In this document: positions 1-64,000 of the stretch, piece after piece
Layout: each line of letters opens with the position of its first letter
Numbering within the stretch: the first letter of the stretch is position 1
Source: Candidatus Poribacteria bacterium
Lineage (GTDB): Bacteria > Poribacteria > WGA-4E > WGA-3G
Assembly (NCBI GenBank): GCA_963665235.2
Contig: CAXXLX010000001.1
Coordinates: 3,552,001 to 3,616,000 of the forward strand
Direction: 5' to 3'
DNA length: 64,000 nt
The notes under the pieces: generated by a model
Databases searched by the model: none
What the model was told of the DNA's origin: nothing
Seen by the model: the letters and a program-made list of their open reading frames with translations, nothing else
Translations under genes and position numbers: made by a program

Positions 1-366
1 GGCATAGTATCTGTCGGGTGATTGTCCATGAAGCGGTGTTCATTCAGTACCTATAGCATCGATGATATAAAACTCGGCATTTTGGACAACACCATTTCCT
101 CGACTGAGGTCCCTTTCAAATACAATCCATTTGCCATCTGGAAACCAGCTCGGATGATGATCATAATGCAATGGACTTGTGATTCTTCGGACATTGCTAC
201 CGTTGTCTTCCATCGCGTAGATATGATAAGCAGTATCGCCTGCTTGTTTCGATGCAAACACAATCTTGGCATAAGTGTGCAACGGGAAAACAAGCAAAAA
301 CAAAAGGAATAAGGGTGCAAAGTTCACACTAACACGATAGCCACTGCTGAAAAGTTTATCTCTCAT
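1..366 (-). pseudogene. TolB-like/PD40 beta-propeller secreted protein, N-terminal part; apparent +1 frameshift near 43-48, continues past window start
   Basis: Signal-like N-terminus, KIVFAS..HIYAMED.GSNVRRIT..PSWFPDGKWIVF PD40 pattern; after the TGA at 40 the shifted frame reads NEHRFMDNHPTDTM, a plausible continuation. Confidence 0.6.
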
Positions 367-582
367 CTGTAACCTCCTTGTGAGGCACGAGCAACACGGG
401 TTGGACCCAAAGCTAAAGCATTGGGATTGTTAAGTGAGTCTCTTCATTGTAAAATTTTACGCGAAAAATGTCAAGAAAAAAGTAGAGAAGCATCGTCTAA
501 TTTCCCCTTGACATTTAAATAACATTTTGCTAAACTACATCTATGCTCATCAAATTTAGCAAAATCAGAAGAGGGCACAACC

Positions 583-1479
583 ATGAATATCCGAATTGAG
601 GGGATTTTTTCACCAACGATAACACCACTTGACGAAAAAGAACGCATCGATGAAACCGCATTTGTCAAACAACTTAACCGCTTGATAGACAATGGCGTAC
701 ACGGCATCTATCTATTGGGCTCTTCCGGTGAGTTTACGACTTTGACAAACAGAGAACGCGAACGGGCGATGGATATCGCTACCAAAACTATTGCAGGACG
801 TGTGCCTGTGATATGTTGTGTGATGGATACAAGCACACAACGCGTAATCCAAAATATTGAAACAGCCCAACAATTTGACATCGACGCGGTTGCAACAACC
901 CCCGGTTATTATTATCCTTCCACAGATGACGCGGACATAATCCAATTTTATCACGCTATTGCCGCAAGCACTGAACTCCCGGTCCTAATTTACAATATCC
1001 CGTCTACCGCCAAAACAGCGATTAAACCGAATATCGTCGCGCAACTCGCTGATGAGTGCAATAATATCGTTGGAATGAAGGATAGTTCCGGCGATTGGAT
1101 AAACTGCCTTAATCTCTTGACACTCCTCGGTGAACGTGACGACTTCGCTATTATGATTGGGTCACACTTTATTATCGGGGCAGCGGTGTTATTTGGGGCA
1201 GATGGCGGGGTCGTCTCTATTTCAAACGTCGCCCCCAGGGAAGCTGTCGCACTCTACAACGCCGCAAAAGCACGCGACATTGATGAAGTACACCGCCTCC
1301 AAAAGTGGTTGCTCAAACTCAGCAAACTCTATACTTATGGACAGGGTGTAAGCGGTATGAAGGCATGTCTGGAAATTATGGGTATCTGTAAGGCATACAC
1401 AACAGGTCCGTTGCTTCCGCTTGACGCGGCAGCGAAAATCGAACTTAAGGAATTGCTGACCGAGTTAGGGCTCTTATGA
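583..1479 (+). CDS. Dihydrodipicolinate synthase (DapA/NanA) family aldolase
   Basis: GSSGEF, YNIP and MKDSSGD Schiff-base motifs. Confidence 0.9.
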   Translation: MNIRIEGIFSPTITPLDEKERIDETAFVKQLNRLIDNGVHGIYLLGSSGEFTTLTNRERERAMDIATKTIAGRVPVICCVMDTSTQRVIQNIETAQQFDIDAVATTPGYYYPSTDDADIIQFYHAIAASTELPVLIYNIPSTAKTAIKPNIVAQLADECNNIVGMKDSSGDWINCLNLLTLLGERDDFAIMIGSHFIIGAAVLFGADGGVVSISNVAPREAVALYNAAKARDIDEVHRLQKWLLKLSKLYTYGQGVSGMKACLEIMGICKAYTTGPLLPLDAAAKIELKELLTELGLL

Positions 1480-2747
1480 TTGAGATACAACCGCTTCACA
1501 TCCCGCCCAACGTTACAATAGCGGTGCCCGGTTCTAAAAGTTATACCAATCGTGCGCTGTTAGTTGCTGCGCTTGCACACGGCAACTCTACGTTGACAGG
1601 TGCACTTTTCAGCGATGATACGCATTATATGTGCAATGCCCTCCAAAAACTCGGTACCCCCATCGTAGAAGATAGAGCACACGCCACTTTTCATGTCACC
1701 GGAAACGGTGGGCATATTCCCGCCCAGGGTGCTGAACTTTATATAGGCAACTCCGGCACAACCTCCCGTTCGCTTATCAGTTATGTTTCCCTCGGACGCG
1801 GCAAATTCATCATTGATGGCGATGAACCGATGCGACGCGGTAGACCTATCTCTGAACTTCTGGATGCACTGACGTTGCTGGGGGTTTCAGCACGTTCACA
1901 ATTTAACAACGGACATCTCCCTGTTGTTGTGAAAGCGGATGGACTTGAAGGTGGAAAAACTCGGCTCGATGCCAGCAGAAGCAGTCAATTTTTGACCTCC
2001 CTGATGCTTATTGCACCCTACACAAAAAACGGCATGGAGATAGAGGTAGTCGGCAACCTCAAAACACCATACATTGACATAACGGTGGCGGTTATGGAGG
2101 CTTTCGGTGTACAGGTTATCAATGAAGATTATAGATATTTCCGCATTGCGGGGGGACAGCAATATCAATCGCGTACTTACGCCATTGAGCCGGATGCCTC
2201 CAGTGCATCCTACTTTTTCGCTGCTGCCGCAATCACCAGCGGATGTGTCACCGTCAAGCATCTACACACAGATTCCGCACAAGGCGATGTTCAATTTATT
2301 CACGTTCTGGAAAAGATGGGATGCAACGTCACTGCTTCCGGTACCGGCATTACCGTTAGCGGCCCGGTGCAATTGAGGGGAATAGATGTAGATATGAAAG
2401 CGATTTCGGATACCGCACTGACACTCGCAGCAATCGCGCCTTTTGCCGACAGCAGCGTTGTCATACGGAACATTGAGCATATACGTTGGCAGGAGACCGA
2501 CAGAATTCATGCAATGGTGACCGAACTCCGAAAATTAGGCGTGCCGGTCGTTGAACACCAAGACAGCGTTGAAATCTCACCGGCTCGCATTATCCCCGCA
2601 GCTGTTGACACCTACAGTGACCATCGTATAGCGATGGCGTTTTCCCTCATCGGTTTGAAGGTGCCCGGTATCCAGATTAATGATCCGGCCTGTGTCAATA
2701 AGACGTTTCCCAATTATTTTGAGGTGTTACAGGAGCTGTATGTTTGA
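1476..2747 (+). CDS. aroA: 3-phosphoshikimate 1-carboxyvinyltransferase (EPSP synthase)
   Basis: PGSKSYTNR, GNSGT, SSQF, ETDRI, DHRIAM motifs. Confidence 0.97.
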   Translation: MIEIQPLHIPPNVTIAVPGSKSYTNRALLVAALAHGNSTLTGALFSDDTHYMCNALQKLGTPIVEDRAHATFHVTGNGGHIPAQGAELYIGNSGTTSRSLISYVSLGRGKFIIDGDEPMRRGRPISELLDALTLLGVSARSQFNNGHLPVVVKADGLEGGKTRLDASRSSQFLTSLMLIAPYTKNGMEIEVVGNLKTPYIDITVAVMEAFGVQVINEDYRYFRIAGGQQYQSRTYAIEPDASSASYFFAAAAITSGCVTVKHLHTDSAQGDVQFIHVLEKMGCNVTASGTGITVSGPVQLRGIDVDMKAISDTALTLAAIAPFADSSVVIRNIEHIRWQETDRIHAMVTELRKLGVPVVEHQDSVEISPARIIPAAVDTYSDHRIAMAFSLIGLKVPGIQINDPACVNKTFPNYFEVLQELYV

Positions 2748-2766
2748 AAAGAGCTGTTAATCTCGC

Positions 2767-3495
2767 TTATTCGCCGCCGACTTCGCCAACCTCAATTTCA
2801 ATTTCATCACGGTGCCGAATCCGTTCTACATATCCGTCGCGAATATCCACAATCCGATCGGAGACATCAAGCATTTTGAGGTCATGTGTTGCTGATATTA
2901 CGGTAACCCCGTGCTCTGTATTCAACTGCTTGATGAGGTCAATAATTTCGCGTCCTGTAACGGTATCCAGATTTGCCGTGGGTTCATCTGCAAGGATGAT
3001 GCTCGGATCATTTGCGAGGGCTCTGGCGATAGCGACCCGTTGACGTTGGCCTCCAGAGAGTTCATCGGGGAGATGATACATCCTATCCCCTAAACCGACC
3101 ATGTCCAAAAGTTTTTCAGCCTTTTCATTCCGTTGTTTTTCAGAGATGCCAGCGAAGATCATCGGCAGGGTTACGTTTCCATGTGCGGTACGCACGTGCA
3201 AAAGATTATAGCTCTGAAAGATATAGCCGACGCGGTGGCACCGAAACGCGGCAATCTGTCTTTGGGACAGTTGGGACATGTTTTGTCCATCAATGTAAAC
3301 GTTTCCCTCTGTCGGTCGGTCTAACGCGCCGATCATGTTAAAGAGGGTTGATTTACCGGACCCTGAGGGGCCCATCAGTGAGATATATTCTCCGCGTTCA
3401 ATTTCGATGTTGATACCGTCCAAAGCGCGGAGGACGTTTGAGCCCATTCGATATTCTTTGACGACATCTTCAGTTTTTACAACGATATCAGACAT
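2767..3495 (-). CDS. ABC transporter ATP-binding protein (LolD/MacB-like)
   Basis: GPSGSGKST, LSGGQRQR, ADEPT motifs. Confidence 0.95.
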   Translation of the reverse strand: MSDIVVKTEDVVKEYRMGSNVLRALDGINIEIERGEYISLMGPSGSGKSTLFNMIGALDRPTEGNVYIDGQNMSQLSQRQIAAFRCHRVGYIFQSYNLLHVRTAHGNVTLPMIFAGISEKQRNEKAEKLLDMVGLGDRMYHLPDELSGGQRQRVAIARALANDPSIILADEPTANLDTVTGREIIDLIKQLNTEHGVTVISATHDLKMLDVSDRIVDIRDGYVERIRHRDEIEIEVGEVGGE

Positions 3496-3516
3496 AGTAG
3501 CTCCTTTAGTTATGGC

Positions 3517-4194
3517 TTAGACTTCGGTACGCATCGCTTCGGCGGGAGGAAGTTTCGCTGCACGCCAGGCAGGAAACGATGAACCGATGACAGCTAAAAT
3601 CATGCCGAGCACACATCCGAACAGGATAAGCAATAACGCCCCAAGTTGCATCGGGCCGTCTTCAGGCCGGGCAGGCAATAGCGGGAAATAGAAGAATAGA
3701 TCTAGGCCATAGTTTTTTAACCCTAAGATGATTGCTCCTAATGCGCCGATAAGTGCGCCGATGAGCGCGCCTGCAAATCCTTGGAACCCAGATTCGAGAA
3801 GGAATAGACGCACCACAAACCCATCCAATGCGCCGAGGCATTTCATTGTGCCTATTTCACGGAATCGCTCGGTCACTGCCATTAACATAGAGTTGGCAAT
3901 TCCGACGACGCAAACAATTAGGGACATGATAATGAGCCAGATGTCCTTCGTTGAGATGCCTTGCTCGGTTGTTTCATCGAGGCTTGCAATGGCAGAGCTC
4001 CGTCCGCTCTCTTGGAGGGCAAAATCAATTTCGTTATTCATCCAGACAGAAACGAGAAAAGCGATACCGAGCGTAATACCGGCTGTCGTAATAATAGAGC
4101 GGCCGAATCGAATTTTCAGGCTTTGAAAACTAATCCGAAGCGATTCTACAAACGGAAGATCGATCTGTTCCTCAATAGGTGTTTTTTGCTGCAA
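3517..4194 (-). CDS. FtsX-like ABC permease (likely TTG start at 4194 after GGAGG)
   Basis: ERFREIGTMKCLGA and PAWRAAKL FtsX motifs; TM segments. Confidence 0.88.
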   Translation of the reverse strand: MQQKTPIEEQIDLPFVESLRISFQSLKIRFGRSIITTAGITLGIAFLVSVWMNNEIDFALQESGRSSAIASLDETTEQGISTKDIWLIIMSLIVCVVGIANSMLMAVTERFREIGTMKCLGALDGFVVRLFLLESGFQGFAGALIGALIGALGAIILGLKNYGLDLFFYFPLLPARPEDGPMQLGALLLILFGCVLGMILAVIGSSFPAWRAAKLPPAEAMRTEV

Positions 4195-4217
4195 ATCTTC
4201 GCCTCCTTGTTTTTCTA

Positions 4218-4335
4218 TTGGCAATTAGCGATTGGCAATTAGCAATTGGCAAGAGGTTTGTGATTATAGTCAGGTTTATGACGCGCGTCAGAAATGACTC
4301 CCTCTTGCTAACGGTTTCCACCAGCTAATCTGCCC
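4218..4335. repeat. Structured dispersed repeat family H (GCAATTA heptamers + GCAAGAG...CTCTTGC hairpin), copy a
   Basis: Same unit at ~4609, 6184, 6398, 25528, 29286, 51201, 51625. Confidence 0.85.
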
Positions 4336-4337
4336 CG

Positions 4338-4604
4338 TTACGCCTCTATATCCTCTATGGTTTGCACTTCTAACGCTTGTGTGAGGATTGAATCTAGGCG
4401 TTCGAGACTCCGCATTCTCCCGATTTTACGGGTGAGTGTATCGGGAATATCGCCAAAACGGAAGTGTAACACTTTCAGGATAGCCTCCCGCTTCGCACGA
4501 ACCACACCGCGCTGTTCACCGCGCTGTTCACCGCGCTGTTCACCGCGCTGTTCACCGATTTCTATACCTTGTTCCATCAATTCGTGTGCTATTGTGCGTG
4601 TCAT
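4338..4604 (-). CDS. Stand-alone duplicate of Rpn C-terminal module (RpnS-like), 88 aa, 4 GEQR repeats
   Basis: Near-identical to residues encoded by 4761-5015; upstream SD replaced by the repeat. Confidence 0.7.
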   Translation of the reverse strand: MTRTIAHELMEQGIEIGEQRGEQRGEQRGEQRGVVRAKREAILKVLHFRFGDIPDTLTRKIGRMRSLERLDSILTQALEVQTIEDIEA

Positions 4605-4608
4605 TGAA

Positions 4609-4757
4609 TTAGCAAATGGCAATTAGCAATTAGCAAGAGGTTGTGATTCTAAGAACATATCTGAAGCGCGTCAGAGGCATCTTCCTCTGGTTTCCAACGG
4701 TTTCCATAAGTCAGCGAATCTATAAACCAACAGCCAACAGCCAACAGCCAATCTGTC
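4609..4757. repeat. Repeat family H, copy b (between two RpnS modules)
   Basis: Heptamers + GCAAGAGGTTGTGATTCTAAG..TCTGAAGCGCGTCAGA core. Confidence 0.85.
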
Positions 4758-4760
4758 CCC

Positions 4761-5015
4761 TTACGCCTCTATATCCTCTATGGCTTGCGCTTCTAACGCT
4801 TGTGTATGGATTGAATCTAGGCGTTCGAGACTGCGCATTCTCCCGATTTTACGGGTGAGTGTATCGGGAATATCGCCAAAACGGAAGTGTAACACTTTCA
4901 GGATAGCCTCCCGCTTCGCACGAACCACACCGCGCTGTTCACCGCGCTGTTCACCGCGCTGTTCACCGATTTCTATACCTTGTTCCATCAACTCGTGTGC
5001 TATTGTGCGTTTCAT
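4761..5015 (-). CDS. Internal in-frame small ORF of rpn (RpnS-like antitoxin), 84 aa
   Basis: Perfect SD GGAGGT (5023-5028) 7 nt before ATG of MKRTIAHELMEQG, inside the rpn frame. Confidence 0.7.
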   Translation of the reverse strand: MKRTIAHELMEQGIEIGEQRGEQRGEQRGVVRAKREAILKVLHFRFGDIPDTLTRKIGRMRSLERLDSIHTQALEAQAIEDIEA

Positions 5016-5502
5016 TGAATTTACCTCCAAAGTAGGGGTATGTTTATCAACAAGTTCTATCAACGCTTCATGCTCCGCCGGAGGCCGGCGATACATGATA
5101 AGCGATAGAATATATTGAATTGCCTCACGTCTCTCAGCCGCCTGGTCCGCAGGAAGCGTATCCGTGTGCATTAGCATATCAACTAAGACACGACTTAGCT
5201 CCTCTGGGCTTGCGTGCTCTTTTTGCAGCACCGTAAGCAGCCAACCTATCAGATGTTCTGTCTGCGTTAGCACTTCCACCTCTGTCTCTTTGACATCCAG
5301 CTGCACCGTCTCAAACTTTGGAATAAAACGTTCCAGCTCCTTGGGGAGGTCCATGAGTGCTTCCAGGGTCAGCGGAACGTTCCAGCTCTGGTCGCCTGTG
5401 TAAAAGAGTATCGGCAGAATCGGGGACAAGCGGCGTTCACTTTTGGGAGGCTTGTCTTTCTCCCATCGTCTGATTTCTGCGTCCCATATCGATACCATGT
5501 AA

Positions 5503-5772
5503 TACCATTCCTAATTGAAAATGTCTCTTTGTAGTAGCATAAACTTCCAGTTTGTGCTTTGTAGTAGCATAAACTTCCAGTTTGTGCTTTGTAGTAGCAT
5601 AAACTTCCAGTTTGTGCTCTTTATTGTAGCATAAACTTCCAGTTTGTGCTCTTTATTGTAGCATAAACTTCCAGTTTGTGCTTTGTAGTAGCATAAACTT
5701 TTAGTTTGGGTCTTCCGTTCTCCGTTTCATTTCTAACAACCGGTAATGATAGAATAATTAATAAAAATGGTA
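5503..5772 (-). mobile_element. MITE family A (TACCATT..AATGGTA ends, TTA/TAA TSD) with 6 tandem REP-like hairpin units
   Basis: TIRs; TAA duplicated at 5500-5502 and 5773-5775; units GTAGCATAAACTTCCAGTTTGTG. Confidence 0.9.
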
Positions 5773-6093
5773 TAAGATAGAAAACGAAATCCCATCGTCT
5801 CGTCCACCGTCGATTGGTGTTCGATATGGATATGTATTATGACTTCATCGGTTTTATCGGCTGTTTGAAAAGGCGCACGATACAAAATATCCGCTTCTCG
5901 TTCCCGTAAGTCTCTCGGAATGAAACTCGTGCTAAGCCGCTCAAGCCCGCTAAAATTGATACGGGGGGCAAGGTCAGGGACAGCAATTTCTACCAACCCC
6001 TGAACGTTTACCGGTCTTTGAAGCAACCAGCGCAGGCTTCTGTCTGAAAAGTGTGCGACCTTTCCACCGAGTAAATCATTGAGAGCGGTTGTC

Positions 6094-6483
6094 TCTTTCG
6101 TTTCCTCTGCCATCTTTCCTCTCAGTTCCTTAGGAATTAAACAGTGTCGTCAAGTAAAATAGACAAGTTTAGTATAACACAATTTGGCAATTAGCAATTA
6201 GCAATTAGCAAGAGGTTGTGATTCTAAGCACATATCTGACGCGCGTTAGAGTCCTCTTTCTCTTGCCAACGGTTTCCAATAGCCAATAGCCATTTGGGGC
6301 GTTCGTTTCTTTCGTTTCCTCTGCCATCTTTCCTCTCAGTTCCTTAGGAATTAAACAGTGTCGTCAAGTAAAATAGACAAGTTTAGTATAACACAATTTG
6401 GCAATTAGCAATTAGCAATTAGCAAGAGGTTGTGATTCTAAGCACATATCTGACGCGCGTCAGAGTCCTCTTTCTCTTGCCAA
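6094..6483. repeat. Tandem ~214-bp-period duplication of the rpn start/leader plus repeat family H (copies c,d)
   Basis: 6094-~6270 repeated at 6308-~6483. Confidence 0.85.
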
Positions 6484-6514
6484 TTGCCATAAGCCAATAA
6501 CCAATAGCCATTTT

Positions 6515-6545
6515 AGTATAACACAATTTGACGAAACATGGCAAA
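6515..6545 (-). promoter_or_regulatory. Putative sigma70 promoter of the rpn locus (TTGCCA-N17-TATACT)
   Basis: Consensus-like boxes; nearly the same block recurs at ~51168-51196. Confidence 0.55.
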
Positions 6546-6677
6546 CTTTTTTTGCCGGGTGTGTAAAGTTTTTGTCCATAAGTGTCAGTTTATGGTAAAT
6601 AGAAAAATAGAAAGAACGCGCTGTGCTGGCGACCGCCACCGCAAAAATGCAAAAATGTCGAAAACTAAATAGTCCTG

Positions 6678-7700
6678 CTAATTCTCAATTTTTATATCTC
6701 CCCAGAACGTGAGAAATTTATTCAAGGCTGCTACGTTCAGACCATTGAGAGTCAACGCCTCTACGGTAGGTAAAATTTGGGGGCCGAGACCTTCGACAAC
6801 ACCGCCTACAGCGTAGATTCTATCGTTGACAGTGCCAGCTCCCAAGAAAACCCGCGCTGTTGGCATATCTACGCTTTTCTGCCAGGTATCAGTTGAGGGT
6901 TGATATATTTCGACTGTTGCCAAACCGGGACCTTGCACAGTAAGTGTACCCCCAATTGCGTAGATTTTTGAATTCACGGTGCCGACTGCAAGGGCGGTTC
7001 TGGGAGTAGGTATATTTGCTTTTTTGGTCCATGTGTCAGTGCTTGGGTCATATTCTTCCACAGCTTTAACAATTGGACCTGCCACGCCGCTGACCCCTCC
7101 GATCAGGTATATTTTATCATTAACCGTAGCAGCAGCCATTCCCGACCGAGGATTTGACATATCCGCTTTTTTGGTCCATGTATCAGTGCTTGGGTCGTAT
7201 TCTTCCACAGCCGGTAGGACAGGGCCAACATTTTGTGCAACCCCACCAATTGCATATATCTTACCATTTGCGGCAACAGCTACAAAAAACGATCGGGGTG
7301 TAGGCATATCCGCTTTTTGTGTCCATGTGTCAGTGCTTGGGTCATATTCTTCGACTGTTCCGAGGGCAGGATTTTGTCCATCCCATCCCCCGATTGCATA
7401 TATTTTTCCGCCGGCTTCGCAGGCAACAGCCCCTGCGCGGGCAGATAGCAGACTCGCTTTCTGAACCCATTCGTCTGTTTCGGGGATATAGGCTTCGACA
7501 CTATCGACCGGTGCAGCAAGCATTCCGCCAATAACATATATCTCTTTGTCAACAGCGGAAACTGAGAAAAAGAGTCTCGGGTTGGCCATATCTGTTTTCT
7601 GCGTCCACTCTTGTGCGTTGACACTGCATATCAAAGCGAAAACACCTACTATGCTTAATAACCAACCCCATTGAAAAATTGAAATCGTGTGTTTTTTCAC
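6678..7700 (-). CDS. Secreted Kelch-repeat beta-propeller protein
   Basis: Six KIYAIGG..VEEYDP..W..KA.M repeats; signal peptide; C-terminal LTFWGDIK. Confidence 0.93.
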   Translation of the reverse strand: MKKHTISIFQWGWLLSIVGVFALICSVNAQEWTQKTDMANPRLFFSVSAVDKEIYVIGGMLAAPVDSVEAYIPETDEWVQKASLLSARAGAVACEAGGKIYAIGGWDGQNPALGTVEEYDPSTDTWTQKADMPTPRSFFVAVAANGKIYAIGGVAQNVGPVLPAVEEYDPSTDTWTKKADMSNPRSGMAAATVNDKIYLIGGVSGVAGPIVKAVEEYDPSTDTWTKKANIPTPRTALAVGTVNSKIYAIGGTLTVQGPGLATVEIYQPSTDTWQKSVDMPTARVFLGAGTVNDRIYAVGGVVEGLGPQILPTVEALTLNGLNVAALNKFLTFWGDIKIEN

Positions 7701-7949
7701 GTAATCCTCCTAACTAACGTTTACTATGAATTTCCGAAGAGCTTCTTTCATCCTCCAAAGTCTTCAAATTTTAAATATTTTTGATAAATCCGGGGCATCC
7801 CCCCTATTTTAGTCATTTTAGGTTTGAAAAAAGTTCGCGCTTTTTTGACAGTGGACAGGATAATATGATATACTGCCTTTTAAACCAACTTCAATTTATC
7901 CTTTGAAACCGTCTTCCGGGATGTCAGGTCAAAGGCAGGTATACACCAG

Positions 7950-8534
7950 ATGCTCCGAAAGCCCTTCTCTGCTTTACTATTACTCTTATCTATCAGTATG
8001 CTATATCGGGTGACCCCGATTGCTGCACATGATGCTTTTTATCCACACCATCGTGAGGATTTTGAGAACATGGGCCGCCGTCGCGAATTGCGTGTCACTG
8101 TCCTTATCAGCACGGTTGTCTTTCTCGCTGTTCTTGGGGTGGTAGTCTACCTTGCCCTACGCAAAAGTAGAGATAACCGCGATATTGCCGATGCTGCTGC
8201 AAAAATGGTTCAAGAACGTTTGGAGCGGGCTACCTATAGTGCTGCGCGGGCGGTGCTGCAAAGTCTTGATGCAAACGGAAACATTGTCGAGGCTGCCACG
8301 GTGTGCTTTTCAACATACTCGGAGAGCTGCGGTGTGACGTGGCACCCGCGTCTTGATGACCCACATCGTGCGGAATCCGTTGTGTACCAGATTCGCTGCA
8401 AAATTGGGGCAGATGTTGTCACGCTCAGCATCACCCCGAAATCCGTTCAAATTCGCGCAGAACACGATTCCTCTAATTCGGAAAATGTTTGTGCGACCGT
8501 TGTGCTAAACAGAGCCGACAGCGAATCAGGTTAA
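7950..8534 (+). CDS. Hypothetical membrane protein
   Basis: Signal-like N-terminus plus one TM helix. Confidence 0.6.
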
Positions 8535-9280
8535 GGGGCAAGTCGGTTAATGAGTGCGGCACTATACCCCGCCCCGAAACCGTTATCGATGTTCACCACG
8601 GTGACCCCGGACGCACAACTATTTAGCATGCCGAGCAGGGCAGCAAGCCCTCCGAAACTTGCCCCGTAACCGATACTTGTGGGGACCGCAATAACAGGAC
8701 AGTTCACTAATCCTCCGACAACACTCGGGAGGGCCCCCTCCATGCCAGCCACGACAATGATAACCCGCGCGTTTAGGAGTGTTTCGTGATTGCTTAGGAG
8801 GCGATGTATGCCTGCAACGCCGACATCGTAAAGACGTTCAGGCGGGTTGCCCATCATTCGGGCAGTTTCGACGGCTTCCTCAGCCACGGGCATGTCGGAG
8901 GTGCCAGCAGAAACGACTAAGACCCCGGGCTTCCCCTCGTTCGGGGATTGCACGACGGTGATTGTTCTGCCGAGTTCGTTATAACGTGCCTCTGGGTGCA
9001 GTGCTTTTACCGCTTCGTACATAGTGGGGGTTGCACGCGTTGCAAGCAACGGATGCCCGGCTTCCAGAATGCGTTGACTAATCTGTGCCACTTGCGTATC
9101 GGTTTTTCCTTCACAGAAAATGACCTCTGGGAAACCGGTCCGGAGTTGGCGGTGGTGGTCTATTTTAGAGAAGCCGAGGTCTTCAAACGGAAGGGTGCGG
9201 AGAGATTGCAGGGCATCACTGACCTGAACCTCTCCACGTTTGACCTGTTCAAGGAGGGTTTTTAGTTTTTCAACTTCCAT
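8531..9280 (-). CDS. larB: Nickel-pincer cofactor biosynthesis protein LarB (PurE-like)
   Basis: [51 protein letters not shown]. Confidence 0.92.
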
Positions 9281-9292
9281 ACGTTTTGAGGT

Positions 9293-9715
9293 CTACGCCT
9301 CCTCAGCCGCCTCCTCGGGTGCTTCTTCGGCAGCGTCCTGATTGCCGCTGACTCCTGGGATATTCTCGGTGATTTTGGTTCGGACATCCGAGAAGGCTTT
9401 TTTGCCAGTTTCAACGGCGGTTTTTGCCTGGTTCGTCGCATCTTTGACCCGCTCTTTGCCAACTTCAACGAATTCGTGGACGCTTTCCTTACCGTGTTCT
9501 ACGAGATTCTGCACGCCCTCTTTTGCTGTAACAGTGGCTTGCTGTGCGAAGTCCAAGGTTTTATCCTTTGCCTCAATGGAGGTATCCCGAATCTTTTGCC
9601 GTGTTTCTCTGCCGGAGCTGGGTGCATAGAGCAAGCTGAGAACTGCCCCGGTCAAAAAGCCGGTGAAGAAGGCAAAAATTATTGCCCCGCCATTGTTTCG
9701 TCCATCATTACTCAT
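9293..9715 (-). CDS. YtxH-domain protein (likely start MSNDG at 9715)
   Basis: GFLTGAVLSLLYAPSSGRETR motif. Confidence 0.85.
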   Translation of the reverse strand: MSNDGRNNGGAIIFAFFTGFLTGAVLSLLYAPSSGRETRQKIRDTSIEAKDKTLDFAQQATVTAKEGVQNLVEHGKESVHEFVEVGKERVKDATNQAKTAVETGKKAFSDVRTKITENIPGVSGNQDAAEEAPEEAAEEA

Positions 9716-9753
9716 CTGATTTTTTTCCTTTCTTAGCTGTGGGGTTTTTCGCA

Positions 9754-9990
9754 TTACCCCCGTTTGATTATCGGTAAACATTTCCGAATGAAATTGTTCA
9801 TCCGTTTCGTAGATAGATAGGTATGAGCTATCATCTCTCTTTTCAGTCGGTTGGATATCCGTCGAATCTGTTTTCGGGTTCGCTTGCCGGAACGCGGGGT
9901 AAACAGTAACGTAACGGTAGAACCGATTAGTCCGCCGATGGCAAAAAATGCGAACCATTTACCGTGGTCCCGTTTTGAGTTATTCATCAT
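9754..9990 (-). CDS. Small YtxH-like protein
   Basis: GGLIGSTVTLLFTPRSGKRTR motif. Confidence 0.75.
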   Translation of the reverse strand: MMNNSKRDHGKWFAFFAIGGLIGSTVTLLFTPRSGKRTRKQIRRISNRLKREMIAHTYLSTKRMNNFIRKCLPIIKRG

Positions 9991-10562
9991 GCTTCTCTCG
10001 CTTCTAATGTGTCGTCCTCAATAGGCGGCTGTGCCTCGCCGTTTGTTGGTGGAGCCGCCGTTTGGAAGCTCCCCCACCCCGCTTTCAATCCGTGCCACAA
10101 ACTGACTACATCCGCTAGCGATCTTGCAAGCTGATTGCGAAAGTACTCCGCTTGTTCAATCGTCTGCCCTGAAAAACCGGAGACTTTTTGCACGAGGGAT
10201 TCTAGCTCCTGTACACTTTGTGTAAGGGTTTCGGTTATCTCCTGGATGTTATGGACGGTCGGTTGAACCTCTGTCTCGCTAATCTGCTGAATTGAAGCGG
10301 TAACGCCGTTGAGATTCTGTAGCAGCTGCGGTAATTCCTTGTTAACCTCTTTGACGGTTTGACTGATATCGGTAATGAGTATGCCAATTTCTTGATTGAC
10401 AAGGTTTTCCGCTGAATTCAACGTGTTCTGTATGCTATTCAACGAATTTCGGAGGCTGCCTAAAGTTGCACATAGATAGCCAATCAGCGCGGTAAGTGCA
10501 AGTAATGCAATACCGAGGCTGCATTTCCAAAAAATTGAGATAATAAAATTCCACTCTGTCAT
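9987..10562 (-). CDS. DUF948-like membrane-anchored coiled-coil protein
   Basis: N-terminal TM plus heptad region; adjacent to YtxH genes. Confidence 0.7.
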   Translation of the reverse strand: MTEWNFIISIFWKCSLGIALLALTALIGYLCATLGSLRNSLNSIQNTLNSAENLVNQEIGILITDISQTVKEVNKELPQLLQNLNGVTASIQQISETEVQPTVHNIQEITETLTQSVQELESLVQKVSGFSGQTIEQAEYFRNQLARSLADVVSLWHGLKAGWGSFQTAAPPTNGEAQPPIEDDTLEAREA

Positions 10563-10599
10563 GTGTTTTTCTCTTTCTTAGTCGTGTGCGTTTTGATGT

Positions 10600-10833
10600 T
10601 TAATATGATTTCCGAATTCGGAAGGGTGCTCCAATTGCCTTCATCAACGCGAAATCTAAAAAGGCGGTTGCCTGCTCACGAGAAACAGAAGGGAATCCTT
10701 CAAGAAAGTAATCTAGGCTCTCTCCTGCTTTTAGATGATCGATCAACGCTTGTATTGGAACACGGGTGCCGGTAAACACTGGTACTCCTCCGTGAATGTC
10801 GGGGTCTTGGTTTATCACTTGCTCTAATTTCAT
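10600..10833 (-). CDS. DUF433 family protein (putative antitoxin), no partner toxin seen
   Basis: DPDIHGGVPVFTGTRVPI..L..G.S...FP motif. Confidence 0.85.
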   Translation of the reverse strand: MKLEQVINQDPDIHGGVPVFTGTRVPIQALIDHLKAGESLDYFLEGFPSVSREQATAFLDFALMKAIGAPFRIRKSY

Positions 10834-10886
10834 CGTTGCTTTGTTTACTAAACTTTGGACAATTTTAGAAGTTTCCATTTGCGTTA

Positions 10887-10990
10887 TTTTCTATAAACAT
10901 ATCACCCCTACGGGGTTTAGTCTGGCCGGGGGGTGTTGTTTTCTATAAAGATATCGTCCCTACGGGACTAACTTCTGTAAACATATCGTC
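10887..10990. repeat. Short palindromic repeats (CTATAAACATATCGTCCCTACGGGACTA type)
   Basis: 2-3 local copies; related copies near 25656, 29400 and inside 34920-34980. Confidence 0.65.
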
Positions 10991-10993
10991 TGT

Positions 10994-13651
10994 TTAGCGT
11001 AGTTGCTCTTCGATAATTTGTGCGGTTGCAGCGAGTGCAGCGTCCAGCTTCGCCGGATTTCGGCTGCCGCCTTGTGCTAACTCCGGCCGACCGCCGCCGC
11101 GTCCATCGGCAAGTGCCGTTAGTGCCTTCATGAGTTGCCCCGCATGTAAACCGCGATTGCTAACAAGGTCTGAAGTTACGCCTATGACAAAGGCGACTTC
11201 GTCATTTATCACTGAGGCAAGTACGACAACGCCTGTTTCTAAACGGGCTTTAATCGCATCAACAAGCTGCCGTAAGCTGTCCCGTTCAGTCGCCTCTACC
11301 CGGGAGGCGACAAACTTCACCCCGTTTACAAACGTTGCCTTTTCAGCCAAGGTGCCGATGTTAGAGAGCGCGTGCTGACTTTTCAGCTGTTGCACCTGCT
11401 GTTCCAACTCGCGCTGTTCCTGAACCAGTCGCTCAATCCGTTCTTGCAAATCGGTTTTGGGCGTTTTCAGCAAATTAGCTATATTTCTTAGGTGTCCATC
11501 GTCATCCTGAATCGTTGTTACCGCTGTGCTACCCGTGAAGGCTTCCACACGCCGCACTCCGGCAGCAATACTGCTTTCGCTCATCAATTTAACATACCCG
11601 AGCTCACCCGTCGCTTGAACGTGGGTACCTCCACATAGCTCAACGCTATACTCTCCAGCTTGTACGACTCGGACGATGTCGCCATATTTGTCGCCGAAGA
11701 AAGCTAATGCGCCTTTTGCCTTCGCTTCGTCGAGCGACATTTCGTCGATGACAAGCGTATCATTTTCGCGAACCTTTTCGTTGATAAATTCCTCAATTTC
11801 ACGCAGCTGTTTAGATGAAACCGCTTCGTAGTGTGAAAAGTCGAACCGCAATCTCCCTGCCTGAACGAGTGACCCTGCTTGCCCGACGTGTGTTCCAAGC
11901 ACAGACCGCAAACCGCTATGGAGTAGATGGGTTGCAGTGTGGCTTACAGCGATGGCCTTCCTACGTTCGCTGTCAATTTGTGCCTTTACTTCGGTGTAGG
12001 GTGTAATTTCACCTTCAACGACTTTACACCTATGTACGACAAGCTCAGGAGAAGGTTTCACGGTGTCCAGCACTCTCAATGTTGCGTCAGAACGGACAAG
12101 CGTTCCGACATCACCGACCTGTCCCCCCGATTCTCCGTAGAACGGGGTGCGATTGAGCAACACGGTGACCTCCTCATCTTGTCTTGCTCTGGCAACCGAT
12201 TCTGTGCCTGCGATGAGTGCCACAATCTCCGCTTTTGTGCTATCGTGTGTGTATCCAACAAATTCGGTGCTGCCGCTCTCTTTGAGGACATCAGCATAAA
12301 CTGCAATTTCGGCATCCTTTGCCCCGCTGCCGGTTGATTCCCATGCTGCGCGGCTGCGTTTCCGCTGCTCCGCCATGCTCTCCTCAAAACCGGTTTCGTC
12401 GACAGTGAATCCGCGTTCGCGTGTCAGAAGTTGCGTTAAATCGAGCGGAAACCCGAACGTATCGTATAGTTCAAAGGCGCGTTTTCCATCAAGCGCGGTG
12501 CCACCCTCTGCAGCAATTGTGTCGAACGACTGTTCAAGCATATCCAATCCACGTGCTAACGTTCTATGGAAGCGGTCCTCCTCACTGTGAATAGTGCGGG
12601 TGATGAATTCGCGCCGGGGGTGCACATCGGAGAACACATCGCCGAGCAGTTCAATAACTTTATCGACGAGCCGGTAAATGAAGGGTTCGTTCATCTCCAA
12701 TTTTTTGCCGTAAAGCACAGCACGCCGCAATATCCGTCGGATGACGTAACCTCGCCCCTCATTAGAGGGCATTACGCCGTCCCCGATAGCGAACGTCAAA
12801 CACCGTATATGGTCTGCAATAACCCGGTGCGGAAGTCCACGCAAATCATCAAAATAGTCGGCATCGGTCATATCTGAAATTGTTTCCAGAAGCGGTGTAA
12901 ATAGGTCCGTTTTGTAGTTCGAATCGACTCCTTGCAATATAGCGGTAATTCGTTCGAACCCCATCCCTGTGTCCACGTGTGTAGCGGGGAGAGGTTCGAG
13001 TGCTCCTGTTTGGTCCCGATTGTATTGAATGAACACCAGATTCCAAAATTCAAGAAAACGGTCGCTTGTGTTAGGACCGGCGTTCGGGTCGTTTTCGGTT
13101 TCGGGGTAAGCGTCTACGCCCATGTCGATAAAAAGTTCGCTGCACGGTCCGCAGGGCCCCGTTTCTCCCATTTCCCAGAAGTTATCCTTATCACAGCGGC
13201 GAATTCGAGCGAGAGGGATGTCTGTTTCCTGTAGCCAGAGTTTTTCCGCCTCATCATCTTCAATGTAGACCGTTGCCCAGAGCAGTTCTTTGGGAATTTT
13301 CCACAGTTCGGTGACCAATTCCCATGCAAAGGCGATGGCTTCCTGTTTGTAATAATCGCCGAAGGACCAGTTTCCGAGCATCTCAAAGAAGGTGTGATGG
13401 CTTGGTGAATGTCCCACCTCTTCGAGGTCATTATGCTTGCCGCTGACGCGTAGACATTTCTGTGTATCAACAGCCCGCGTATACTCCCGCTGTCCAATGC
13501 CGAGGAAGACATCCTTGAATTGGTTCATCCCTGCGTTGGTGAACAGTAGCGTTTGGTCACCTGCGGGTATCAAAGATGCACTCGGAACGACGGCGTGTCC
13601 GTGGGTGCGGAAGTATTCTAGGAAACTGGTTCTGATTTCATCTGATGTCAT
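10994..13651 (-). CDS. alaS: Alanine--tRNA ligase
   Basis: TLLFTNAGMNQFK, HHTFFEMLGNWSFGDY, HTATHLL, ELCGGTHV, GGG C-terminus. Confidence 0.99.
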   Translation of the reverse strand: MTSDEIRTSFLEYFRTHGHAVVPSASLIPAGDQTLLFTNAGMNQFKDVFLGIGQREYTRAVDTQKCLRVSGKHNDLEEVGHSPSHHTFFEMLGNWSFGDYYKQEAIAFAWELVTELWKIPKELLWATVYIEDDEAEKLWLQETDIPLARIRRCDKDNFWEMGETGPCGPCSELFIDMGVDAYPETENDPNAGPNTSDRFLEFWNLVFIQYNRDQTGALEPLPATHVDTGMGFERITAILQGVDSNYKTDLFTPLLETISDMTDADYFDDLRGLPHRVIADHIRCLTFAIGDGVMPSNEGRGYVIRRILRRAVLYGKKLEMNEPFIYRLVDKVIELLGDVFSDVHPRREFITRTIHSEEDRFHRTLARGLDMLEQSFDTIAAEGGTALDGKRAFELYDTFGFPLDLTQLLTRERGFTVDETGFEESMAEQRKRSRAAWESTGSGAKDAEIAVYADVLKESGSTEFVGYTHDSTKAEIVALIAGTESVARARQDEEVTVLLNRTPFYGESGGQVGDVGTLVRSDATLRVLDTVKPSPELVVHRCKVVEGEITPYTEVKAQIDSERRKAIAVSHTATHLLHSGLRSVLGTHVGQAGSLVQAGRLRFDFSHYEAVSSKQLREIEEFINEKVRENDTLVIDEMSLDEAKAKGALAFFGDKYGDIVRVVQAGEYSVELCGGTHVQATGELGYVKLMSESSIAAGVRRVEAFTGSTAVTTIQDDDGHLRNIANLLKTPKTDLQERIERLVQEQRELEQQVQQLKSQHALSNIGTLAEKATFVNGVKFVASRVEATERDSLRQLVDAIKARLETGVVVLASVINDEVAFVIGVTSDLVSNRGLHAGQLMKALTALADGRGGGRPELAQGGSRNPAKLDAALAATAQIIEEQLR

Positions 13652-13742
13652 GTTTTAAATTCTCCGCTGTTTCTACTATTTAAATTATAGTGTATTTTGG
13701 ATAAAATGTCAAGGCAAAAATTGGGAGGTTTACCCTGATGCC

Positions 13743-14411
13743 CTAAAAAATCTGTTCAAAGACCTGCTGAATAACTTCGGCTTCAAATCCGCGTCGTGCC
13801 AAAAATCCGTGTAATCGGCGTTTCGCGACATGAGCCGGTAGGTGTTGGTACTGCTTCATGCGTTTCTGTGCAATCTGAAGGGCAAGCCGCGTTTCGTCTT
13901 CAGGTTTCACTTGTGCTAAAACCTGCTCCACGGTTTGGCGGTCGACTCCCTTCTCGAGAAGTTCCCGTTTAAGTACAGTTTTTCCGCGTGGATTCGATTT
14001 TTGTCGGCGGACAATCCACTTCTCAGCATAATTTCGGTCGCGAATATGTCCTGAACGAATCAACTCTTCAACGACTGTACCGATTGCTTCTTCCGAAAAA
14101 CCTTCCTGTGCAAGCTGCCGCTCCATCTCACTTTTGGTATAACGTTTCGGTTTTACCTTGGAACGGGGTGGCACTGCATCGTCATCGCGTGCCTCACGGA
14201 GGAGTCTGAGCGCGTAGTTCTTCGCACGCATCATTGCCTCTACCGCAATTAGCTTTTCAATGACTTCTGGCTCAATCTCTAAACCGACGCGTAATCCAAA
14301 ATTTTCAATGAGGGCAGCATGAATTACAACAAACGGGGCACTATCCAGGAAAAGTTGACGATGTTCGGGCAATTCCGGAACTGCCTGAATATCCGTAATT
14401 TGCCGTTTCAT
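13743..14411 (-). CDS. recX: Regulatory protein RecX
   Basis: ALRLL..LAQEGF..DRNYA..PRG..LKRELLEKGV..FLARRGF; upstream of alaS. Confidence 0.85.
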   Translation of the reverse strand: MKRQITDIQAVPELPEHRQLFLDSAPFVVIHAALIENFGLRVGLEIEPEVIEKLIAVEAMMRAKNYALRLLREARDDDAVPPRSKVKPKRYTKSEMERQLAQEGFSEEAIGTVVEELIRSGHIRDRNYAEKWIVRRQKSNPRGKTVLKRELLEKGVDRQTVEQVLAQVKPEDETRLALQIAQKRMKQYQHLPAHVAKRRLHGFLARRGFEAEVIQQVFEQIF

Positions 14412-14538
14412 GCTTTCTAACCGCCCTTCAAAGAAAAATTAGAGTAGCAGTGGGCGCGAGGTTTAGCGGGAACCCGCATGCCAAAAACCTCGCGCTACAA
14501 TAGCGGAACGTATTCGCCGTAACGAACGGTTAGCGTAT

Positions 14539-15171
14539 CTATTCTCCTCCATTGCGGCCTGCCCAAAGAGCGCCACGTTGTAAAAGAGTCGCGAACATGT
14601 CGTGTTGGCACGCGGCTGGGTCATGCCCAAGGGCGAGATAGAAAACTTTGCCTTGTCCCCAGTTCTTGGTCCACGCGACCGGCATTGCGGAACCCTTCCA
14701 CAAAGCTGACGCTAACACATGGTTCCGTGGGTCGTAATCAAGGATGTACTGTTCATCTTTGACGACAAATTCATCGAGCCCCTGTGTGATTTCGTGTTCG
14801 TTGTCAACAATGCTGACCTGATAATCGCGATACCGGGGGTGCGTAACAAAATAGCCGCCTACCATGGAACGATACTCCGGACATCCGCGGAACGAATCGG
14901 CAGCGGAATGTATGCCGACATAGCCTTTTCCAGAAGCGATATGGTTTAGTAAACCGTTCTTCTGTGCATCCGAAATTTCACCGACCGTATAATAAAAAAC
15001 GATGAGTTCGTACGGGTCCAGGCTTGGCGATACCAATGCGTCTAGGTCATCCTCGACGGTGGTAATCTCAAAATCGTCCTGCTGTGAGAGTGCTTTGACA
15101 ATTTCTTCGCTACACCCTTTCCAGTTATGAATTGCGCCGCCTGCGAAAACAAGCGTATTAATTTTTGCCAT
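14539..15171 (-). CDS. ThuA-like domain protein
   Basis: GKGYVGIHSA, GGYFVTHP, DEQY, GQGKVFYLALGH. Confidence 0.9.
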   Translation of the reverse strand: MAKINTLVFAGGAIHNWKGCSEEIVKALSQQDDFEITTVEDDLDALVSPSLDPYELIVFYYTVGEISDAQKNGLLNHIASGKGYVGIHSAADSFRGCPEYRSMVGGYFVTHPRYRDYQVSIVDNEHEITQGLDEFVVKDEQYILDYDPRNHVLASALWKGSAMPVAWTKNWGQGKVFYLALGHDPAACQHDMFATLLQRGALWAGRNGGE

Positions 15172-15330
15172 TTTTAGCCTCCTTGCTATATGATATTGCT
15201 ATTATATCATGTGGGCATTTAAAGTGCAAGCGCGTTTTTTTCTTGAAAGTCATTTGCATGATGGAGGACGTTGTGATAAAATAGGAATGTTAAACTAAAG
15301 AACTGTAGATTACACAGAAAAGGAGAACGG

Positions 15331-15846
15331 ATGTCCAAAAGAATTGCAATCTTCCCTGCAAGTTTCGACCCTGTTACCAATGGGCACGCTGATCTCATCG
15401 ACCGGATTTGCAACCTTGGTGTCTTCGATCAACTTGTCGTTGCAATCGGTGTGAACCCCGCCAAACCCGCGCGTTTTACCCCCGAAGAGCGTAGACAGAT
15501 GCTTGAAACGGTAATTGAACCGTATCCGCAAGCTGCTATTGATGGATATACCGGGTTGACGGTGCATTACGCACAAGCCCGTGGCGCATGTGCTATCGTC
15601 CGCGGGCTCCGTGAAATCTCCGATTTCGAGTGGGAATTCAAAATGGCACGGATGAACCAGCAAATTGCACCCGATATTGACACCCTCTTTATGATGGCGA
15701 ATACACAGTATGCACATATTAGTTCAACGCTTGTGATGGAGGTTGTGGAGATGGGACAGGGAAAAGTGAGTGAAGAAAAGTTATTGGAGATGGTCCCGCC
15801 GGTTGTGGTCGAATTTATCAAGCGAAAATTTGATGTTTTTGCGTAA
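15331..15846 (+). CDS. coaD: Pantetheine-phosphate adenylyltransferase
   Basis: SFDPVTNGH, IVRGLR..DFEWE, ISSTLV. Confidence 0.96.
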   Translation: MSKRIAIFPASFDPVTNGHADLIDRICNLGVFDQLVVAIGVNPAKPARFTPEERRQMLETVIEPYPQAAIDGYTGLTVHYAQARGACAIVRGLREISDFEWEFKMARMNQQIAPDIDTLFMMANTQYAHISSTLVMEVVEMGQGKVSEEKLLEMVPPVVVEFIKRKFDVFA

Positions 15847-15847
15847 G

Positions 15848-15903
15848 CATTGATGCTAGAGGGGGTGAGGAAGACTTTTTAACCCCCTCCTCCAGCATCA
15901 ATG
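15848..15903. terminator. Long hairpin between convergent genes
   Basis: CATTGATGCT-AGAGGGGGT...ACCCCCTC-AGCATCAATG inverted repeat. Confidence 0.5.
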
Positions 15904-15997
15904 ATGGGTATTGCGAAAATTAGGAATATCGCTCCCCCCTGACTAATAACGCGCACAACGACATGCGGGAGTGTGTCTACTCCCTTAAAATTACTTA

Positions 15998-16957
15998 TTA
16001 GTCATCGTCGTCCTCATCATCGTCGTCGTCCTCATCATCGTCGTCGTCCTCATCATCGTCGTCGTCCTCATCATCGTCGTCGTCCTCATCATCGTCGTCG
16101 TAATCATCATCGTCGTCGTCCTCATCATCGTCGTCGTAATCATCATGATCATCGTCGTAATCATCATCGTCGTCATCGTCATAACGAAGGTTTGGAAAAT
16201 CTGCTGGGTCTTGTTGATTAATCCAATCTCTGAAGAGTTGGATTTGTGCAGTAGTCAATGGTGGTCCGCCCGGCGGCATTCTCCCTGATACGATTTCTTC
16301 GATTATATCACTACTTCGAGCATTGCCCGGCCTGAATATAGCACCCTCATCTCCACCTTTTATGAAAGCTTGGTATGTCCTGAAATCAAGATTGTAGGGG
16401 CCATTGGCATCATGACAACCAGAATAAGCACACCTTGATGTGAGAATAGGTAAAAGGTGTTGGTTAAAGGAAACTGTAGATGGCGGTGTTTGCGGTGTTT
16501 GCGGGTTTTGTGTCGGTGGTGTTCCAGTCGTTGGTTGTTGATTATTAATCCAAACTGTAAACGCTTGAATTTCTGCGTCACTCAACTTAGGCCCACCAAT
16601 CGGCATTCTCCCTGATACAATTTCTTCAATAATATCACTACTTTGCGCATTGCCTGGAGTGAATACCGGTCCTCCATCTCCTCCCTTTATGAAAGCCTGA
16701 TATGTGCTGAAATCAAGGTTTTGCGGTCCGCCAGCGACGTGACACCCCGTATACGCGCACTTTGCTGTGAGAATAGGCAGAAGGTGTTGGTTAAATGAGG
16801 TTTCAGTTCCACCATTTTCCGTAGGTGAAGACTGCACATTTTCGGATGGGGTATTATTATTGGGTAGCAAAAGATTAACGTTCTGAGAATCGCATCCCAA
16901 CAAGCAAAATAGCAATCCGATGGTGAGTAGGAAAGACTTCTGTATGTTTACAATCAT
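15998..16957 (-). CDS. Lipoprotein with two Planctomycete-type cytochrome c domains (CX4CH) and a ~60-aa poly-Asp tail
   Basis: LLGC lipobox; CAYTGCH and CAYSGCH; distal RMP; duplicated domain; D-rich tail. Confidence 0.82.
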   Translation of the reverse strand: MIVNIQKSFLLTIGLLFCLLGCDSQNVNLLLPNNNTPSENVQSSPTENGGTETSFNQHLLPILTAKCAYTGCHVAGGPQNLDFSTYQAFIKGGDGGPVFTPGNAQSSDIIEEIVSGRMPIGGPKLSDAEIQAFTVWINNQQPTTGTPPTQNPQTPQTPPSTVSFNQHLLPILTSRCAYSGCHDANGPYNLDFRTYQAFIKGGDEGAIFRPGNARSSDIIEEIVSGRMPPGGPPLTTAQIQLFRDWINQQDPADFPNLRYDDDDDDDYDDDHDDYDDDDEDDDDDDYDDDDEDDDDDEDDDDDEDDDDDEDDDDDEDDDD

Positions 16958-17036
16958 GATAGATTACCTCTCTAAAGTTAATGTAAAGTATGCGTTGGGG
17001 ACACGATGGAAAACCGCGCCGGCATTGCATATATTG

Positions 17037-19388
17037 CTAGAATCTATTATCCAGACTTAGGCTTATATTGAAGCCTGGGGCGTTCACACCGGAGCCGTGC
17101 GACCGATATCGCCGATCGAGTAGGTTTTCGACGGCTAACATCAAGCGGGTGTAACCGAAGAGATTAATCCCACCGTGCACGTTGAGTGTCCACCATCCGG
17201 GGGTGCCAGCATCTATGGCAGCTCCGTTGGAGTCAAATTTCACTTCGGCTGGGTCGCGTGTTTTTCCCTGTATCCGTGGGTCGCGGATGTCGCTCCGGTT
17301 GAGTCGTCTCTGTGCTGCGGCAGCACGGACAAATAGCGTTGCCCAAAACGGTGTATCTTCGGGCTCCCACTGGACTCCGACAACCCCGTTCAATGGGGGT
17401 TCTCTACGCGTACGTGCTTCCCAAGGGTTCTCCGGATTAGGGGCGACCCCGTTAATTAATAAGACCTCGCCGCGCAGCAAGGCTGCGTTCCCGTAGACCG
17501 AAAAGGCGGAATCGAGCGGAATTAATCCGGATAGTTCAACCCCCTGGAATTGTGCCTGATCGACGTTGTCAAACACGAGTACGTCAATTCCTTCGTATTC
17601 ACTAATCAGGTCTTGATGGAGTTGTGGTATTTCTCCTGCTTCGTACGCCTCTTGTACAGGAATACGTGTAACTAGCCCGTTGACGCGGCTGTGGAATAGG
17701 GTGAGGGTGCCCCGGAAATGGGAGTGTCTCGCCTTAATGCCGCCCTCAATTGTCCATGAGGTTTCCGCTTCAAGGTCCGGACTGGGTGCTGTGACCCCTT
17801 CATTGGTGACCTCTACTGCTGTTGTATCGTTCAAGGAGGGGGCGCGGAAGGCTGTGGCGACACTACTTACAAAGTTCAGCGAATTTGTTAAGCCGATAAC
17901 GAGCCCCGCACTTCCGGTTAAACTGCTGTCAAATTCACTGAATTTATCAAAACTCTTATCTCGGAGGGAGAGGTCTGCCTGGGTTTGATACAACGTTGCA
18001 CGCCCGCCAAGGATGAGTTCAACGCGCTCATGTATCGTAATTTCATCCTGAATGTATAGACTTGCATCCCAGAATCGAGAACCGTTGATGAAACGTCCGA
18101 GGTTTTCGTCGATATCTGCTTTTCCTGTCTCAAGGTCTGTTTTGATGGTCTGACTCTGCAAAATATCTAGGTAAAATTCACCGCCGCTAGTGATGCGTTG
18201 ACGCGGGAGAGCAGTGCTAACGGTTTGTGCACTTAAACCGATAGTGTTTACCGTATCGTATCGGTGTCTACGAGAGGTGGCATCCCGTTTAATCTCATTG
18301 CGTCCCTCTTTTTGTCGGTGATAGGAGGCAGTGAGGCGGAATAGGTCAACGTTGCTGGTTTGAGGATGGAGAAGATAATCGAGGTAGAGGAGGTCTCGGT
18401 TTTGCGGGTCGAAATAGAATTCGTCAAACTCTTGAGGTGCGATTTTATCGTAGCGGGGGGTTTTCGGTTGTCGCCACATCTGATAAGCGACGTTTAGGGT
18501 GCTTGTATCGTTGAGTTGATAGGCGATTTTTGCATCGGCATCGTAGGCACGCCATCCAAGCGGGCCTTGGGTGTCAATAAGCCATTCATCCGGGATTTTA
18601 TCTTTTGACAATCCTCTCACTTCATCAGAGTCATAAAGTTTCACACCGGTTGGGATTTCAGTGACAATTTCAAATTTTCGGTTTTTATAGTGGTGGTCGT
18701 ATCCGTTGCCTGGGTTTATGTCGCCATAGAAGCGCATTCCGCCGCCGACACTGAATCCAAAGTCCCCCCGGTTGGCTGTTATCTCTAATCTACCGAGCCG
18801 TTCCTGGGTGGCAGTTGTGTAGCGTGCAAGGAAGCGTGGCTGGACTTCCCATGTTTCCTGGGATGGGTCAAGCGGTATCGACTTCGTAAAGAAACTGATA
18901 ACGCCTCCTATCGCGCCGCTGCCGTACAACATGGAACTGGAGCCGAGTAGTACCTCTGCTCTGCCTAGCGTTTCCGGGGCAATGGTTGCTGCGTATTGGT
19001 TCGGTCCTGAACGGAAGGTTGAATTATTGAGGCGGACCCAATCGACCTGTATCAATGTCTGGTAGCCTGTTAAACTTCGGAGCATGGGTGAGCCCTGTCC
19101 GACTGTCGTCTGTTGTGCTATAACGCCAACGACGTTGCGAAGTAGGTTGGAGGCGATATCCGCGTTACCCCGTTCAAGCTGCTTTAGATTGAGAACAGTG
19201 ATGCTGCTCGGGGTTTTAAAGATGTCTTTTTCGACACGGATGGCTGTCACTGTTACCGCTGGCAGTTCGAAAACTTTTTCGCTAGATATAATTTCATCGG
19301 CAGTATGACCCTCCGCGCTTGCGTAGTGGCTCCAACTTGCAAATAGTGCTAAACTTATGACCGAAAAAAGATAAATGGCCTTCTGCAT
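17037..19388 (-). CDS. TonB-dependent receptor
   Basis: VTVTA TonB box region, plug domain, AFRAPSL, ENLLDRRY, terminal F. Confidence 0.93.
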   Translation of the reverse strand: MQKAIYLFSVISLALFASWSHYASAEGHTADEIISSEKVFELPAVTVTAIRVEKDIFKTPSSITVLNLKQLERGNADIASNLLRNVVGVIAQQTTVGQGSPMLRSLTGYQTLIQVDWVRLNNSTFRSGPNQYAATIAPETLGRAEVLLGSSSMLYGSGAIGGVISFFTKSIPLDPSQETWEVQPRFLARYTTATQERLGRLEITANRGDFGFSVGGGMRFYGDINPGNGYDHHYKNRKFEIVTEIPTGVKLYDSDEVRGLSKDKIPDEWLIDTQGPLGWRAYDADAKIAYQLNDTSTLNVAYQMWRQPKTPRYDKIAPQEFDEFYFDPQNRDLLYLDYLLHPQTSNVDLFRLTASYHRQKEGRNEIKRDATSRRHRYDTVNTIGLSAQTVSTALPRQRITSGGEFYLDILQSQTIKTDLETGKADIDENLGRFINGSRFWDASLYIQDEITIHERVELILGGRATLYQTQADLSLRDKSFDKFSEFDSSLTGSAGLVIGLTNSLNFVSSVATAFRAPSLNDTTAVEVTNEGVTAPSPDLEAETSWTIEGGIKARHSHFRGTLTLFHSRVNGLVTRIPVQEAYEAGEIPQLHQDLISEYEGIDVLVFDNVDQAQFQGVELSGLIPLDSAFSVYGNAALLRGEVLLINGVAPNPENPWEARTRREPPLNGVVGVQWEPEDTPFWATLFVRAAAAQRRLNRSDIRDPRIQGKTRDPAEVKFDSNGAAIDAGTPGWWTLNVHGGINLFGYTRLMLAVENLLDRRYRSHGSGVNAPGFNISLSLDNRF

Positions 19389-19455
19389 TTTAGATATTCT
19401 CCTCTGAATTTGATTTTACGGCAGGTGTTACTGCGTCATATTTATCTATTCTATA

Positions 19456-19472
19456 TGCAATTTGTGTGCCAA
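19456..19472 (-). promoter_or_regulatory. Sigma54 -24/-12 promoter of TonB receptor operon
   Basis: TGGCAC-ACAAA-TTGCAT on the minus strand. Confidence 0.8.
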
Positions 19473-19736
19473 TAAATTTGTGGGGGAATTGGCAGGTTTT
19501 GCGCGAGATGTGTTCATTTTCTGGACAGTGAGATTCTTGAAATTGGCGATATGATGTCCACGAACCTTTACACTGTCTAATCTCAAGCCCTTATGTCACA
19601 ATTTGAACAACATTGTTCAGATTCTGGACAGCTGCTGTGCATTTTTGTATCCGTTCGCGGGAATGAAATTAATTCCTTGCTTTTTGTTGCATGTCTATGG
19701 TAACCTAAAGAGAAAAAGTTGAATGTGGGAGTATTT

Positions 19737-20738
19737 ATGGTTAAACAGAAATTAAATTTTGGATTTATCGGTTGTGGTGGCAATGCACGCGGTCATGGAC
19801 GTAGTGTTTCTAAGGCTGAGAACGTGGAAATTGTTGCCCTCGCCGATCCGAGTGAAAACGCTCTTAAAGCGTTCAAAGAGAACGTCGGTTTAGACGATTC
19901 AGTCCGGACCTACGCGGACCACGTTGAGATGCTATCGGCTGCGAAACCGGATGCAGTCGTCATTAGCTCACCGCACGGGCTCCATTTTGAGCATATAATG
20001 GCTGCGCTCGATGCTGGTTGTCACGTGCATACCGAAAAACCGATGGTCTGCACGGTGGACCACGCCAAACAGGTCATGGCGAAAGTGGAGGAGACCGGTC
20101 TACACCTGATGATCGGTTATCAACGGCATTTAAGCCCTACCTATCAATACTGCCGACAAGTAGTTCAGAGTGGTGAGCTCGGGCGCGTTAACTTCGTTGC
20201 TGCGCATCAATCGCAGAATTGGTACCGGAATCAGCAGGGAAAATGGCGGCAAGACCCGTTCCTCGGCGGTGGGGGACAACTGAACGACTCCGGTAGCCAT
20301 CTCATAGATATTCTGTTATGGGTGTTGGAAGCTAGCCCGGATACAGTGTTTGCGATGATAGATAACTTGGACATTGAGGTGGATGTGCTCACTGCAATGT
20401 CAATAAAATTTGATACGGGGGCTTTGTGCAACATCAGTATTGTTGGACACGCTCACGGGGGTGTGCAGGAAGATTTTTCTATCTGGATGGAGGACGGCGC
20501 GCTCTTTTTACGCGCCGGGCAGCTGTATCGTCAAGGACAAGGTGGTAAACCTGCCCCCGTTGATAGTGCTGAGCTGCCGAAAGGGGGCAATAAGGATGCC
20601 GCTTTCATTGAACTAATTCGGGGTGAACGGACAGAAAACCCAATCGGGGTGGAAAACGGTCTGCGCGTTATTCAATTGACAGAAGCCGCGTGGCAGTCTG
20701 CTGACCTCGGACGACCTGTTAAGGTTGATTTGAGCTAG
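19737..20738 (+). CDS. Gfo/Idh/MocA family oxidoreductase
   Basis: GFIGCGG, EKPM, GGGQLNDSGSH. Confidence 0.93.
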   Translation: MVKQKLNFGFIGCGGNARGHGRSVSKAENVEIVALADPSENALKAFKENVGLDDSVRTYADHVEMLSAAKPDAVVISSPHGLHFEHIMAALDAGCHVHTEKPMVCTVDHAKQVMAKVEETGLHLMIGYQRHLSPTYQYCRQVVQSGELGRVNFVAAHQSQNWYRNQQGKWRQDPFLGGGGQLNDSGSHLIDILLWVLEASPDTVFAMIDNLDIEVDVLTAMSIKFDTGALCNISIVGHAHGGVQEDFSIWMEDGALFLRAGQLYRQGQGGKPAPVDSAELPKGGNKDAAFIELIRGERTENPIGVENGLRVIQLTEAAWQSADLGRPVKVDLS

Positions 20739-20774
20739 TTTGTCCCTATGAGTGCATAAAGTTTCTGTACTTAT

Positions 20775-20888
20775 CAGGACTTACGCAAATTTAGCAGGAT
20801 GCTTGTAGGGGCGGGGTCTCCCCGCCCGCTAAGTACCCCTCTAAATCCCATTATCTATCGACTTTAGCAACGCGCTGCGTAAGTCCTA
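20775..20888 (+). mobile_element. MITE family B (CAGGACTTACGCA TIR, 114 bp, 5-bp TSD CTTAT)
   Basis: TIRs; CTTAT at 20770-20774 and 20889-20893; internal GTAG REP. Confidence 0.88.
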
Positions 20889-21150
20889 CTTATGTTCCAT
20901 CTTTTTTGTCTGAATGCCCGTCGCATTTGGGCGAGTACGCCGCAAATCGCGGATTAGCGCGGAGAACGCGGAGAACGCGGAGTTTAAGAGACATAGTCTC
21001 TTTAGAACGGGATTGTGAGCTCTTAGGATATCGCGTGCGAAGCACGCTCCTACAGAAGAACGTACGAAAACTTTACACACCTGTCCCTATCTTAAGAATT
21101 TGATAATTTTTAAAATTTGTGGTATATTTTGCAAAACTCTGGAATAGTTA

Positions 21151-21597
21151 TACCATTTTTATTAATTATTCTATCATTACCGGTTGTTAGAAATCAAACG
21201 GAGAACGGAAGACACAAACTAAAAGTTTATGCTACAATAAAGAGCACAAACTGGAAGTTTAGGCTACAATAAAGCACACAAACTGGAAGTTTATGCTACA
21301 ATAAAGCACACAAACTGGAAGTTTAGGCTACAATAAAGCACACAAACTGGAAGTTTAGGCTACAATAAAGCTACAATAAACACAAACTGGAAGTTTAGGC
21401 TACAATAAAGCACACAAACTGGAAGTTTATGCTACAATGGAGAACGGCACAAACTGGAAGTTTATGCTACAATAAAGCACACAAACTGGAAGTTTATGCT
21501 ACAATAAAGCACACAAACTGGAAGTTTAGGCTACAATAAAGCACACAAACTGGAAGTTTATGCTACGATAAAGAGACATTTTCAATTAAAAATGGTA
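21151..21597 (+). mobile_element. MITE family A with 11 REP-like units
   Basis: TACCATT..AATGGTA ends, TTA on both sides. Confidence 0.9.
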
Positions 21598-21654
21598 TTA
21601 GTAGGGACATGAGGGGAACAGCCGGTGAATGCGGGGCACCACGGGAGAATTTAA

Positions 21655-22416
21655 TTGCTTGATGTCCAAAATCTCTGTAAATCTTTTGACAAAAAATCGT
21701 TTCTGATGGAACTGACATTTCAGATGGCAGCCGGGGAGGTACTTTTTCTGGTCGGTGAAAACGGGGCTGGCAAAACGCTTCTGCTGAACATTTTGGCGAC
21801 CTTGGTTGAACCGACATCAGGCAGTGTCACTATTGATGGTATGGATGCCTTTTCAAACTTGAAACAGGTGCGGCCCTTGATAGGATATATTCCGAGTGGG
21901 TTTGATGGATACCCGGCTTTATCTGTCGTTGATTATCTCAATTTTTTCGCCGCTGCATACAAATTAGATAAGCAGGAACGTGCCGCTGCAATTGATGCTG
22001 TGCTGGAATTAATGGACATTGAGCAGCTCCGTGACATCAAAATCGGTATTTTGTCAACGGGAGAACGTCAAAGGCTCCTGTATGCGAAAACTTTTTTGCA
22101 CGAACCGATGTTATGGCTCATTGATGAACCGTTAGCAGCACTAGACCCGCGCGGGCAAATTGAGATGGTCGAGTTAATCGGTGAACTGAAGGCAATAGGA
22201 AAAACGATTGTAATTGCTACTAATCGTCTCGACGATGTACAAAAGTTGAATGCGGTTGCTTCTGAGGATAATCTTCTCGGTATTCTTCACGATGGACAGT
22301 TTGCGGTATTCAATACGTTTAGGCAGTTGGAACAGGAAATTAAAGATGCTAATCGTTCAGAAAGCCTTCCAGCGAATTGGTTGATTGAACGTTATTTGGA
22401 GGTTACAAATTTGTAA
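21655..22416 (+). CDS. ABC transporter ATP-binding protein
   Basis: GENGAGKT, LSTGERQR, IDEP. Confidence 0.9.
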   Translation: MLDVQNLCKSFDKKSFLMELTFQMAAGEVLFLVGENGAGKTLLLNILATLVEPTSGSVTIDGMDAFSNLKQVRPLIGYIPSGFDGYPALSVVDYLNFFAAAYKLDKQERAAAIDAVLELMDIEQLRDIKIGILSTGERQRLLYAKTFLHEPMLWLIDEPLAALDPRGQIEMVELIGELKAIGKTIVIATNRLDDVQKLNAVASEDNLLGILHDGQFAVFNTFRQLEQEIKDANRSESLPANWLIERYLEVTNL

Positions 22417-23189
22417 TGGCTGATATTGGAAAATTTTTTCAGGAGAATGGATACTATTTCGCAAAAGGGGTCTATTCCCCCGAAGAGCTCAAATTAATGG
22501 AGCACGACTTCGATCGGGTGGTGGACCAATTGTTGAAAAGTGATGAGAACGTCAATGCACGTTGGGGCGGCAGATTGATGGATGCCCTTGATGGCGGGCA
22601 GTCTGTTATTATTCATACGCATAATATACAGAACTATTCTGCTGTGTGGATGCAGGCGTTTCTGCAAGAGAAATTTCTTGACGCAACGGAAGCTATCCTC
22701 GGTCCGGATATCATGCTTCACCATTCCAAACTTTTCTGTAAACCGCCGGAGGAGGGCTCCCCTTTCCCGATGCATCAGGACTGGCAGTATTTTCCATCCG
22801 TTAAAGACACGATGATGGCTGCTATCATCTATGTGTCGGATGCGACCGATGAGATGGGGTGTGTCCGCGTGTACCCCGGCTCTCATAAGGAGCTCGGGCG
22901 GACCGGTGGCATGATGGGTCGTGGACAGAACGAGGAAATTACGGAGCGGTACCCGATTGAGAAGGCAACCGTTTTAGAGGCGGAAGCGGGGGATGTGCTT
23001 TTCTTTAGCTATTTCACATTGCACGGCTCCATGCCGAACCGTTCTAACCGGACGCGAAAAAGTGTGCTCGTCCAAATGCATGCAGGTGATGATCAGATTG
23101 AGGCTGAAAATAGACACACTAATGTTCAGTTAGTCCTTCGGGGTTGGAATCATTTCGCAACCCGCTCTTCTGTCGGAAGCATTCGTTAA
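22416..23189 (+). CDS. Phytanoyl-CoA dioxygenase (PhyH) family protein
   Basis: HQD...HGS..N.S...R 2OG-Fe(II) motif. Confidence 0.92.
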   Translation: MADIGKFFQENGYYFAKGVYSPEELKLMEHDFDRVVDQLLKSDENVNARWGGRLMDALDGGQSVIIHTHNIQNYSAVWMQAFLQEKFLDATEAILGPDIMLHHSKLFCKPPEEGSPFPMHQDWQYFPSVKDTMMAAIIYVSDATDEMGCVRVYPGSHKELGRTGGMMGRGQNEEITERYPIEKATVLEAEAGDVLFFSYFTLHGSMPNRSNRTRKSVLVQMHAGDDQIEAENRHTNVQLVLRGWNHFATRSSVGSIR

Positions 23190-23235
23190 GGATGCAATTG
23201 GGATATCACACTTGTAGGAACGAAGAAGCATGTTA

Positions 23236-23758
23236 TACCATTTTTATTAACAGGACTTACGCAAATTTAGCAGAAACCTCGTAGGGGCGGGGTCCCCCCG
23301 CCCGCTAGGTCTCGCTCTAGATCCCACTATCATTAGGGTTTATCAACGCGCTGCGTAAGTCCTGATTAATTATTCTATCATTACCGGTTGTTAGAAATGA
23401 AACGGAGAACGGAAGACACAAACTAAAAGTTTATGCTACAAGAAAGTGCACAAACTGGAAGTTTATGCTACAAGAAAGTGCACAAACTGGAAGTTTATGC
23501 TACAAGAAAGTGCACAAACTGGAAGTTTATGCTACAAGAAAGTGCACAAACTGGAAGTTTATGCTACAAGAAAGTGCACAAACTGGAAGTTTATGCTACA
23601 AGAAAGTGCACAAACTAAAAGTTTATGCTACAAGAAAGTGCACAAACTGGAAGTTTATGCTACAATAAAGAGCACAAACTAAAAGTTTATGCTACAATAA
23701 AGTGCACAAACTGGAAGTTTAGGCTACAATAAAGAGACATTTTCAATTAGAAATGGTA
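23236..23758 (+). mobile_element. MITE family A with 10 REP-like units and a nested MITE B
   Basis: TIRs; TTA TSD at 23233-23235 and 23759-23761. Confidence 0.9.
23251..23364 (+). mobile_element. MITE family B nested in MITE A (TSD ATTAA)
   Basis: CAGGACTTACGCA..TGCGTAAGTCCTG; ATTAA on both sides. Confidence 0.9.
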
Positions 23759-23791
23759 TTAGTAGGTATCTCTTAGTCAGAGGGATTTAAG

Positions 23792-24088
23792 ATGGAAGAT
23801 CAAACAATTCTCAGCAAGGAACTTATCAAACAGAGGCTGATAGACAATCGAGAAACCTTGCGAAAATACGGTGTTAAACGGATCGGTTTGTTCGGCTCTT
23901 ACGTGCGAGGGACAGCAACTGCCGGAAGCGACATTGATTTCATCGTTGAGCTCGAAAGATTGACCCTTCGTGACTACATGGGATTAGCTCTTTTTCTCGA
24001 AGAGCTGTTTAAGAAGGAGGTTGATCTGGTTACTGCTACCTCTGTCAAACCCCGTCTAAAACCCTATATCGAAAAAGAGATAGAATAA
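23792..24088 (+). CDS. Minimal nucleotidyltransferase (MNT) antitoxin-like protein; no HEPN partner seen
   Basis: GLFGSYVRG..SDIDFIVE..VDLVT. Confidence 0.9.
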   Translation: MEDQTILSKELIKQRLIDNRETLRKYGVKRIGLFGSYVRGTATAGSDIDFIVELERLTLRDYMGLALFLEELFKKEVDLVTATSVKPRLKPYIEKEIE

Positions 24089-24262
24089 CCTAAGTTGCCA
24101 CATAGTAGCATAATCTTCCAGATTGTGCATATTTGTGTCCAAATTGGAAGTGAACAAGACAAATATTAGCTAATTATCAGCATATTTTCATTAAAGACGG
24201 TGTTTCCAAGTCTAAAAACTTATAAGTAGCAACTTGGGTTAGAATATGTTAAGGAGTATTAA

Positions 24263-25258
24263 ATGATAAGAGTTGCAAAGATTAGTATGGCGCATGTCCA
24301 CGCAGGTGGGTATGCTCGACAGATTCACGAAAACCCCGAAACCGAATTGGTCGCCGTTTGGGACGAAGAGGAATATGGCGGTAGAAATGCCGCTGAACAG
24401 TATGATGTTCCGTTCTATACCGACCTCGATGAGATTCTCAGCCGTGACGATGTTGATGCGGTCGCTGTTGATGCGGTAACATCTGACCATCCGCGTGTGA
24501 TGATTGCTGCGGCAGAAGCAGGCAAACATATCTTCACGGAAAAAGCACTCGCTATTACGGTTGCAGAATGTGATCCAATTATTGAGGCGGTTGAAAAGGC
24601 AGGTGTCAAGTTCATGATTTCGCTGCCGTCACGAGCCAATTCTGAGATTCTGTTCGCGAAGAGGGCGATTGATGATGGTCTGCTCGGTGACATAACGTTC
24701 GGCAGGGGCAGAATCGCGCACTCCGCTGCACTAGATAGTTGGTTCAGTGGTACAAGCGCGTGGTTCGCAGACCCGGTCCGGGCTGGCGGCGGTGCCCTCT
24801 TCGACTTAGGGTGTCACCGTGTAGATGTGATTCGGTGGCTGATGGGTGAACCGAAGAGCGCGATTGCTAAGATTAACAACTTCACCGGCAACTTCCCAAT
24901 TGACGACAATAGCGTCTCCGTCGTGGAATTCGCGAACAAGGCACTCGGCGTAATTGATGTTGCATGGACACACCGCTCCGGTCCGAATATGCTTGAGATT
25001 TACGGTACGGAGGGCTCATTCGCTGCGGGGCACGGGGAGATGCATTTTCAAACCCGCAAACTCTCTGATGAAGAGAAGGCGAAATACGTTGCAGGCGCGC
25101 CTGCAGCACCACCGCCACCGATGCAGCAATGGATCAATGCCATCCTGCGTGATGAACCGACGACGATTACTATCCAGGATGGACGGAATCTCACAGAGTT
25201 GATGCAGGCATTCTATATGTCCTCCGAACAGGGGAAAGCGATAGAATTTCCGCTCTAA
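24263..25258 (+). CDS. Gfo/Idh/MocA family oxidoreductase
   Basis: AGKHIFTEK, GGGALFDLGCH. Confidence 0.93.
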   Translation: MIRVAKISMAHVHAGGYARQIHENPETELVAVWDEEEYGGRNAAEQYDVPFYTDLDEILSRDDVDAVAVDAVTSDHPRVMIAAAEAGKHIFTEKALAITVAECDPIIEAVEKAGVKFMISLPSRANSEILFAKRAIDDGLLGDITFGRGRIAHSAALDSWFSGTSAWFADPVRAGGGALFDLGCHRVDVIRWLMGEPKSAIAKINNFTGNFPIDDNSVSVVEFANKALGVIDVAWTHRSGPNMLEIYGTEGSFAAGHGEMHFQTRKLSDEEKAKYVAGAPAAPPPPMQQWINAILRDEPTTITIQDGRNLTELMQAFYMSSEQGKAIEFPL

Positions 25259-25342
25259 AATTTTTGTGTTGGTGCCGAATCATGCAGGACACCACACGCG
25301 TCCTTGGCATTGATTTGGCACTTTGTCCACAGGAAAGAAGGG

Positions 25343-25537
25343 ATGACAAAAAATAAAGACGAACACGTTACCAGTATATCTAAGGCACAAACTCTGGAGG
25401 AGATAGCCGACTACTGGGACACACATAGCTTGGCTGACCACTGGGATGAAACCCATGAAGTCAATTTTGAGGTTCGGATGCAGCGAAAGTGTCGTGTAAC
25501 GCTTACCCCAGAGATTTATGGGAAAATTGGCGAATAG
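25343..25537 (+). pseudogene. CopG/BrnA-like antitoxin, C-terminally truncated by repeat H
   Basis: EEIADYWDTHSLADHWD motif; ORF ends inside the heptamer repeat. Confidence 0.6.
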
Positions 25538-25652
25538 CGATTGGCGATTAGCAATTGGCAAGAGAAGAAAGAAAAGAGGGAGAGGTTTTGACGCGCGACA
25601 TAAACCTGCTTAGAATCTGAAACTCTTGCTATAGGTTTCCAACGGTTTCCAA
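25528..25652. repeat. Repeat family H, copy e (core inverted relative to flanks)
   Basis: Heptamers, GCAAGAG..CTCTTGC, GGTTTCCAACGGTTTCC tail. Confidence 0.75.
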
Positions 25653-25802
25653 TATTCTATAAACATACCGCCCATATTGGGCTAAGAGGGGGATGACACC
25701 TGGGTCTATAAACGTACCGTTCTTGAGGAGCGGGGAACCGTTTTCCCAAATACTAGAGGAAAACTTTTTCCAAACTCACGCTAAACCAAATTGAGGGATA
25801 TC

Positions 25803-28298
25803 ATGCAAGATTATCAACCTATTTCACTGTCTACTTTGTGCAACGTCGGCACAGAAATTATTGGGGAAAATGCTACACCGAGTGTAGGTGCGGTGACGTT
25901 TCACGGGCTTCCCTTCAACATTTCTGAAGGTGAGAAATGTTTCTTGGGTTTCGGCGAAGGGGTTCATACCGACCCTATCAAGGTTCAGGTAAACGGTACC
26001 CCAAAACGGGTTATCTTTGTGCATCGGCTGCTTGAATCGCGAATTCAGGAGGGTGAACCGATTGGGCACCTTATCGCCAACTATGTTTTTCATTACGCCG
26101 ATGGTGAAACGGTGAACGTGCCGATCCGTGAACGTTTTGAGATTGGCAGTGTGCCGCAAGGATGGGGACAGCAGACCTTCATCGCTATACCTGATACCAA
26201 AGAGGGTTTGCATGCACGGCATCAGGGCCCGTGGGGGTCCGCAGGCAATCGTCAAACGGAGGCGACGCAATGTGTGCCGCGAAACTATTACCTTTATATA
26301 TGGAAAAATCCCAATCCTGATAAACAAATTGCTTATATCGACATTCAACCACAGGAACGGCGGTTTATTGTCGCTGCGATTACGCTCGGACACCTTGACG
26401 AAGACCCGGTCCCGCGCCGCCCGAACCGCGAAGTCAAAATCACGTTACCGCAGGCGGAGGATGCCGATAAACCGTTTGATATGGAGGTTAACGTCGACCG
26501 TGGTACCGCGACCTATCCGTATCCGTTGCCGGAAAATGCCCCCGATGCATTTATCGATGACGATTTCAAAGGGTGGGGAGAATTTCAGAACAACAAAAGC
26601 AGTCCTGCATACACTGAAATATCTGCCACGCCCTCCGCTACGGTTGCGATCAAAAACCAGGGCGAAACGCTCGGCACTGTCAATTGGGGAGATGTCCAAG
26701 AGAAAGGAAGTGCACAACCGAATGAGCGGGTCAAGGTGGAGGTGATTGACACCGGCAGAAATTGGGTGCATACCACGGTAATTGATGAGGATACGAATAA
26801 ACCTGTGCCGTGTCGTATCCACTTCCGCTCACCGCACGGTGTGCCATACGCACCGCACGGACATCACGCCCATGTCAATTCTAATATGGGCACGTGGCAT
26901 GTGGATGTTGGGGGAGATGTACGGTTAGGTCAGATTAGCTATGCGTATATTGATGGCACCTGTCAAGGCTGGTTGCCGCGTGGTGAGGTCATCGTCGATG
27001 TCGCGCGGGGTTTTGAGTACACGCCGTTGCGAACCACTGTTAACATAGAACCGGGGCAACGCAAGTTGACGTTACGGATAAAACGTTGGTGTAATATGAA
27101 CGCTGAACGTTATTTCAGTGGCGACACACATGTTCATTTCCTTTCCACACAGGGCGCGCATACAGAGGCACAGGGAGAAGACCTCGGTGTGGTTAACCTG
27201 CTCCTCTCACAGTGGGGCCATCTCTTCACGAATACAGAGGAGTTTATTGGGCGACCTACAACTTCTGCCGACGGTCGGAGTATCGTCTATGCGACGCAGG
27301 AAAACCGACAGCATGTGCTTGGTCATCTCACACTGCTCGGTTTAAAGGAGCAGGTGTCACCGTGGTGTTCCGATGGGCCTGGCGAGGCTGAATTGGGCGG
27401 TAATATGGAGGTGACGCTCTCACATTGGGCGGATGCATGTCATGCCCAAGGCGGCACTGTTGTCCTGCCGCACATTCCGAATCCGAACTGTGAGCCCGCT
27501 ACACTTATCGCAACCGGACGGGTTGACGCTGTGGAATACCTCACGAACGCGATGTATGGGCACATTGAATACTACCGTTATCTCAATTGTGGATATAAAT
27601 TGCCGCTTGTGGGGGGGACAGATAAGATGACGAGCGATGTGCCAGTAGGCGTTTATCGTACATACACCCATATCCCCGAAGATGAGGAATTCAACTACGA
27701 GAACTGGTGCAAATACATGAGTGCGGGCAACACCTTCCTCAGCGGCGGCCCGATGATTCGGCTCACAGTTAATGGACAGCCGATAGGCAGCACTATTAAC
27801 TTACCGGGGAACGGTGGTACCGTTTCGGTTGAAGCCTCCGCCGATTCCATCTTTCCGATTCATTCGTTGCAGATTGTTCAGTGCGGAGAAGTTGTTGCGG
27901 ACACAGCGGAAAACAGCGGGACGCACCAGCTACGTCTTAAAGCGAATCTGAAAGTGGATAAGCATTCGTGGATAGCTGCACGATGTGGTGGACCTAACTA
28001 TGTGCAAGCTGTTCCACACCACGATGGGTGGAGACGTGGTATCATAGCGCACACCTCCCCCATCTACATAGCGGTCGGGGGTGAGTGGTGGATGTTCGAT
28101 CCGGAAACGGCAAACTACATGTTAACGCTGATTGAGGGCGGGTTGTCCTATATCAAACAGTCGGCGCGGCATCATGAACCCGGCACCGTGACACATCACC
28201 ACGGTGAACCTGATCATTTGGAATTTCTCTCTCGGCCATTTATGGAGGCGCGGGAGGCGATTCACCAGCGGATGCATCAATTGGGCATTCCGCATTAA
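25803..28298 (+). CDS. CehA/McbA family metallohydrolase (PHP-like)
   Basis: SGDTHVH, LNCGYKLPLVGGTD, AHTSP motifs. Confidence 0.85.
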   Translation: MQDYQPISLSTLCNVGTEIIGENATPSVGAVTFHGLPFNISEGEKCFLGFGEGVHTDPIKVQVNGTPKRVIFVHRLLESRIQEGEPIGHLIANYVFHYADGETVNVPIRERFEIGSVPQGWGQQTFIAIPDTKEGLHARHQGPWGSAGNRQTEATQCVPRNYYLYIWKNPNPDKQIAYIDIQPQERRFIVAAITLGHLDEDPVPRRPNREVKITLPQAEDADKPFDMEVNVDRGTATYPYPLPENAPDAFIDDDFKGWGEFQNNKSSPAYTEISATPSATVAIKNQGETLGTVNWGDVQEKGSAQPNERVKVEVIDTGRNWVHTTVIDEDTNKPVPCRIHFRSPHGVPYAPHGHHAHVNSNMGTWHVDVGGDVRLGQISYAYIDGTCQGWLPRGEVIVDVARGFEYTPLRTTVNIEPGQRKLTLRIKRWCNMNAERYFSGDTHVHFLSTQGAHTEAQGEDLGVVNLLLSQWGHLFTNTEEFIGRPTTSADGRSIVYATQENRQHVLGHLTLLGLKEQVSPWCSDGPGEAELGGNMEVTLSHWADACHAQGGTVVLPHIPNPNCEPATLIATGRVDAVEYLTNAMYGHIEYYRYLNCGYKLPLVGGTDKMTSDVPVGVYRTYTHIPEDEEFNYENWCKYMSAGNTFLSGGPMIRLTVNGQPIGSTINLPGNGGTVSVEASADSIFPIHSLQIVQCGEVVADTAENSGTHQLRLKANLKVDKHSWIAARCGGPNYVQAVPHHDGWRRGIIAHTSPIYIAVGGEWWMFDPETANYMLTLIEGGLSYIKQSARHHEPGTVTHHHGEPDHLEFLSRPFMEAREAIHQRMHQLGIPH

Positions 28299-28312
28299 AT
28301 GTAGGAGGAAAA

Positions 28313-29284
28313 ATGCCAAAGGAATTAGTAGCGGTTGCCCCCCGGCAGCCTATTTTAAGAGAATACGAAGACGGGCCTGTCCCGACAGGCAGTGTCCGTG
28401 TGTTAGTTGAATTCGGCGCGCCGAAACGGGGTACCGAGATGACAATGTATTATGGTCTCCGAGGGGCAGGATTTCCACACGGGCTTGGAAATATGTGTGT
28501 TGGGAAAATCATAGAAATCGGGGAAGGTGTCGAAAATTGTGAAATCGGTGACCGTGTCGCTGGACACGGTCATCTGAAGGAGACGCATACCTGGGGTGCC
28601 GGCGGTGTCCTGAAGATGCCAGAACGGATGACGTGGAAAGAGGCGGTCTGTTACGATCCGGCACACTTTGCATTATCTGCTATCCGGGACGGCCAGGTAC
28701 GCGCTGGTGACCGTGTTGCTGTCTTCGGGCTTGGCGCAATTGGGCTGGTGACACAACAGTTCGCAAAGGAGGCAGGTGCTGATTTTATCGCTTGTATTGA
28801 CCCAATAGAGGGACGGCGTGCAGTTGCCGAAAAGACAGGCGCGGAGCTCGTTTTGGATCCGAGTGCCTGCAATGTCGGTGAAGTCCTTAAGGAAGCTACA
28901 GGCGGACTTGGGGTTGATGTTGCAATTGAGACGAGCGCAAATTACAGTGCGCTTGACGATGCAATTCGAGGTGTCGCTTTTGAAGGCACAGTTGCTGTTG
29001 CAGGATGGGCGAAGGAGTGCAAGGGTGGGTTGGACCTAGGCGCAGTCGCACATTTTAACATTCCGAACCTGATTTTTGCCCGTGCAAACAGCGACCCGAA
29101 CCGGGACCATCCGCGCTGGAATTTCGGACGTATCCGAAATACATGCTGGAAATGGCTCGCGGAGGGTAGGTTTGATTGTGAAGACATCGTTGACCCAGTT
29201 GTACCTTTTGAGGATTCAGTCGAGGCGTATATAGAGATGGACAACCACCCGGAACGGAGTGTGAAATTGGGGGTCTCTTTTTGA
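28313..29284 (+). CDS. Zinc-binding alcohol dehydrogenase (MDR) family
   Basis: VAVFGLGAIG Rossmann motif, GroES-like N-terminus. Confidence 0.9.
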   Translation: MPKELVAVAPRQPILREYEDGPVPTGSVRVLVEFGAPKRGTEMTMYYGLRGAGFPHGLGNMCVGKIIEIGEGVENCEIGDRVAGHGHLKETHTWGAGGVLKMPERMTWKEAVCYDPAHFALSAIRDGQVRAGDRVAVFGLGAIGLVTQQFAKEAGADFIACIDPIEGRRAVAEKTGAELVLDPSACNVGEVLKEATGGLGVDVAIETSANYSALDDAIRGVAFEGTVAVAGWAKECKGGLDLGAVAHFNIPNLIFARANSDPNRDHPRWNFGRIRNTCWKWLAEGRFDCEDIVDPVVPFEDSVEAYIEMDNHPERSVKLGVSF

Positions 29285-29285
29285 T

Positions 29286-29397
29286 GGCAATTGGCAATTA
29301 GCGATTGGCAATTAGCAAGAGGTTTGTGATTCTAATAACATATCTGAAGCGCGTCAGAACCCTCTTCCTCTTGCTATAGGTCTCCAACGGTTTCTAC
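29286..29397. repeat. Repeat family H, copy f
   Basis: Same heptamer and core hairpin. Confidence 0.85.
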
Positions 29398-30204
29398 AGG
29401 CTAGCCCCATCGGGGCGGAATGTTTATAGCATGTGATCTATCTACACATTGATAGATGCATCACAGAGTTCGTCCGAGTTTGGTTGACTTATGAAGAACC
29501 GGCCATTTTTGGCGAGGGTATTGATAATAAACTTTATGAAGATTAATTTTGGAACGGTTGATAAATCACCACTACAAACCTAAGCGTTCAGTATTCGGTG
29601 TGAACTCCCGTTCCTTTGGGCAATTCATTGCTTGTTGCTTCCCGAGCTATTTTTTGAACTTCATTCAGTTTGTGCGTTTTTTGTAGCAAAAACTTTCATT
29701 TTGTGTTATCCTTATATAATAGACATTATGCCGGTTTAATTGTAGCATTTCTAGTTCGTTAGCAGTGGCAGTGCGTAGGGGCGGGGTCCCCCCGCCCGAT
29801 TTGAATCCATGGTCATAGGGCGAGGGGACCTCGCCCCGCTAATTTTTGGTCTGAATAACCGTTAGCAGTACAACTTGCCGGAGTACTGAAAGGTAGGTGA
29901 TGAATCACCCTACTACGCGCGGACAGCTTGCTAGAATACTGAATTGGTGTACCAAAACTTTACACATTTGCTTTTGAAAAAATTTGACTTTTGGCAAAAA
30001 ATGTCGTATACTATTTTAATAAACTGCATGTGTTTTTAGATGTGAATTTGTGAGCAGGTGTTAAAATAGTGCAGCCTTCCCATGTTCTTTAGAGCGGTGA
30101 GTCTGTCAATACCGGAGCTGTGGTCTATTCCATTCACCCCATCCCTCCGGAAATCAGGTATATCTGGGCACCTCACAGCAAAATAGGATGTCTAGGAGGT
30201 TAAT

Positions 30205-32391
30205 GTGTCAACAGCGGAACTTGAAGCACTCAAACGTGAAAATGCTGAACTGAAAGCTGCCAATAGCGAATTGAAAGACCGGCTTGAACTGATGGAGACC
30301 ATTTTTAACATTCACAGTGAGGGGGTGGCAGCATCTAACTTAGAAGGTGAGTTTATAATTGTCAACTCAGTCGCCCAGGAGATTGTCGGTGTGGAAACAG
30401 TCGACACCTCACCTGATGAATGGAGTGGACGTTACGGAGTGTTTTATACCGATAAAGTTACACCAGTTCCAACCTCTGAACTTCCGCTCTACAAGGCACT
30501 GAGCGGGATGGCAACGGACAATGTGGAGATGTTTATTCGGAATAGTAAACGTCCAGAGGGGGTGTTTATCAATATCAGCGGGCGCCCTTTATTTAACAAG
30601 GAAGGTAACGTGACCGGGGGCGTTATCGTTATGCGCGACATCACGGAGCTCAAGGCAGTTGAAGCTGAACTAGAATCGACGATTAACGACCTACAAGCGC
30701 AGACGCAGTTGATGGAGATTATTTTCGATAATATCAGTGATGGTGTTGTTGTCGCAAATGCGGATGGGGAATATACGTTGTTTAATGCAGTCGCCAAACA
30801 TATGGCAGGTTACAATCCGGTAGGTGTAAAAATCCCGCACGCCTCTGAAACATTTGGTCTTTTTCTTCCAGATGGTGAATCGCTTTTTCCAACCTCTGAG
30901 CTCCCGCTTGCAAAGGCACTCGAGGGGGAACAGACAGATAACGTTGAGATGTTGCTACGCAATGTATCCAATCCGAACGGGCTCTATGTGAGTGTGAGTG
31001 GTAGACCCATATCTAACGAACAAGGCGTTATGACGGGTGGGGTCTCGACTATCCGTAATATCTCCAAAGAGAAAGAGGCGGAGGCACAGCTGAGAACACT
31101 AAACGATCAGCTGACAGATCAGAGCGAGCTCATGGAGTCTATCTTTAACAGTATGAGTGATGGGGTCATAGTCGCTGATGAGATAGGGCATATCACATTT
31201 TTTAATCCGAGCGCCAAACGTATTGCCAGAATTGATTTATCTCCAGAGGATATTGATGAGTGGCCCGGGCGATATGAGTTTTTTCACATTGACGGTGTCA
31301 CGCCTATTTCTTTTGAGGAGCTGCCCCTCATGCAGGCGATTCAGGGGAGGGCGACCTACAACATTGAAGCCTTTTTGCGAAATTCGAATTTTCCGGATGG
31401 GTTTTATGTCAACATTAGCGGTAACCCGCTGCGAGACAGTGCTGGTACACAGAAAGGGGGTGTCATCGTTTTTCAAGATATTACGGAGAGGATTCGTAGT
31501 AGGGAAGCGATGGCGGAGGCATTTTCGCAAGGCAGACTAGAGATTATTGATACAATTTTGCACAATATCGGCAATGCCATTAACAGTGTGGCAGTTGGAG
31601 TGGAGACGATTTATGACAACCTGAAACACGACAAGCTTGTTCCGCGCCTTTCCGCGCTTGCCCGTGCAATTGAAAAAAACCGGGATAACCTGAACGATTA
31701 CATTAAGAATGACCCCCAAGGACAGCAGGTGCTCCCGTTCATTCTTACGCTTTCCCACGATTTCACTGTGCTGCTTCAGGAGCTTCAGGAGACAACGGAG
31801 CGTATCCGGAGCAGAACAGCACATATTGTTGATATTGTCCGGACCCAAAAATCGTATCATAGTGCCAGTCCGCTCCGTAAAGATATTGAGCTTGCTGTCG
31901 CAATTTCGGATGCTGTGAAGATACTCCAGGATTCAATTGATAAGAGACAGATTGAGGTTGGGATTGACTGCGAAAAGGCACCTGTAGAGATACGGATTCA
32001 GGAGAGCCAATTTCATCAGATGTTGGTGAATTTTATCAAAAATGCAATTGAAGCGATTGATGATTTGGCGTTATTGGATAAACCGTTTCAACCGCCGCGT
32101 ATCGAGTGTCATGCCTACAGCAAGGAGGAATTTCTGTATATTGATATTACGGATAACGGGATAGGAATTATGCCTGAAGACGCTGAGCGCATCTTTACCG
32201 CGGGATTTACGACCAAGGACCACGGAAGTGGATTAGGGCTGCATTCAAGTGCGAATTTCGTAATCAGTTCCGGCGGGCAAATTGAAGCCCTTAGCGAAGG
32301 AAAAGGAAAGGGGACTACAATGCGTATCATGTTACCGCGCGCCTTAATTCAAGCCGGAAGTAGTGAGAATTCAGGGGGAGGTGCTAAATGA
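30205..32391 (+). CDS. Cytoplasmic sensor histidine kinase with three PAS domains
   Basis: 3 PAS repeats, LHNIGN H-box, NAIEA, DNGIG, GFTTK, GSGLGL. Confidence 0.93.
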   Translation: MSTAELEALKRENAELKAANSELKDRLELMETIFNIHSEGVAASNLEGEFIIVNSVAQEIVGVETVDTSPDEWSGRYGVFYTDKVTPVPTSELPLYKALSGMATDNVEMFIRNSKRPEGVFINISGRPLFNKEGNVTGGVIVMRDITELKAVEAELESTINDLQAQTQLMEIIFDNISDGVVVANADGEYTLFNAVAKHMAGYNPVGVKIPHASETFGLFLPDGESLFPTSELPLAKALEGEQTDNVEMLLRNVSNPNGLYVSVSGRPISNEQGVMTGGVSTIRNISKEKEAEAQLRTLNDQLTDQSELMESIFNSMSDGVIVADEIGHITFFNPSAKRIARIDLSPEDIDEWPGRYEFFHIDGVTPISFEELPLMQAIQGRATYNIEAFLRNSNFPDGFYVNISGNPLRDSAGTQKGGVIVFQDITERIRSREAMAEAFSQGRLEIIDTILHNIGNAINSVAVGVETIYDNLKHDKLVPRLSALARAIEKNRDNLNDYIKNDPQGQQVLPFILTLSHDFTVLLQELQETTERIRSRTAHIVDIVRTQKSYHSASPLRKDIELAVAISDAVKILQDSIDKRQIEVGIDCEKAPVEIRIQESQFHQMLVNFIKNAIEAIDDLALLDKPFQPPRIECHAYSKEEFLYIDITDNGIGIMPEDAERIFTAGFTTKDHGSGLGLHSSANFVISSGGQIEALSEGKGKGTTMRIMLPRALIQAGSSENSGGGAK

Positions 32392-34286
32392 CCGAACGCA
32401 ATACACGTGTTTTAATCGTTGATGACCAACATGAGATTTATACCGATTTTCAGGAGATGTTGAAAGCGAAGAACAAGAAGGTGCTTTCAGACGATTTTGC
32501 AGAGACGTTTTTTGCCGAAGAGTCCCAAAATGAGGTGCCGCATCTACCGACGTTTGAACTTTCATACGCTCCAAGTGGCGATGAAGCTTACGCTATGGTG
32601 AAAACTGCCAAAGAATCTGGGCATCCATTCGCAGTAGCCTATATCGACATCAGGATGCCGCCGGGCATGGATGGCATTGAAACTATCCGGCGGATAAGAG
32701 AATTTGAGCGGGACCTCGAAATCATTATCATGACAGCTTACACCGATAAACCGCTCCCCGAGATTGTCACGAATATGGAGTTACTGCACAAATTGCTCTA
32801 TATCCGAAAACCGTTTGCGCGGGAAGAAATTCAGCAGATTACCCACTCCCTCGTTGAAAAGTGGAACATTGAACAAGAAGCGTTAAAACAACAGGAGCAA
32901 CTCGCCTTATCAAATCAAAGACTTGAAACTGTCCTTAATGCGTCAGAAGATGCTATCGGACTCTTCGATGGGACGCAGCGGCTCCTGTTCGCAAATGAAC
33001 AGTATTGTGAGCTGTTTGACATCTCAAAAGAGCAGATTCGGCAGATGTCACCAGAAGATCACAGTGCACGCGTCAAGGCACGGTTCCAAAAATTGGAAAG
33101 CCCGGAGGCAATGCACGCCGATCCCTTTGAAAACGGTGAAAATATCCTAGAGACGATTGGAGATACCACTGCCGACAGTCCAGTGCCGGGGCGGTTTTAT
33201 CGCTCAATCCGGCCTGTTGAGGGAAGTGAGCCTGGGGTCACTGGTAAGGTTGTGAGTTATCGGGACATGTCAAAAGATGCTAAGATTCAGCGGATGGAAA
33301 ATGAAATTATGACACTGCGGGCTGAACTTAAAGCTACCTATTCTTTTGATGAAATTATCGGTAAAACCCCAGAGATGAAACGGTTATTCGCGCGAATCCA
33401 ACGGGCAACAGAGGGGGACATCACTGTACTGATTCAAGGGGAAAGTGGTACCGGTAAAGAGTTGGTCGCGAAGTCAATACATTATAATAGCGCACGCAAA
33501 GCCGGGCCATTCGTTGCGATTAATTGTGCTGCTATACCGGAGGCCCTGATTGAAAGTGAACTCTTTGGACATGAGCGGGGTGCTTTCACGGGCGCGCTTG
33601 AACGGCGCATCGGAAAGTTTGAACAAGCTAACACCGGGACGCTGTTTTTAGATGAAATTGGCGATATGCAACCGCCATTGCAAGCGAAATTACTGCGCGT
33701 CCTACAGGACCGGCAGTTTCAGCGTGTCGGCGGAACAGTCAATATCTCCACCGACATTCGTGTGCTGACAGCCACCAACCGAGATTTATCGAACCCTGTT
33801 GAAAAAGACAATTTCCGCGAGGACCTCTATTACCGTATCGCTGCCTTCCTTATTACGATTCCCCCCCTGCGGGAACGGCGTGACGATATTCCAATCTTGG
33901 CGAATTATTTCTTAAAGAAATATGCCGCAACTGCCAAAAAATCGATTACAGCCCTTTCTGCTGAAACCTTAGACGTGTTGAAGCAATACGATTTTCCTGG
34001 CAACGTCCGGGAGCTAGAAAACGCTATTGAAAGTGCTGTCTTGCTCGAAACGACAGAAACGCTGCAACCGGGCAGCCTCCCAAAGCATCTGCTACAAGCG
34101 GATTCACAAAACCTCACAGAATCCGAACCAGATGATACTGACATTTTTACGCTTGACGAAGTTGAACGGAAGACTATTGTTCATGCACTCAAGGTGACAG
34201 ACAATATCTCAAGAGCCGCAGAGGCACTAGGTATCAATAGGTCTACGCTGCATCGGAAATTGAAGAGATATGATATACCCAGCTAA
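32388..34286 (+). CDS. Sigma54-dependent response regulator (REC-PAS-AAA+-Fis HTH)
   Basis: DIRMPPG, GESGTGKE, GAFTGA, GNVREL, LGINRSTL. Confidence 0.96.
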   Translation: MTERNTRVLIVDDQHEIYTDFQEMLKAKNKKVLSDDFAETFFAEESQNEVPHLPTFELSYAPSGDEAYAMVKTAKESGHPFAVAYIDIRMPPGMDGIETIRRIREFERDLEIIIMTAYTDKPLPEIVTNMELLHKLLYIRKPFAREEIQQITHSLVEKWNIEQEALKQQEQLALSNQRLETVLNASEDAIGLFDGTQRLLFANEQYCELFDISKEQIRQMSPEDHSARVKARFQKLESPEAMHADPFENGENILETIGDTTADSPVPGRFYRSIRPVEGSEPGVTGKVVSYRDMSKDAKIQRMENEIMTLRAELKATYSFDEIIGKTPEMKRLFARIQRATEGDITVLIQGESGTGKELVAKSIHYNSARKAGPFVAINCAAIPEALIESELFGHERGAFTGALERRIGKFEQANTGTLFLDEIGDMQPPLQAKLLRVLQDRQFQRVGGTVNISTDIRVLTATNRDLSNPVEKDNFREDLYYRIAAFLITIPPLRERRDDIPILANYFLKKYAATAKKSITALSAETLDVLKQYDFPGNVRELENAIESAVLLETTETLQPGSLPKHLLQADSQNLTESEPDDTDIFTLDEVERKTIVHALKVTDNISRAAEALGINRSTLHRKLKRYDIPS

Positions 34287-34316
34287 ATGGTTGAATTGAC
34301 ATAAGGGACGGTCAAA

Positions 34317-34426
34317 TGTTGCAATCTGCTACACTTATTGCATTTTACAACATAACTTGCTATAACCCTTTTACTCTCAACGCTTTCTCCCTATATACAC
34401 TACCGAAACTGTTGCATTTTGAAACA
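34317..34426. promoter_or_regulatory. Candidate enhancer block (3x TGTTGCA-N3-TGCAACA-like sites), copy 1
   Basis: Palindromic 17-mers at 34317, 34336, 34410; block duplicated at 35772-35879. Confidence 0.6.
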
Positions 34427-34574
34427 GATTCTTAAAAAACACCTACCGCCAGCCCCTTAATATCGCGAGCACAGCTCGCTCCTACAGAAGAGGGATGTTG
34501 AACAATCACCGAAAAATATGGAGAACTAAATAACCCTACTTTCGGGTATGATTTTTTAGAGGGAGGGCTCTAAC

Positions 34575-35712
34575 GTGCGTAAATTGTGTTCAATTTTAAT
34601 TTTGCTAGTAGCAGTAGTATGCCAAACAGATAGTAGTGCAAACTATCGCCTTTATGATAATGGCACCGGGCATTGTGATTTAAATCCAGATTCTGTGATA
34701 TGCGATATCGGTAAACGCATAGGATTTGTGTCTCACGAGGGTGTAGGTACAACAGGATTTCTGATCGCACCTGATTTGCTTATGTCTTGTGCACATTGTG
34801 CGGCAGGTGACACAATCTCACGAGTTGTGCTAAATGACTTTTTGTCCAACATTATTTCACACAAACAGAACGTTTTGTCCGTGTTTCTCTTATGTTTGGA
34901 CGCTCTTCAGTCCTGTATGGACGATATATTTATAGCGAAGCGTTCCCCCTTTCTCTTTAGTCCCATAGGGACGATATGTTTGTTCGACACCATCCAAATC
35001 TGTGAGAAAAACAAAAACAATCAGTTAACTGACACAAGTCGTAATCTCGCTTGTCATGGAAGGTAACGAGACATTTGCATGGAACGAAGATCATCCGCAT
35101 ACGAAAAAACTGATAGAGTTATCCTCTAATACAGGTGAAGATATCCGCTTGTGGCAGTTACGAGAGCCTATCGGTTTCAAATACGGCTGGTTTTCACTGA
35201 CAAACGTTATTGTGAATTCGAATACAGGTGTGCATGTGGGTCATCCAAATTATCAGCCGAAAACTTATGTAAACCCTGGTGAAATTGGATATGATGCAGA
35301 AAATAGTCCCAAAAGGGTAGGGTGTGCGACATGGGCAGAAGGCGGCAGAAGTGGGTCACCTCTCATAGATTTGGATAGAAACAAAGTGATAGGTGTCGCT
35401 TATTTAGGCGGAAATTATACAACGGCTGCAACTTTTGTCGGGATATGGGATGAGTTGGTAACCCACCTTAATGCCAGCAAGTTAAAATATTTCCCGCAGG
35501 CAGTAGATTTTACCAATATCACAGAGATAACGATCCATGAGGATGCATTACCCTTGAAAATCAAACTGAAGTCTAAAAATAATAACCGTGTTGGCACCGC
35601 ATTGCGATGGCCTACTGGCAACTTCAAATTGGTAGCGAAAAAATGTAAGCGCGCCTTTACAGTGTGCATGAGCTGTCTTTCCAATTTTCTACCCTTCTAC
35701 CTATCCATTTGA
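34575..35712 (+). pseudogene. Secreted trypsin-like serine protease split by a 223-bp insertion
   Basis: TGFLIAPDLLMSCAHC (His), DIRLWQL (Asp), GRSGSP (Ser); excision fuses the two ORFs in frame. Confidence 0.82.
34820..35042. mobile_element. MITE family C (ACGA(G/C)TTGTG imperfect TIR, 6-bp TSD AATCTC)
   Basis: AATCTC at 34814-34819 and 35043-35048. Confidence 0.82.
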
Positions 35713-35771
35713 CAAAATATTTATACACTTTCCTTACAGCGGGCAATTTTACCGCAACTCGGAAAATATGT

Positions 35772-35879
35772 TGTTGCAATATGCTACACCTATTGTATTT
35801 TACAACAAAACCCGTTGAACCCTTTTACTCTCAACGCTTTTCCCTAATATCCCCCTAAAAACCGTTGCATTTTGAAACA
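35772..35879. promoter_or_regulatory. Candidate enhancer block, copy 2
   Basis: Same three palindromes, 125-230 bp upstream of a sigma54 promoter. Confidence 0.65.
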
Positions 35880-36002
35880 ACCGCCTAAAAACATCTATCC
35901 CCATTTTTGTAGATATAGATAATTATATATATCCGCTGAAGCCTTGATAGACAAGGCTTTTCAGCAGACTTAATAGCAAATAACAAGCCCGATTTTACTT
36001 GT

Positions 36003-36018
36003 TGGCACGGTTTTTGCA
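36003..36018 (+). promoter_or_regulatory. Sigma54 -24/-12 promoter
   Basis: TGGCAC-GGTTT-TTGCA. Confidence 0.85.
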
Positions 36019-36190
36019 CATAGGGTGATTGTGAATATAAATTGATCAATTAACCCGATTATGCAATCCTTCAGATAAAATAGCATAACGGGGAAACCGA
36101 TAAAACTTTCCCAACGAATTGGGTTAATTGGATATTAAAATTTTTTATTAACTTAAACAGTTTTTTAACTTAAAAAGGAGAGTCATTCCA

Positions 36191-38272
36191 ATGAAAATGA
36201 CAAATTTCTATTTTGTTCTCACGTTAACTTTAGTTTTAAGCGTTTGCTTTGTTGTATCACCCTCTCATGCAGGACGTGCTATAGCTTCCGGTAGTGCAGA
36301 TGCCAATTCCGCCTCTGGACAGGTCTATTTGCATCTGTCTGAGGGGGACATGCCTTACGTGACCGGTTTCGGAATGGTCGAAATTGATGTTCAGGATGGA
36401 GACTTTCATATCGTTGAGGGCGAACTTTGGGCAAGCTACGAGGATAGTTTAACCCACAATACGATTTCGGGTGTCGTGGCTGGTACCCCAGCTCAGGTGA
36501 AAATTGTTTTGGCTATGGGTCATATAGGGCATGACCAAACCACAGGCGATACCTTTGAAACGATGTACACGCCATCAGATAATACCGAATCCAATCAACC
36601 CCCCGATAACAATGATTCCAAGGACGAAAATCCACTTGACCCTAACATGATGCGCCCTGGAGATTCCGATGACGAGAATCAGAGTCCTAGCCTGCATCTG
36701 AATAGGGAGAGAAGGGATAGAAACCCCGACGACAATAACCAAAACCCACTTGACCCTAACATGATGCGCCCTGGAGATTCCGATGACGAGAATCAGAGTC
36801 CTAGCCTGCATCTGAATAGGGAGAGAAGGGATGAAAACCCGGATAACAATGACCAAAACCCGTTCGACACTAACATGGCACCGCCTAATAATCGCAACGA
36901 TAACCAAAGTCCGTTGCAAGTCACCCTGAATCCGAATAGCGAGAGAAGGGATGAAAACCCGGATAACAATGACCAAAACCCGTTCGATACTAACATGGCA
37001 CCGCCTAATAATCGCAACGATAACCAAAGTCCGTTGCAAGTCACCCTGAATCCGAATAGCGAGAGAAGGGATGAAAACCCGGATGACAATGACCAAAACC
37101 CGTTCGATACTAACATGGCACCGCCTAATAATCGCAACGATAACCAAAGTCCGTTGCAAGTCACCCTGAATCCGAATAGCGAGAGAAGGGATGAAAACCC
37201 GGATGACAATGACCAAAACCCGTTCGATACTAACATGGCACCGCCTAATAATCGCAACGATAATCAGCCTCCCAGGTTGAATTTGGATAACGAGAGAAGG
37301 GATAGAAACCCGGATAACAATAACCAGAATTCGTTCAACGATCTCATGGCACCGCCTAATCAGGGCAACGATAACGATAATCCGTTGCAAGTCACCCTGA
37401 ATCCGAATGCCGAGACAAAGGATGAAAACCCGGATAACAATAACCAAAACTCATCCAACCCTAACATGGCACCGCCTAATCAGGGCAACGATAACGATAA
37501 TCCGTTGCAAGTCACCCTGAATCCGAATGCCGAGACAAAGGATGAAAACCCGGATAACAATAACCAAAACTCATCCAACCCTAACATGGCACCGCCTAAT
37601 CAGGGCAACGATAACGATAATCCGTTGCAAGTCACCCTGAATCCGAATGCCGAGACAAAGGATGAAAACCCGGATAACAATAACCAAAATCCAGGACCTA
37701 AACCGAACGTCAATAGCGAGACAAAGGATAGAAACCCGGATGACAACAACCAAAACTCATTAAACCGTAGTGGGATGCGCCGTGATGATTCCAATAACGA
37801 GACTCCAGCACTCGGTCCCAACGTCAAAGAGGAGAGAAGGGATAGAGATTCCGGCGATGATAACGAAGATTCATCCGACAATACCAGGAGGCGCTCCAAG
37901 GAGGACGATAACGAAAATCGGGAACGCGGTCCCAACGTCAATGATGAAAAAGTGGTAGATGATGCATGTCGCAACATCGTTGAGTACTTTCAGACCGGCG
38001 AGGGCAAAGCGAAAGCGGTCGATGCAACGGAACGGCTCCTGATGTATGCAGAAAGCATCGCAGCGTCTGAACTTCCGACAAATGCTGAACGGGCCAAGGA
38101 ATATGCTGAGTTTCATGAAGAGTTCGGTAAAGTCCTCACGGAATTCGCTGCAGGCCTTGAACAGGAGGGCGTTTCCGATCAGACGCGCCAACAGTGGGAG
38201 ACCATCGTCCCGTTAGTCAGGCTGGCACAACGCGAATTTAGCCAAAGAGAGGTTGACCCTGAAACCCCATAA
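36191..38272 (+). CDS. Secreted Asn/Asp/Pro-rich protein with ~10 tandem 38-40 aa repeats
   Basis: Signal peptide, AAGGAG RBS, 114-120 bp tandem repeats at ~36620-37760. Confidence 0.85.
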   Translation: MKMTNFYFVLTLTLVLSVCFVVSPSHAGRAIASGSADANSASGQVYLHLSEGDMPYVTGFGMVEIDVQDGDFHIVEGELWASYEDSLTHNTISGVVAGTPAQVKIVLAMGHIGHDQTTGDTFETMYTPSDNTESNQPPDNNDSKDENPLDPNMMRPGDSDDENQSPSLHLNRERRDRNPDDNNQNPLDPNMMRPGDSDDENQSPSLHLNRERRDENPDNNDQNPFDTNMAPPNNRNDNQSPLQVTLNPNSERRDENPDNNDQNPFDTNMAPPNNRNDNQSPLQVTLNPNSERRDENPDDNDQNPFDTNMAPPNNRNDNQSPLQVTLNPNSERRDENPDDNDQNPFDTNMAPPNNRNDNQPPRLNLDNERRDRNPDNNNQNSFNDLMAPPNQGNDNDNPLQVTLNPNAETKDENPDNNNQNSSNPNMAPPNQGNDNDNPLQVTLNPNAETKDENPDNNNQNSSNPNMAPPNQGNDNDNPLQVTLNPNAETKDENPDNNNQNPGPKPNVNSETKDRNPDDNNQNSLNRSGMRRDDSNNETPALGPNVKEERRDRDSGDDNEDSSDNTRRRSKEDDNENRERGPNVNDEKVVDDACRNIVEYFQTGEGKAKAVDATERLLMYAESIAASELPTNAERAKEYAEFHEEFGKVLTEFAAGLEQEGVSDQTRQQWETIVPLVRLAQREFSQREVDPETP

Positions 38273-38355
38273 CCGTTGGAAACATGTAGGGCGGGTTTTG
38301 ACATCCGCCCTGCACGCTTTTTTACTCAAACAATTCAACCCTAAGCACAAAGAGA

Positions 38356-38413
38356 AAGGAGCGGGCATTCCTCACCGCCTTAAAGGGACACGGTTTCCTG
38401 CCCGAACGTTTTG
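38356..38413 (+). mobile_element. Solo IS200/IS605 (IscB/IsrB-type) right-end remnant abutting an ATGA
   Basis: GCGGGCATTCCTCACCGCCTTAAAGGGACACGGTTTCCTGCCCG..TTG|ATGA resembles 48076-48132. Confidence 0.6.
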
Positions 38414-39445
38414 ATGAACAAGCAAAAAATATTTCTATCTTTCCTAATATTTTGCATTTTCGGGGCAATCTTAACGCTAATGTGGCCTCGAGCGGAAAAA
38501 CAGGACGAAAAACCTGCTATCTCCGAGGTTGTACCTACCCCGAAAGAGCTATCGGAACGTGTCCAACGTGCCGATTCTTCTGGTCAAAAGCAACCCGTTG
38601 ATGTTTGGGAGAGCTGGGTACATGAACGGACTGAGGCAATGCTTCAGTATCTACAAAACAATTCTGAAAGTCAAGGTATCCTGTCGGGCTCTCTTGATGC
38701 GGACCTGCTTGCACAACTGCGGAAATCCTTTTTATCGGAAAACCTTGCCTTTGCCGAAGTGCTGCAGCAAACTACGGATACCCCGCCACCGGTTGACATC
38801 GGTTTCAGTGAGCTTTTCCCAGGTGAGGACTATAGTGCTGAGGACGACAGTGTTGAGGACTATAGGTATAAGGGGCCGCAGGAGGTGGAAGCACTCCTTG
38901 AGACGTTTGGACACAGGGCTGCAGATCCGCTCCTTGATGCGAAGTATCCGCAGGAGGAGTGGCTTCAGCGTACCCTTGCACAAGGTTACACTATAGATAG
39001 TTGGGAAGATTATGCGGGTTTTCTAACAGCACGACGTAATCTCGTCGGTTTGGAAAACGCACCCGACGTGTGGAACTCCGGACGATTAGGCATTTCGCCA
39101 ACCTCGGATTTTGAGACGTATAAAGCAGCGTATATGGACAGGAAAATCTGGGAATATGCGCAGCTGAAGGACGCAAAACAGATTGACTCCCGAGTAAATG
39201 GTGGTTTCTTTAAAGACGATGGAACTTTCCTCCCATTTGCACCACAGCGGGTTTATGTTGAAAGGGTAGGGGCCAGTGCAGCGTTTATCGGTACATCCCT
39301 CTCTGACAGACAGAAATTTGATTTATTGACGCGCGGTGTCAGTCCAGAGGGTTATGAGATTATTTATATCGATAAAGATGGCACACGGCTTTCAGGACCG
39401 CCGCCGCTGCTTTCTCGGCAGGAGCTTCTCACTAATAACGACTGA
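38414..39445 (+). CDS. Hypothetical protein with N-terminal membrane anchor
   Basis: Long ORF with N-terminal TM segment. Confidence 0.75.
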   Translation: MNKQKIFLSFLIFCIFGAILTLMWPRAEKQDEKPAISEVVPTPKELSERVQRADSSGQKQPVDVWESWVHERTEAMLQYLQNNSESQGILSGSLDADLLAQLRKSFLSENLAFAEVLQQTTDTPPPVDIGFSELFPGEDYSAEDDSVEDYRYKGPQEVEALLETFGHRAADPLLDAKYPQEEWLQRTLAQGYTIDSWEDYAGFLTARRNLVGLENAPDVWNSGRLGISPTSDFETYKAAYMDRKIWEYAQLKDAKQIDSRVNGGFFKDDGTFLPFAPQRVYVERVGASAAFIGTSLSDRQKFDLLTRGVSPEGYEIIYIDKDGTRLSGPPPLLSRQELLTNND

Positions 39446-39530
39446 GTATCTTGAGGGCCTGCAACGTCCCCTATTGTTTGTACACATTTCCACCCTCCAC
39501 CCGTTTGTAGGCGCGCTTTGATGAAGATTA

Positions 39531-40751
39531 AGAAATTAATTCGGTAATTTCTGTTTTTATGTTATCCTATTGTCCCAGGAGGTATTGTCTTATGTCAAAA
39601 CGCCATGAACTTGAACTCAGTAAAGATGAACGCCAAAGACTGATTGAACTCCGCGATACAGGGGAACCCGCTTATCTTCGGGAACGTGCGGCTGCCCTGC
39701 TAAAGATAGCCGCGGGAACTTCTCCACACAAAGTCGCCCTCAAAGGGCTGCTAAAGAAGCGAGATCCGGACACTGTTTATGCCTGGCTTCGCCGATACCA
39801 AGAAGAGGGCATTCAAGGATTGTTTCATAGACCGGGCCGTGGCCGCAAACCCGCGTTCGCCCCCAAATCCCCCGAAGAAGCAGAAACCGAGGCGTTGACG
39901 GCTATAGGACAAGACCCGGGACAAGTCAAGGCACATCAAACGCGCTGGACGCTTCGCACGGTTGGCGAGGTTGTGCCGTGGCTTGCTAATATCTCTGTGC
40001 CGGGTATCCATCAAATCTTCTCACGCCTGGGCATCAGCTATAAGCGTGCTAGACTGTATTTGCAGAGTCCGGATACAGACTATGCCAAGAAAATCGAACG
40101 GATACAGCAAGTTTTAGAAGAGACCCATCAAAACCCACAGAACACGGCTGTGCTTTATCAAGATGAGTTCTCATTTTACCGAAACCCCACTATAGCAAAA
40201 GACTGGGCACAGACAGGGACAAAAACGCCATTAGCCCATCAGAGTTATCAATCGGATAAAACTATTTATGGTATCGGTGCTATGAACCCCCATACAGGAG
40301 ACGTTGTTTATCAGCAAGTGCCAAGCTGCACAGTTGTAGCCCTCCATACATTTTATACCGAGATTTGCCAACGCTATCCCGACAAGCAACGGATTTATCT
40401 TATCCAAGATAATCGGGCGATACATTTTCACGCCAATTTGATGGAGGCACTGCTGCCGCAATCGGTCTCCTTTGTGAAACCGACCCCGCCGAATTGGACC
40501 GGAAAACTTTCCGAGAAAATCGGTGAACTGACAAAACTCCCGATTGAAATAGTGCAGCTGCCGACTTATGCGCCGTGGACAAATCCGATTGAGAAGTTAT
40601 GGCGATGGGTGCGGCAATCGGTTCTGCATATCCATCGCCTCTGCGATGAGTGGGAGACCCTCAAAGACAAGGTGCTTGACTTTATGACACAGTTTAGAGG
40701 CGGCTCACAAGCATTGCTACGCTATGTCGGATTATTACCGAATTAATAAAT
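39531..40751 (+). mobile_element. IS630-family insertion sequence, TA TSD
   Basis: ATTAATTCGGTAAT inverted repeats; TA at 39529-39530 and 40752-40753. Confidence 0.88.
39592..40746 (+). CDS. IS630-family transposase
   Basis: HTH, YQDE, QDN...H, LPTYAPWTNPIEKLW (DDE). Confidence 0.95.
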   Translation: MSKRHELELSKDERQRLIELRDTGEPAYLRERAAALLKIAAGTSPHKVALKGLLKKRDPDTVYAWLRRYQEEGIQGLFHRPGRGRKPAFAPKSPEEAETEALTAIGQDPGQVKAHQTRWTLRTVGEVVPWLANISVPGIHQIFSRLGISYKRARLYLQSPDTDYAKKIERIQQVLEETHQNPQNTAVLYQDEFSFYRNPTIAKDWAQTGTKTPLAHQSYQSDKTIYGIGAMNPHTGDVVYQQVPSCTVVALHTFYTEICQRYPDKQRIYLIQDNRAIHFHANLMEALLPQSVSFVKPTPPNWTGKLSEKIGELTKLPIEIVQLPTYAPWTNPIEKLWRWVRQSVLHIHRLCDEWETLKDKVLDFMTQFRGGSQALLRYVGLLPN

Positions 40752-40840
40752 TAATCTTCATGAAAGCACGCCTACATCGGTTTTTTACACTCCATCAAAA
40801 GACGGTCTCGATTAGGAGCTCGTTCCTAACCAACCCACCC

Positions 40841-43800
40841 CTATTTTGTCACCTGAACTGTTCCGCTTGATGCAACTGCTGCCTTGGAGGGGTCATACAT
40901 AGCCTCTGCAGCAATCGGCGGCACCGTAAATGTGCCTTGCGTTACCACTCTAAGTGGATAGTAGAACTTTTGCTGCTGTTGGTATCGAAGCGAGCCATAC
41001 AGGATAAGTCTATCATCCCGAATGTCTATATAATCGGGTCTGAAGTCTTGCTGTTGCCTTTGTGATGCTTGTCCGCCAGCGGCTCTCGGAGCCGACCTTT
41101 CCCCCCATAGTCCACGTGCGCTAGAGACCAATCTCGGATTCTCGACCTCAAATCCGGCAGGCAACATATCGACGATGACTACGTTCTCCAGGTCGCTTGT
41201 GAGTGCCTTCACACTTATCTCAGCAATTATCAGTTCACCCTGTTGAAAGACGTTTTTGACTCGGGTGCGGTCTGTCGTAAGATAGCGGCGGTTTATCTGC
41301 AACTCACGTCCATATTCCTCAATATAGGAGTCTCTGCTTATCCCGAAAGCCTCCCAATAAAAGTAACAGGTGCCTTTTCCCTGTACCTTAAGTGCTATCT
41401 GTGCACCATCCCAATCCGAGCCGATATGTTGGGCTCCGGTTGAATCGAAGTTAGCGAGATGTTCGCCGTTTTGGCTAATTGTTCCAGTGAATTTCTGATT
41501 CGGTTGTTTTTTCAAAAACTTACCGAGTGCCAGGAAAGCGAAGGCGTTCTCTTGTGTAGTGCCCCACCGTTGTCCTTTGGATGCTGCGTCGGTTAAACTT
41601 TCAACGAGTTTAGGAATTGCGGGGTGGTCGGCCTTAACTTCTATCAGCACATCCAGCATGATGGCTTGTGCGCGAATAGGGGAGTCAAAATTTCGGCCCG
41701 TATCCCGTCGTGCCTCCTTTTCGAGGTCTACGGAGTCAGGCAACATTGAGAGAGCCATCTTGAGATTGCCGCTGAGCGCGAACGCGCCTGCGAGCTGAAA
41801 TTGGCTATAATCATGAAGTTCGCTTAATCGGTTGTTATTGAGATAGTGCATCACAGGTTTTTCAGGTTGCCCGGCTGCTGCCAGTACGTAGCAGGCATAA
41901 GCAGCACGTGATAGGTCATAGCTATCGGCTTTTTCATTTGGTCTGTGAATGCTTCCAGCACGTTTCGCTTGTCGTCTCAACCCTTCCAACATTCTATTGT
42001 AAACAGTTTCAGGGACTTTGTATCCCGCTTTTCGTGCTTCGACAAGAAAGTGAGAAGCGTAGATGCTACTCCAATTATTGATATAGGCTCTTCCTTGCCA
42101 TCTTCCTTGCCAATAAGCGAAGTAGTGTTCTGGTTGTAACATATCCTCCAATTTTGCGATGCCCACGTCAATATATTCGTCAATTTTTCCATCCGCTGCC
42201 AGTGCCGGTTCAACGATACGGGCAAGCTCGCTGAGATGGAGCAGCGTGAAAATCCGGCTCGTTGTTTGCTCCAGGCACCCGTGCGGATATTGTATTAGAT
42301 AGCGAAGTCCACCTGCAAACCTAACGGTGGGAAGCGGTGACACTGTCAGCATAAATTCAGAGGTATCCGCTCGCAGATTTGAGGGGAAGATGAAATCCGC
42401 AGGTTCACCTGCCCTGACAATCCCTTGACCTGTCTTTGTCACAGGCGGTGCCGCTGACCGAAGCGGTAGCTGAACTGGGGCAGATTGTATCTCTTCGCCA
42501 TTGCCAGTAGCGGACAGGTTAAATGTGACAATACCAACAGCATCGTGTGCAATAACGTCAAAATAGAGTTGCCCCTCCTTGTCGGCTGCAATCTCCATCT
42601 CTTTTTGAAGTGAATTTCCTTGAGCGATAACTACATGGTCAATAGAACCGTCTTCCGCAAGGAGCTGGACGGGCCCGCTTGCATCTAATTTAACGGTGAA
42701 ATTACCGCTTTCACTAGTGCCGTTATAAACTGAAATAGGCACGCGAATCCGATCGCCGCCGGAGAGAAAACGTGGGAATGTCGGTGTTAGCACTACCGGT
42801 TCACGCACCTGAATCTGTCCGGTCCCTGAACCGTAATCCGTGCCAGCGAACGCGACCGCCATTATACGTAGTGTGCCATTGAATTGGGGTATCTTAAAAC
42901 GGACACTGCCATCACCATTCGCGTCGGTTGTCATTAAACCTGACCATAGCGACACAGGTTTCACCCGGATTGCACTGCTTCTGTTAATCCGTCGACCCCC
43001 TGCTATACCCGCACCCACATATCCTGTATAGTCACTAATTGCCATACTAGCCCTAGCCTGCATTAATGCAGGCAACCCTTCTTCATAAAGCATCAGAGTC
43101 GTCAAATCGGCGAGCGATTCAATCGGTTTGATAGGAAAGCGATTGCTCTTCATGATTGCGGTGTAAAATTCATTCGCAGAGGTTTCAAGTCTTCTCTGTT
43201 GATAAAAATAAGCGTGTGGTTCAGGCGTTTCTGTGTTTGTCAATTGAAGAATGCCTTCATCAACAGCGGCAATGCTAACTCGGTAAGGTTTCCCTTCGCT
43301 TTCACCACGCACCCGAAACTTTATCTCCACCTCGCGGTGAGAGCGGGTCTGTTTAGGAGCATCTATTTCTACCTGTAGCTTGCGCGGTTCCGCATCGAGT
43401 TTTAAGGGAACAATCCCGAAAGCCCGAGCGGATGCATGTTTGCCCAGGGACGTTGTAGAACGGATTAGTAGGGCAGAGAGATAAACGTTTGGTGCGTAGG
43501 TGTTCTTAACCGGAATTGTCACCGCTGCCGTGCTGTCTTTCACCATGAATGTCTGATAACTTAACACCTTCTCCTGTTCAATTGTTAGCAGCACCTTACC
43601 GGGGAAGGGGGCTTTAATATGCAACTTCGCCGCTTCTCCGGGACGATACGCGGTTTTATCAAGTGTCATCTCAAGCTTCTCTGGACTTTCCCCTGACCAA
43701 GGCACGCCGCCCCATTCGGAAACAAAGAATTGCATTGAAACTTTTGCACCGCTCTCAACATCCTCGATCGCTACACGATGGACACCATACGCGGTCGGGG

Positions 43801-46387
43801 TGAAACTGAAATTTGCTATTTCCGCCGTTGACGTTAAAGTATAGGATTCCAACTCTGTAGCTATAGGTGAAGAGCGTTGCCTGCTTCTTCGCGACTGGGA
43901 AATAGCAGAAATTGTCGCCTTTAAAGTTCGTCCGGGGACAGTATTCCCCTCCGGATCAATTGAAATATAGTCAAAGGTGGCCTTTTCATTCAATTTGACT
44001 GTTCCCGATTGTGGACGTTTGAGCCCGACATAATGGGAGTACGGATGAACAGAGGCCCATTTTGAATTAGTGACCGAGCGTCCGCCGGGTTCTTGGACAG
44101 TCGCGCCAATATTAACATTGAGTGAAGAGGGCGGTTTCAGGCCTTCAGGAAGTGTAATCTGATATGTAGCTTTTCCATCTACATTCGTTATAGCTTCGTC
44201 AAGGCTCACGCCATCGTGTTCAAAAGTGCGCGTTGGATCGGAGAAGGTGAACGAACGCCACTTCTCAGGCGGGGTATAAGGCACTGCTTGAAGAGCGTAA
44301 TAGGCACTAACTTTTCTACCTACTGCTGGGGTACCGAAGAGATTCATCGCCTTAACCTCCAAATTAATCTCGTCGCCCAGCATATAAACGTCCTTATCTA
44401 CCGCTACTGAAACCTTCATCCGCTCGGGTATAAAATCCTCAATTTGAAACGAACCACCCCCAATCTGTTTTTTATCCACCCACATTCTAGCACTGTACGA
44501 ACCTGTTGGTGTAGCGGCGGAGAACGGTATCTGAATTTCACAAGCACCTTCAGGCCCCGTTTGCGTCTGAAACTCTTTGAACACTGAGTCGTAAGGGGTT
44601 AGAATCTCAACACGTATTGGTAGCGAGGCGGGAGCTTTACTGTACTTGTCGCGTACAATTCCTACAAGATTGACCGTTTCACCGGGACGATACACCTTGC
44701 GTTCCGTATAAAGAAATGCCTCATATCCCTCTGTCAAAAAAGGCGCGCCACTAACATTAAACGCACTTGTTGAGAGATGGTACGAGCTCAATTGGAGAAA
44801 GGAGAAATCATCGCCTTTGGAAACAGTAAGAAGCAGTGAGGCATTCGTAAGGAGCGGTGAGGCCTCCTGAGCTATTTTATCAGCACCCGACGAAAATTTA
44901 AGAAAACCCGCAGCATCCGTTTTGCCTGTGAGTAGTGTTTCTTTCTTATCTCTATTAATCAGTTGAACTGTTGCCTCGGAAATCGGGTCTAAAGAATCCA
45001 GTGAATTGACCCAAACCGATAGGACATCGTCAGTTCTTTTCGTGACAATACCTATATCCGTAACAAGAAGCAATTGCTCTATCTGCACATTATGATGATT
45101 CGCGTTAACCATCACTTTGAAAATACCGCCTTGGGCATCACGGAGTGATTTCTTAAGCGGGAATGGCACAATTATCTCTTCATTCAGTCGTGATGCAATC
45201 TCAAGCTCTTCGTTATGGATGAGTATAGGGAGGTCAAAAAAGGAGAGCTTTGCAATACTGAACAGGACGCGGTCTACGTTAGTTGTTGCTAATTTGAGGT
45301 CGGTAGTGCCTTTACGGGGTAGGAAAAGATTTTGATTGGTAAAACGAATCCGTGGCTGTAAATCTGGAATTTCAAACCTTTTAACATAGCTATCTTTCAA
45401 AATCGAACCGGTTTCCGAAACTAAACCGCGTTTAATGTGAACGGTATATGCTGTTCTACACTTGAAATTACCCCGAATTTCTATCGCGCGATGCGTTTCT
45501 AATAATTGGGACGAAACGGATGGGACAATACTTACGTGTTGACGAAAATTTTCAAGTGGAACGTCTGAATTAAACGAGATTGTGATGGTTGGTATGCCAT
45601 CTCTGTCATAAATATTTTCGCGCTCAATGCGGAGTTCGTTAATCTCACCTAACACTATTGGTAAGATGTTCGTCTCTTTAAGCCCAATTTCGGTCCCTGC
45701 ACATTTAAATCCTTTTTTGACCTGCACCCAAAGATATCGCCCTTCAATAACTCGTGAAATATCACTGATTTCTATGAGGGCGGTTTTTGTAATTGCATTC
45801 TGGGGTTGAAAGGTGTAAGGTATTTCAGTCTCGTTCTCCGTTACAATTGAAAGGAATTCCGATAGACCCTCAATATTGACAGCATAGTTAAAGGTTACCG
45901 TCCCAATAGCCTTCGCCTTTTTCAATTCCTTATCGTATTGGAAACCGAGTTCAGCATGTTCTACCTGAAAGGGGGGGGTTGAATGGGTGAACGTTCGCTC
46001 CCCTGTGAGAACAAAATCCGAGGATGGATTCAGTACTGTTGAGAGTTCAAATGTGTAATCAATAGAGGGTGCCAAAGCCTCTTCTAAGAAGAAACCGATT
46101 TGATTAAATCCTACCCACCGTGCTTTTCCTTCAACCGCAGGTGTGACCTTAATGGCATCGCTCGGCAATTCAGTGAAAAGCAATTCGTTGTTAATTACGG
46201 ATTTAGAGAACGTTATCAAAAAATCTGCCGTGCTATGATTATTCTCAATCTCCGCACCGTGTGCGAACGATTGGACACTGAATTCTGTCTGCTTCTCCTC
46301 ATCTGCATCCACAAACCGGACCGGGAAACACACGATGATGGGAAAAATAAAGGTTATAAAACCGATTAAAAACTTTTTGGATACCAT
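40841..46387 (-). CDS. Bacterial alpha-2-macroglobulin (MG2/A2M)
   Basis: YRPGETV, AVDEGIL, thioester YPHGCLEQ, DIRDDR, AEAMY. Confidence 0.95.
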   Translation of the reverse strand: MVSKKFLIGFITFIFPIIVCFPVRFVDADEEKQTEFSVQSFAHGAEIENNHSTADFLITFSKSVINNELLFTELPSDAIKVTPAVEGKARWVGFNQIGFFLEEALAPSIDYTFELSTVLNPSSDFVLTGERTFTHSTPPFQVEHAELGFQYDKELKKAKAIGTVTFNYAVNIEGLSEFLSIVTENETEIPYTFQPQNAITKTALIEISDISRVIEGRYLWVQVKKGFKCAGTEIGLKETNILPIVLGEINELRIERENIYDRDGIPTITISFNSDVPLENFRQHVSIVPSVSSQLLETHRAIEIRGNFKCRTAYTVHIKRGLVSETGSILKDSYVKRFEIPDLQPRIRFTNQNLFLPRKGTTDLKLATTNVDRVLFSIAKLSFFDLPILIHNEELEIASRLNEEIIVPFPLKKSLRDAQGGIFKVMVNANHHNVQIEQLLLVTDIGIVTKRTDDVLSVWVNSLDSLDPISEATVQLINRDKKETLLTGKTDAAGFLKFSSGADKIAQEASPLLTNASLLLTVSKGDDFSFLQLSSYHLSTSAFNVSGAPFLTEGYEAFLYTERKVYRPGETVNLVGIVRDKYSKAPASLPIRVEILTPYDSVFKEFQTQTGPEGACEIQIPFSAATPTGSYSARMWVDKKQIGGGSFQIEDFIPERMKVSVAVDKDVYMLGDEINLEVKAMNLFGTPAVGRKVSAYYALQAVPYTPPEKWRSFTFSDPTRTFEHDGVSLDEAITNVDGKATYQITLPEGLKPPSSLNVNIGATVQEPGGRSVTNSKWASVHPYSHYVGLKRPQSGTVKLNEKATFDYISIDPEGNTVPGRTLKATISAISQSRRSRQRSSPIATELESYTLTSTAEIANFSFTPTAYGVHRVAIEDVESGAKVSMQFFVSEWGGVPWSGESPEKLEMTLDKTAYRPGEAAKLHIKAPFPGKVLLTIEQEKVLSYQTFMVKDSTAAVTIPVKNTYAPNVYLSALLIRSTTSLGKHASARAFGIVPLKLDAEPRKLQVEIDAPKQTRSHREVEIKFRVRGESEGKPYRVSIAAVDEGILQLTNTETPEPHAYFYQQRRLETSANEFYTAIMKSNRFPIKPIESLADLTTLMLYEEGLPALMQARASMAISDYTGYVGAGIAGGRRINRSSAIRVKPVSLWSGLMTTDANGDGSVRFKIPQFNGTLRIMAVAFAGTDYGSGTGQIQVREPVVLTPTFPRFLSGGDRIRVPISVYNGTSESGNFTVKLDASGPVQLLAEDGSIDHVVIAQGNSLQKEMEIAADKEGQLYFDVIAHDAVGIVTFNLSATGNGEEIQSAPVQLPLRSAAPPVTKTGQGIVRAGEPADFIFPSNLRADTSEFMLTVSPLPTVRFAGGLRYLIQYPHGCLEQTTSRIFTLLHLSELARIVEPALAADGKIDEYIDVGIAKLEDMLQPEHYFAYWQGRWQGRAYINNWSSIYASHFLVEARKAGYKVPETVYNRMLEGLRRQAKRAGSIHRPNEKADSYDLSRAAYACYVLAAAGQPEKPVMHYLNNNRLSELHDYSQFQLAGAFALSGNLKMALSMLPDSVDLEKEARRDTGRNFDSPIRAQAIMLDVLIEVKADHPAIPKLVESLTDAASKGQRWGTTQENAFAFLALGKFLKKQPNQKFTGTISQNGEHLANFDSTGAQHIGSDWDGAQIALKVQGKGTCYFYWEAFGISRDSYIEEYGRELQINRRYLTTDRTRVKNVFQQGELIIAEISVKALTSDLENVVIVDMLPAGFEVENPRLVSSARGLWGERSAPRAAGGQASQRQQQDFRPDYIDIRDDRLILYGSLRYQQQQKFYYPLRVVTQGTFTVPPIAAEAMYDPSKAAVASSGTVQVTK

Positions 46388-46449
46388 GGAATACCTCCTA
46401 AAGAGTTGGGTGTGCTAAAAGCTATCTGTTGTCCTGTCGCAAGATTTTG

Positions 46450-46465
46450 TGCAAGTTTTATGCCA
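46450..46465 (-). promoter_or_regulatory. Sigma54 promoter of alpha-2-macroglobulin
   Basis: TGGCAT-AAAAC-TTGCA on the minus strand. Confidence 0.72.
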
Positions 46466-46468
46466 ATA

Positions 46469-46565
46469 TTGATAAGTGCTTATGATAGTAGGATATAGAG
46501 GGAACTCTAGCGGGCGAGGGGACCTCGCCCCTACGAGGTTTAGTGCTAAATTTGCGTCTGTTCTG
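46469..46565 (-). mobile_element. Degenerate MITE B copy
   Basis: Reverse complement matches GCAAATTTAGCA..CCTCGTAGGGGCG..CGCCCGCTAG. Confidence 0.65.
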
Positions 46566-46736
46566 TTTAACATTATACCACAGCCTTATTTATTATTTGG
46601 GGAATTTTTAAAAAATTCGCTGATGCTGCACGAAATGGGGCAGTTATTTTCAATTATGTCCCGTTTCGTGCAGTTAACACGTACGCTAACCCTTCTGAAA
46701 CCCCCAATATCTCTTATGTCATTGATATGATTAAGG

Positions 46737-46752
46737 TGGCACGGAAATTGCA
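46737..46752 (+). promoter_or_regulatory. Sigma54 -24/-12 promoter
   Basis: TGGCAC-GGAAA-TTGCA. Confidence 0.82.
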
Positions 46753-46791
46753 TGTATTATGCTGAATAAGGCTAACAAGTAGGAGTTTATC

Positions 46792-47045
46792 GTAAAGATC
46801 ACCCAGCTAAAGCTTGGGTGCTTTGACACAGCGTAGCCACACACGTTCCCTGTCAAGGATTAAGTTCTTCACTACAGTAATATATCGGGTATTCTGAGCG
46901 TGGCAGCTCATAAGATGTCTCGGATGCTCCCCAAGTCCGACCCCTCTCTGAATACCTGATCTGGATGGGGAAATATACAACCTCTCGGAAGTAAAACAAA
47001 TGACTTACGGTCATCCGTTTTACTTCCGTAGGGAGATTACAAACT
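46792..47045 (+). ncRNA. Putative omegaRNA scaffold (boundaries approximate)
   Basis: ~250-nt structured leader before isrB; CGGATGCTCCCCAAGTCCG motif; long hairpin 46986-47028. Confidence 0.7.
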
Positions 47046-48098
47046 ATGTTTGTTCCGGTTCAAAGCAAGTCTGGCAAACCCTTAATGCCGACACATTCTA
47101 ACAAAGCGGGTGTGCTAATCAAAAAAGGATTGGCAACACCCTATTGGCGTAATGGTATCTTTTGTATTCGGTTAAACTACGAGACGAAAGAACACACACA
47201 GAAAATCTGTGTGGGCGTGGATCCTGGTTCCAAGAAAGAAGGCTTCACGGTGAAGTCTGAGGCTCACACATATCTGAATGTGCAAGCCGATGCACATAAC
47301 AAGGTTGGAAAAAAAGTTAAAAAAAGAGGTATATTGAGACGGGGTCGTAGAACCCGGAAATGTCCAAACCGGAAACATCGAACAAATCGAGTAGCGAAGA
47401 AAGAACGTCTCCCGGCAGGCACCCGTGCCCGTTGGGATTGGAAACTTCGGATATTAGATTGGTTGTCTAAACTCTATCCTGTTACACACGTCTGTGTTGA
47501 GGATATCAAAGCGCGGACTATTGAAAATGCTAAGAAATGGAACACGGCTTTTAGTCCGCTTGAGGTGGGCAAGACATGGTTTTATGGTGAAATAGAAAAG
47601 CGGTGGGAACTGCTAACCCTTCAAGGGTGGCAGACAAAACAGCTGCGTGACAAGCTCGGTTTGAAAAAGTCATCTCAAAAGTTGGCAGAGACTTTTGAGG
47701 CACATTGTGTTGACGCGTGGTGCTTAGCCTACCATACCGTGGGGGGGGATGCGGAAACCGTGGACAATACAGACATATTCTGCATTTCACCGATACCCAT
47801 ACGCAGGCGGGAACTGCATCGGCAGAACCCACAAACTGGGGGAAACAGACCTCGCTATGGCGGAACTGTGCTAACGGATACACTTATCAAAAACACACTG
47901 ATCAAACATGGTAAGCATGGTATCACACGTCCGAGGTCCCACCGAGGACATCCTATTACGGGTATTAATGCGAAAGGGTTGTTTTCTATCTATAGCTTAG
48001 AAGGGGAACGCCTCACAACGGGGGCGAAACGCACAGATTTTCAAGTGCTAACACGCTTGAACTTCAACTATAAAGGCGGATTTTCCTCCCCCGCATAA
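47046..48098 (+). CDS. isrB: IsrB RNA-guided nickase (PLMP, split RuvC, RRXRR, no HNH)
   Basis: KPLMP, VGVDPG, RRGRR, VEDI, HCVDA; 350 aa; no HNH/CxxC. Confidence 0.85.
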   Translation: MFVPVQSKSGKPLMPTHSNKAGVLIKKGLATPYWRNGIFCIRLNYETKEHTQKICVGVDPGSKKEGFTVKSEAHTYLNVQADAHNKVGKKVKKRGILRRGRRTRKCPNRKHRTNRVAKKERLPAGTRARWDWKLRILDWLSKLYPVTHVCVEDIKARTIENAKKWNTAFSPLEVGKTWFYGEIEKRWELLTLQGWQTKQLRDKLGLKKSSQKLAETFEAHCVDAWCLAYHTVGGDAETVDNTDIFCISPIPIRRRELHRQNPQTGGNRPRYGGTVLTDTLIKNTLIKHGKHGITRPRSHRGHPITGINAKGLFSIYSLEGERLTTGAKRTDFQVLTRLNFNYKGGFSSPA

Positions 48099-48128
48099 AT
48101 GCTGGGGGTTTCCAATCCGAAGAACTTG

Positions 48129-49634
48129 ATGATACTTCGAATTCTTCAATTGACCTTTTTAATGGCGGTGTTCTGTGGATGTACCCCGTTTTTGTCACAA
48201 AACGTTGAGAAACCTGGACATGTTGAGAACGATGCAATGACCCCTGACCTAAAAACGATTATCGCCGGGATGCAGCACTATGATGGTTTAATTGCCTCTG
48301 CAACTGGTGAGTTTATCATTGAACGTTACAAACGGGGTGGGGCAGAAACCGAGAAAATTCGATACGCGTTGACGTTCGACGGTGAAAAGGTTCAAATCCA
48401 AAAGAGACGCGGATGGAGCCCTTCGCTTGCAGGAAAAATCCGTGCCATCCGGAAAAAGGTTGTTCCGCTCGTAGGACGTGCTTTTCCCATCGCGGACATT
48501 TACGATGACCAACGGCATTGGAAGATATATAACCGAAAAGAGCCGCTCTTTAGCATTGAGATTCCATCTGACAACGGGAATCTTGGGATAGAGACGATTC
48601 GACAGGCGTTCACACAAAAAGGCGTTGAAATCGGAGACAATATCCGCATCGCCATCGATAAACATATAGATAGTTTCACGCTTACTGATAACGAAACAGA
48701 TAAAACCTACCTTGTTTATCGAGCGGGGGAAACAGGTTGGCAGGTTTATAACCAGCATCTTGAATACACAGAAGCGTACGATGACTCCCAACTCCAATAC
48801 GCCGCTCGACATCAGCAACACACGCTTTATCAACTAGACCCACGATATTGGCTCACTTATCCGACTATTCCTATAAACAGCTATCTAATTGAGCCGATGT
48901 GGCAGCTGCTGAAAAAATATGAGAGTCAACTTTTAGGAACTGAAGTTTTGAATGGCGAACCGACAGCCGTCGTTCAACTCAATTTACCCACTGTTCGTAG
49001 AACGGAAGCCCCACAACATTCACCTTATCAGCCCCTTAAAATCTGGATTGCTTATGAGAAGGGATTCCGGATAGTCAAGTGGGAGCGGACATTTACCGCT
49101 AAAACGTCGGGACCGGGGCCAGGGTTCAAAAAAGGTGTAACCTACACCGAAACGTTGGAATTTGATTATCATGAATATCTGCCGGGCATCTGGTTCCCGC
49201 AGAAGATTGAACGTTCCTTCTCACCAATTAAAGGTGTATTCGTTCCAAAAACCGTCCTTCTCACAAAGCAGTGTCGGTTAAACAGTGATGTCACCGAGTT
49301 ATTCCATTCAGCTCCATCTCCTAGAACGCCGGCGTACGGTAGTTTAAGGACAAACGTTGAAAAACTCGCCGCTTTACATCGGGTATTCCCGCGAGTTCTT
49401 GAACGTCGTGTTGCCGCATTGGAATTGAGTAGGGAAATTGGCGAGGTCCATCGGAAAGACCCGGAACTTACGCTGCTAAGAAAACAAACCCATGAGTTAG
49501 CACGTGACCTGAGGCATGCTATCACGCGGTTCACTACTGCTTATGCTGGGCTTACTCATAATCGTTCGGTTTTTCGCCCAGGGGGGGATTTTCATAAACT
49601 TATGGAGCGAAACCATATCTCCTTCGGCAGATAA
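48129..49634 (+). CDS. Hypothetical lipoprotein-like secreted protein (true start MILRIL at 48129)
   Basis: Signal/lipobox FCGC; original RBS lies on the far side of the IsrB element. Confidence 0.75.
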   Translation: MILRILQLTFLMAVFCGCTPFLSQNVEKPGHVENDAMTPDLKTIIAGMQHYDGLIASATGEFIIERYKRGGAETEKIRYALTFDGEKVQIQKRRGWSPSLAGKIRAIRKKVVPLVGRAFPIADIYDDQRHWKIYNRKEPLFSIEIPSDNGNLGIETIRQAFTQKGVEIGDNIRIAIDKHIDSFTLTDNETDKTYLVYRAGETGWQVYNQHLEYTEAYDDSQLQYAARHQQHTLYQLDPRYWLTYPTIPINSYLIEPMWQLLKKYESQLLGTEVLNGEPTAVVQLNLPTVRRTEAPQHSPYQPLKIWIAYEKGFRIVKWERTFTAKTSGPGPGFKKGVTYTETLEFDYHEYLPGIWFPQKIERSFSPIKGVFVPKTVLLTKQCRLNSDVTELFHSAPSPRTPAYGSLRTNVEKLAALHRVFPRVLERRVAALELSREIGEVHRKDPELTLLRKQTHELARDLRHAITRFTTAYAGLTHNRSVFRPGGDFHKLMERNHISFGR

Positions 49635-49695
49635 ACATAGAAATAGGCGTTAGTCTCTAAAGCGTTAACCAGCATAAATTTAGGGGGGCAACAAC

Positions 49696-50562
49696 ATGAA
49701 AATACCGACAATTTCCATCGCGTCACATCGCGTCACGCGTCTCATTATCGGGGGTAATCCGTATAGCGGCATCTCACACCGCTCCGCCGCGGCGTCGAAA
49801 GCCATGGAGGATTACTATACGACGCACCAAATTATAGCGGACCTCCGGGAAGCGGAACAGAACGGCATTAACACCGTGCTCGCGCGCGCGGATAGGCATA
49901 TCATGCGTACCCTCAACGAATACTGGAACGCAGGCGGCACGCTTCAGTGGATAGCGCAAACCCCCAAGGATACCGAATACGCCAACCTTGACGAATACCT
50001 ACAAATTATTGCACGTTACGCACCTATCGCAATTTATCATCACGGCGGTACTACCGATAAGTTGTATGCCGCCGGACAACTCCATTCGTTGCAAGACAGC
50101 CTCAAACGCATTCGGGACCTCGGCTGTGCTGTCGGACTCGGTACACATGACCCGCACATTCTCAAGTACTGCTACGCGGAAGGATATGACGTTGACTTTT
50201 ATGTGTGTGCATTGTATAATCATACACAGCATAGAGAACTTTATCTGCCGGACGACCGTGATACGGCATTTGCCGCCATCGAAGCGGTACCGCTGCCGAT
50301 AATTGCCATAAAGGTGTTAGCAGCTGGCAGAAATGAACCACGTGAAGCCTTCCAACTCGCGCTTGAAAATATTAAACCGAGTGACGCAATGGCGGTTGGC
50401 ATGTACACACAATTCCATCCCGCTCAGATTCGCCAAAATGCCTCAACCGTCACTAGACTTATCAGGAAATTAGACGATGAACCGAATTGTAGAACCGGAG
50501 GTCATGGATACACAGGAGGCCGCCGAAGCTTACGATGCAATACAACATGGGGAGGTCGATGA
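49696..50562 (+). CDS. Aldo/keto-reductase-like TIM-barrel protein
   Basis: RLIIGGNP, IAIYHHG, IAIKVLAAGR. Confidence 0.7.
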   Translation: MKIPTISIASHRVTRLIIGGNPYSGISHRSAAASKAMEDYYTTHQIIADLREAEQNGINTVLARADRHIMRTLNEYWNAGGTLQWIAQTPKDTEYANLDEYLQIIARYAPIAIYHHGGTTDKLYAAGQLHSLQDSLKRIRDLGCAVGLGTHDPHILKYCYAEGYDVDFYVCALYNHTQHRELYLPDDRDTAFAAIEAVPLPIIAIKVLAAGRNEPREAFQLALENIKPSDAMAVGMYTQFHPAQIRQNASTVTRLIRKLDDEPNCRTGGHGYTGGRRSLRCNTTWGGR

Positions 50563-51130
50563 TGCCTTCGTTACGCGCGCTATTGCACTCGGTGCAAATA
50601 CTGGACGTTTTATAGATGTCGGCACCGGCCCTGCACAAATTCCCATCTTGCTGACGCAACGGTGCCCAAATATCCACATCACCGCAATTGATCTTTCCGA
50701 GGAGATGCTAAAAATAGCAAAGCAGCGCATTGCTGATGCTGACCTCACCGACTGTATCACCCTTGAACGGGTCGACGCAAAAGCCTTACCCTATCCCGAT
50801 AATACCTTTGATGGACTTATCTCTAACAGCATTGTACATCATATCCACGATGCAGTCCGTGTTCTCCATGAGATGGCGCGGGTCGTGAAACCGACCGGTG
50901 CAGTTTTAATCCGCGACCTTATCCGTCCTGAAACGCCAGCGGATGCACAAGCCTTTGTTGACCGTTATGCTGCTGGGGATACGCCTGAGCAACAGAAGCT
51001 GTATTACGATTCTTTCCTTGCCGCGTTCACACTTGCCGAAGTCGATGAGATGTTAGCACAGATAGACATGCCGGGGGCAGTCGTCGTGCAAAGCACCGAT
51101 CGGCATTGGTCCATTGAGCGTGGGGCTTAA
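50477..51130 (+). CDS. Class I SAM-dependent methyltransferase
   Basis: IDVGTGP, IDLS, FDGLISNSIVHH. Confidence 0.92.
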   Translation: MNRIVEPEVMDTQEAAEAYDAIQHGEVDDAFVTRAIALGANTGRFIDVGTGPAQIPILLTQRCPNIHITAIDLSEEMLKIAKQRIADADLTDCITLERVDAKALPYPDNTFDGLISNSIVHHIHDAVRVLHEMARVVKPTGAVLIRDLIRPETPADAQAFVDRYAAGDTPEQQKLYYDSFLAAFTLAEVDEMLAQIDMPGAVVVQSTDRHWSIERGA

Positions 51131-51157
51131 GCACCTCGAGATATTTATAGAACTCTG

Positions 51158-51750
51158 CAAAAAAAGTTTGCCATGTTTTGCAAATTATGTTATACTAAAA
51201 TGGCTATTGGCTATTGGCTATTGGCTTATGGCAAGAGAAAGAGGACACTGACGCGCAACAGAAAATTGCTTAGAATCATAACCTCTTGCTAATTGCTAAT
51301 CGCTACTTGCCATTTGCTAAATAGACGGACACCTACTTTGGAGGTAAATTCAATGAAACGCACAATAGCACATGAGTTGATGGAACAAGGTATAGAAATC
51401 GGTGAACAGCGCGGTGAACAGCGCGGTATAGAAATCGGTGAACAGCGCGGGGTGGTTCGTGCGAAGCGGGAAGATATTCTAAAAGTGCTATATTCCCGTT
51501 TTGACTATGTTCCCGATACACTCACCCGTAAAATCGGCAGAATGCGCAGTCTCGAACGGCTAGATTCAATCCTCATGCAGGCGTTAGAGGTGCAATCCAT
51601 GGAGGATATAGAGTGGTAATGCGGCAGATTGGCTATTGACTTATGGAAACCGTTGATAAGAGAAGAGCCCTCTGACGCGCTTCAGATATGTGCTTAGAGG
51701 CACAAACCTCTTGCTAATTGCTAATCGCTAATTGCCATTTGCTAATTCAA
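51158..51750 (+). other. Mini Rpn cassette: promoter, repeat H, RpnS-like ORF, repeat H
   Basis: 51158-51240 matches the reverse complement of ~6470-6555; 51625-51750 matches the reverse complement of ~4603-4757. Confidence 0.75.
51353..51619 (+). CDS. Orphan RpnS-like small protein (88 aa)
   Basis: GGAGGT RBS + MKRTIAHELMEQG; close variant of 4761-5015. Confidence 0.78.
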   Translation: MKRTIAHELMEQGIEIGEQRGEQRGIEIGEQRGVVRAKREDILKVLYSRFDYVPDTLTRKIGRMRSLERLDSILMQALEVQSMEDIEW

Positions 51751-51794
51751 TATCAACCCTAATTCCTATACCGTTGTCCTGAGGCACACACGCA

Positions 51795-52046
51795 ATGCTG
51801 TTTATTATTTTTGTCCTTCTACTTCCGCTTGCCTTTTGGGTGATTTTACATTTTGCATCTAAACGGGACGCTGACGAAGAAGCAGAACCGAAAGCACTGA
51901 TGGAAGAATGCGCGCTCTGCCGAAACGAATTTTTGATGAGCGAGCTCCTTGAAAAAGAGGTTGGCAATTACGGCAGAATCTACTGCTTTTGTGGACAGTG
52001 TATTGAAAACCTCTATACTGAGTATCAAGAAAAAGACACACCTTAG
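51795..52046 (+). CDS. Small membrane protein with Cys-rich (CxxC..CxCxxC) domain
   Basis: N-terminal TM, CALC, CFCGQC. Confidence 0.65.
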   Translation: MLFIIFVLLLPLAFWVILHFASKRDADEEAEPKALMEECALCRNEFLMSELLEKEVGNYGRIYCFCGQCIENLYTEYQEKDTP

Positions 52047-52062
52047 CACAGGAGAGTAAACT

Positions 52063-53106
52063 ATGTATGATTTGGTCACGTTTGGTGAGGCGATGATTCG
52101 GCTTACCGCCCCGGAGTTTATGCGGCTGGAGCAGGTCACATCGCTTGAAATCACAGCCGGGGGCGCGGAGATGAACGTCGCTGTCAACGCCGCACAACTC
52201 GGTTTACGCACAGCATGGGTCTCGCGACTCGTGGATAATTGGTCCGGCCGCTATATTCGTAACAAGGGACGCGAACTTGGCGTAGACATGTCTAACATCG
52301 TGTGGGTTGATTTCGACGGGGTCGGCTTCGAACGAAATGGGTTTTATCACCTTGAAATGGGAGCGGGCCCGCGAGCGAGTAGCGTGACCTATGACCGCGG
52401 ACATTCGGCAATCTCTAACGTTCAGCCGGGTGAAATTGATTGGGCATCTATATTCAGCAGTGCGCGGTGGTTTCATCTGAGTGGCATCACACCGGCGTTA
52501 TCGGAATCAGCGGCAGCAGTTTCTGCTGAAGCTCTTCAAGCCGCACAGGCAGCAGGTGTCAAAACAAGCTACGACCTTAACTTCCGTTCTAAACTGTGGA
52601 ATGCCGAACAGGCGCAAGCGGTGAACCGGCCGATGATGAAGCACGTCTCTGTGCTCATCGGCAACGAAGAGGATTTCGAAAAATCACTCGGCTTCGCTGC
52701 GGAAGGCGCAACCGAGTCTTACAGTAAACTTGAGCCTGAGAGCTATAAAGCGGTTGCACAGCGAGTCAAAGACGCTTTTCCGAACATCGAGATGATTGGG
52801 ACAACACTACGGGACGCTAAAACTGGATGGCTCAACGATTGGCGCACGCTCCTGTTTGATGGCGAAGAATTTTATCTCTCACGTATCTACGAAAATTTAG
52901 AATTAGTCGATCGAGTCGGCGGGGGGGATAGTTTTTCTTCCGGGTTAATCTACAGCCTATTGAGCGGCAAACCTCCACAGGAGGCGGTTGATTTTGCTGG
53001 CGGGTATTCTGCCCTGGCGCATACCTTCCCCGGTGATTTCAACTGGGCAACAGCAGCGGAAGCGGAAAAAGCGATGCAGGCGGGAGGTGTCCGAATCAGT
53101 CGTTAG
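52063..53106 (+). CDS. PfkB family sugar kinase (KDG-kinase-like)
   Basis: FGEAM, GGAEMN, YDLNFR, DRVGGGDSF. Confidence 0.92.
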   Translation: MYDLVTFGEAMIRLTAPEFMRLEQVTSLEITAGGAEMNVAVNAAQLGLRTAWVSRLVDNWSGRYIRNKGRELGVDMSNIVWVDFDGVGFERNGFYHLEMGAGPRASSVTYDRGHSAISNVQPGEIDWASIFSSARWFHLSGITPALSESAAAVSAEALQAAQAAGVKTSYDLNFRSKLWNAEQAQAVNRPMMKHVSVLIGNEEDFEKSLGFAAEGATESYSKLEPESYKAVAQRVKDAFPNIEMIGTTLRDAKTGWLNDWRTLLFDGEEFYLSRIYENLELVDRVGGGDSFSSGLIYSLLSGKPPQEAVDFAGGYSALAHTFPGDFNWATAAEAEKAMQAGGVRISR

Positions 53107-54278
53107 CTTTTCTCAAGCAGAAAAAGGAATTCGCGATTCGGTTTTTCGGCTGTGTTCACCCATTCGTCCGTCCATTTCATGCCAGCCATGACGTTCTTTT
53201 TATAGTTAACTTCAAGCACAGCGAGAAGTTTTCCGTTTTTTCGCATGACATCGTTCAATTCTTCGGCAGTGGCGCGCCCCCCGGAGCTGTATGATAGGAG
53301 AATCCAACGAGCCTGTGCTCTCTGTATCAATTGTGCTATTGCCTCAACAGCGATGAAGTGGCCGTCCGCGTTACGGCGGAATTCCTCAAAGATGGAGGCT
53401 GCGAGAACGTCTGATGTATCTTTGCGCCGCTTTGCCTTGCCGAAAAGGGGTGGCGTGTCAAAAAGAATGATGCTCTGCCAGAGATGATAGTAGGCGGCAT
53501 ATCTGACGCGAGAGGCAGGCATCTTTTCGTTGTTGGAACCGTACGGCGGATCGAAATAGGCAAGGTCAACGGAGACACGCGGGAGAAGCTCAAAGATGTC
53601 GCTTCGGAAAACCTGATGCGCTGCTACTGTGCTAACTATATTTGGCACCTTAAGCAGAAGCGATTTATAGGCGCGCGGTGCCCAGGTTTTGAGGTACGCG
53701 GAATGATGTCCGAGGCTGCTGTCAACTGCATCGAGGGCTAAAATGAGGCTTGTCAGTGCCACGGCTTTATCAATTGACGTAAGTTTGAGATTCTCAATTT
53801 CCTGCCGAATTGCATCCAGTTTACGGGTATTGTGTCGCTGCCACGGTTTCTTAAGACCGTCCGCTTGGATTGCACATCCGCTATTGACATCCCCCCCGTA
53901 ATGTTCTGTGAACCAACCATCAATAGGTGGAACACTGTTTAGATGGTCAATAAGGGATTGATAGGCGGAACTCGGTTTGTTGTTGAGCAGATAACACATT
54001 CCGAAAACTTCCGACCAAGGGGCGATGTCGTTGCAAACAACAGTGTAACCGCGTTGGGCGAACGCTTGCGAGACGCGTGTCGTGCCTGCAAAGCCATCTA
54101 GAATTGTCTTAGCGTCGACCCTGTTCGCAAGTTGGAGTATTTGCGGGATAAGCTTTAGCTTGGAACCGATGTACTTTATGCCTTGTGTAGAAGGCACATC
54201 AAGCATGAGGTTTTCAAAGAGTCGGCGAGTTTGCGTCACGGTTCTATTCCTGAAAAGAAATTTAACCCTTGTGGCCAT
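53103..54278 (-). CDS. N6-adenine DNA methyltransferase (D12-type), orphan; start may be ~54206
   Basis: YIGSK, DGFAGT, DPPY. Confidence 0.88.
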   Translation of the reverse strand: MATRVKFLFRNRTVTQTRRLFENLMLDVPSTQGIKYIGSKLKLIPQILQLANRVDAKTILDGFAGTTRVSQAFAQRGYTVVCNDIAPWSEVFGMCYLLNNKPSSAYQSLIDHLNSVPPIDGWFTEHYGGDVNSGCAIQADGLKKPWQRHNTRKLDAIRQEIENLKLTSIDKAVALTSLILALDAVDSSLGHHSAYLKTWAPRAYKSLLLKVPNIVSTVAAHQVFRSDIFELLPRVSVDLAYFDPPYGSNNEKMPASRVRYAAYYHLWQSIILFDTPPLFGKAKRRKDTSDVLAASIFEEFRRNADGHFIAVEAIAQLIQRAQARWILLSYSSGGRATAEELNDVMRKNGKLLAVLEVNYKKNVMAGMKWTDEWVNTAEKPNREFLFLLEKS

Positions 54279-54350
54279 TGCGTTTACCTAGAACAATCGC
54301 ATGCACCTTTAACATGAGCCGAGACTTGGCAGGCTAAATTTGCGTCTGTC

Positions 54351-55214
54351 CTATCGCACAAAACGGGCAAGAAATTCACGAGACCGTAAAAGACCTTCCG
54401 ACTCCGCTTCCCACGTTCGCCAATAACGGTAGTCTTCCAGCTCCACGCTGAAAATACCATCGAAGCCTTCATCTTCCAGACGTTGCACCACCTTCAGCCA
54501 ATCTACAACGCCATCCCCCGGAATTGTGTATCGCCACCAGTCTTCACCGAAGCCGCGTGCCCCGTGAAAACTTGGGCCCAAATTGCCGTGCAGGTAAAGA
54601 GCCTCCTCGTCAAAAGCGGTGTCTTTTCCGTGGACATGTTTGACATAAGGCGCAAATTCGTTTAGTGCACGAATGTGGTCAATCCCTATTCTGACGAGAT
54701 GTGACGGGTCATAGTTGAGGCCTAAGCCTGGGGATGGACACTCGGTGAACATGGCGCGCCACATTTCTGGCGTACATCCGAGGGCAGGATACGCAGGCGC
54801 GGGGCCGGGCCACCCCTCAACAGCGATAGTTACGCCCTTAGATTCAGCAAATTCAGCAATAGGTGGCACTGTGTCTTTCCAAATATCGAAGTTTTTGGCG
54901 CGGCCGAGGCTTGCATCTTCAGGTACAAAGACACAAAACATGATGTGCACGTCGTTTTCAGCGGCGGCTTGTATAGCAGATTTTGCCTTTTCTGCCCCCG
55001 ATTTTTGTGTAGACCGCTTTGCGCTGAGCAGTTCGCGAACACCGGGCAGGTCTGATGTGCCAATTTCCAAACCAGCATCCCGTGCAGTTTTGACAACTTC
55101 CGGGGTTGCCTCGCCTATGTCAACGGCTTCAAAACCGTTGTCGGCACACCAGCGACAGAACTCCGCGAAAGACAACTGACGGGCTGTGCCGGGAATACGT
55201 AAACCAATTTTCAT
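54351..55214 (-). CDS. Sugar phosphate isomerase/epimerase (xylose-isomerase-like TIM barrel)
   Basis: NYDPSH, HVHGKD, SVELE. Confidence 0.9.
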   Translation of the reverse strand: MKIGLRIPGTARQLSFAEFCRWCADNGFEAVDIGEATPEVVKTARDAGLEIGTSDLPGVRELLSAKRSTQKSGAEKAKSAIQAAAENDVHIMFCVFVPEDASLGRAKNFDIWKDTVPPIAEFAESKGVTIAVEGWPGPAPAYPALGCTPEMWRAMFTECPSPGLGLNYDPSHLVRIGIDHIRALNEFAPYVKHVHGKDTAFDEEALYLHGNLGPSFHGARGFGEDWWRYTIPGDGVVDWLKVVQRLEDEGFDGIFSVELEDYRYWRTWEAESEGLLRSREFLARFVR

Positions 55215-55229
55215 CTAATTCTCCTCTAA

Positions 55230-56450
55230 CTAAAATCCCATCAATCCACAACAACGGCGGCATACCGGCATAGGGCCATCTGTGCTAACGGACTGTCGAA
55301 ATTTTAGTGCTTTTTGATTGTTCCACATATCAACAACCTTGTCCTCTTTGATATTGCCGATGATATAGTCGTGGTAGTCTCGGCAGAGGCTCACATCGCC
55401 GTTGCTATCGATTTCCATGGTCATGTAGATGCTGACACACTGATTGTACCCGAAGGTTTGCTGATGGTCGGTGTAATACCGTTGAATTTCGCCGCGGGTA
55501 TTCAATCTCGGCATCATAATGGGGGGGCAACGTTGCTGCTTGTTAGCAAGATTTTCCATCTCTTCGAACCGGTCGAGAATTACGCCGTGGTCGAAGTCTT
55601 TCCAGGTCCCTATCCATCCGTAGTGGGTTTGCGGCTTGAATCCGAACCGCTCCTCAAAGTCTTCCGTATGTTCCTGCGCGGATTCAGCATCAATCCACCA
55701 AGTCAGATAGAAGATTTGCGCGTCAGCGAATTGACTCGTAAACTTATAGAGGTCAACTACCACGTCGATGTTGTACATCGTGACACAGCTAAGCGGAATG
55801 ATATACGGGAATGCAAGATTTCTACGCTCTTTTTCCGCGCTAAGCGTTTCCAGTGCGGCTTTGACATCCTTGAAGTTGTCATAGTTCTTAGAGACACCGG
55901 GCCGCTGCGTGTTATGAATTTCCTCGTTCGGACCGTCCACGCTCAGATAGATAATTTTGCAGGTCTCCAGAATATCGTCCGCACGCCGTGCAATGTTAGT
56001 GGCGTTGCTGACAAGTGAGATGGGCATGCCGCGTTCTTTGATATAGTGCAACAGTTCGATGATGTCCGGGTAAAGCATCGGCTCGCCGCCCCAGATGTAC
56101 CACACAGGCGACCAGCCTTCATCGACGATTTGGTCGACCAGTTTTTTATAGTATTCTAGCGGCACTTCACGTTGCTTCAATTCCTTGAGCGATTTGCCGA
56201 GCAGATACCCGTTATCCCCCCACTGACCGCAGGAATGACAACGGAGATTACACATGTCGGTGATACGGAGGCTAACCAATTGGATAGCGTCTCCTTTTCC
56301 GTGCTTCGCGCCGAGCGGGTGACGTAAGTTGAAGCTTTCCTTCGCAAGTTGGTAACGCATGAACTTCTGTGAGGTCCGCCAATCCTCCGATATGGCGCTA
56401 GCAAGTTGATTGACAAGAAAGCGAGATGAGATTCGACTTCGTAGTGCCAT
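55230..56450 (-). CDS. Radical SAM/SPASM domain protein
   Basis: CNLRCHSC, GGEP, C-terminal C..G.V..C..CRRCC. Confidence 0.92.
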   Translation of the reverse strand: MALRSRISSRFLVNQLASAISEDWRTSQKFMRYQLAKESFNLRHPLGAKHGKGDAIQLVSLRITDMCNLRCHSCGQWGDNGYLLGKSLKELKQREVPLEYYKKLVDQIVDEGWSPVWYIWGGEPMLYPDIIELLHYIKERGMPISLVSNATNIARRADDILETCKIIYLSVDGPNEEIHNTQRPGVSKNYDNFKDVKAALETLSAEKERRNLAFPYIIPLSCVTMYNIDVVVDLYKFTSQFADAQIFYLTWWIDAESAQEHTEDFEERFGFKPQTHYGWIGTWKDFDHGVILDRFEEMENLANKQQRCPPIMMPRLNTRGEIQRYYTDHQQTFGYNQCVSIYMTMEIDSNGDVSLCRDYHDYIIGNIKEDKVVDMWNNQKALKFRQSVSTDGPMPVCRRCCGLMGF

Positions 56451-56490
56451 CACTACTCCTTTTTTCTAATGTCGCCAAAAGTGGCGTGGG

Positions 56491-56904
56491 TTAAGAATTG
56501 TCCGCTGTCTCAACTAATGTAAGTGCTGCTGAATTGAGACAATAACGTTCGCCTGTTGGCTCCGGGCCGTCGCTAAAAACATGCCCGAGATGTGCATCAC
56601 AACGGCTACAGACGACTTCGATTCGCGGCATAAAGAAAAAGCTGCGATCTGGTTTCATTTCAATGCATTCAGGCGTGATAGGTTGCCAAAAACTGGGCCA
56701 CCCAGTACCGGAATCGTATTTGGTTTCCGAACTGAAAAGGGGGGTTCCACAACAGATACAGTGATAGGTCCCCTGCGTTTTGCAATCGTGGTATTTTCCC
56801 GTGAAGGCACGTTCGGTCCCTTTCTTTCGGGTCACCTTAAATTCTTCAGGGGTAAGTTGTTCTTTCCACTCTTTGTCCGATTTAATAACTTTTTCTGCTC
56901 CCAT
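56491..56904 (-). CDS. msrB: Peptide-methionine (R)-S-oxide reductase
   Basis: [26 protein letters not shown]. Confidence 0.97.
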
Positions 56905-57060
56905 TTTTCCCTCCGCTAACAAAAATTGGAGACGTAACCTGTTCCATGAATACTATATCATATTTTAAAAAGAAAAGCAAAACGTTTTTTTGAAGTGGGT
57001 GTGTAAAGTTTTTGTACAAGTTGTTCAGTATTAGTCCAGTATGGGCATTATGTTTATAGC

Positions 57061-57441
57061 ATGTTGGTTGTTGGAAACCTATGGAAACCTCGCTGGCTAT
57101 CGGAAAAAAAGACACCGGCGGATTGCGAAACGGCTATCCGAATGGCAATGCGGGCTGTTGAATCGGTTTGTGTGGAAATTGCAGATGCACCGCAGGCAAA
57201 ATTAGATGAAACATTCAAAAAACTTTCTGCCGAGAACGGACAACTTAAGATGCCGCGTCAGCTGAAAGCCGCATTTAAAAAGTTTTACGGATATACCTCT
57301 GACGATGGAGGCATCCACTCACCGCTCTTGGACGTTGCAGAGCTCGATGTTGAAGATGCGGTTTTTATGCTGGTGGCGTGTTCGGGATTCATCAGCTATC
57401 TGATCGCGAAAGCCTCTAAGGCTGGCATTGAGCTGACTTAG
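57061..57441 (+). pseudogene. C-terminal fragment of an AbiJ-like/HEPN-type protein
   Basis: AVESVC..AFKKFYGYTSDDGGIHS..DAVFMLVACS; N-terminus looks repeat-derived. Confidence 0.5.
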
Positions 57442-57450
57442 GGCCCCTTT

Positions 57451-57492
57451 GTAGGCGTGCTTTGATGAAGATTAGTTTTTAAATTCGGTAAT
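57451..57492 (+). mobile_element. Half REP palindrome plus truncated IS630-like end
   Basis: GTAGGCGTGCTTTGATGAAGAT-TA-...AATTCGGTAAT, as at 39507-39548. Confidence 0.6.
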
Positions 57493-57552
57493 TTTGGAAC
57501 GGGCGATAAATCCCCCTACTACGAGCCCTTATGTTGATAGTGGGGGAACCAT

Positions 57553-58776
57553 TCATTGCCCGTCGATTCCCGATTTATCTTTCTCTTTTACGGGTCCCAA
57601 AACTCTGCATGTTGTTGCTGAGAGGATTTCATATCGCACGCCGCCCCAAACGATTTTTCGCTGGAAAGTTGCGTATACAGCATTGAGTCCTGCAAGAAAC
57701 ATGGAAAAGGGTGTAGCGAAAGAGGTGATGCGAATCGTGTCACGCATTCTCGGCATCTCCCGTACCCACCGCGGCAGGTTCGAACAGAAAATCCGATAAC
57801 TCACTACTTCAAAGAAGGGGATAAGCACAACCGGTAACAGCCCCGGTCGGACCGCTAAGAAAGGAATTGTGCCGAACACTAGCACAGATTTCGGCAGGAA
57901 CAGAAGGAGACTCCCGAGCCACTGTACCCACAGGCCCATGTGACGTGTCATAATCATCTGCCGGTTCGTAAATTCCAATATTTGATGCCATGTCCGGTTA
58001 GCGGTGCGCGTAATCGCCACACAATCCGGCACAAAATGTACTTTACGCTTAACATCTCTGACAGCAAGGGTCGTATTGAGGTCCTCAATTGTTGCATGTT
58101 CCCACCGCTCCAGAATCTGTGCGGTCTCAAGGAGCTCACGTCGGAAAGCGTTAGACCCTCCCCAGACCATAGAAAATTTATGGTCGCCTTGTAATGCCAA
58201 CTGGAAATTGACCCAGATAGCTTCAACGAGTGAGGCAAAGTTCCACGTTTGCGGAAAATAGAATCTTCCGCCAACCGTTGCACCAATCTCTTCTTCTTGA
58301 AGTGGATTGACAAGAAGTGTCAACCAATCCGATTGAATAATCACATCCGCATCTACAAAAGCGATAACTTCAACATCCTCCGGGAGGATTTCTATCACTG
58401 TTATGAGATTCTGCACCTTTTGTGAACGCGGGAGATTGTTATCAACGATATTTGGAGCTAAGACGACATCCGCGTGTGGGACCTCTTTTGTCAGTTCTTG
58501 TAGGTGTGGATACGAGACATCGTACCCATTATCCGCTTTTTGGTGTGTTACAAAGTAGACGTGATACTCGCCGGCGTATTCCTGATGGAGAAGGCTTTTA
58601 GCATGCTCCGCTATTTCGGCATCCCACCCGTAGTGGGGGGCGATAATTGCTGCTTTAGGCGTATAGGCAGCCCGAGCCGCCTTCCGTTCGCGACGCGCAT
58701 ATAGAAAGGATTGGCTAATCATTAACAACTGTAAAATAAAGAAAAAATAGGCAGTTGCGATAATATATGTATCCAT
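57553..58776 (-). CDS. Glycosyltransferase family 2 (ceramide glucosyltransferase-like)
   Basis: FVDAD, WGGS, IED, RQ, IVWGG.RY; TM helices. Confidence 0.88.
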   Translation of the reverse strand: MDTYIIATAYFFFILQLLMISQSFLYARRERKAARAAYTPKAAIIAPHYGWDAEIAEHAKSLLHQEYAGEYHVYFVTHQKADNGYDVSYPHLQELTKEVPHADVVLAPNIVDNNLPRSQKVQNLITVIEILPEDVEVIAFVDADVIIQSDWLTLLVNPLQEEEIGATVGGRFYFPQTWNFASLVEAIWVNFQLALQGDHKFSMVWGGSNAFRRELLETAQILERWEHATIEDLNTTLAVRDVKRKVHFVPDCVAITRTANRTWHQILEFTNRQMIMTRHMGLWVQWLGSLLLFLPKSVLVFGTIPFLAVRPGLLPVVLIPFFEVVSYRIFCSNLPRWVREMPRMRDTIRITSFATPFSMFLAGLNAVYATFQRKIVWGGVRYEILSATTCRVLGPVKEKDKSGIDGQ

Positions 58777-58805
58777 AATACGTATTGCGACATACGGGTG
58801 TATGC

Positions 58806-60617
58806 CTATTCCCCTGCTGTCGTCCGAAGTCGTTCCCGGGTTGTTTTAAGTTTGGGAATCAGTTCTGCATCGAGTAGAAAAATTAGATTCGACGTGTGTC
58901 GGAGCCTCGAATAGAAACGGCCGGACGCATCTGTTTTGCCGATTTGCAAGGTATAAACCTTCTGATTTCGCAATTCAACAGTAATCTGTAGGATGGGGGC
59001 ATCCAAACCGGTTGTGGCAGCAGACACATCGTGGGTTTCTCCGCTTACATAAGCCTCAGCCTTCAGGTCGTTAAGTTCATAAATGATAGCATTCACTTCG
59101 GCATTGTTCGCGTCCTCTTTCACAGGAGCGGTTAAACGCCAGTTCGTACTGAGCCGTTTGCATGTGAGCGGCACATCATCCGGTGACGCTAAGGTGAGCC
59201 GGATTGCATCGTCAATGTTGAACTTCAGAATTTGTCTATCTCTTAGCCACGTGACCCCCATCGCAATTTTGTCAATGAGACCCCGTTTGACACGGACAAC
59301 CCGCTCCGAACCCTTCGCTTTGACATAGACGGTATCGTCTTGTCGGTAGTTGCCGATGTGCAGAACTGCGGGTGTTTTCTGACCGTGTAACGTGAACCTT
59401 ACCTGCATTGCTGGGGTTTTTAGTCCATATTGTGATAGGTTTTCAGTAGAATTGCTAACAAACGCAACGGCTTCAAGCGAATCAACCCCGTAAAGCAGGT
59501 CACTCACTGCTTGTGCGTCCGCTTTTATTTTAATCGGGGTTTGCAGCTCCCATATTTCATCGTTCCCTGCAATTGTCTCCGTTTTGATACCGACAATTTT
59601 TTCAGTCCCGCGTTGAATTTCAAAACGAATTGTGTCCCCGCGTTGAAAGTCGAGGACGCGTTTATCGCGCAGCTCAAAAACGGATTTATTAAGAAGTGTG
59701 TAGATGTCACTGCTAACCGTATAGATTCCACCTTGATGGATGGGCTTCACATAGACCTGCCGTGGACCCAAGTTTTCTTGACCCTGAGGCGGAGGAACAG
59801 CTGCCCCGATGTTGAGCTCCTGTGTACCTGTATTATCTATAAGTGCGAACCGGATGCGTGGCGTATCTAACCCGTATTTTTTCAGCTCTGTGCTATCCGC
59901 TTCAAAGGTTGACACCTGTAGCGAATGCAATTCCGCGAGGATGTTCTCAATTTCGGGTGAATCTGCTGCTACAGCGAGGGGGTATGTCATTTTCCAGATT
60001 CCCCTTTCCTTCTTACACACGATTTTCTCAGGGTGCTGAAACTGAATTTCAGAGACCGTGTCTAGGTTGAACTTAAGGACAGCGCGGTCGCGCAGATCCG
60101 TTGGCGACTTTGTTAAATCATCCAGCGCACTGGCTTCTATTAGGAAGATGTCCGCCTCCGATTTCTCTTTGATATAGACAGAAAAGTTGATTCCCTTTTT
60201 ACCGACAAAGAAGGTTTTAGATGAATTATTCATATCCGTATAGAGTTCAGCTGTTATGCTCGGTGTCTGTAGTCCGTACTGCTCTAATTCTGTCGCTTCA
60301 AAGGTTTGCCTGACGCGTTTGTTGACGAAATCCGCTAACATTTCGTTAACTTTTGTGGTGTCAGCGTGTGCTTGGAAGGGTGCTGTTATCTTCCAACTAC
60401 CATCCGCATCTTTCGCCAGTGTCAACGGTTGATAGGCTTTATCGGAAAATGTGAGGCGAACCTGTGTAATTTTTTGCAGCGGCAAATCGTATACCTCATG
60501 GATACGGGGTTTGTCCTGAGTGCCCGGCTTCTCTGTTGGGTTTTGAAAAAATAGCAGGTACGCGCCTGCAACGGCTATTAAGAGGAGGATAATGAAAAGG
60601 GTTGTTCGGAAATTCAC
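58806..60617 (-). CDS. DUF4340 domain protein (GTG start at 60617)
   Basis: Repeated W.L..P..AD..YGL..P and LRD modules; GTGA overlap with upstream gene. Confidence 0.85.
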   Translation of the reverse strand: MNFRTTLFIILLLIAVAGAYLLFFQNPTEKPGTQDKPRIHEVYDLPLQKITQVRLTFSDKAYQPLTLAKDADGSWKITAPFQAHADTTKVNEMLADFVNKRVRQTFEATELEQYGLQTPSITAELYTDMNNSSKTFFVGKKGINFSVYIKEKSEADIFLIEASALDDLTKSPTDLRDRAVLKFNLDTVSEIQFQHPEKIVCKKERGIWKMTYPLAVAADSPEIENILAELHSLQVSTFEADSTELKKYGLDTPRIRFALIDNTGTQELNIGAAVPPPQGQENLGPRQVYVKPIHQGGIYTVSSDIYTLLNKSVFELRDKRVLDFQRGDTIRFEIQRGTEKIVGIKTETIAGNDEIWELQTPIKIKADAQAVSDLLYGVDSLEAVAFVSNSTENLSQYGLKTPAMQVRFTLHGQKTPAVLHIGNYRQDDTVYVKAKGSERVVRVKRGLIDKIAMGVTWLRDRQILKFNIDDAIRLTLASPDDVPLTCKRLSTNWRLTAPVKEDANNAEVNAIIYELNDLKAEAYVSGETHDVSAATTGLDAPILQITVELRNQKVYTLQIGKTDASGRFYSRLRHTSNLIFLLDAELIPKLKTTRERLRTTAGE

Positions 60618-62242
60618 AAGCTCCCTCCTTCCCGGCGTTGCCACCAGACAATCAATCCCGCAGTAAAAACGATGAAAGGGATAAGAAAAATGGAGGTTAG
60701 CTGCACAAGCCGCGCATCTTGACCGGTCATCTGACGTAAGGTTTGCTGCTGCGAATCGGCTTGTGGAAGCGCAATAAGGTCCTCTTCTGCTGTCAACCAA
60801 TTGATTGTGGATAGGAGGAGATTATAATTTAAACCTATTCTACTGAAAACGTTAGTTGCGAACTGTGAACCCCCGAAGACGACGATTCGGGTTTGCTTCT
60901 CCTCGGTTGTACCCGCATCTTCATCCCCCTGTCCGTGGGTGGCGGCTATGTTTCTATCGGTTTTCTTTTCAACCGCCACGGCAAGAGACACAGGGGCAGG
61001 TGTGTCTACACCAAGGGTATAACCGTTATTACTAAAAGTGCCATCTGCTTCACGTCCTGTCTCCCCCCAGCTTACGCCTTTTTCAGGACCGGTCCTTGCA
61101 AGGGATTTAACGCTGAGATTCGCTTTAATATTTGTCATCGGTGTAATAGAACGTGTATAAGGGAACGGGAGGCGGGATTGTGGCATGAAGCGAGTAATTT
61201 CGTGAAATTCAAAGTCCGGGACCGGGGCACTGGGGCCCATGAGAATAGCGAACCGACTGGGAGCACGGTCGAATACCAAATCGTTTCCTATTGTCACGCC
61301 CCATCTTTTCATAAGTTGAACGAGCCCGTTATTTACATCTACTGCGGAAGGGGATGGGTCCAATAGCAGCAGCAGCTTTCCATTCTGTGCAAGGTATTTC
61401 TCCACCATCCTAATTTCATTGGGTTCCAATGGAGTTTTGGGAGCGGCAATGACAAGCAGTTCACAATCTACAGGGATAGCAGGTTGTGTCAGCAGTGAGA
61501 GCGGGGATGCCGCGTAATGTTGGTTCTCTAGTACTGTTTTCACACCCGAATACCCAGCAGGGCTCAGGTCATCAATCTCACGTTCGCCATGCCCAATCAT
61601 AAAGTAAACCTTTTTGATTCTATTTTGGATAAGTTTGAGCAGCGCGCCCGTGAATTTCTGTTCATCCACGGCCGTTACCTTCTCTTGTCGTTCGGCACTT
61701 TCAAAAACAGTCGTTCCAGATAGTGTAATATTATACTTTGTCGTAAGGGCGACATCGATGTAAGGATTTTTAAAGGATACCGTTAGCAGGTCGGTTTCGC
61801 GTTGATACAACGCTAGCAATTCTTTAGCACTTTCTGTTAGATACGGGTCATTGTTGTTAAAAAATGCTGTTACCTGAATGTTTTTATCGAGATTTTTGAG
61901 AATCTGCTTTGTGCGTTCAGAAAGCGTATGACGTTTCAGTGCTGTTAAATCTATCCGTTTATCGAACCGCTGGACAACAATAACGTTGACAAAAACGGCT
62001 ATGCCTATAACCCCAAGAATACTGAGGGTTACGTTAATGCCGTATCGGAGTTGTCGACTAGCAAAAAAACTAACAAATTCCCTAAAGCGCGTCCCCGCAA
62101 AAACGGCAAATGTACCAGCGCAGAGCAGTAACAAAATCCAAAATGCAAGACGTGCTCCGAGAAACCAACTGGCGATTGAAACGAAACTGAGAATTAGCGC
62201 AAGAAACCCGAACAGCGGGCCTATAACCTTTTTGTAAGACAT
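60614..62242 (-). CDS. GldG-like ABC-type uncharacterized transport component
   Basis: DLT...TLS, VYF..GHGE, C-terminal TM + WWQRR. Confidence 0.88.
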   Translation of the reverse strand: MSYKKVIGPLFGFLALILSFVSIASWFLGARLAFWILLLLCAGTFAVFAGTRFREFVSFFASRQLRYGINVTLSILGVIGIAVFVNVIVVQRFDKRIDLTALKRHTLSERTKQILKNLDKNIQVTAFFNNNDPYLTESAKELLALYQRETDLLTVSFKNPYIDVALTTKYNITLSGTTVFESAERQEKVTAVDEQKFTGALLKLIQNRIKKVYFMIGHGEREIDDLSPAGYSGVKTVLENQHYAASPLSLLTQPAIPVDCELLVIAAPKTPLEPNEIRMVEKYLAQNGKLLLLLDPSPSAVDVNNGLVQLMKRWGVTIGNDLVFDRAPSRFAILMGPSAPVPDFEFHEITRFMPQSRLPFPYTRSITPMTNIKANLSVKSLARTGPEKGVSWGETGREADGTFSNNGYTLGVDTPAPVSLAVAVEKKTDRNIAATHGQGDEDAGTTEEKQTRIVVFGGSQFATNVFSRIGLNYNLLLSTINWLTAEEDLIALPQADSQQQTLRQMTGQDARLVQLTSIFLIPFIVFTAGLIVWWQRREGGSL

Positions 62243-62292
62243 ATTTATCTTTGCGCTCGGAAGCGCACTCCTACACGCTCAGGAGCACGCGC

Positions 62293-63018
62293 CTACCTCC
62301 ATTTTGACGACTCTACCGACTTAAACGTCGCAAATAGGCACACACACGTGAAACTTATATAGTAAACAACATCTTGCAGCAGGATAACCCCGCGTGAAAA
62401 GTCGTTATAATGCTCAAGAAATGAGAGATAACTCAAAAATTTTCCGATTGTCCCAAAACGGGTGGAGATTGACCCGATAACCCATAATGCTAAAAAAAAA
62501 CCGAAACTTGTCAGGGCAGCAACGATTTGATTTTTGCTCATTGAGGACATTAGTAAACCGAAGGATAGGAACGAGGAACTAATCAGGATGAGACCTACGT
62601 AACCGCTCAGCAGCAGCCCCACATCTAGGGGACCGAAACGTTGTGTTACAAATGGAAAGAGGAACGTCAAGGCAAGCATGATTAAAACGAGGAACCAGCT
62701 TGCAAAAAATTTGCCAAAAACCACCTGACTATCTGTAATGGGGGAGGTTAGCAGCAACTCAATCGTTCCAGATTTCCGCTCTTCGGCAAAGAGTTTCATC
62801 GTTAGCACTGGCGTGAAAAAGAGAAGGATGACTGCCAGATTACCGAAAAGCGTCTCCATGACATATTCTCCCTTATTGCCGTAAGCACTTCCCCCGATTA
62901 ACATGAGAGAAAAAAGAAATCCTGAAATCGCAGAAAAGACGAAACAGACGAAATAGGCAATCGGTGAAACGAAATAGGTGTAAAGTTCTTTTGTGCAAAC
63001 AGCAATAATGTTCTTCAT
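62293..63018 (-). CDS. GldF-like ABC-2 permease
   Basis: KELYTYF.SP, AEERKSGTIELLLTSP, NQIVA. Confidence 0.9.
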   Translation of the reverse strand: MKNIIAVCTKELYTYFVSPIAYFVCFVFSAISGFLFSLMLIGGSAYGNKGEYVMETLFGNLAVILLFFTPVLTMKLFAEERKSGTIELLLTSPITDSQVVFGKFFASWFLVLIMLALTFLFPFVTQRFGPLDVGLLLSGYVGLILISSSFLSFGLLMSSMSKNQIVAALTSFGFFLALWVIGSISTRFGTIGKFLSYLSFLEHYNDFSRGVILLQDVVYYISFTCVCLFATFKSVESSKWR

Positions 63019-63057
63019 TTTGATAGTTGGCTATTATGAATCTATAACGGGTCATTT

Positions 63058-63858
63058 CTAAGAATCTTTAACCCATTGCTCCCGAACCCTTCCGACAAAG
63101 AAGGGGCCGAGTGACTCAATATATTTGGTTGTCTGCTCTGTTTTTCGCATATCCTGTATCAAACGCGAGAGCGGGTATAACTCAGGGCCGACTAAGCCGA
63201 TAACAAATTCGTTGTCGTTCGTATCTAATCCGAAGCATGCAAGTCGGATGTCGCTGGCGTATCCACTAGCCGCGTAACTGCGGCCGAGCATGGCATGCTC
63301 CGCCAGAATTTTGCCACGTTCGCTGGGTTCGTATACCCCATTTTTGAGGAAAAGTCAAATTAAAATTTCAACTCATGCACCGCTACTTCGATAAAATTCG
63401 GGGTTTCGGCGCAGCGGATACCAAATCGCCCATGGAAATTCGGGGTTGAGAACGTTTCGGAGCGGTTTATTGATAAGCCATTCCTCCAAATCGGGCTCCC
63501 TACCGCTTGAGTAGGTACGACCTATCATCGTCATTTCTGGACGATATAAAATCTCACCTTTACGTTGCATGGTTTGTAGGGCATGCGATTGGAGCATCAG
63601 GTGTGTCGGACTCTCGTCGATAAACAGTACGCCGAGACCTGTAGGATTATTCAAATCGTCGTAGAAAACGGCAGTTTGACTGGAACGACTCGATTGAATG
63701 TTTTTAACAATCACTTCTGGAATCACACGGCACTCAAAAACGTGAAGTTGAAAGAATAGTCTCTTATCGCTAACCTGTGGTTCGCCATCAATTGGGGCAC
63801 CGGTTTCTCGAAGGTCTACCGGTTCTGGACGCGGCGGTCTCTTTCCTTCAGTGTTCAT
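63058..63858 (-). pseudogene. Chlorite dismutase/coproheme decarboxylase-like protein interrupted by a short in-frame insert with two TGA stops
   Basis: WYPLRR.PEFYR|EPSERGKILAEH..DIRLACFGLD..NEFVIGL; both ORFs in the same frame. Confidence 0.75.
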
Positions 63859-64000
63859 AATTTTCGGACTACCTTCTCTCTAAAAATAATTCGATTTAAC
63901 GTTTTGTGGTATAAGAATCCCGAATCCACTGTTCAAGAACCGGGTCGGGTGTTTCTACTACCTGCTTCGGGAACTTAAACGATGACTGCTTCGTGTTCTG

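Follow-up and report, generated by a model that had tools for sequence, protein, structure and literature searches.

A small gene related to the 3' end of rpn genes stands by itself in the window, i.e., the whole 64,000-nt stretch of Candidatus Poribacteria DNA analysed here. Nucleotides 51353-51619, hereafter RpnS51, are read as a free-standing RpnS gene that stems from the 3' part of a clade-A rpn gene and lacks the nuclease; rpn genes encode recombination-promoting nucleases, toxin-antitoxin systems of the gene-within-gene type. RpnS51 is most likely an orphan antitoxin which has outlived its toxin and not half of a working pair. The reading as a whole, an orphan antitoxin that is probably still expressed and was built by recombination at repeats, is held with evenly balanced confidence. 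The main rival is a neutral relic, and a library of trans-acting antitoxins is a minor rival.

The RpnS51 unit covers 51159-51751 and consists, from left to right, of a promoter, a first copy of a hairpin repeat termed H (H51a), a GGAGG site, an 88-codon ORF, and a second copy of the repeat (H51b). Its left neighbour is a methyltransferase gene with its stop at 51130. The features are the following:

51159-51196, + strand: promoter block with an A-tract, the -35 element TTGCCA (51168-51173), a 17-nt spacer, TG, and the -10 element TATACT (51191-51196)
51197-51320, + strand: hairpin repeat H51a (about 124 nt), found with the profile of H
51321-51352, + strand: rpn-derived 32-nt stretch before the ATG, with GGAGG at 51340-51344, 8 nt before the ATG
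51353-51619, + strand: RpnS51 ORF (88 codons and stop), free-standing copy of the Rpn C-terminal (RpnS/DUF4351-like) domain, containing LYSRFDYVPD and, further on, EDIEW
51623-51749, + strand: hairpin repeat H51b (3' end at about 51745-51749), beginning 4 nt past the RpnS51 stop
51795-52046, + strand: conserved small ORF (83 aa), native right flank
52063-53106, + strand: PfkB-family kinase gene, native right flank, after the small ORF

An earlier note on this DNA had described a promoter, a first H, a Shine-Dalgarno site, an RpnS variant, and a second H at this locus, and every one of these elements is in its place. The note had also remarked that the second H ends in the junction that precedes another solo copy, module 2. 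Indeed, the 18-mer GCCATTTGCTAATTCAAT has exactly two copies in the 5.31-Mb genome, one at 51734-51751 and one before module 2 (about 4603-4620, - strand). The 16-mer GCCATTTGCTAATTCA, which terminates H51b, is found genome-wide at only three junctions, all of them rpn-linked. The nuclease domain is absent, as the note had held: the open frame of RpnS51 is 108 codons from stop to stop, and none of the 11 PF04754 matches in the genome lies at this site. An Rfam scan of 50900-52100 gave zero matches at E<=1. No terminator-like site was seen between the promoter and the ORF. The folding of the whole RpnS51 transcript is not significant (z = -1.9) and includes long-range pairing between H51a and H51b.

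The RpnS51 protein shares 90% identity with the copy at C1:1596k (tblastn, HMMER), 87% with the C-terminus of the rpn gene of the window (window rpn), and 85% with module 2, so the resemblance exceeds chance. The C-terminus of the intact Rpn at C1:3816k (399-aa frame), which carries PF04754 (97 bits) and DUF4351, is 74% identical; homology to the C-termini of PF04754-carrying frames spans 74-87% identity. In full-length Rpn proteins, PF04754, a YhgA-like domain of the PD-(D/E)XK type, precedes DUF4351. The Pfam model of DUF4351 (PF14261) does not reach RpnS51 at E<=0.01, and its family membership rests on the paralogues for this reason. With this model, module 2 reaches 24.8 of the 25 bits required, and the C-terminus of the window rpn scores 22 bits. 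A six-frame DUF4351 search found nine places in the genome, and the RpnS51 site was not among them. No PADLOC model matches the intact RpnL or RpnS51, and NCBIfam gave nothing beyond a TIGR01784 match below threshold, located on the N-terminal piece of the window rpn.

According to Zhong et al. (2023, PNAS, PMC10400941), RpnS folds into a bundle of three helices, the first of them long, and is translated from an internal start, its four-residue repeats begin 8-20 residues after the methionine, and the solved RpnA-S structure is PDB 7TH0. The first helix of RpnS51 contains five four-residue units (GIEI GEQR GEQR GIEI GEQR), starting at residue 13. The AF2 model has helices at residues 5-49, 55-63, and 67-79 (mean pLDDT 80.6). 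With Foldseek, the model of this small helical protein retrieved nothing from the PDB at E<=0.001, 7TH0 included. A wide VIA-align search gave generic helical bundles alone (Z at most 6.6), and sequence and profile searches of the PDB with this small helical query had no relevant match. The nearest rpn gene of the same clade is 45 kb away, and the nearest long frame with the domain is 38 kb away. The data support what the earlier note had seen in the ORF, namely a nuclease-less RpnS-type frame that is not linked to an rpn gene and has a promoter and a ribosome site, both plausible.

The start region of RpnS51 leads back to the full-length genes. The 32 nt before its ATG match the intact rpn at C1:3816k (rpn3816) at every position. 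In full-length rpn genes, the same 32 nt are coding (..TPTLEVNS-M..) and form an internal start signal. The 17-mer GGAGGTAAATTCAATGA, located before and across the ATG, has four copies in the genome: one at RpnS51 and three in frame in rpn genes (an intact one and two that insertions have split), where it encodes ..LEVNSM.. Of the 24 long frames (>=280 aa) with an RpnS domain, at least 15 have GGAG or GAGG followed by ATG or GTG at the domain boundary, and so do 23 of the 35 short frames (<280 aa). The ribosome site of RpnS51 is thus the internal start signal that is retained inside many full-length rpn genes. As the ribosome site and the ATG are internal, any piece from the 3' part of rpn becomes translatable once it lies behind a promoter.

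The stand-alone form is an ordinary state of the Rpn family. A family profile was built from 25 sequences and searched against the stop-to-stop frames of the genome. The RpnS domain was found in 59 frames, 24 long and 35 short, and 27 of the short ones have no long copy within 3 kb. The many short RpnS copies proposed in the earlier note do exist, and so does intact Rpn, with five full-length PF04754 frames of 363-406 aa. In relatives, one to three solo copies often come after an RpnL. In a large protein collection, 22 proteins of 48-154 aa match RpnS51 at E<=0.001, some of them named DUF4351 domain-containing protein. The family profile reached 13,916 cluster representatives at E<=0.001; 75 of the 150 best do not exceed 160 aa, and some of these may be fragments. 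Searched in genome and metagenome contigs, with the records of the own genome left out, the ORF had distant matches only, at 24 and 23 loci, mostly on the EQRG repeat.

The other rpn locus of the window lies on the opposite strand:

4338-4622, - strand: module 2 (free-standing RpnS), directly downstream of the window rpn, with H at 4217-4329 and 4607-4752
4761-6113, - strand: window rpn (Transposase_31 and DUF4351), split by a 270-nt MITE at 5503-5772
6184-6553, - strand: 5' region of the window rpn, with a promoter block at 6515-6553 (18-nt spacer), H at 6398-6514, and H at 6184-6297

Module 2 copies the last ~90 codons of the window rpn. The N-terminal piece of this gene (5733-6113) matches PF04754, and the C-terminal piece (4761-5498) matches PF04754 and DUF4351. 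In its 5' region, the -10 element, the 5'UTR, and the first 10 codons are duplicated between the two H copies. Internal rpn deletions bounded by H, with differing junctions, are seen at three loci. Besides module 2, these are C1:1596k, with codons ~55-95, H, the last ~120 codons, and H, where the nuclease core is missing, and C2:180k, with codons 1-95, two H copies, and the last ~45 codons. In a further rpn piece (C1:3799k), the C-terminus has been replaced. The existence of decayed pieces such as C2:180k, C1:3799k, and C1:1596k fits the possible but less probable reading of RpnS51 as a dead relic. It would then be a recently stranded 3' fragment of rpn without function, like many others which rearrangements at repeats have left behind here, and recombination between two H copies would have brought the promoter there by accident.

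As for the repeats, the earlier note had combined them with the promoter and the ORF into a cassette, i.e., a repeat-bounded expressed unit which spreads RpnS variants as a possible library of trans-acting antitoxins against the genome's own Rpn nucleases. This is unlikely. H is a generic genome repeat and no marker of an Rpn cassette. An nhmmer profile gave 586 matches, corresponding to 323 distinct loci, of which 240 are at least 80 nt long, with equal use of both strands. H is about 120 nt long, and its consensus forms a single long imperfect hairpin (-58 kcal/mol), the arms of which are inverted heptamer arrays with a variable number of units. Of the 240 copies, 159 overlap no ORF of 150 aa or more, vs 10% of random 120-nt sites, and the flanks are unrelated among the 45 copies inspected.

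REP and REPIN are short palindromic repeats present in hundreds of copies between genes, and the repeat flanks a RAYT (Y1 transposase) gene. MITEs have terminal inverted repeats and a target-site duplication of fixed length. H resembles REP/REPIN or MITE-type repeats as a long hairpin with hundreds of mostly intergenic copies. Unlike in REPIN, no Y1 (RAYT-like) transposase gene was found within 800 nt of H among the 12 Y1_Tnp matches checked (13 in the genome); the nearest is 864 nt away and the others 2.5-27 kb. The arms of H are inverted and of variable length; a target duplication of constant length, as in a MITE, was not visible by eye in 45 copies, the ends of H being hard to define. Promoter duplications of 18-43 nt flank some copies. 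Unlike all these repeat types, H has no match in Rfam and occurs in a single genome among 31 (the own genome and 30 relatives of other genera), save one 31-nt partial match. Reading the ORF and H as an integron cassette with its attC site was rejected on reasoning; the H copies lie one by one, on C1 at a median distance of 10.8 kb, and form no array.

H is found near RpnS51-related sequences nonetheless. It starts 0-9 nt past the stop codon in five of the six copies closest to RpnS51. Within 150 nt of RpnS51-related loci, 12 H copies were counted vs 0.54 expected from genome density, which overstates the link between H and rpn, as the loci are mutual duplicates and H favours intergenic DNA. 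Around the 59 domain frames, H lies within 150 nt on both sides in three, on one side in six, and on neither side in 50. The three copies bounded on both sides agree with a spreading unit; the 50 frames without H speak against it, and so do the ends of the H-bounded units, which differ at every locus.

The promoter is no better a marker. In a consensus scan, the RpnS51 promoter (51168-51196, + strand) has 10 of 12 consensus matches and a TG before the -10 element. The promoter block of ~45 nt occurs at 11 genome loci, at four of them before rpn genes or remnants, at one before RpnS51, and at six before unrelated ORFs; as a cassette part, it therefore fails in the same way as H. Behind TATACTAAA, H sets in at the identical base at five of the 11 loci, and the intact rpn at C1:3817k has the promoter block without H. 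For these two reasons, promoter plus H is regarded as a repeated module in its own right. The earlier note had equated the RpnS51 promoter with that of the rpn locus. TTGCCA-N17-TATACT is indeed present, but the rpn locus has an 18-nt spacer, and the identity is ~93%.

By comparison of its segments, the RpnS51 unit is a patchwork with different nearest loci and not a cassette. The promoter segment has its best identity (~93%) with several loci. The 5' 96 nt of H51a are 100% identical to C2:686k, where promoter and H precede another gene, and at its 3' end H51a follows the type seen at C1:1596k. After the 32 nt before the ATG, which are those of rpn3816, the first 100 nt of the ORF are 98% identical to C1:1596k, the middle 88 nt are at most 87.5% identical to any copy, and the last part is 92% identical to rpn3816. 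H51b reaches 87-90% with several loci. The combination of promoter, H, and RpnS exists at a single genome locus, RpnS51 itself. The genome-wide search for such units proposed in the earlier note thus ended at this one locus. The single locus, the 3 of 59 frames with H on both sides, and the mosaic pieces do not support a compact unit that disseminates RpnS variants.

Since the nearest relatives switch segment by segment, one crossover within H and gene conversion among paralogues are suggested. A single crossover inside H would have joined a generic promoter-H module to an H-rpn-3' fragment, and gene conversion with other paralogues would have produced the mosaic ORF. H51b would be the H that trails the stop codon in the closest copies. 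From the TTGCCA-N17-TATACT promoter, an mRNA with the H hairpin in a leader of ~155 nt would be transcribed, and translation from the GGAGG site would yield a three-helix protein of 88 aa. The first helix of this protein, a long one with five units, would pair with an RpnL domain of equal length and block the nuclease, as E. coli RpnS does.

The flanks were compared with the 30 relatives. There, the small ORF has its own promoter (TTGACA-N17-TATAGT). Homology to the relatives resumes at ~51749, and H51b occupies the place of the -35 element of the small-ORF promoter. The methyltransferase side and the small-ORF/kinase side are neighbours in none of the 30 relatives, in which they match different places, and the RpnS51 unit is therefore located at a synteny break. 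As for the empty sites named in the earlier note, the unit is absent from all 30 relatives, which belong to other genera; the flanks are not adjacent in them, and there is no empty site to compare. Both the synteny break and the displaced conserved -35 element of the next gene, together with the lack of a terminator-like site after the ORF, suit the relic. Under that reading, the transcript would mainly serve the downstream small ORF and the kinase gene.

Four public read sets were examined as contigs, which break inside H. In X4, a second sample of the same study, the left edge is covered at 50000-51217 with 3 differences and the right edge at 51720-52193 with 0 differences. X6, from a related population, departs from the window sequence at 51120. 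There are also joints at which 411-494 nt from H51a to H51b are missing. With sides of 21-72 nt, these may come from other H copies and are not evidence for an RpnS-less allele. Contigs of the RNA library X8 over the RpnS51 ORF are 91-94% identical to it (4-11 differences) and not locus-specific. They may derive from paralogues, other strains, or DNA carry-over.

The relic reading was further weighed on the coding sequence. All 88 codons are open, the frame continues through the repeat tract, the ATG has been retained, and GGAGG has the ideal spacing, all of which argues against decay. Pairwise dN/dS between RpnS51 and its paralogues is below 1 (0.25-0.51), with Fisher p = 0.001 for module 2, 0.049 for C1:1596k, and a further value of 0.14. 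The changes private to RpnS51, however, fit neutrality, with 3 synonymous and 5 non-synonymous nucleotide changes (4 codons; binomial p = 0.27). Of the dN/dS comparison called for in the earlier note, the pairwise values speak against a relic and the private changes are compatible with one; selection on the solo copy itself is no more than possible. The private changes of the intact rpn3816 are 1 synonymous and 7 non-synonymous, so that, by this measure, decay and the diversifying change reported for the domain look alike. Moreover, the 23 short frames that keep a ribosome site and a start would give products of 70-90 aa, which would be hard to obtain by decay alone, and stand-alone forms are common in public data, as the 75 short proteins among the best 150 cluster representatives illustrate.

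The number of four-residue units, counted by eye, bears on the partner of RpnS51. Five units are present in four solo copies of the clade: RpnS51, C1:1596k (solo or remnant), module 2, and C1:3976k. Among the RpnL, the intact ones have 11 (C1:3816k), 3 (C1:3278k), and 13 (C2:764k) units. The MITE-split window rpn has 4, and C1:1855k, interrupted by this MITE and an IS630-type element nested in it, has 7. A 284-aa frame at C2:681k has 6. None of the related RpnL counted, intact or split (3, 4, 7, 11, 13), has five units, and the two closest RpnL relatives of RpnS51 are split by the MITE or IS. On these two grounds, the orphan antitoxin is preferred to a working pair. The lack of a five-unit RpnL is equally what a relic would show.

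According to Zhong et al. (2023, PMC10400941), RpnS blocks only RpnL with an equal number of four-residue repeats. This rule was shown for E. coli RpnC only and may not hold in this genome, where RpnS51 may thus have a resident partner. Repeat variation prevents inhibition in trans according to the commentary on that work (PMC10400984). If the rule applies, the five units of RpnS51 do not suit trans-acting immunity against the genome's own paralogues, as the earlier note had proposed, since the related RpnL have 3, 4, 7, 11, and 13. Some observations do agree with a library. Of the 35 short frames, 27 are far from long copies and most have a ribosome site and a start, RpnL of relatives are often trailed by solo copies, and the four solo copies of the clade share their helix length. 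The single locus of the promoter-H-RpnS combination, the generic nature of both H (323 loci) and the promoter (11 loci), and the lack of an RpnL with five units stand against it.

A related idea, which is quite improbable, gives H an active part. H would be a recombination substrate that excises and duplicates RpnS modules and couples them to promoter and H, perhaps initiated by Rpn nucleases, and the result would be a standing pool of unlinked RpnS. Zhong et al. (PMC10400941) speculated that Rpn nucleases started the origin of the downstream RpnS copies. If true, the genome would actively generate an unlinked RpnS pool, 27 members of which are now far from long copies, and the five-unit helices of the four solo copies could stand ready for RpnL variants that arise or arrive.

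RpnS51 is no new kind of system. The earlier note knew of no description of this arrangement. Free-standing RpnS has, however, been described 'as a separate gene' annotated DUF4351, e.g., ypaA downstream of rpnE, in PMC10400941; the E. coli cases are ypaA (rpnE-Ss) and rpnC-Ss. Module 2 fits this downstream-of-rpn arrangement exactly. RpnS51 shares with the E. coli genes that it is a small separate Rpn C-terminal gene which starts from the internal start of the family, has four-residue repeats in its first helix, and would originate by duplication or recombination of a parent gene. It differs from them in its distance of 45 kb from the clade rpn, in its own promoter from a generic promoter-repeat module, in the dispersed hairpin repeats on both sides, and in being a mosaic of several paralogues. 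Zhong et al. state that E. coli rpn genes lack flanking repeats. No description of a repeat-bounded or promoter-coupled solo RpnS was found in a limited search of the RpnS/DUF4351 literature, itself seen in excerpts. The claims of a cassette, of dissemination, and of novelty are not supported.

Stand-alone PF14261 (DUF4351) proteins of cyanobacteria, Verrucomicrobia, Planctomycetes, and others resemble RpnS51 in domain and size. RpnS51, unlike them, is below the Pfam threshold, and many of those entries may be gene fragments on short contigs. Orphan antitoxins are also found among type II toxin-antitoxin systems, where an antitoxin gene occurs without a linked toxin. RpnS51 is similar in that it has no linked toxin and many paralogous systems in the genome. 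In contrast to type II orphan antitoxins, it copies the C-terminal domain of the toxin itself, and helix length, not a separate fold, would set the specificity of RpnS.

Three modest points are new here: the part played by a hairpin repeat peculiar to this genome, which lies at each junction where this rpn clade was rearranged; the acquisition of a generic promoter-repeat module by RpnS51; and the size of the solo-RpnS population. As an orphan antitoxin, the RpnS51 unit would be a clean natural example of a gene-within-gene antitoxin that turned into a separate gene, and its landing would have been mediated by a dispersed hairpin repeat already located behind a generic promoter. The scale of the Rpn expansion, with 24 long and 35 short domain frames in one genome, is a further point of interest. 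Its natural set of RpnS and RpnL with 3 to 13 units could be used to test the generality of the E. coli repeat-number rule.

The Rpn family is strongly expanded in the genome of the window. Across the whole genome, a domain resembling RpnS (the domain at the C-terminus of Rpn nucleases) occurs in 59 stop-to-stop frames, 24 of them at least 280 aa long and 35 shorter, and a GGAGG motif and an ATG are conserved at the domain boundary of most. Several arrays in which a long Rpn copy is followed by one to three short ones are found, e.g., at C2:15-17k and C1:1162-1163k (contig and position in the genome).

The promoter preceding the free-standing RpnS51 is also dispersed. The block spans about 45 nt and consists of an A-tract, TTGCCA, a spacer of 17-18 nt, TG, and TATACT. 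Besides the two copies in the window, it is present at nine loci elsewhere in the genome.

51159-51196, + strand: promoter block ahead of RpnS51
6515-6553, - strand: second promoter block of the window

Identity among the 11 loci is 87-95%, and the downstream genes include non-rpn genes. The dispersed hairpin repeat H begins at the same base after TATACTAAA in five of the 11. At three loci, 18-43 nt of promoter/5'UTR sequence are duplicated beyond H, so that the repeat is again followed by a -10 box.

Downstream of RpnS51, the second flanking repeat (H51b) occupies, within the region 51720-51800, the place of a -35 box (TTGACA) that is present in the relatives' promoter of a small ORF and a PfkB kinase. 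Expression of these two genes may now need read-through from the RpnS51 promoter. Two further H copies in the window are remote from any rpn sequence.

51795-52046, + strand: conserved small ORF, followed by the PfkB kinase gene
25527-25647, - strand: H copy
29285-29391, - strand: H copy

Genome-specific hairpin repeats adjoining RpnS modules may not be confined to this genome, because a region of full-length Rpn nucleases and solo RpnS copies in a relative of another genus (L018, G003:C1:5256692-5259934) is interspersed with a small hairpin repeat different from H. This repeat (GGGTAGGC..GCCTACCC) has arms with a complementarity of up to 100%.

The rpn gene of the window (4761-6113) is split by a MITE with the ends TACCATT/AATGGTA and a core of tandem repeats with a unit of 30-32 nt.

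5503-5772, - strand: MITE, 270 nt

TTA is duplicated on either side (5500-5502 and 5773-5775). Removal of the MITE and one TTA would restore the rpn frame (..FRFLSY|MVSIWD..). In the rpn copy at C1:1852-1855k, the same MITE insert sits at the identical site; there, it contains a nested gene for a 395-aa IS630-type transposase (DDE_3 and HTH). Across the genome, the ~190 nt with which the insert begins form a very abundant repeat.

The window also encodes a DNA methyltransferase.

53103-54278, - strand: Type II N6-adenine DNA methyltransferase (PADLOC MTase_II, E = 7.5e-161; Pfam MethyltransfD12)

The adjacent genes encode a TIM barrel resembling xylose isomerase and a protein of the radical SAM/SPASM type, and no restriction-enzyme-like family was detected among the scanned neighbouring proteins. 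In addition, the repeat finder located large tandem-repeat tracts in the window at 15966-16217, 21097-23766 and 36666-37796, with repeats of 9-nt GAT/GAC, 32-nt and 120-nt types.
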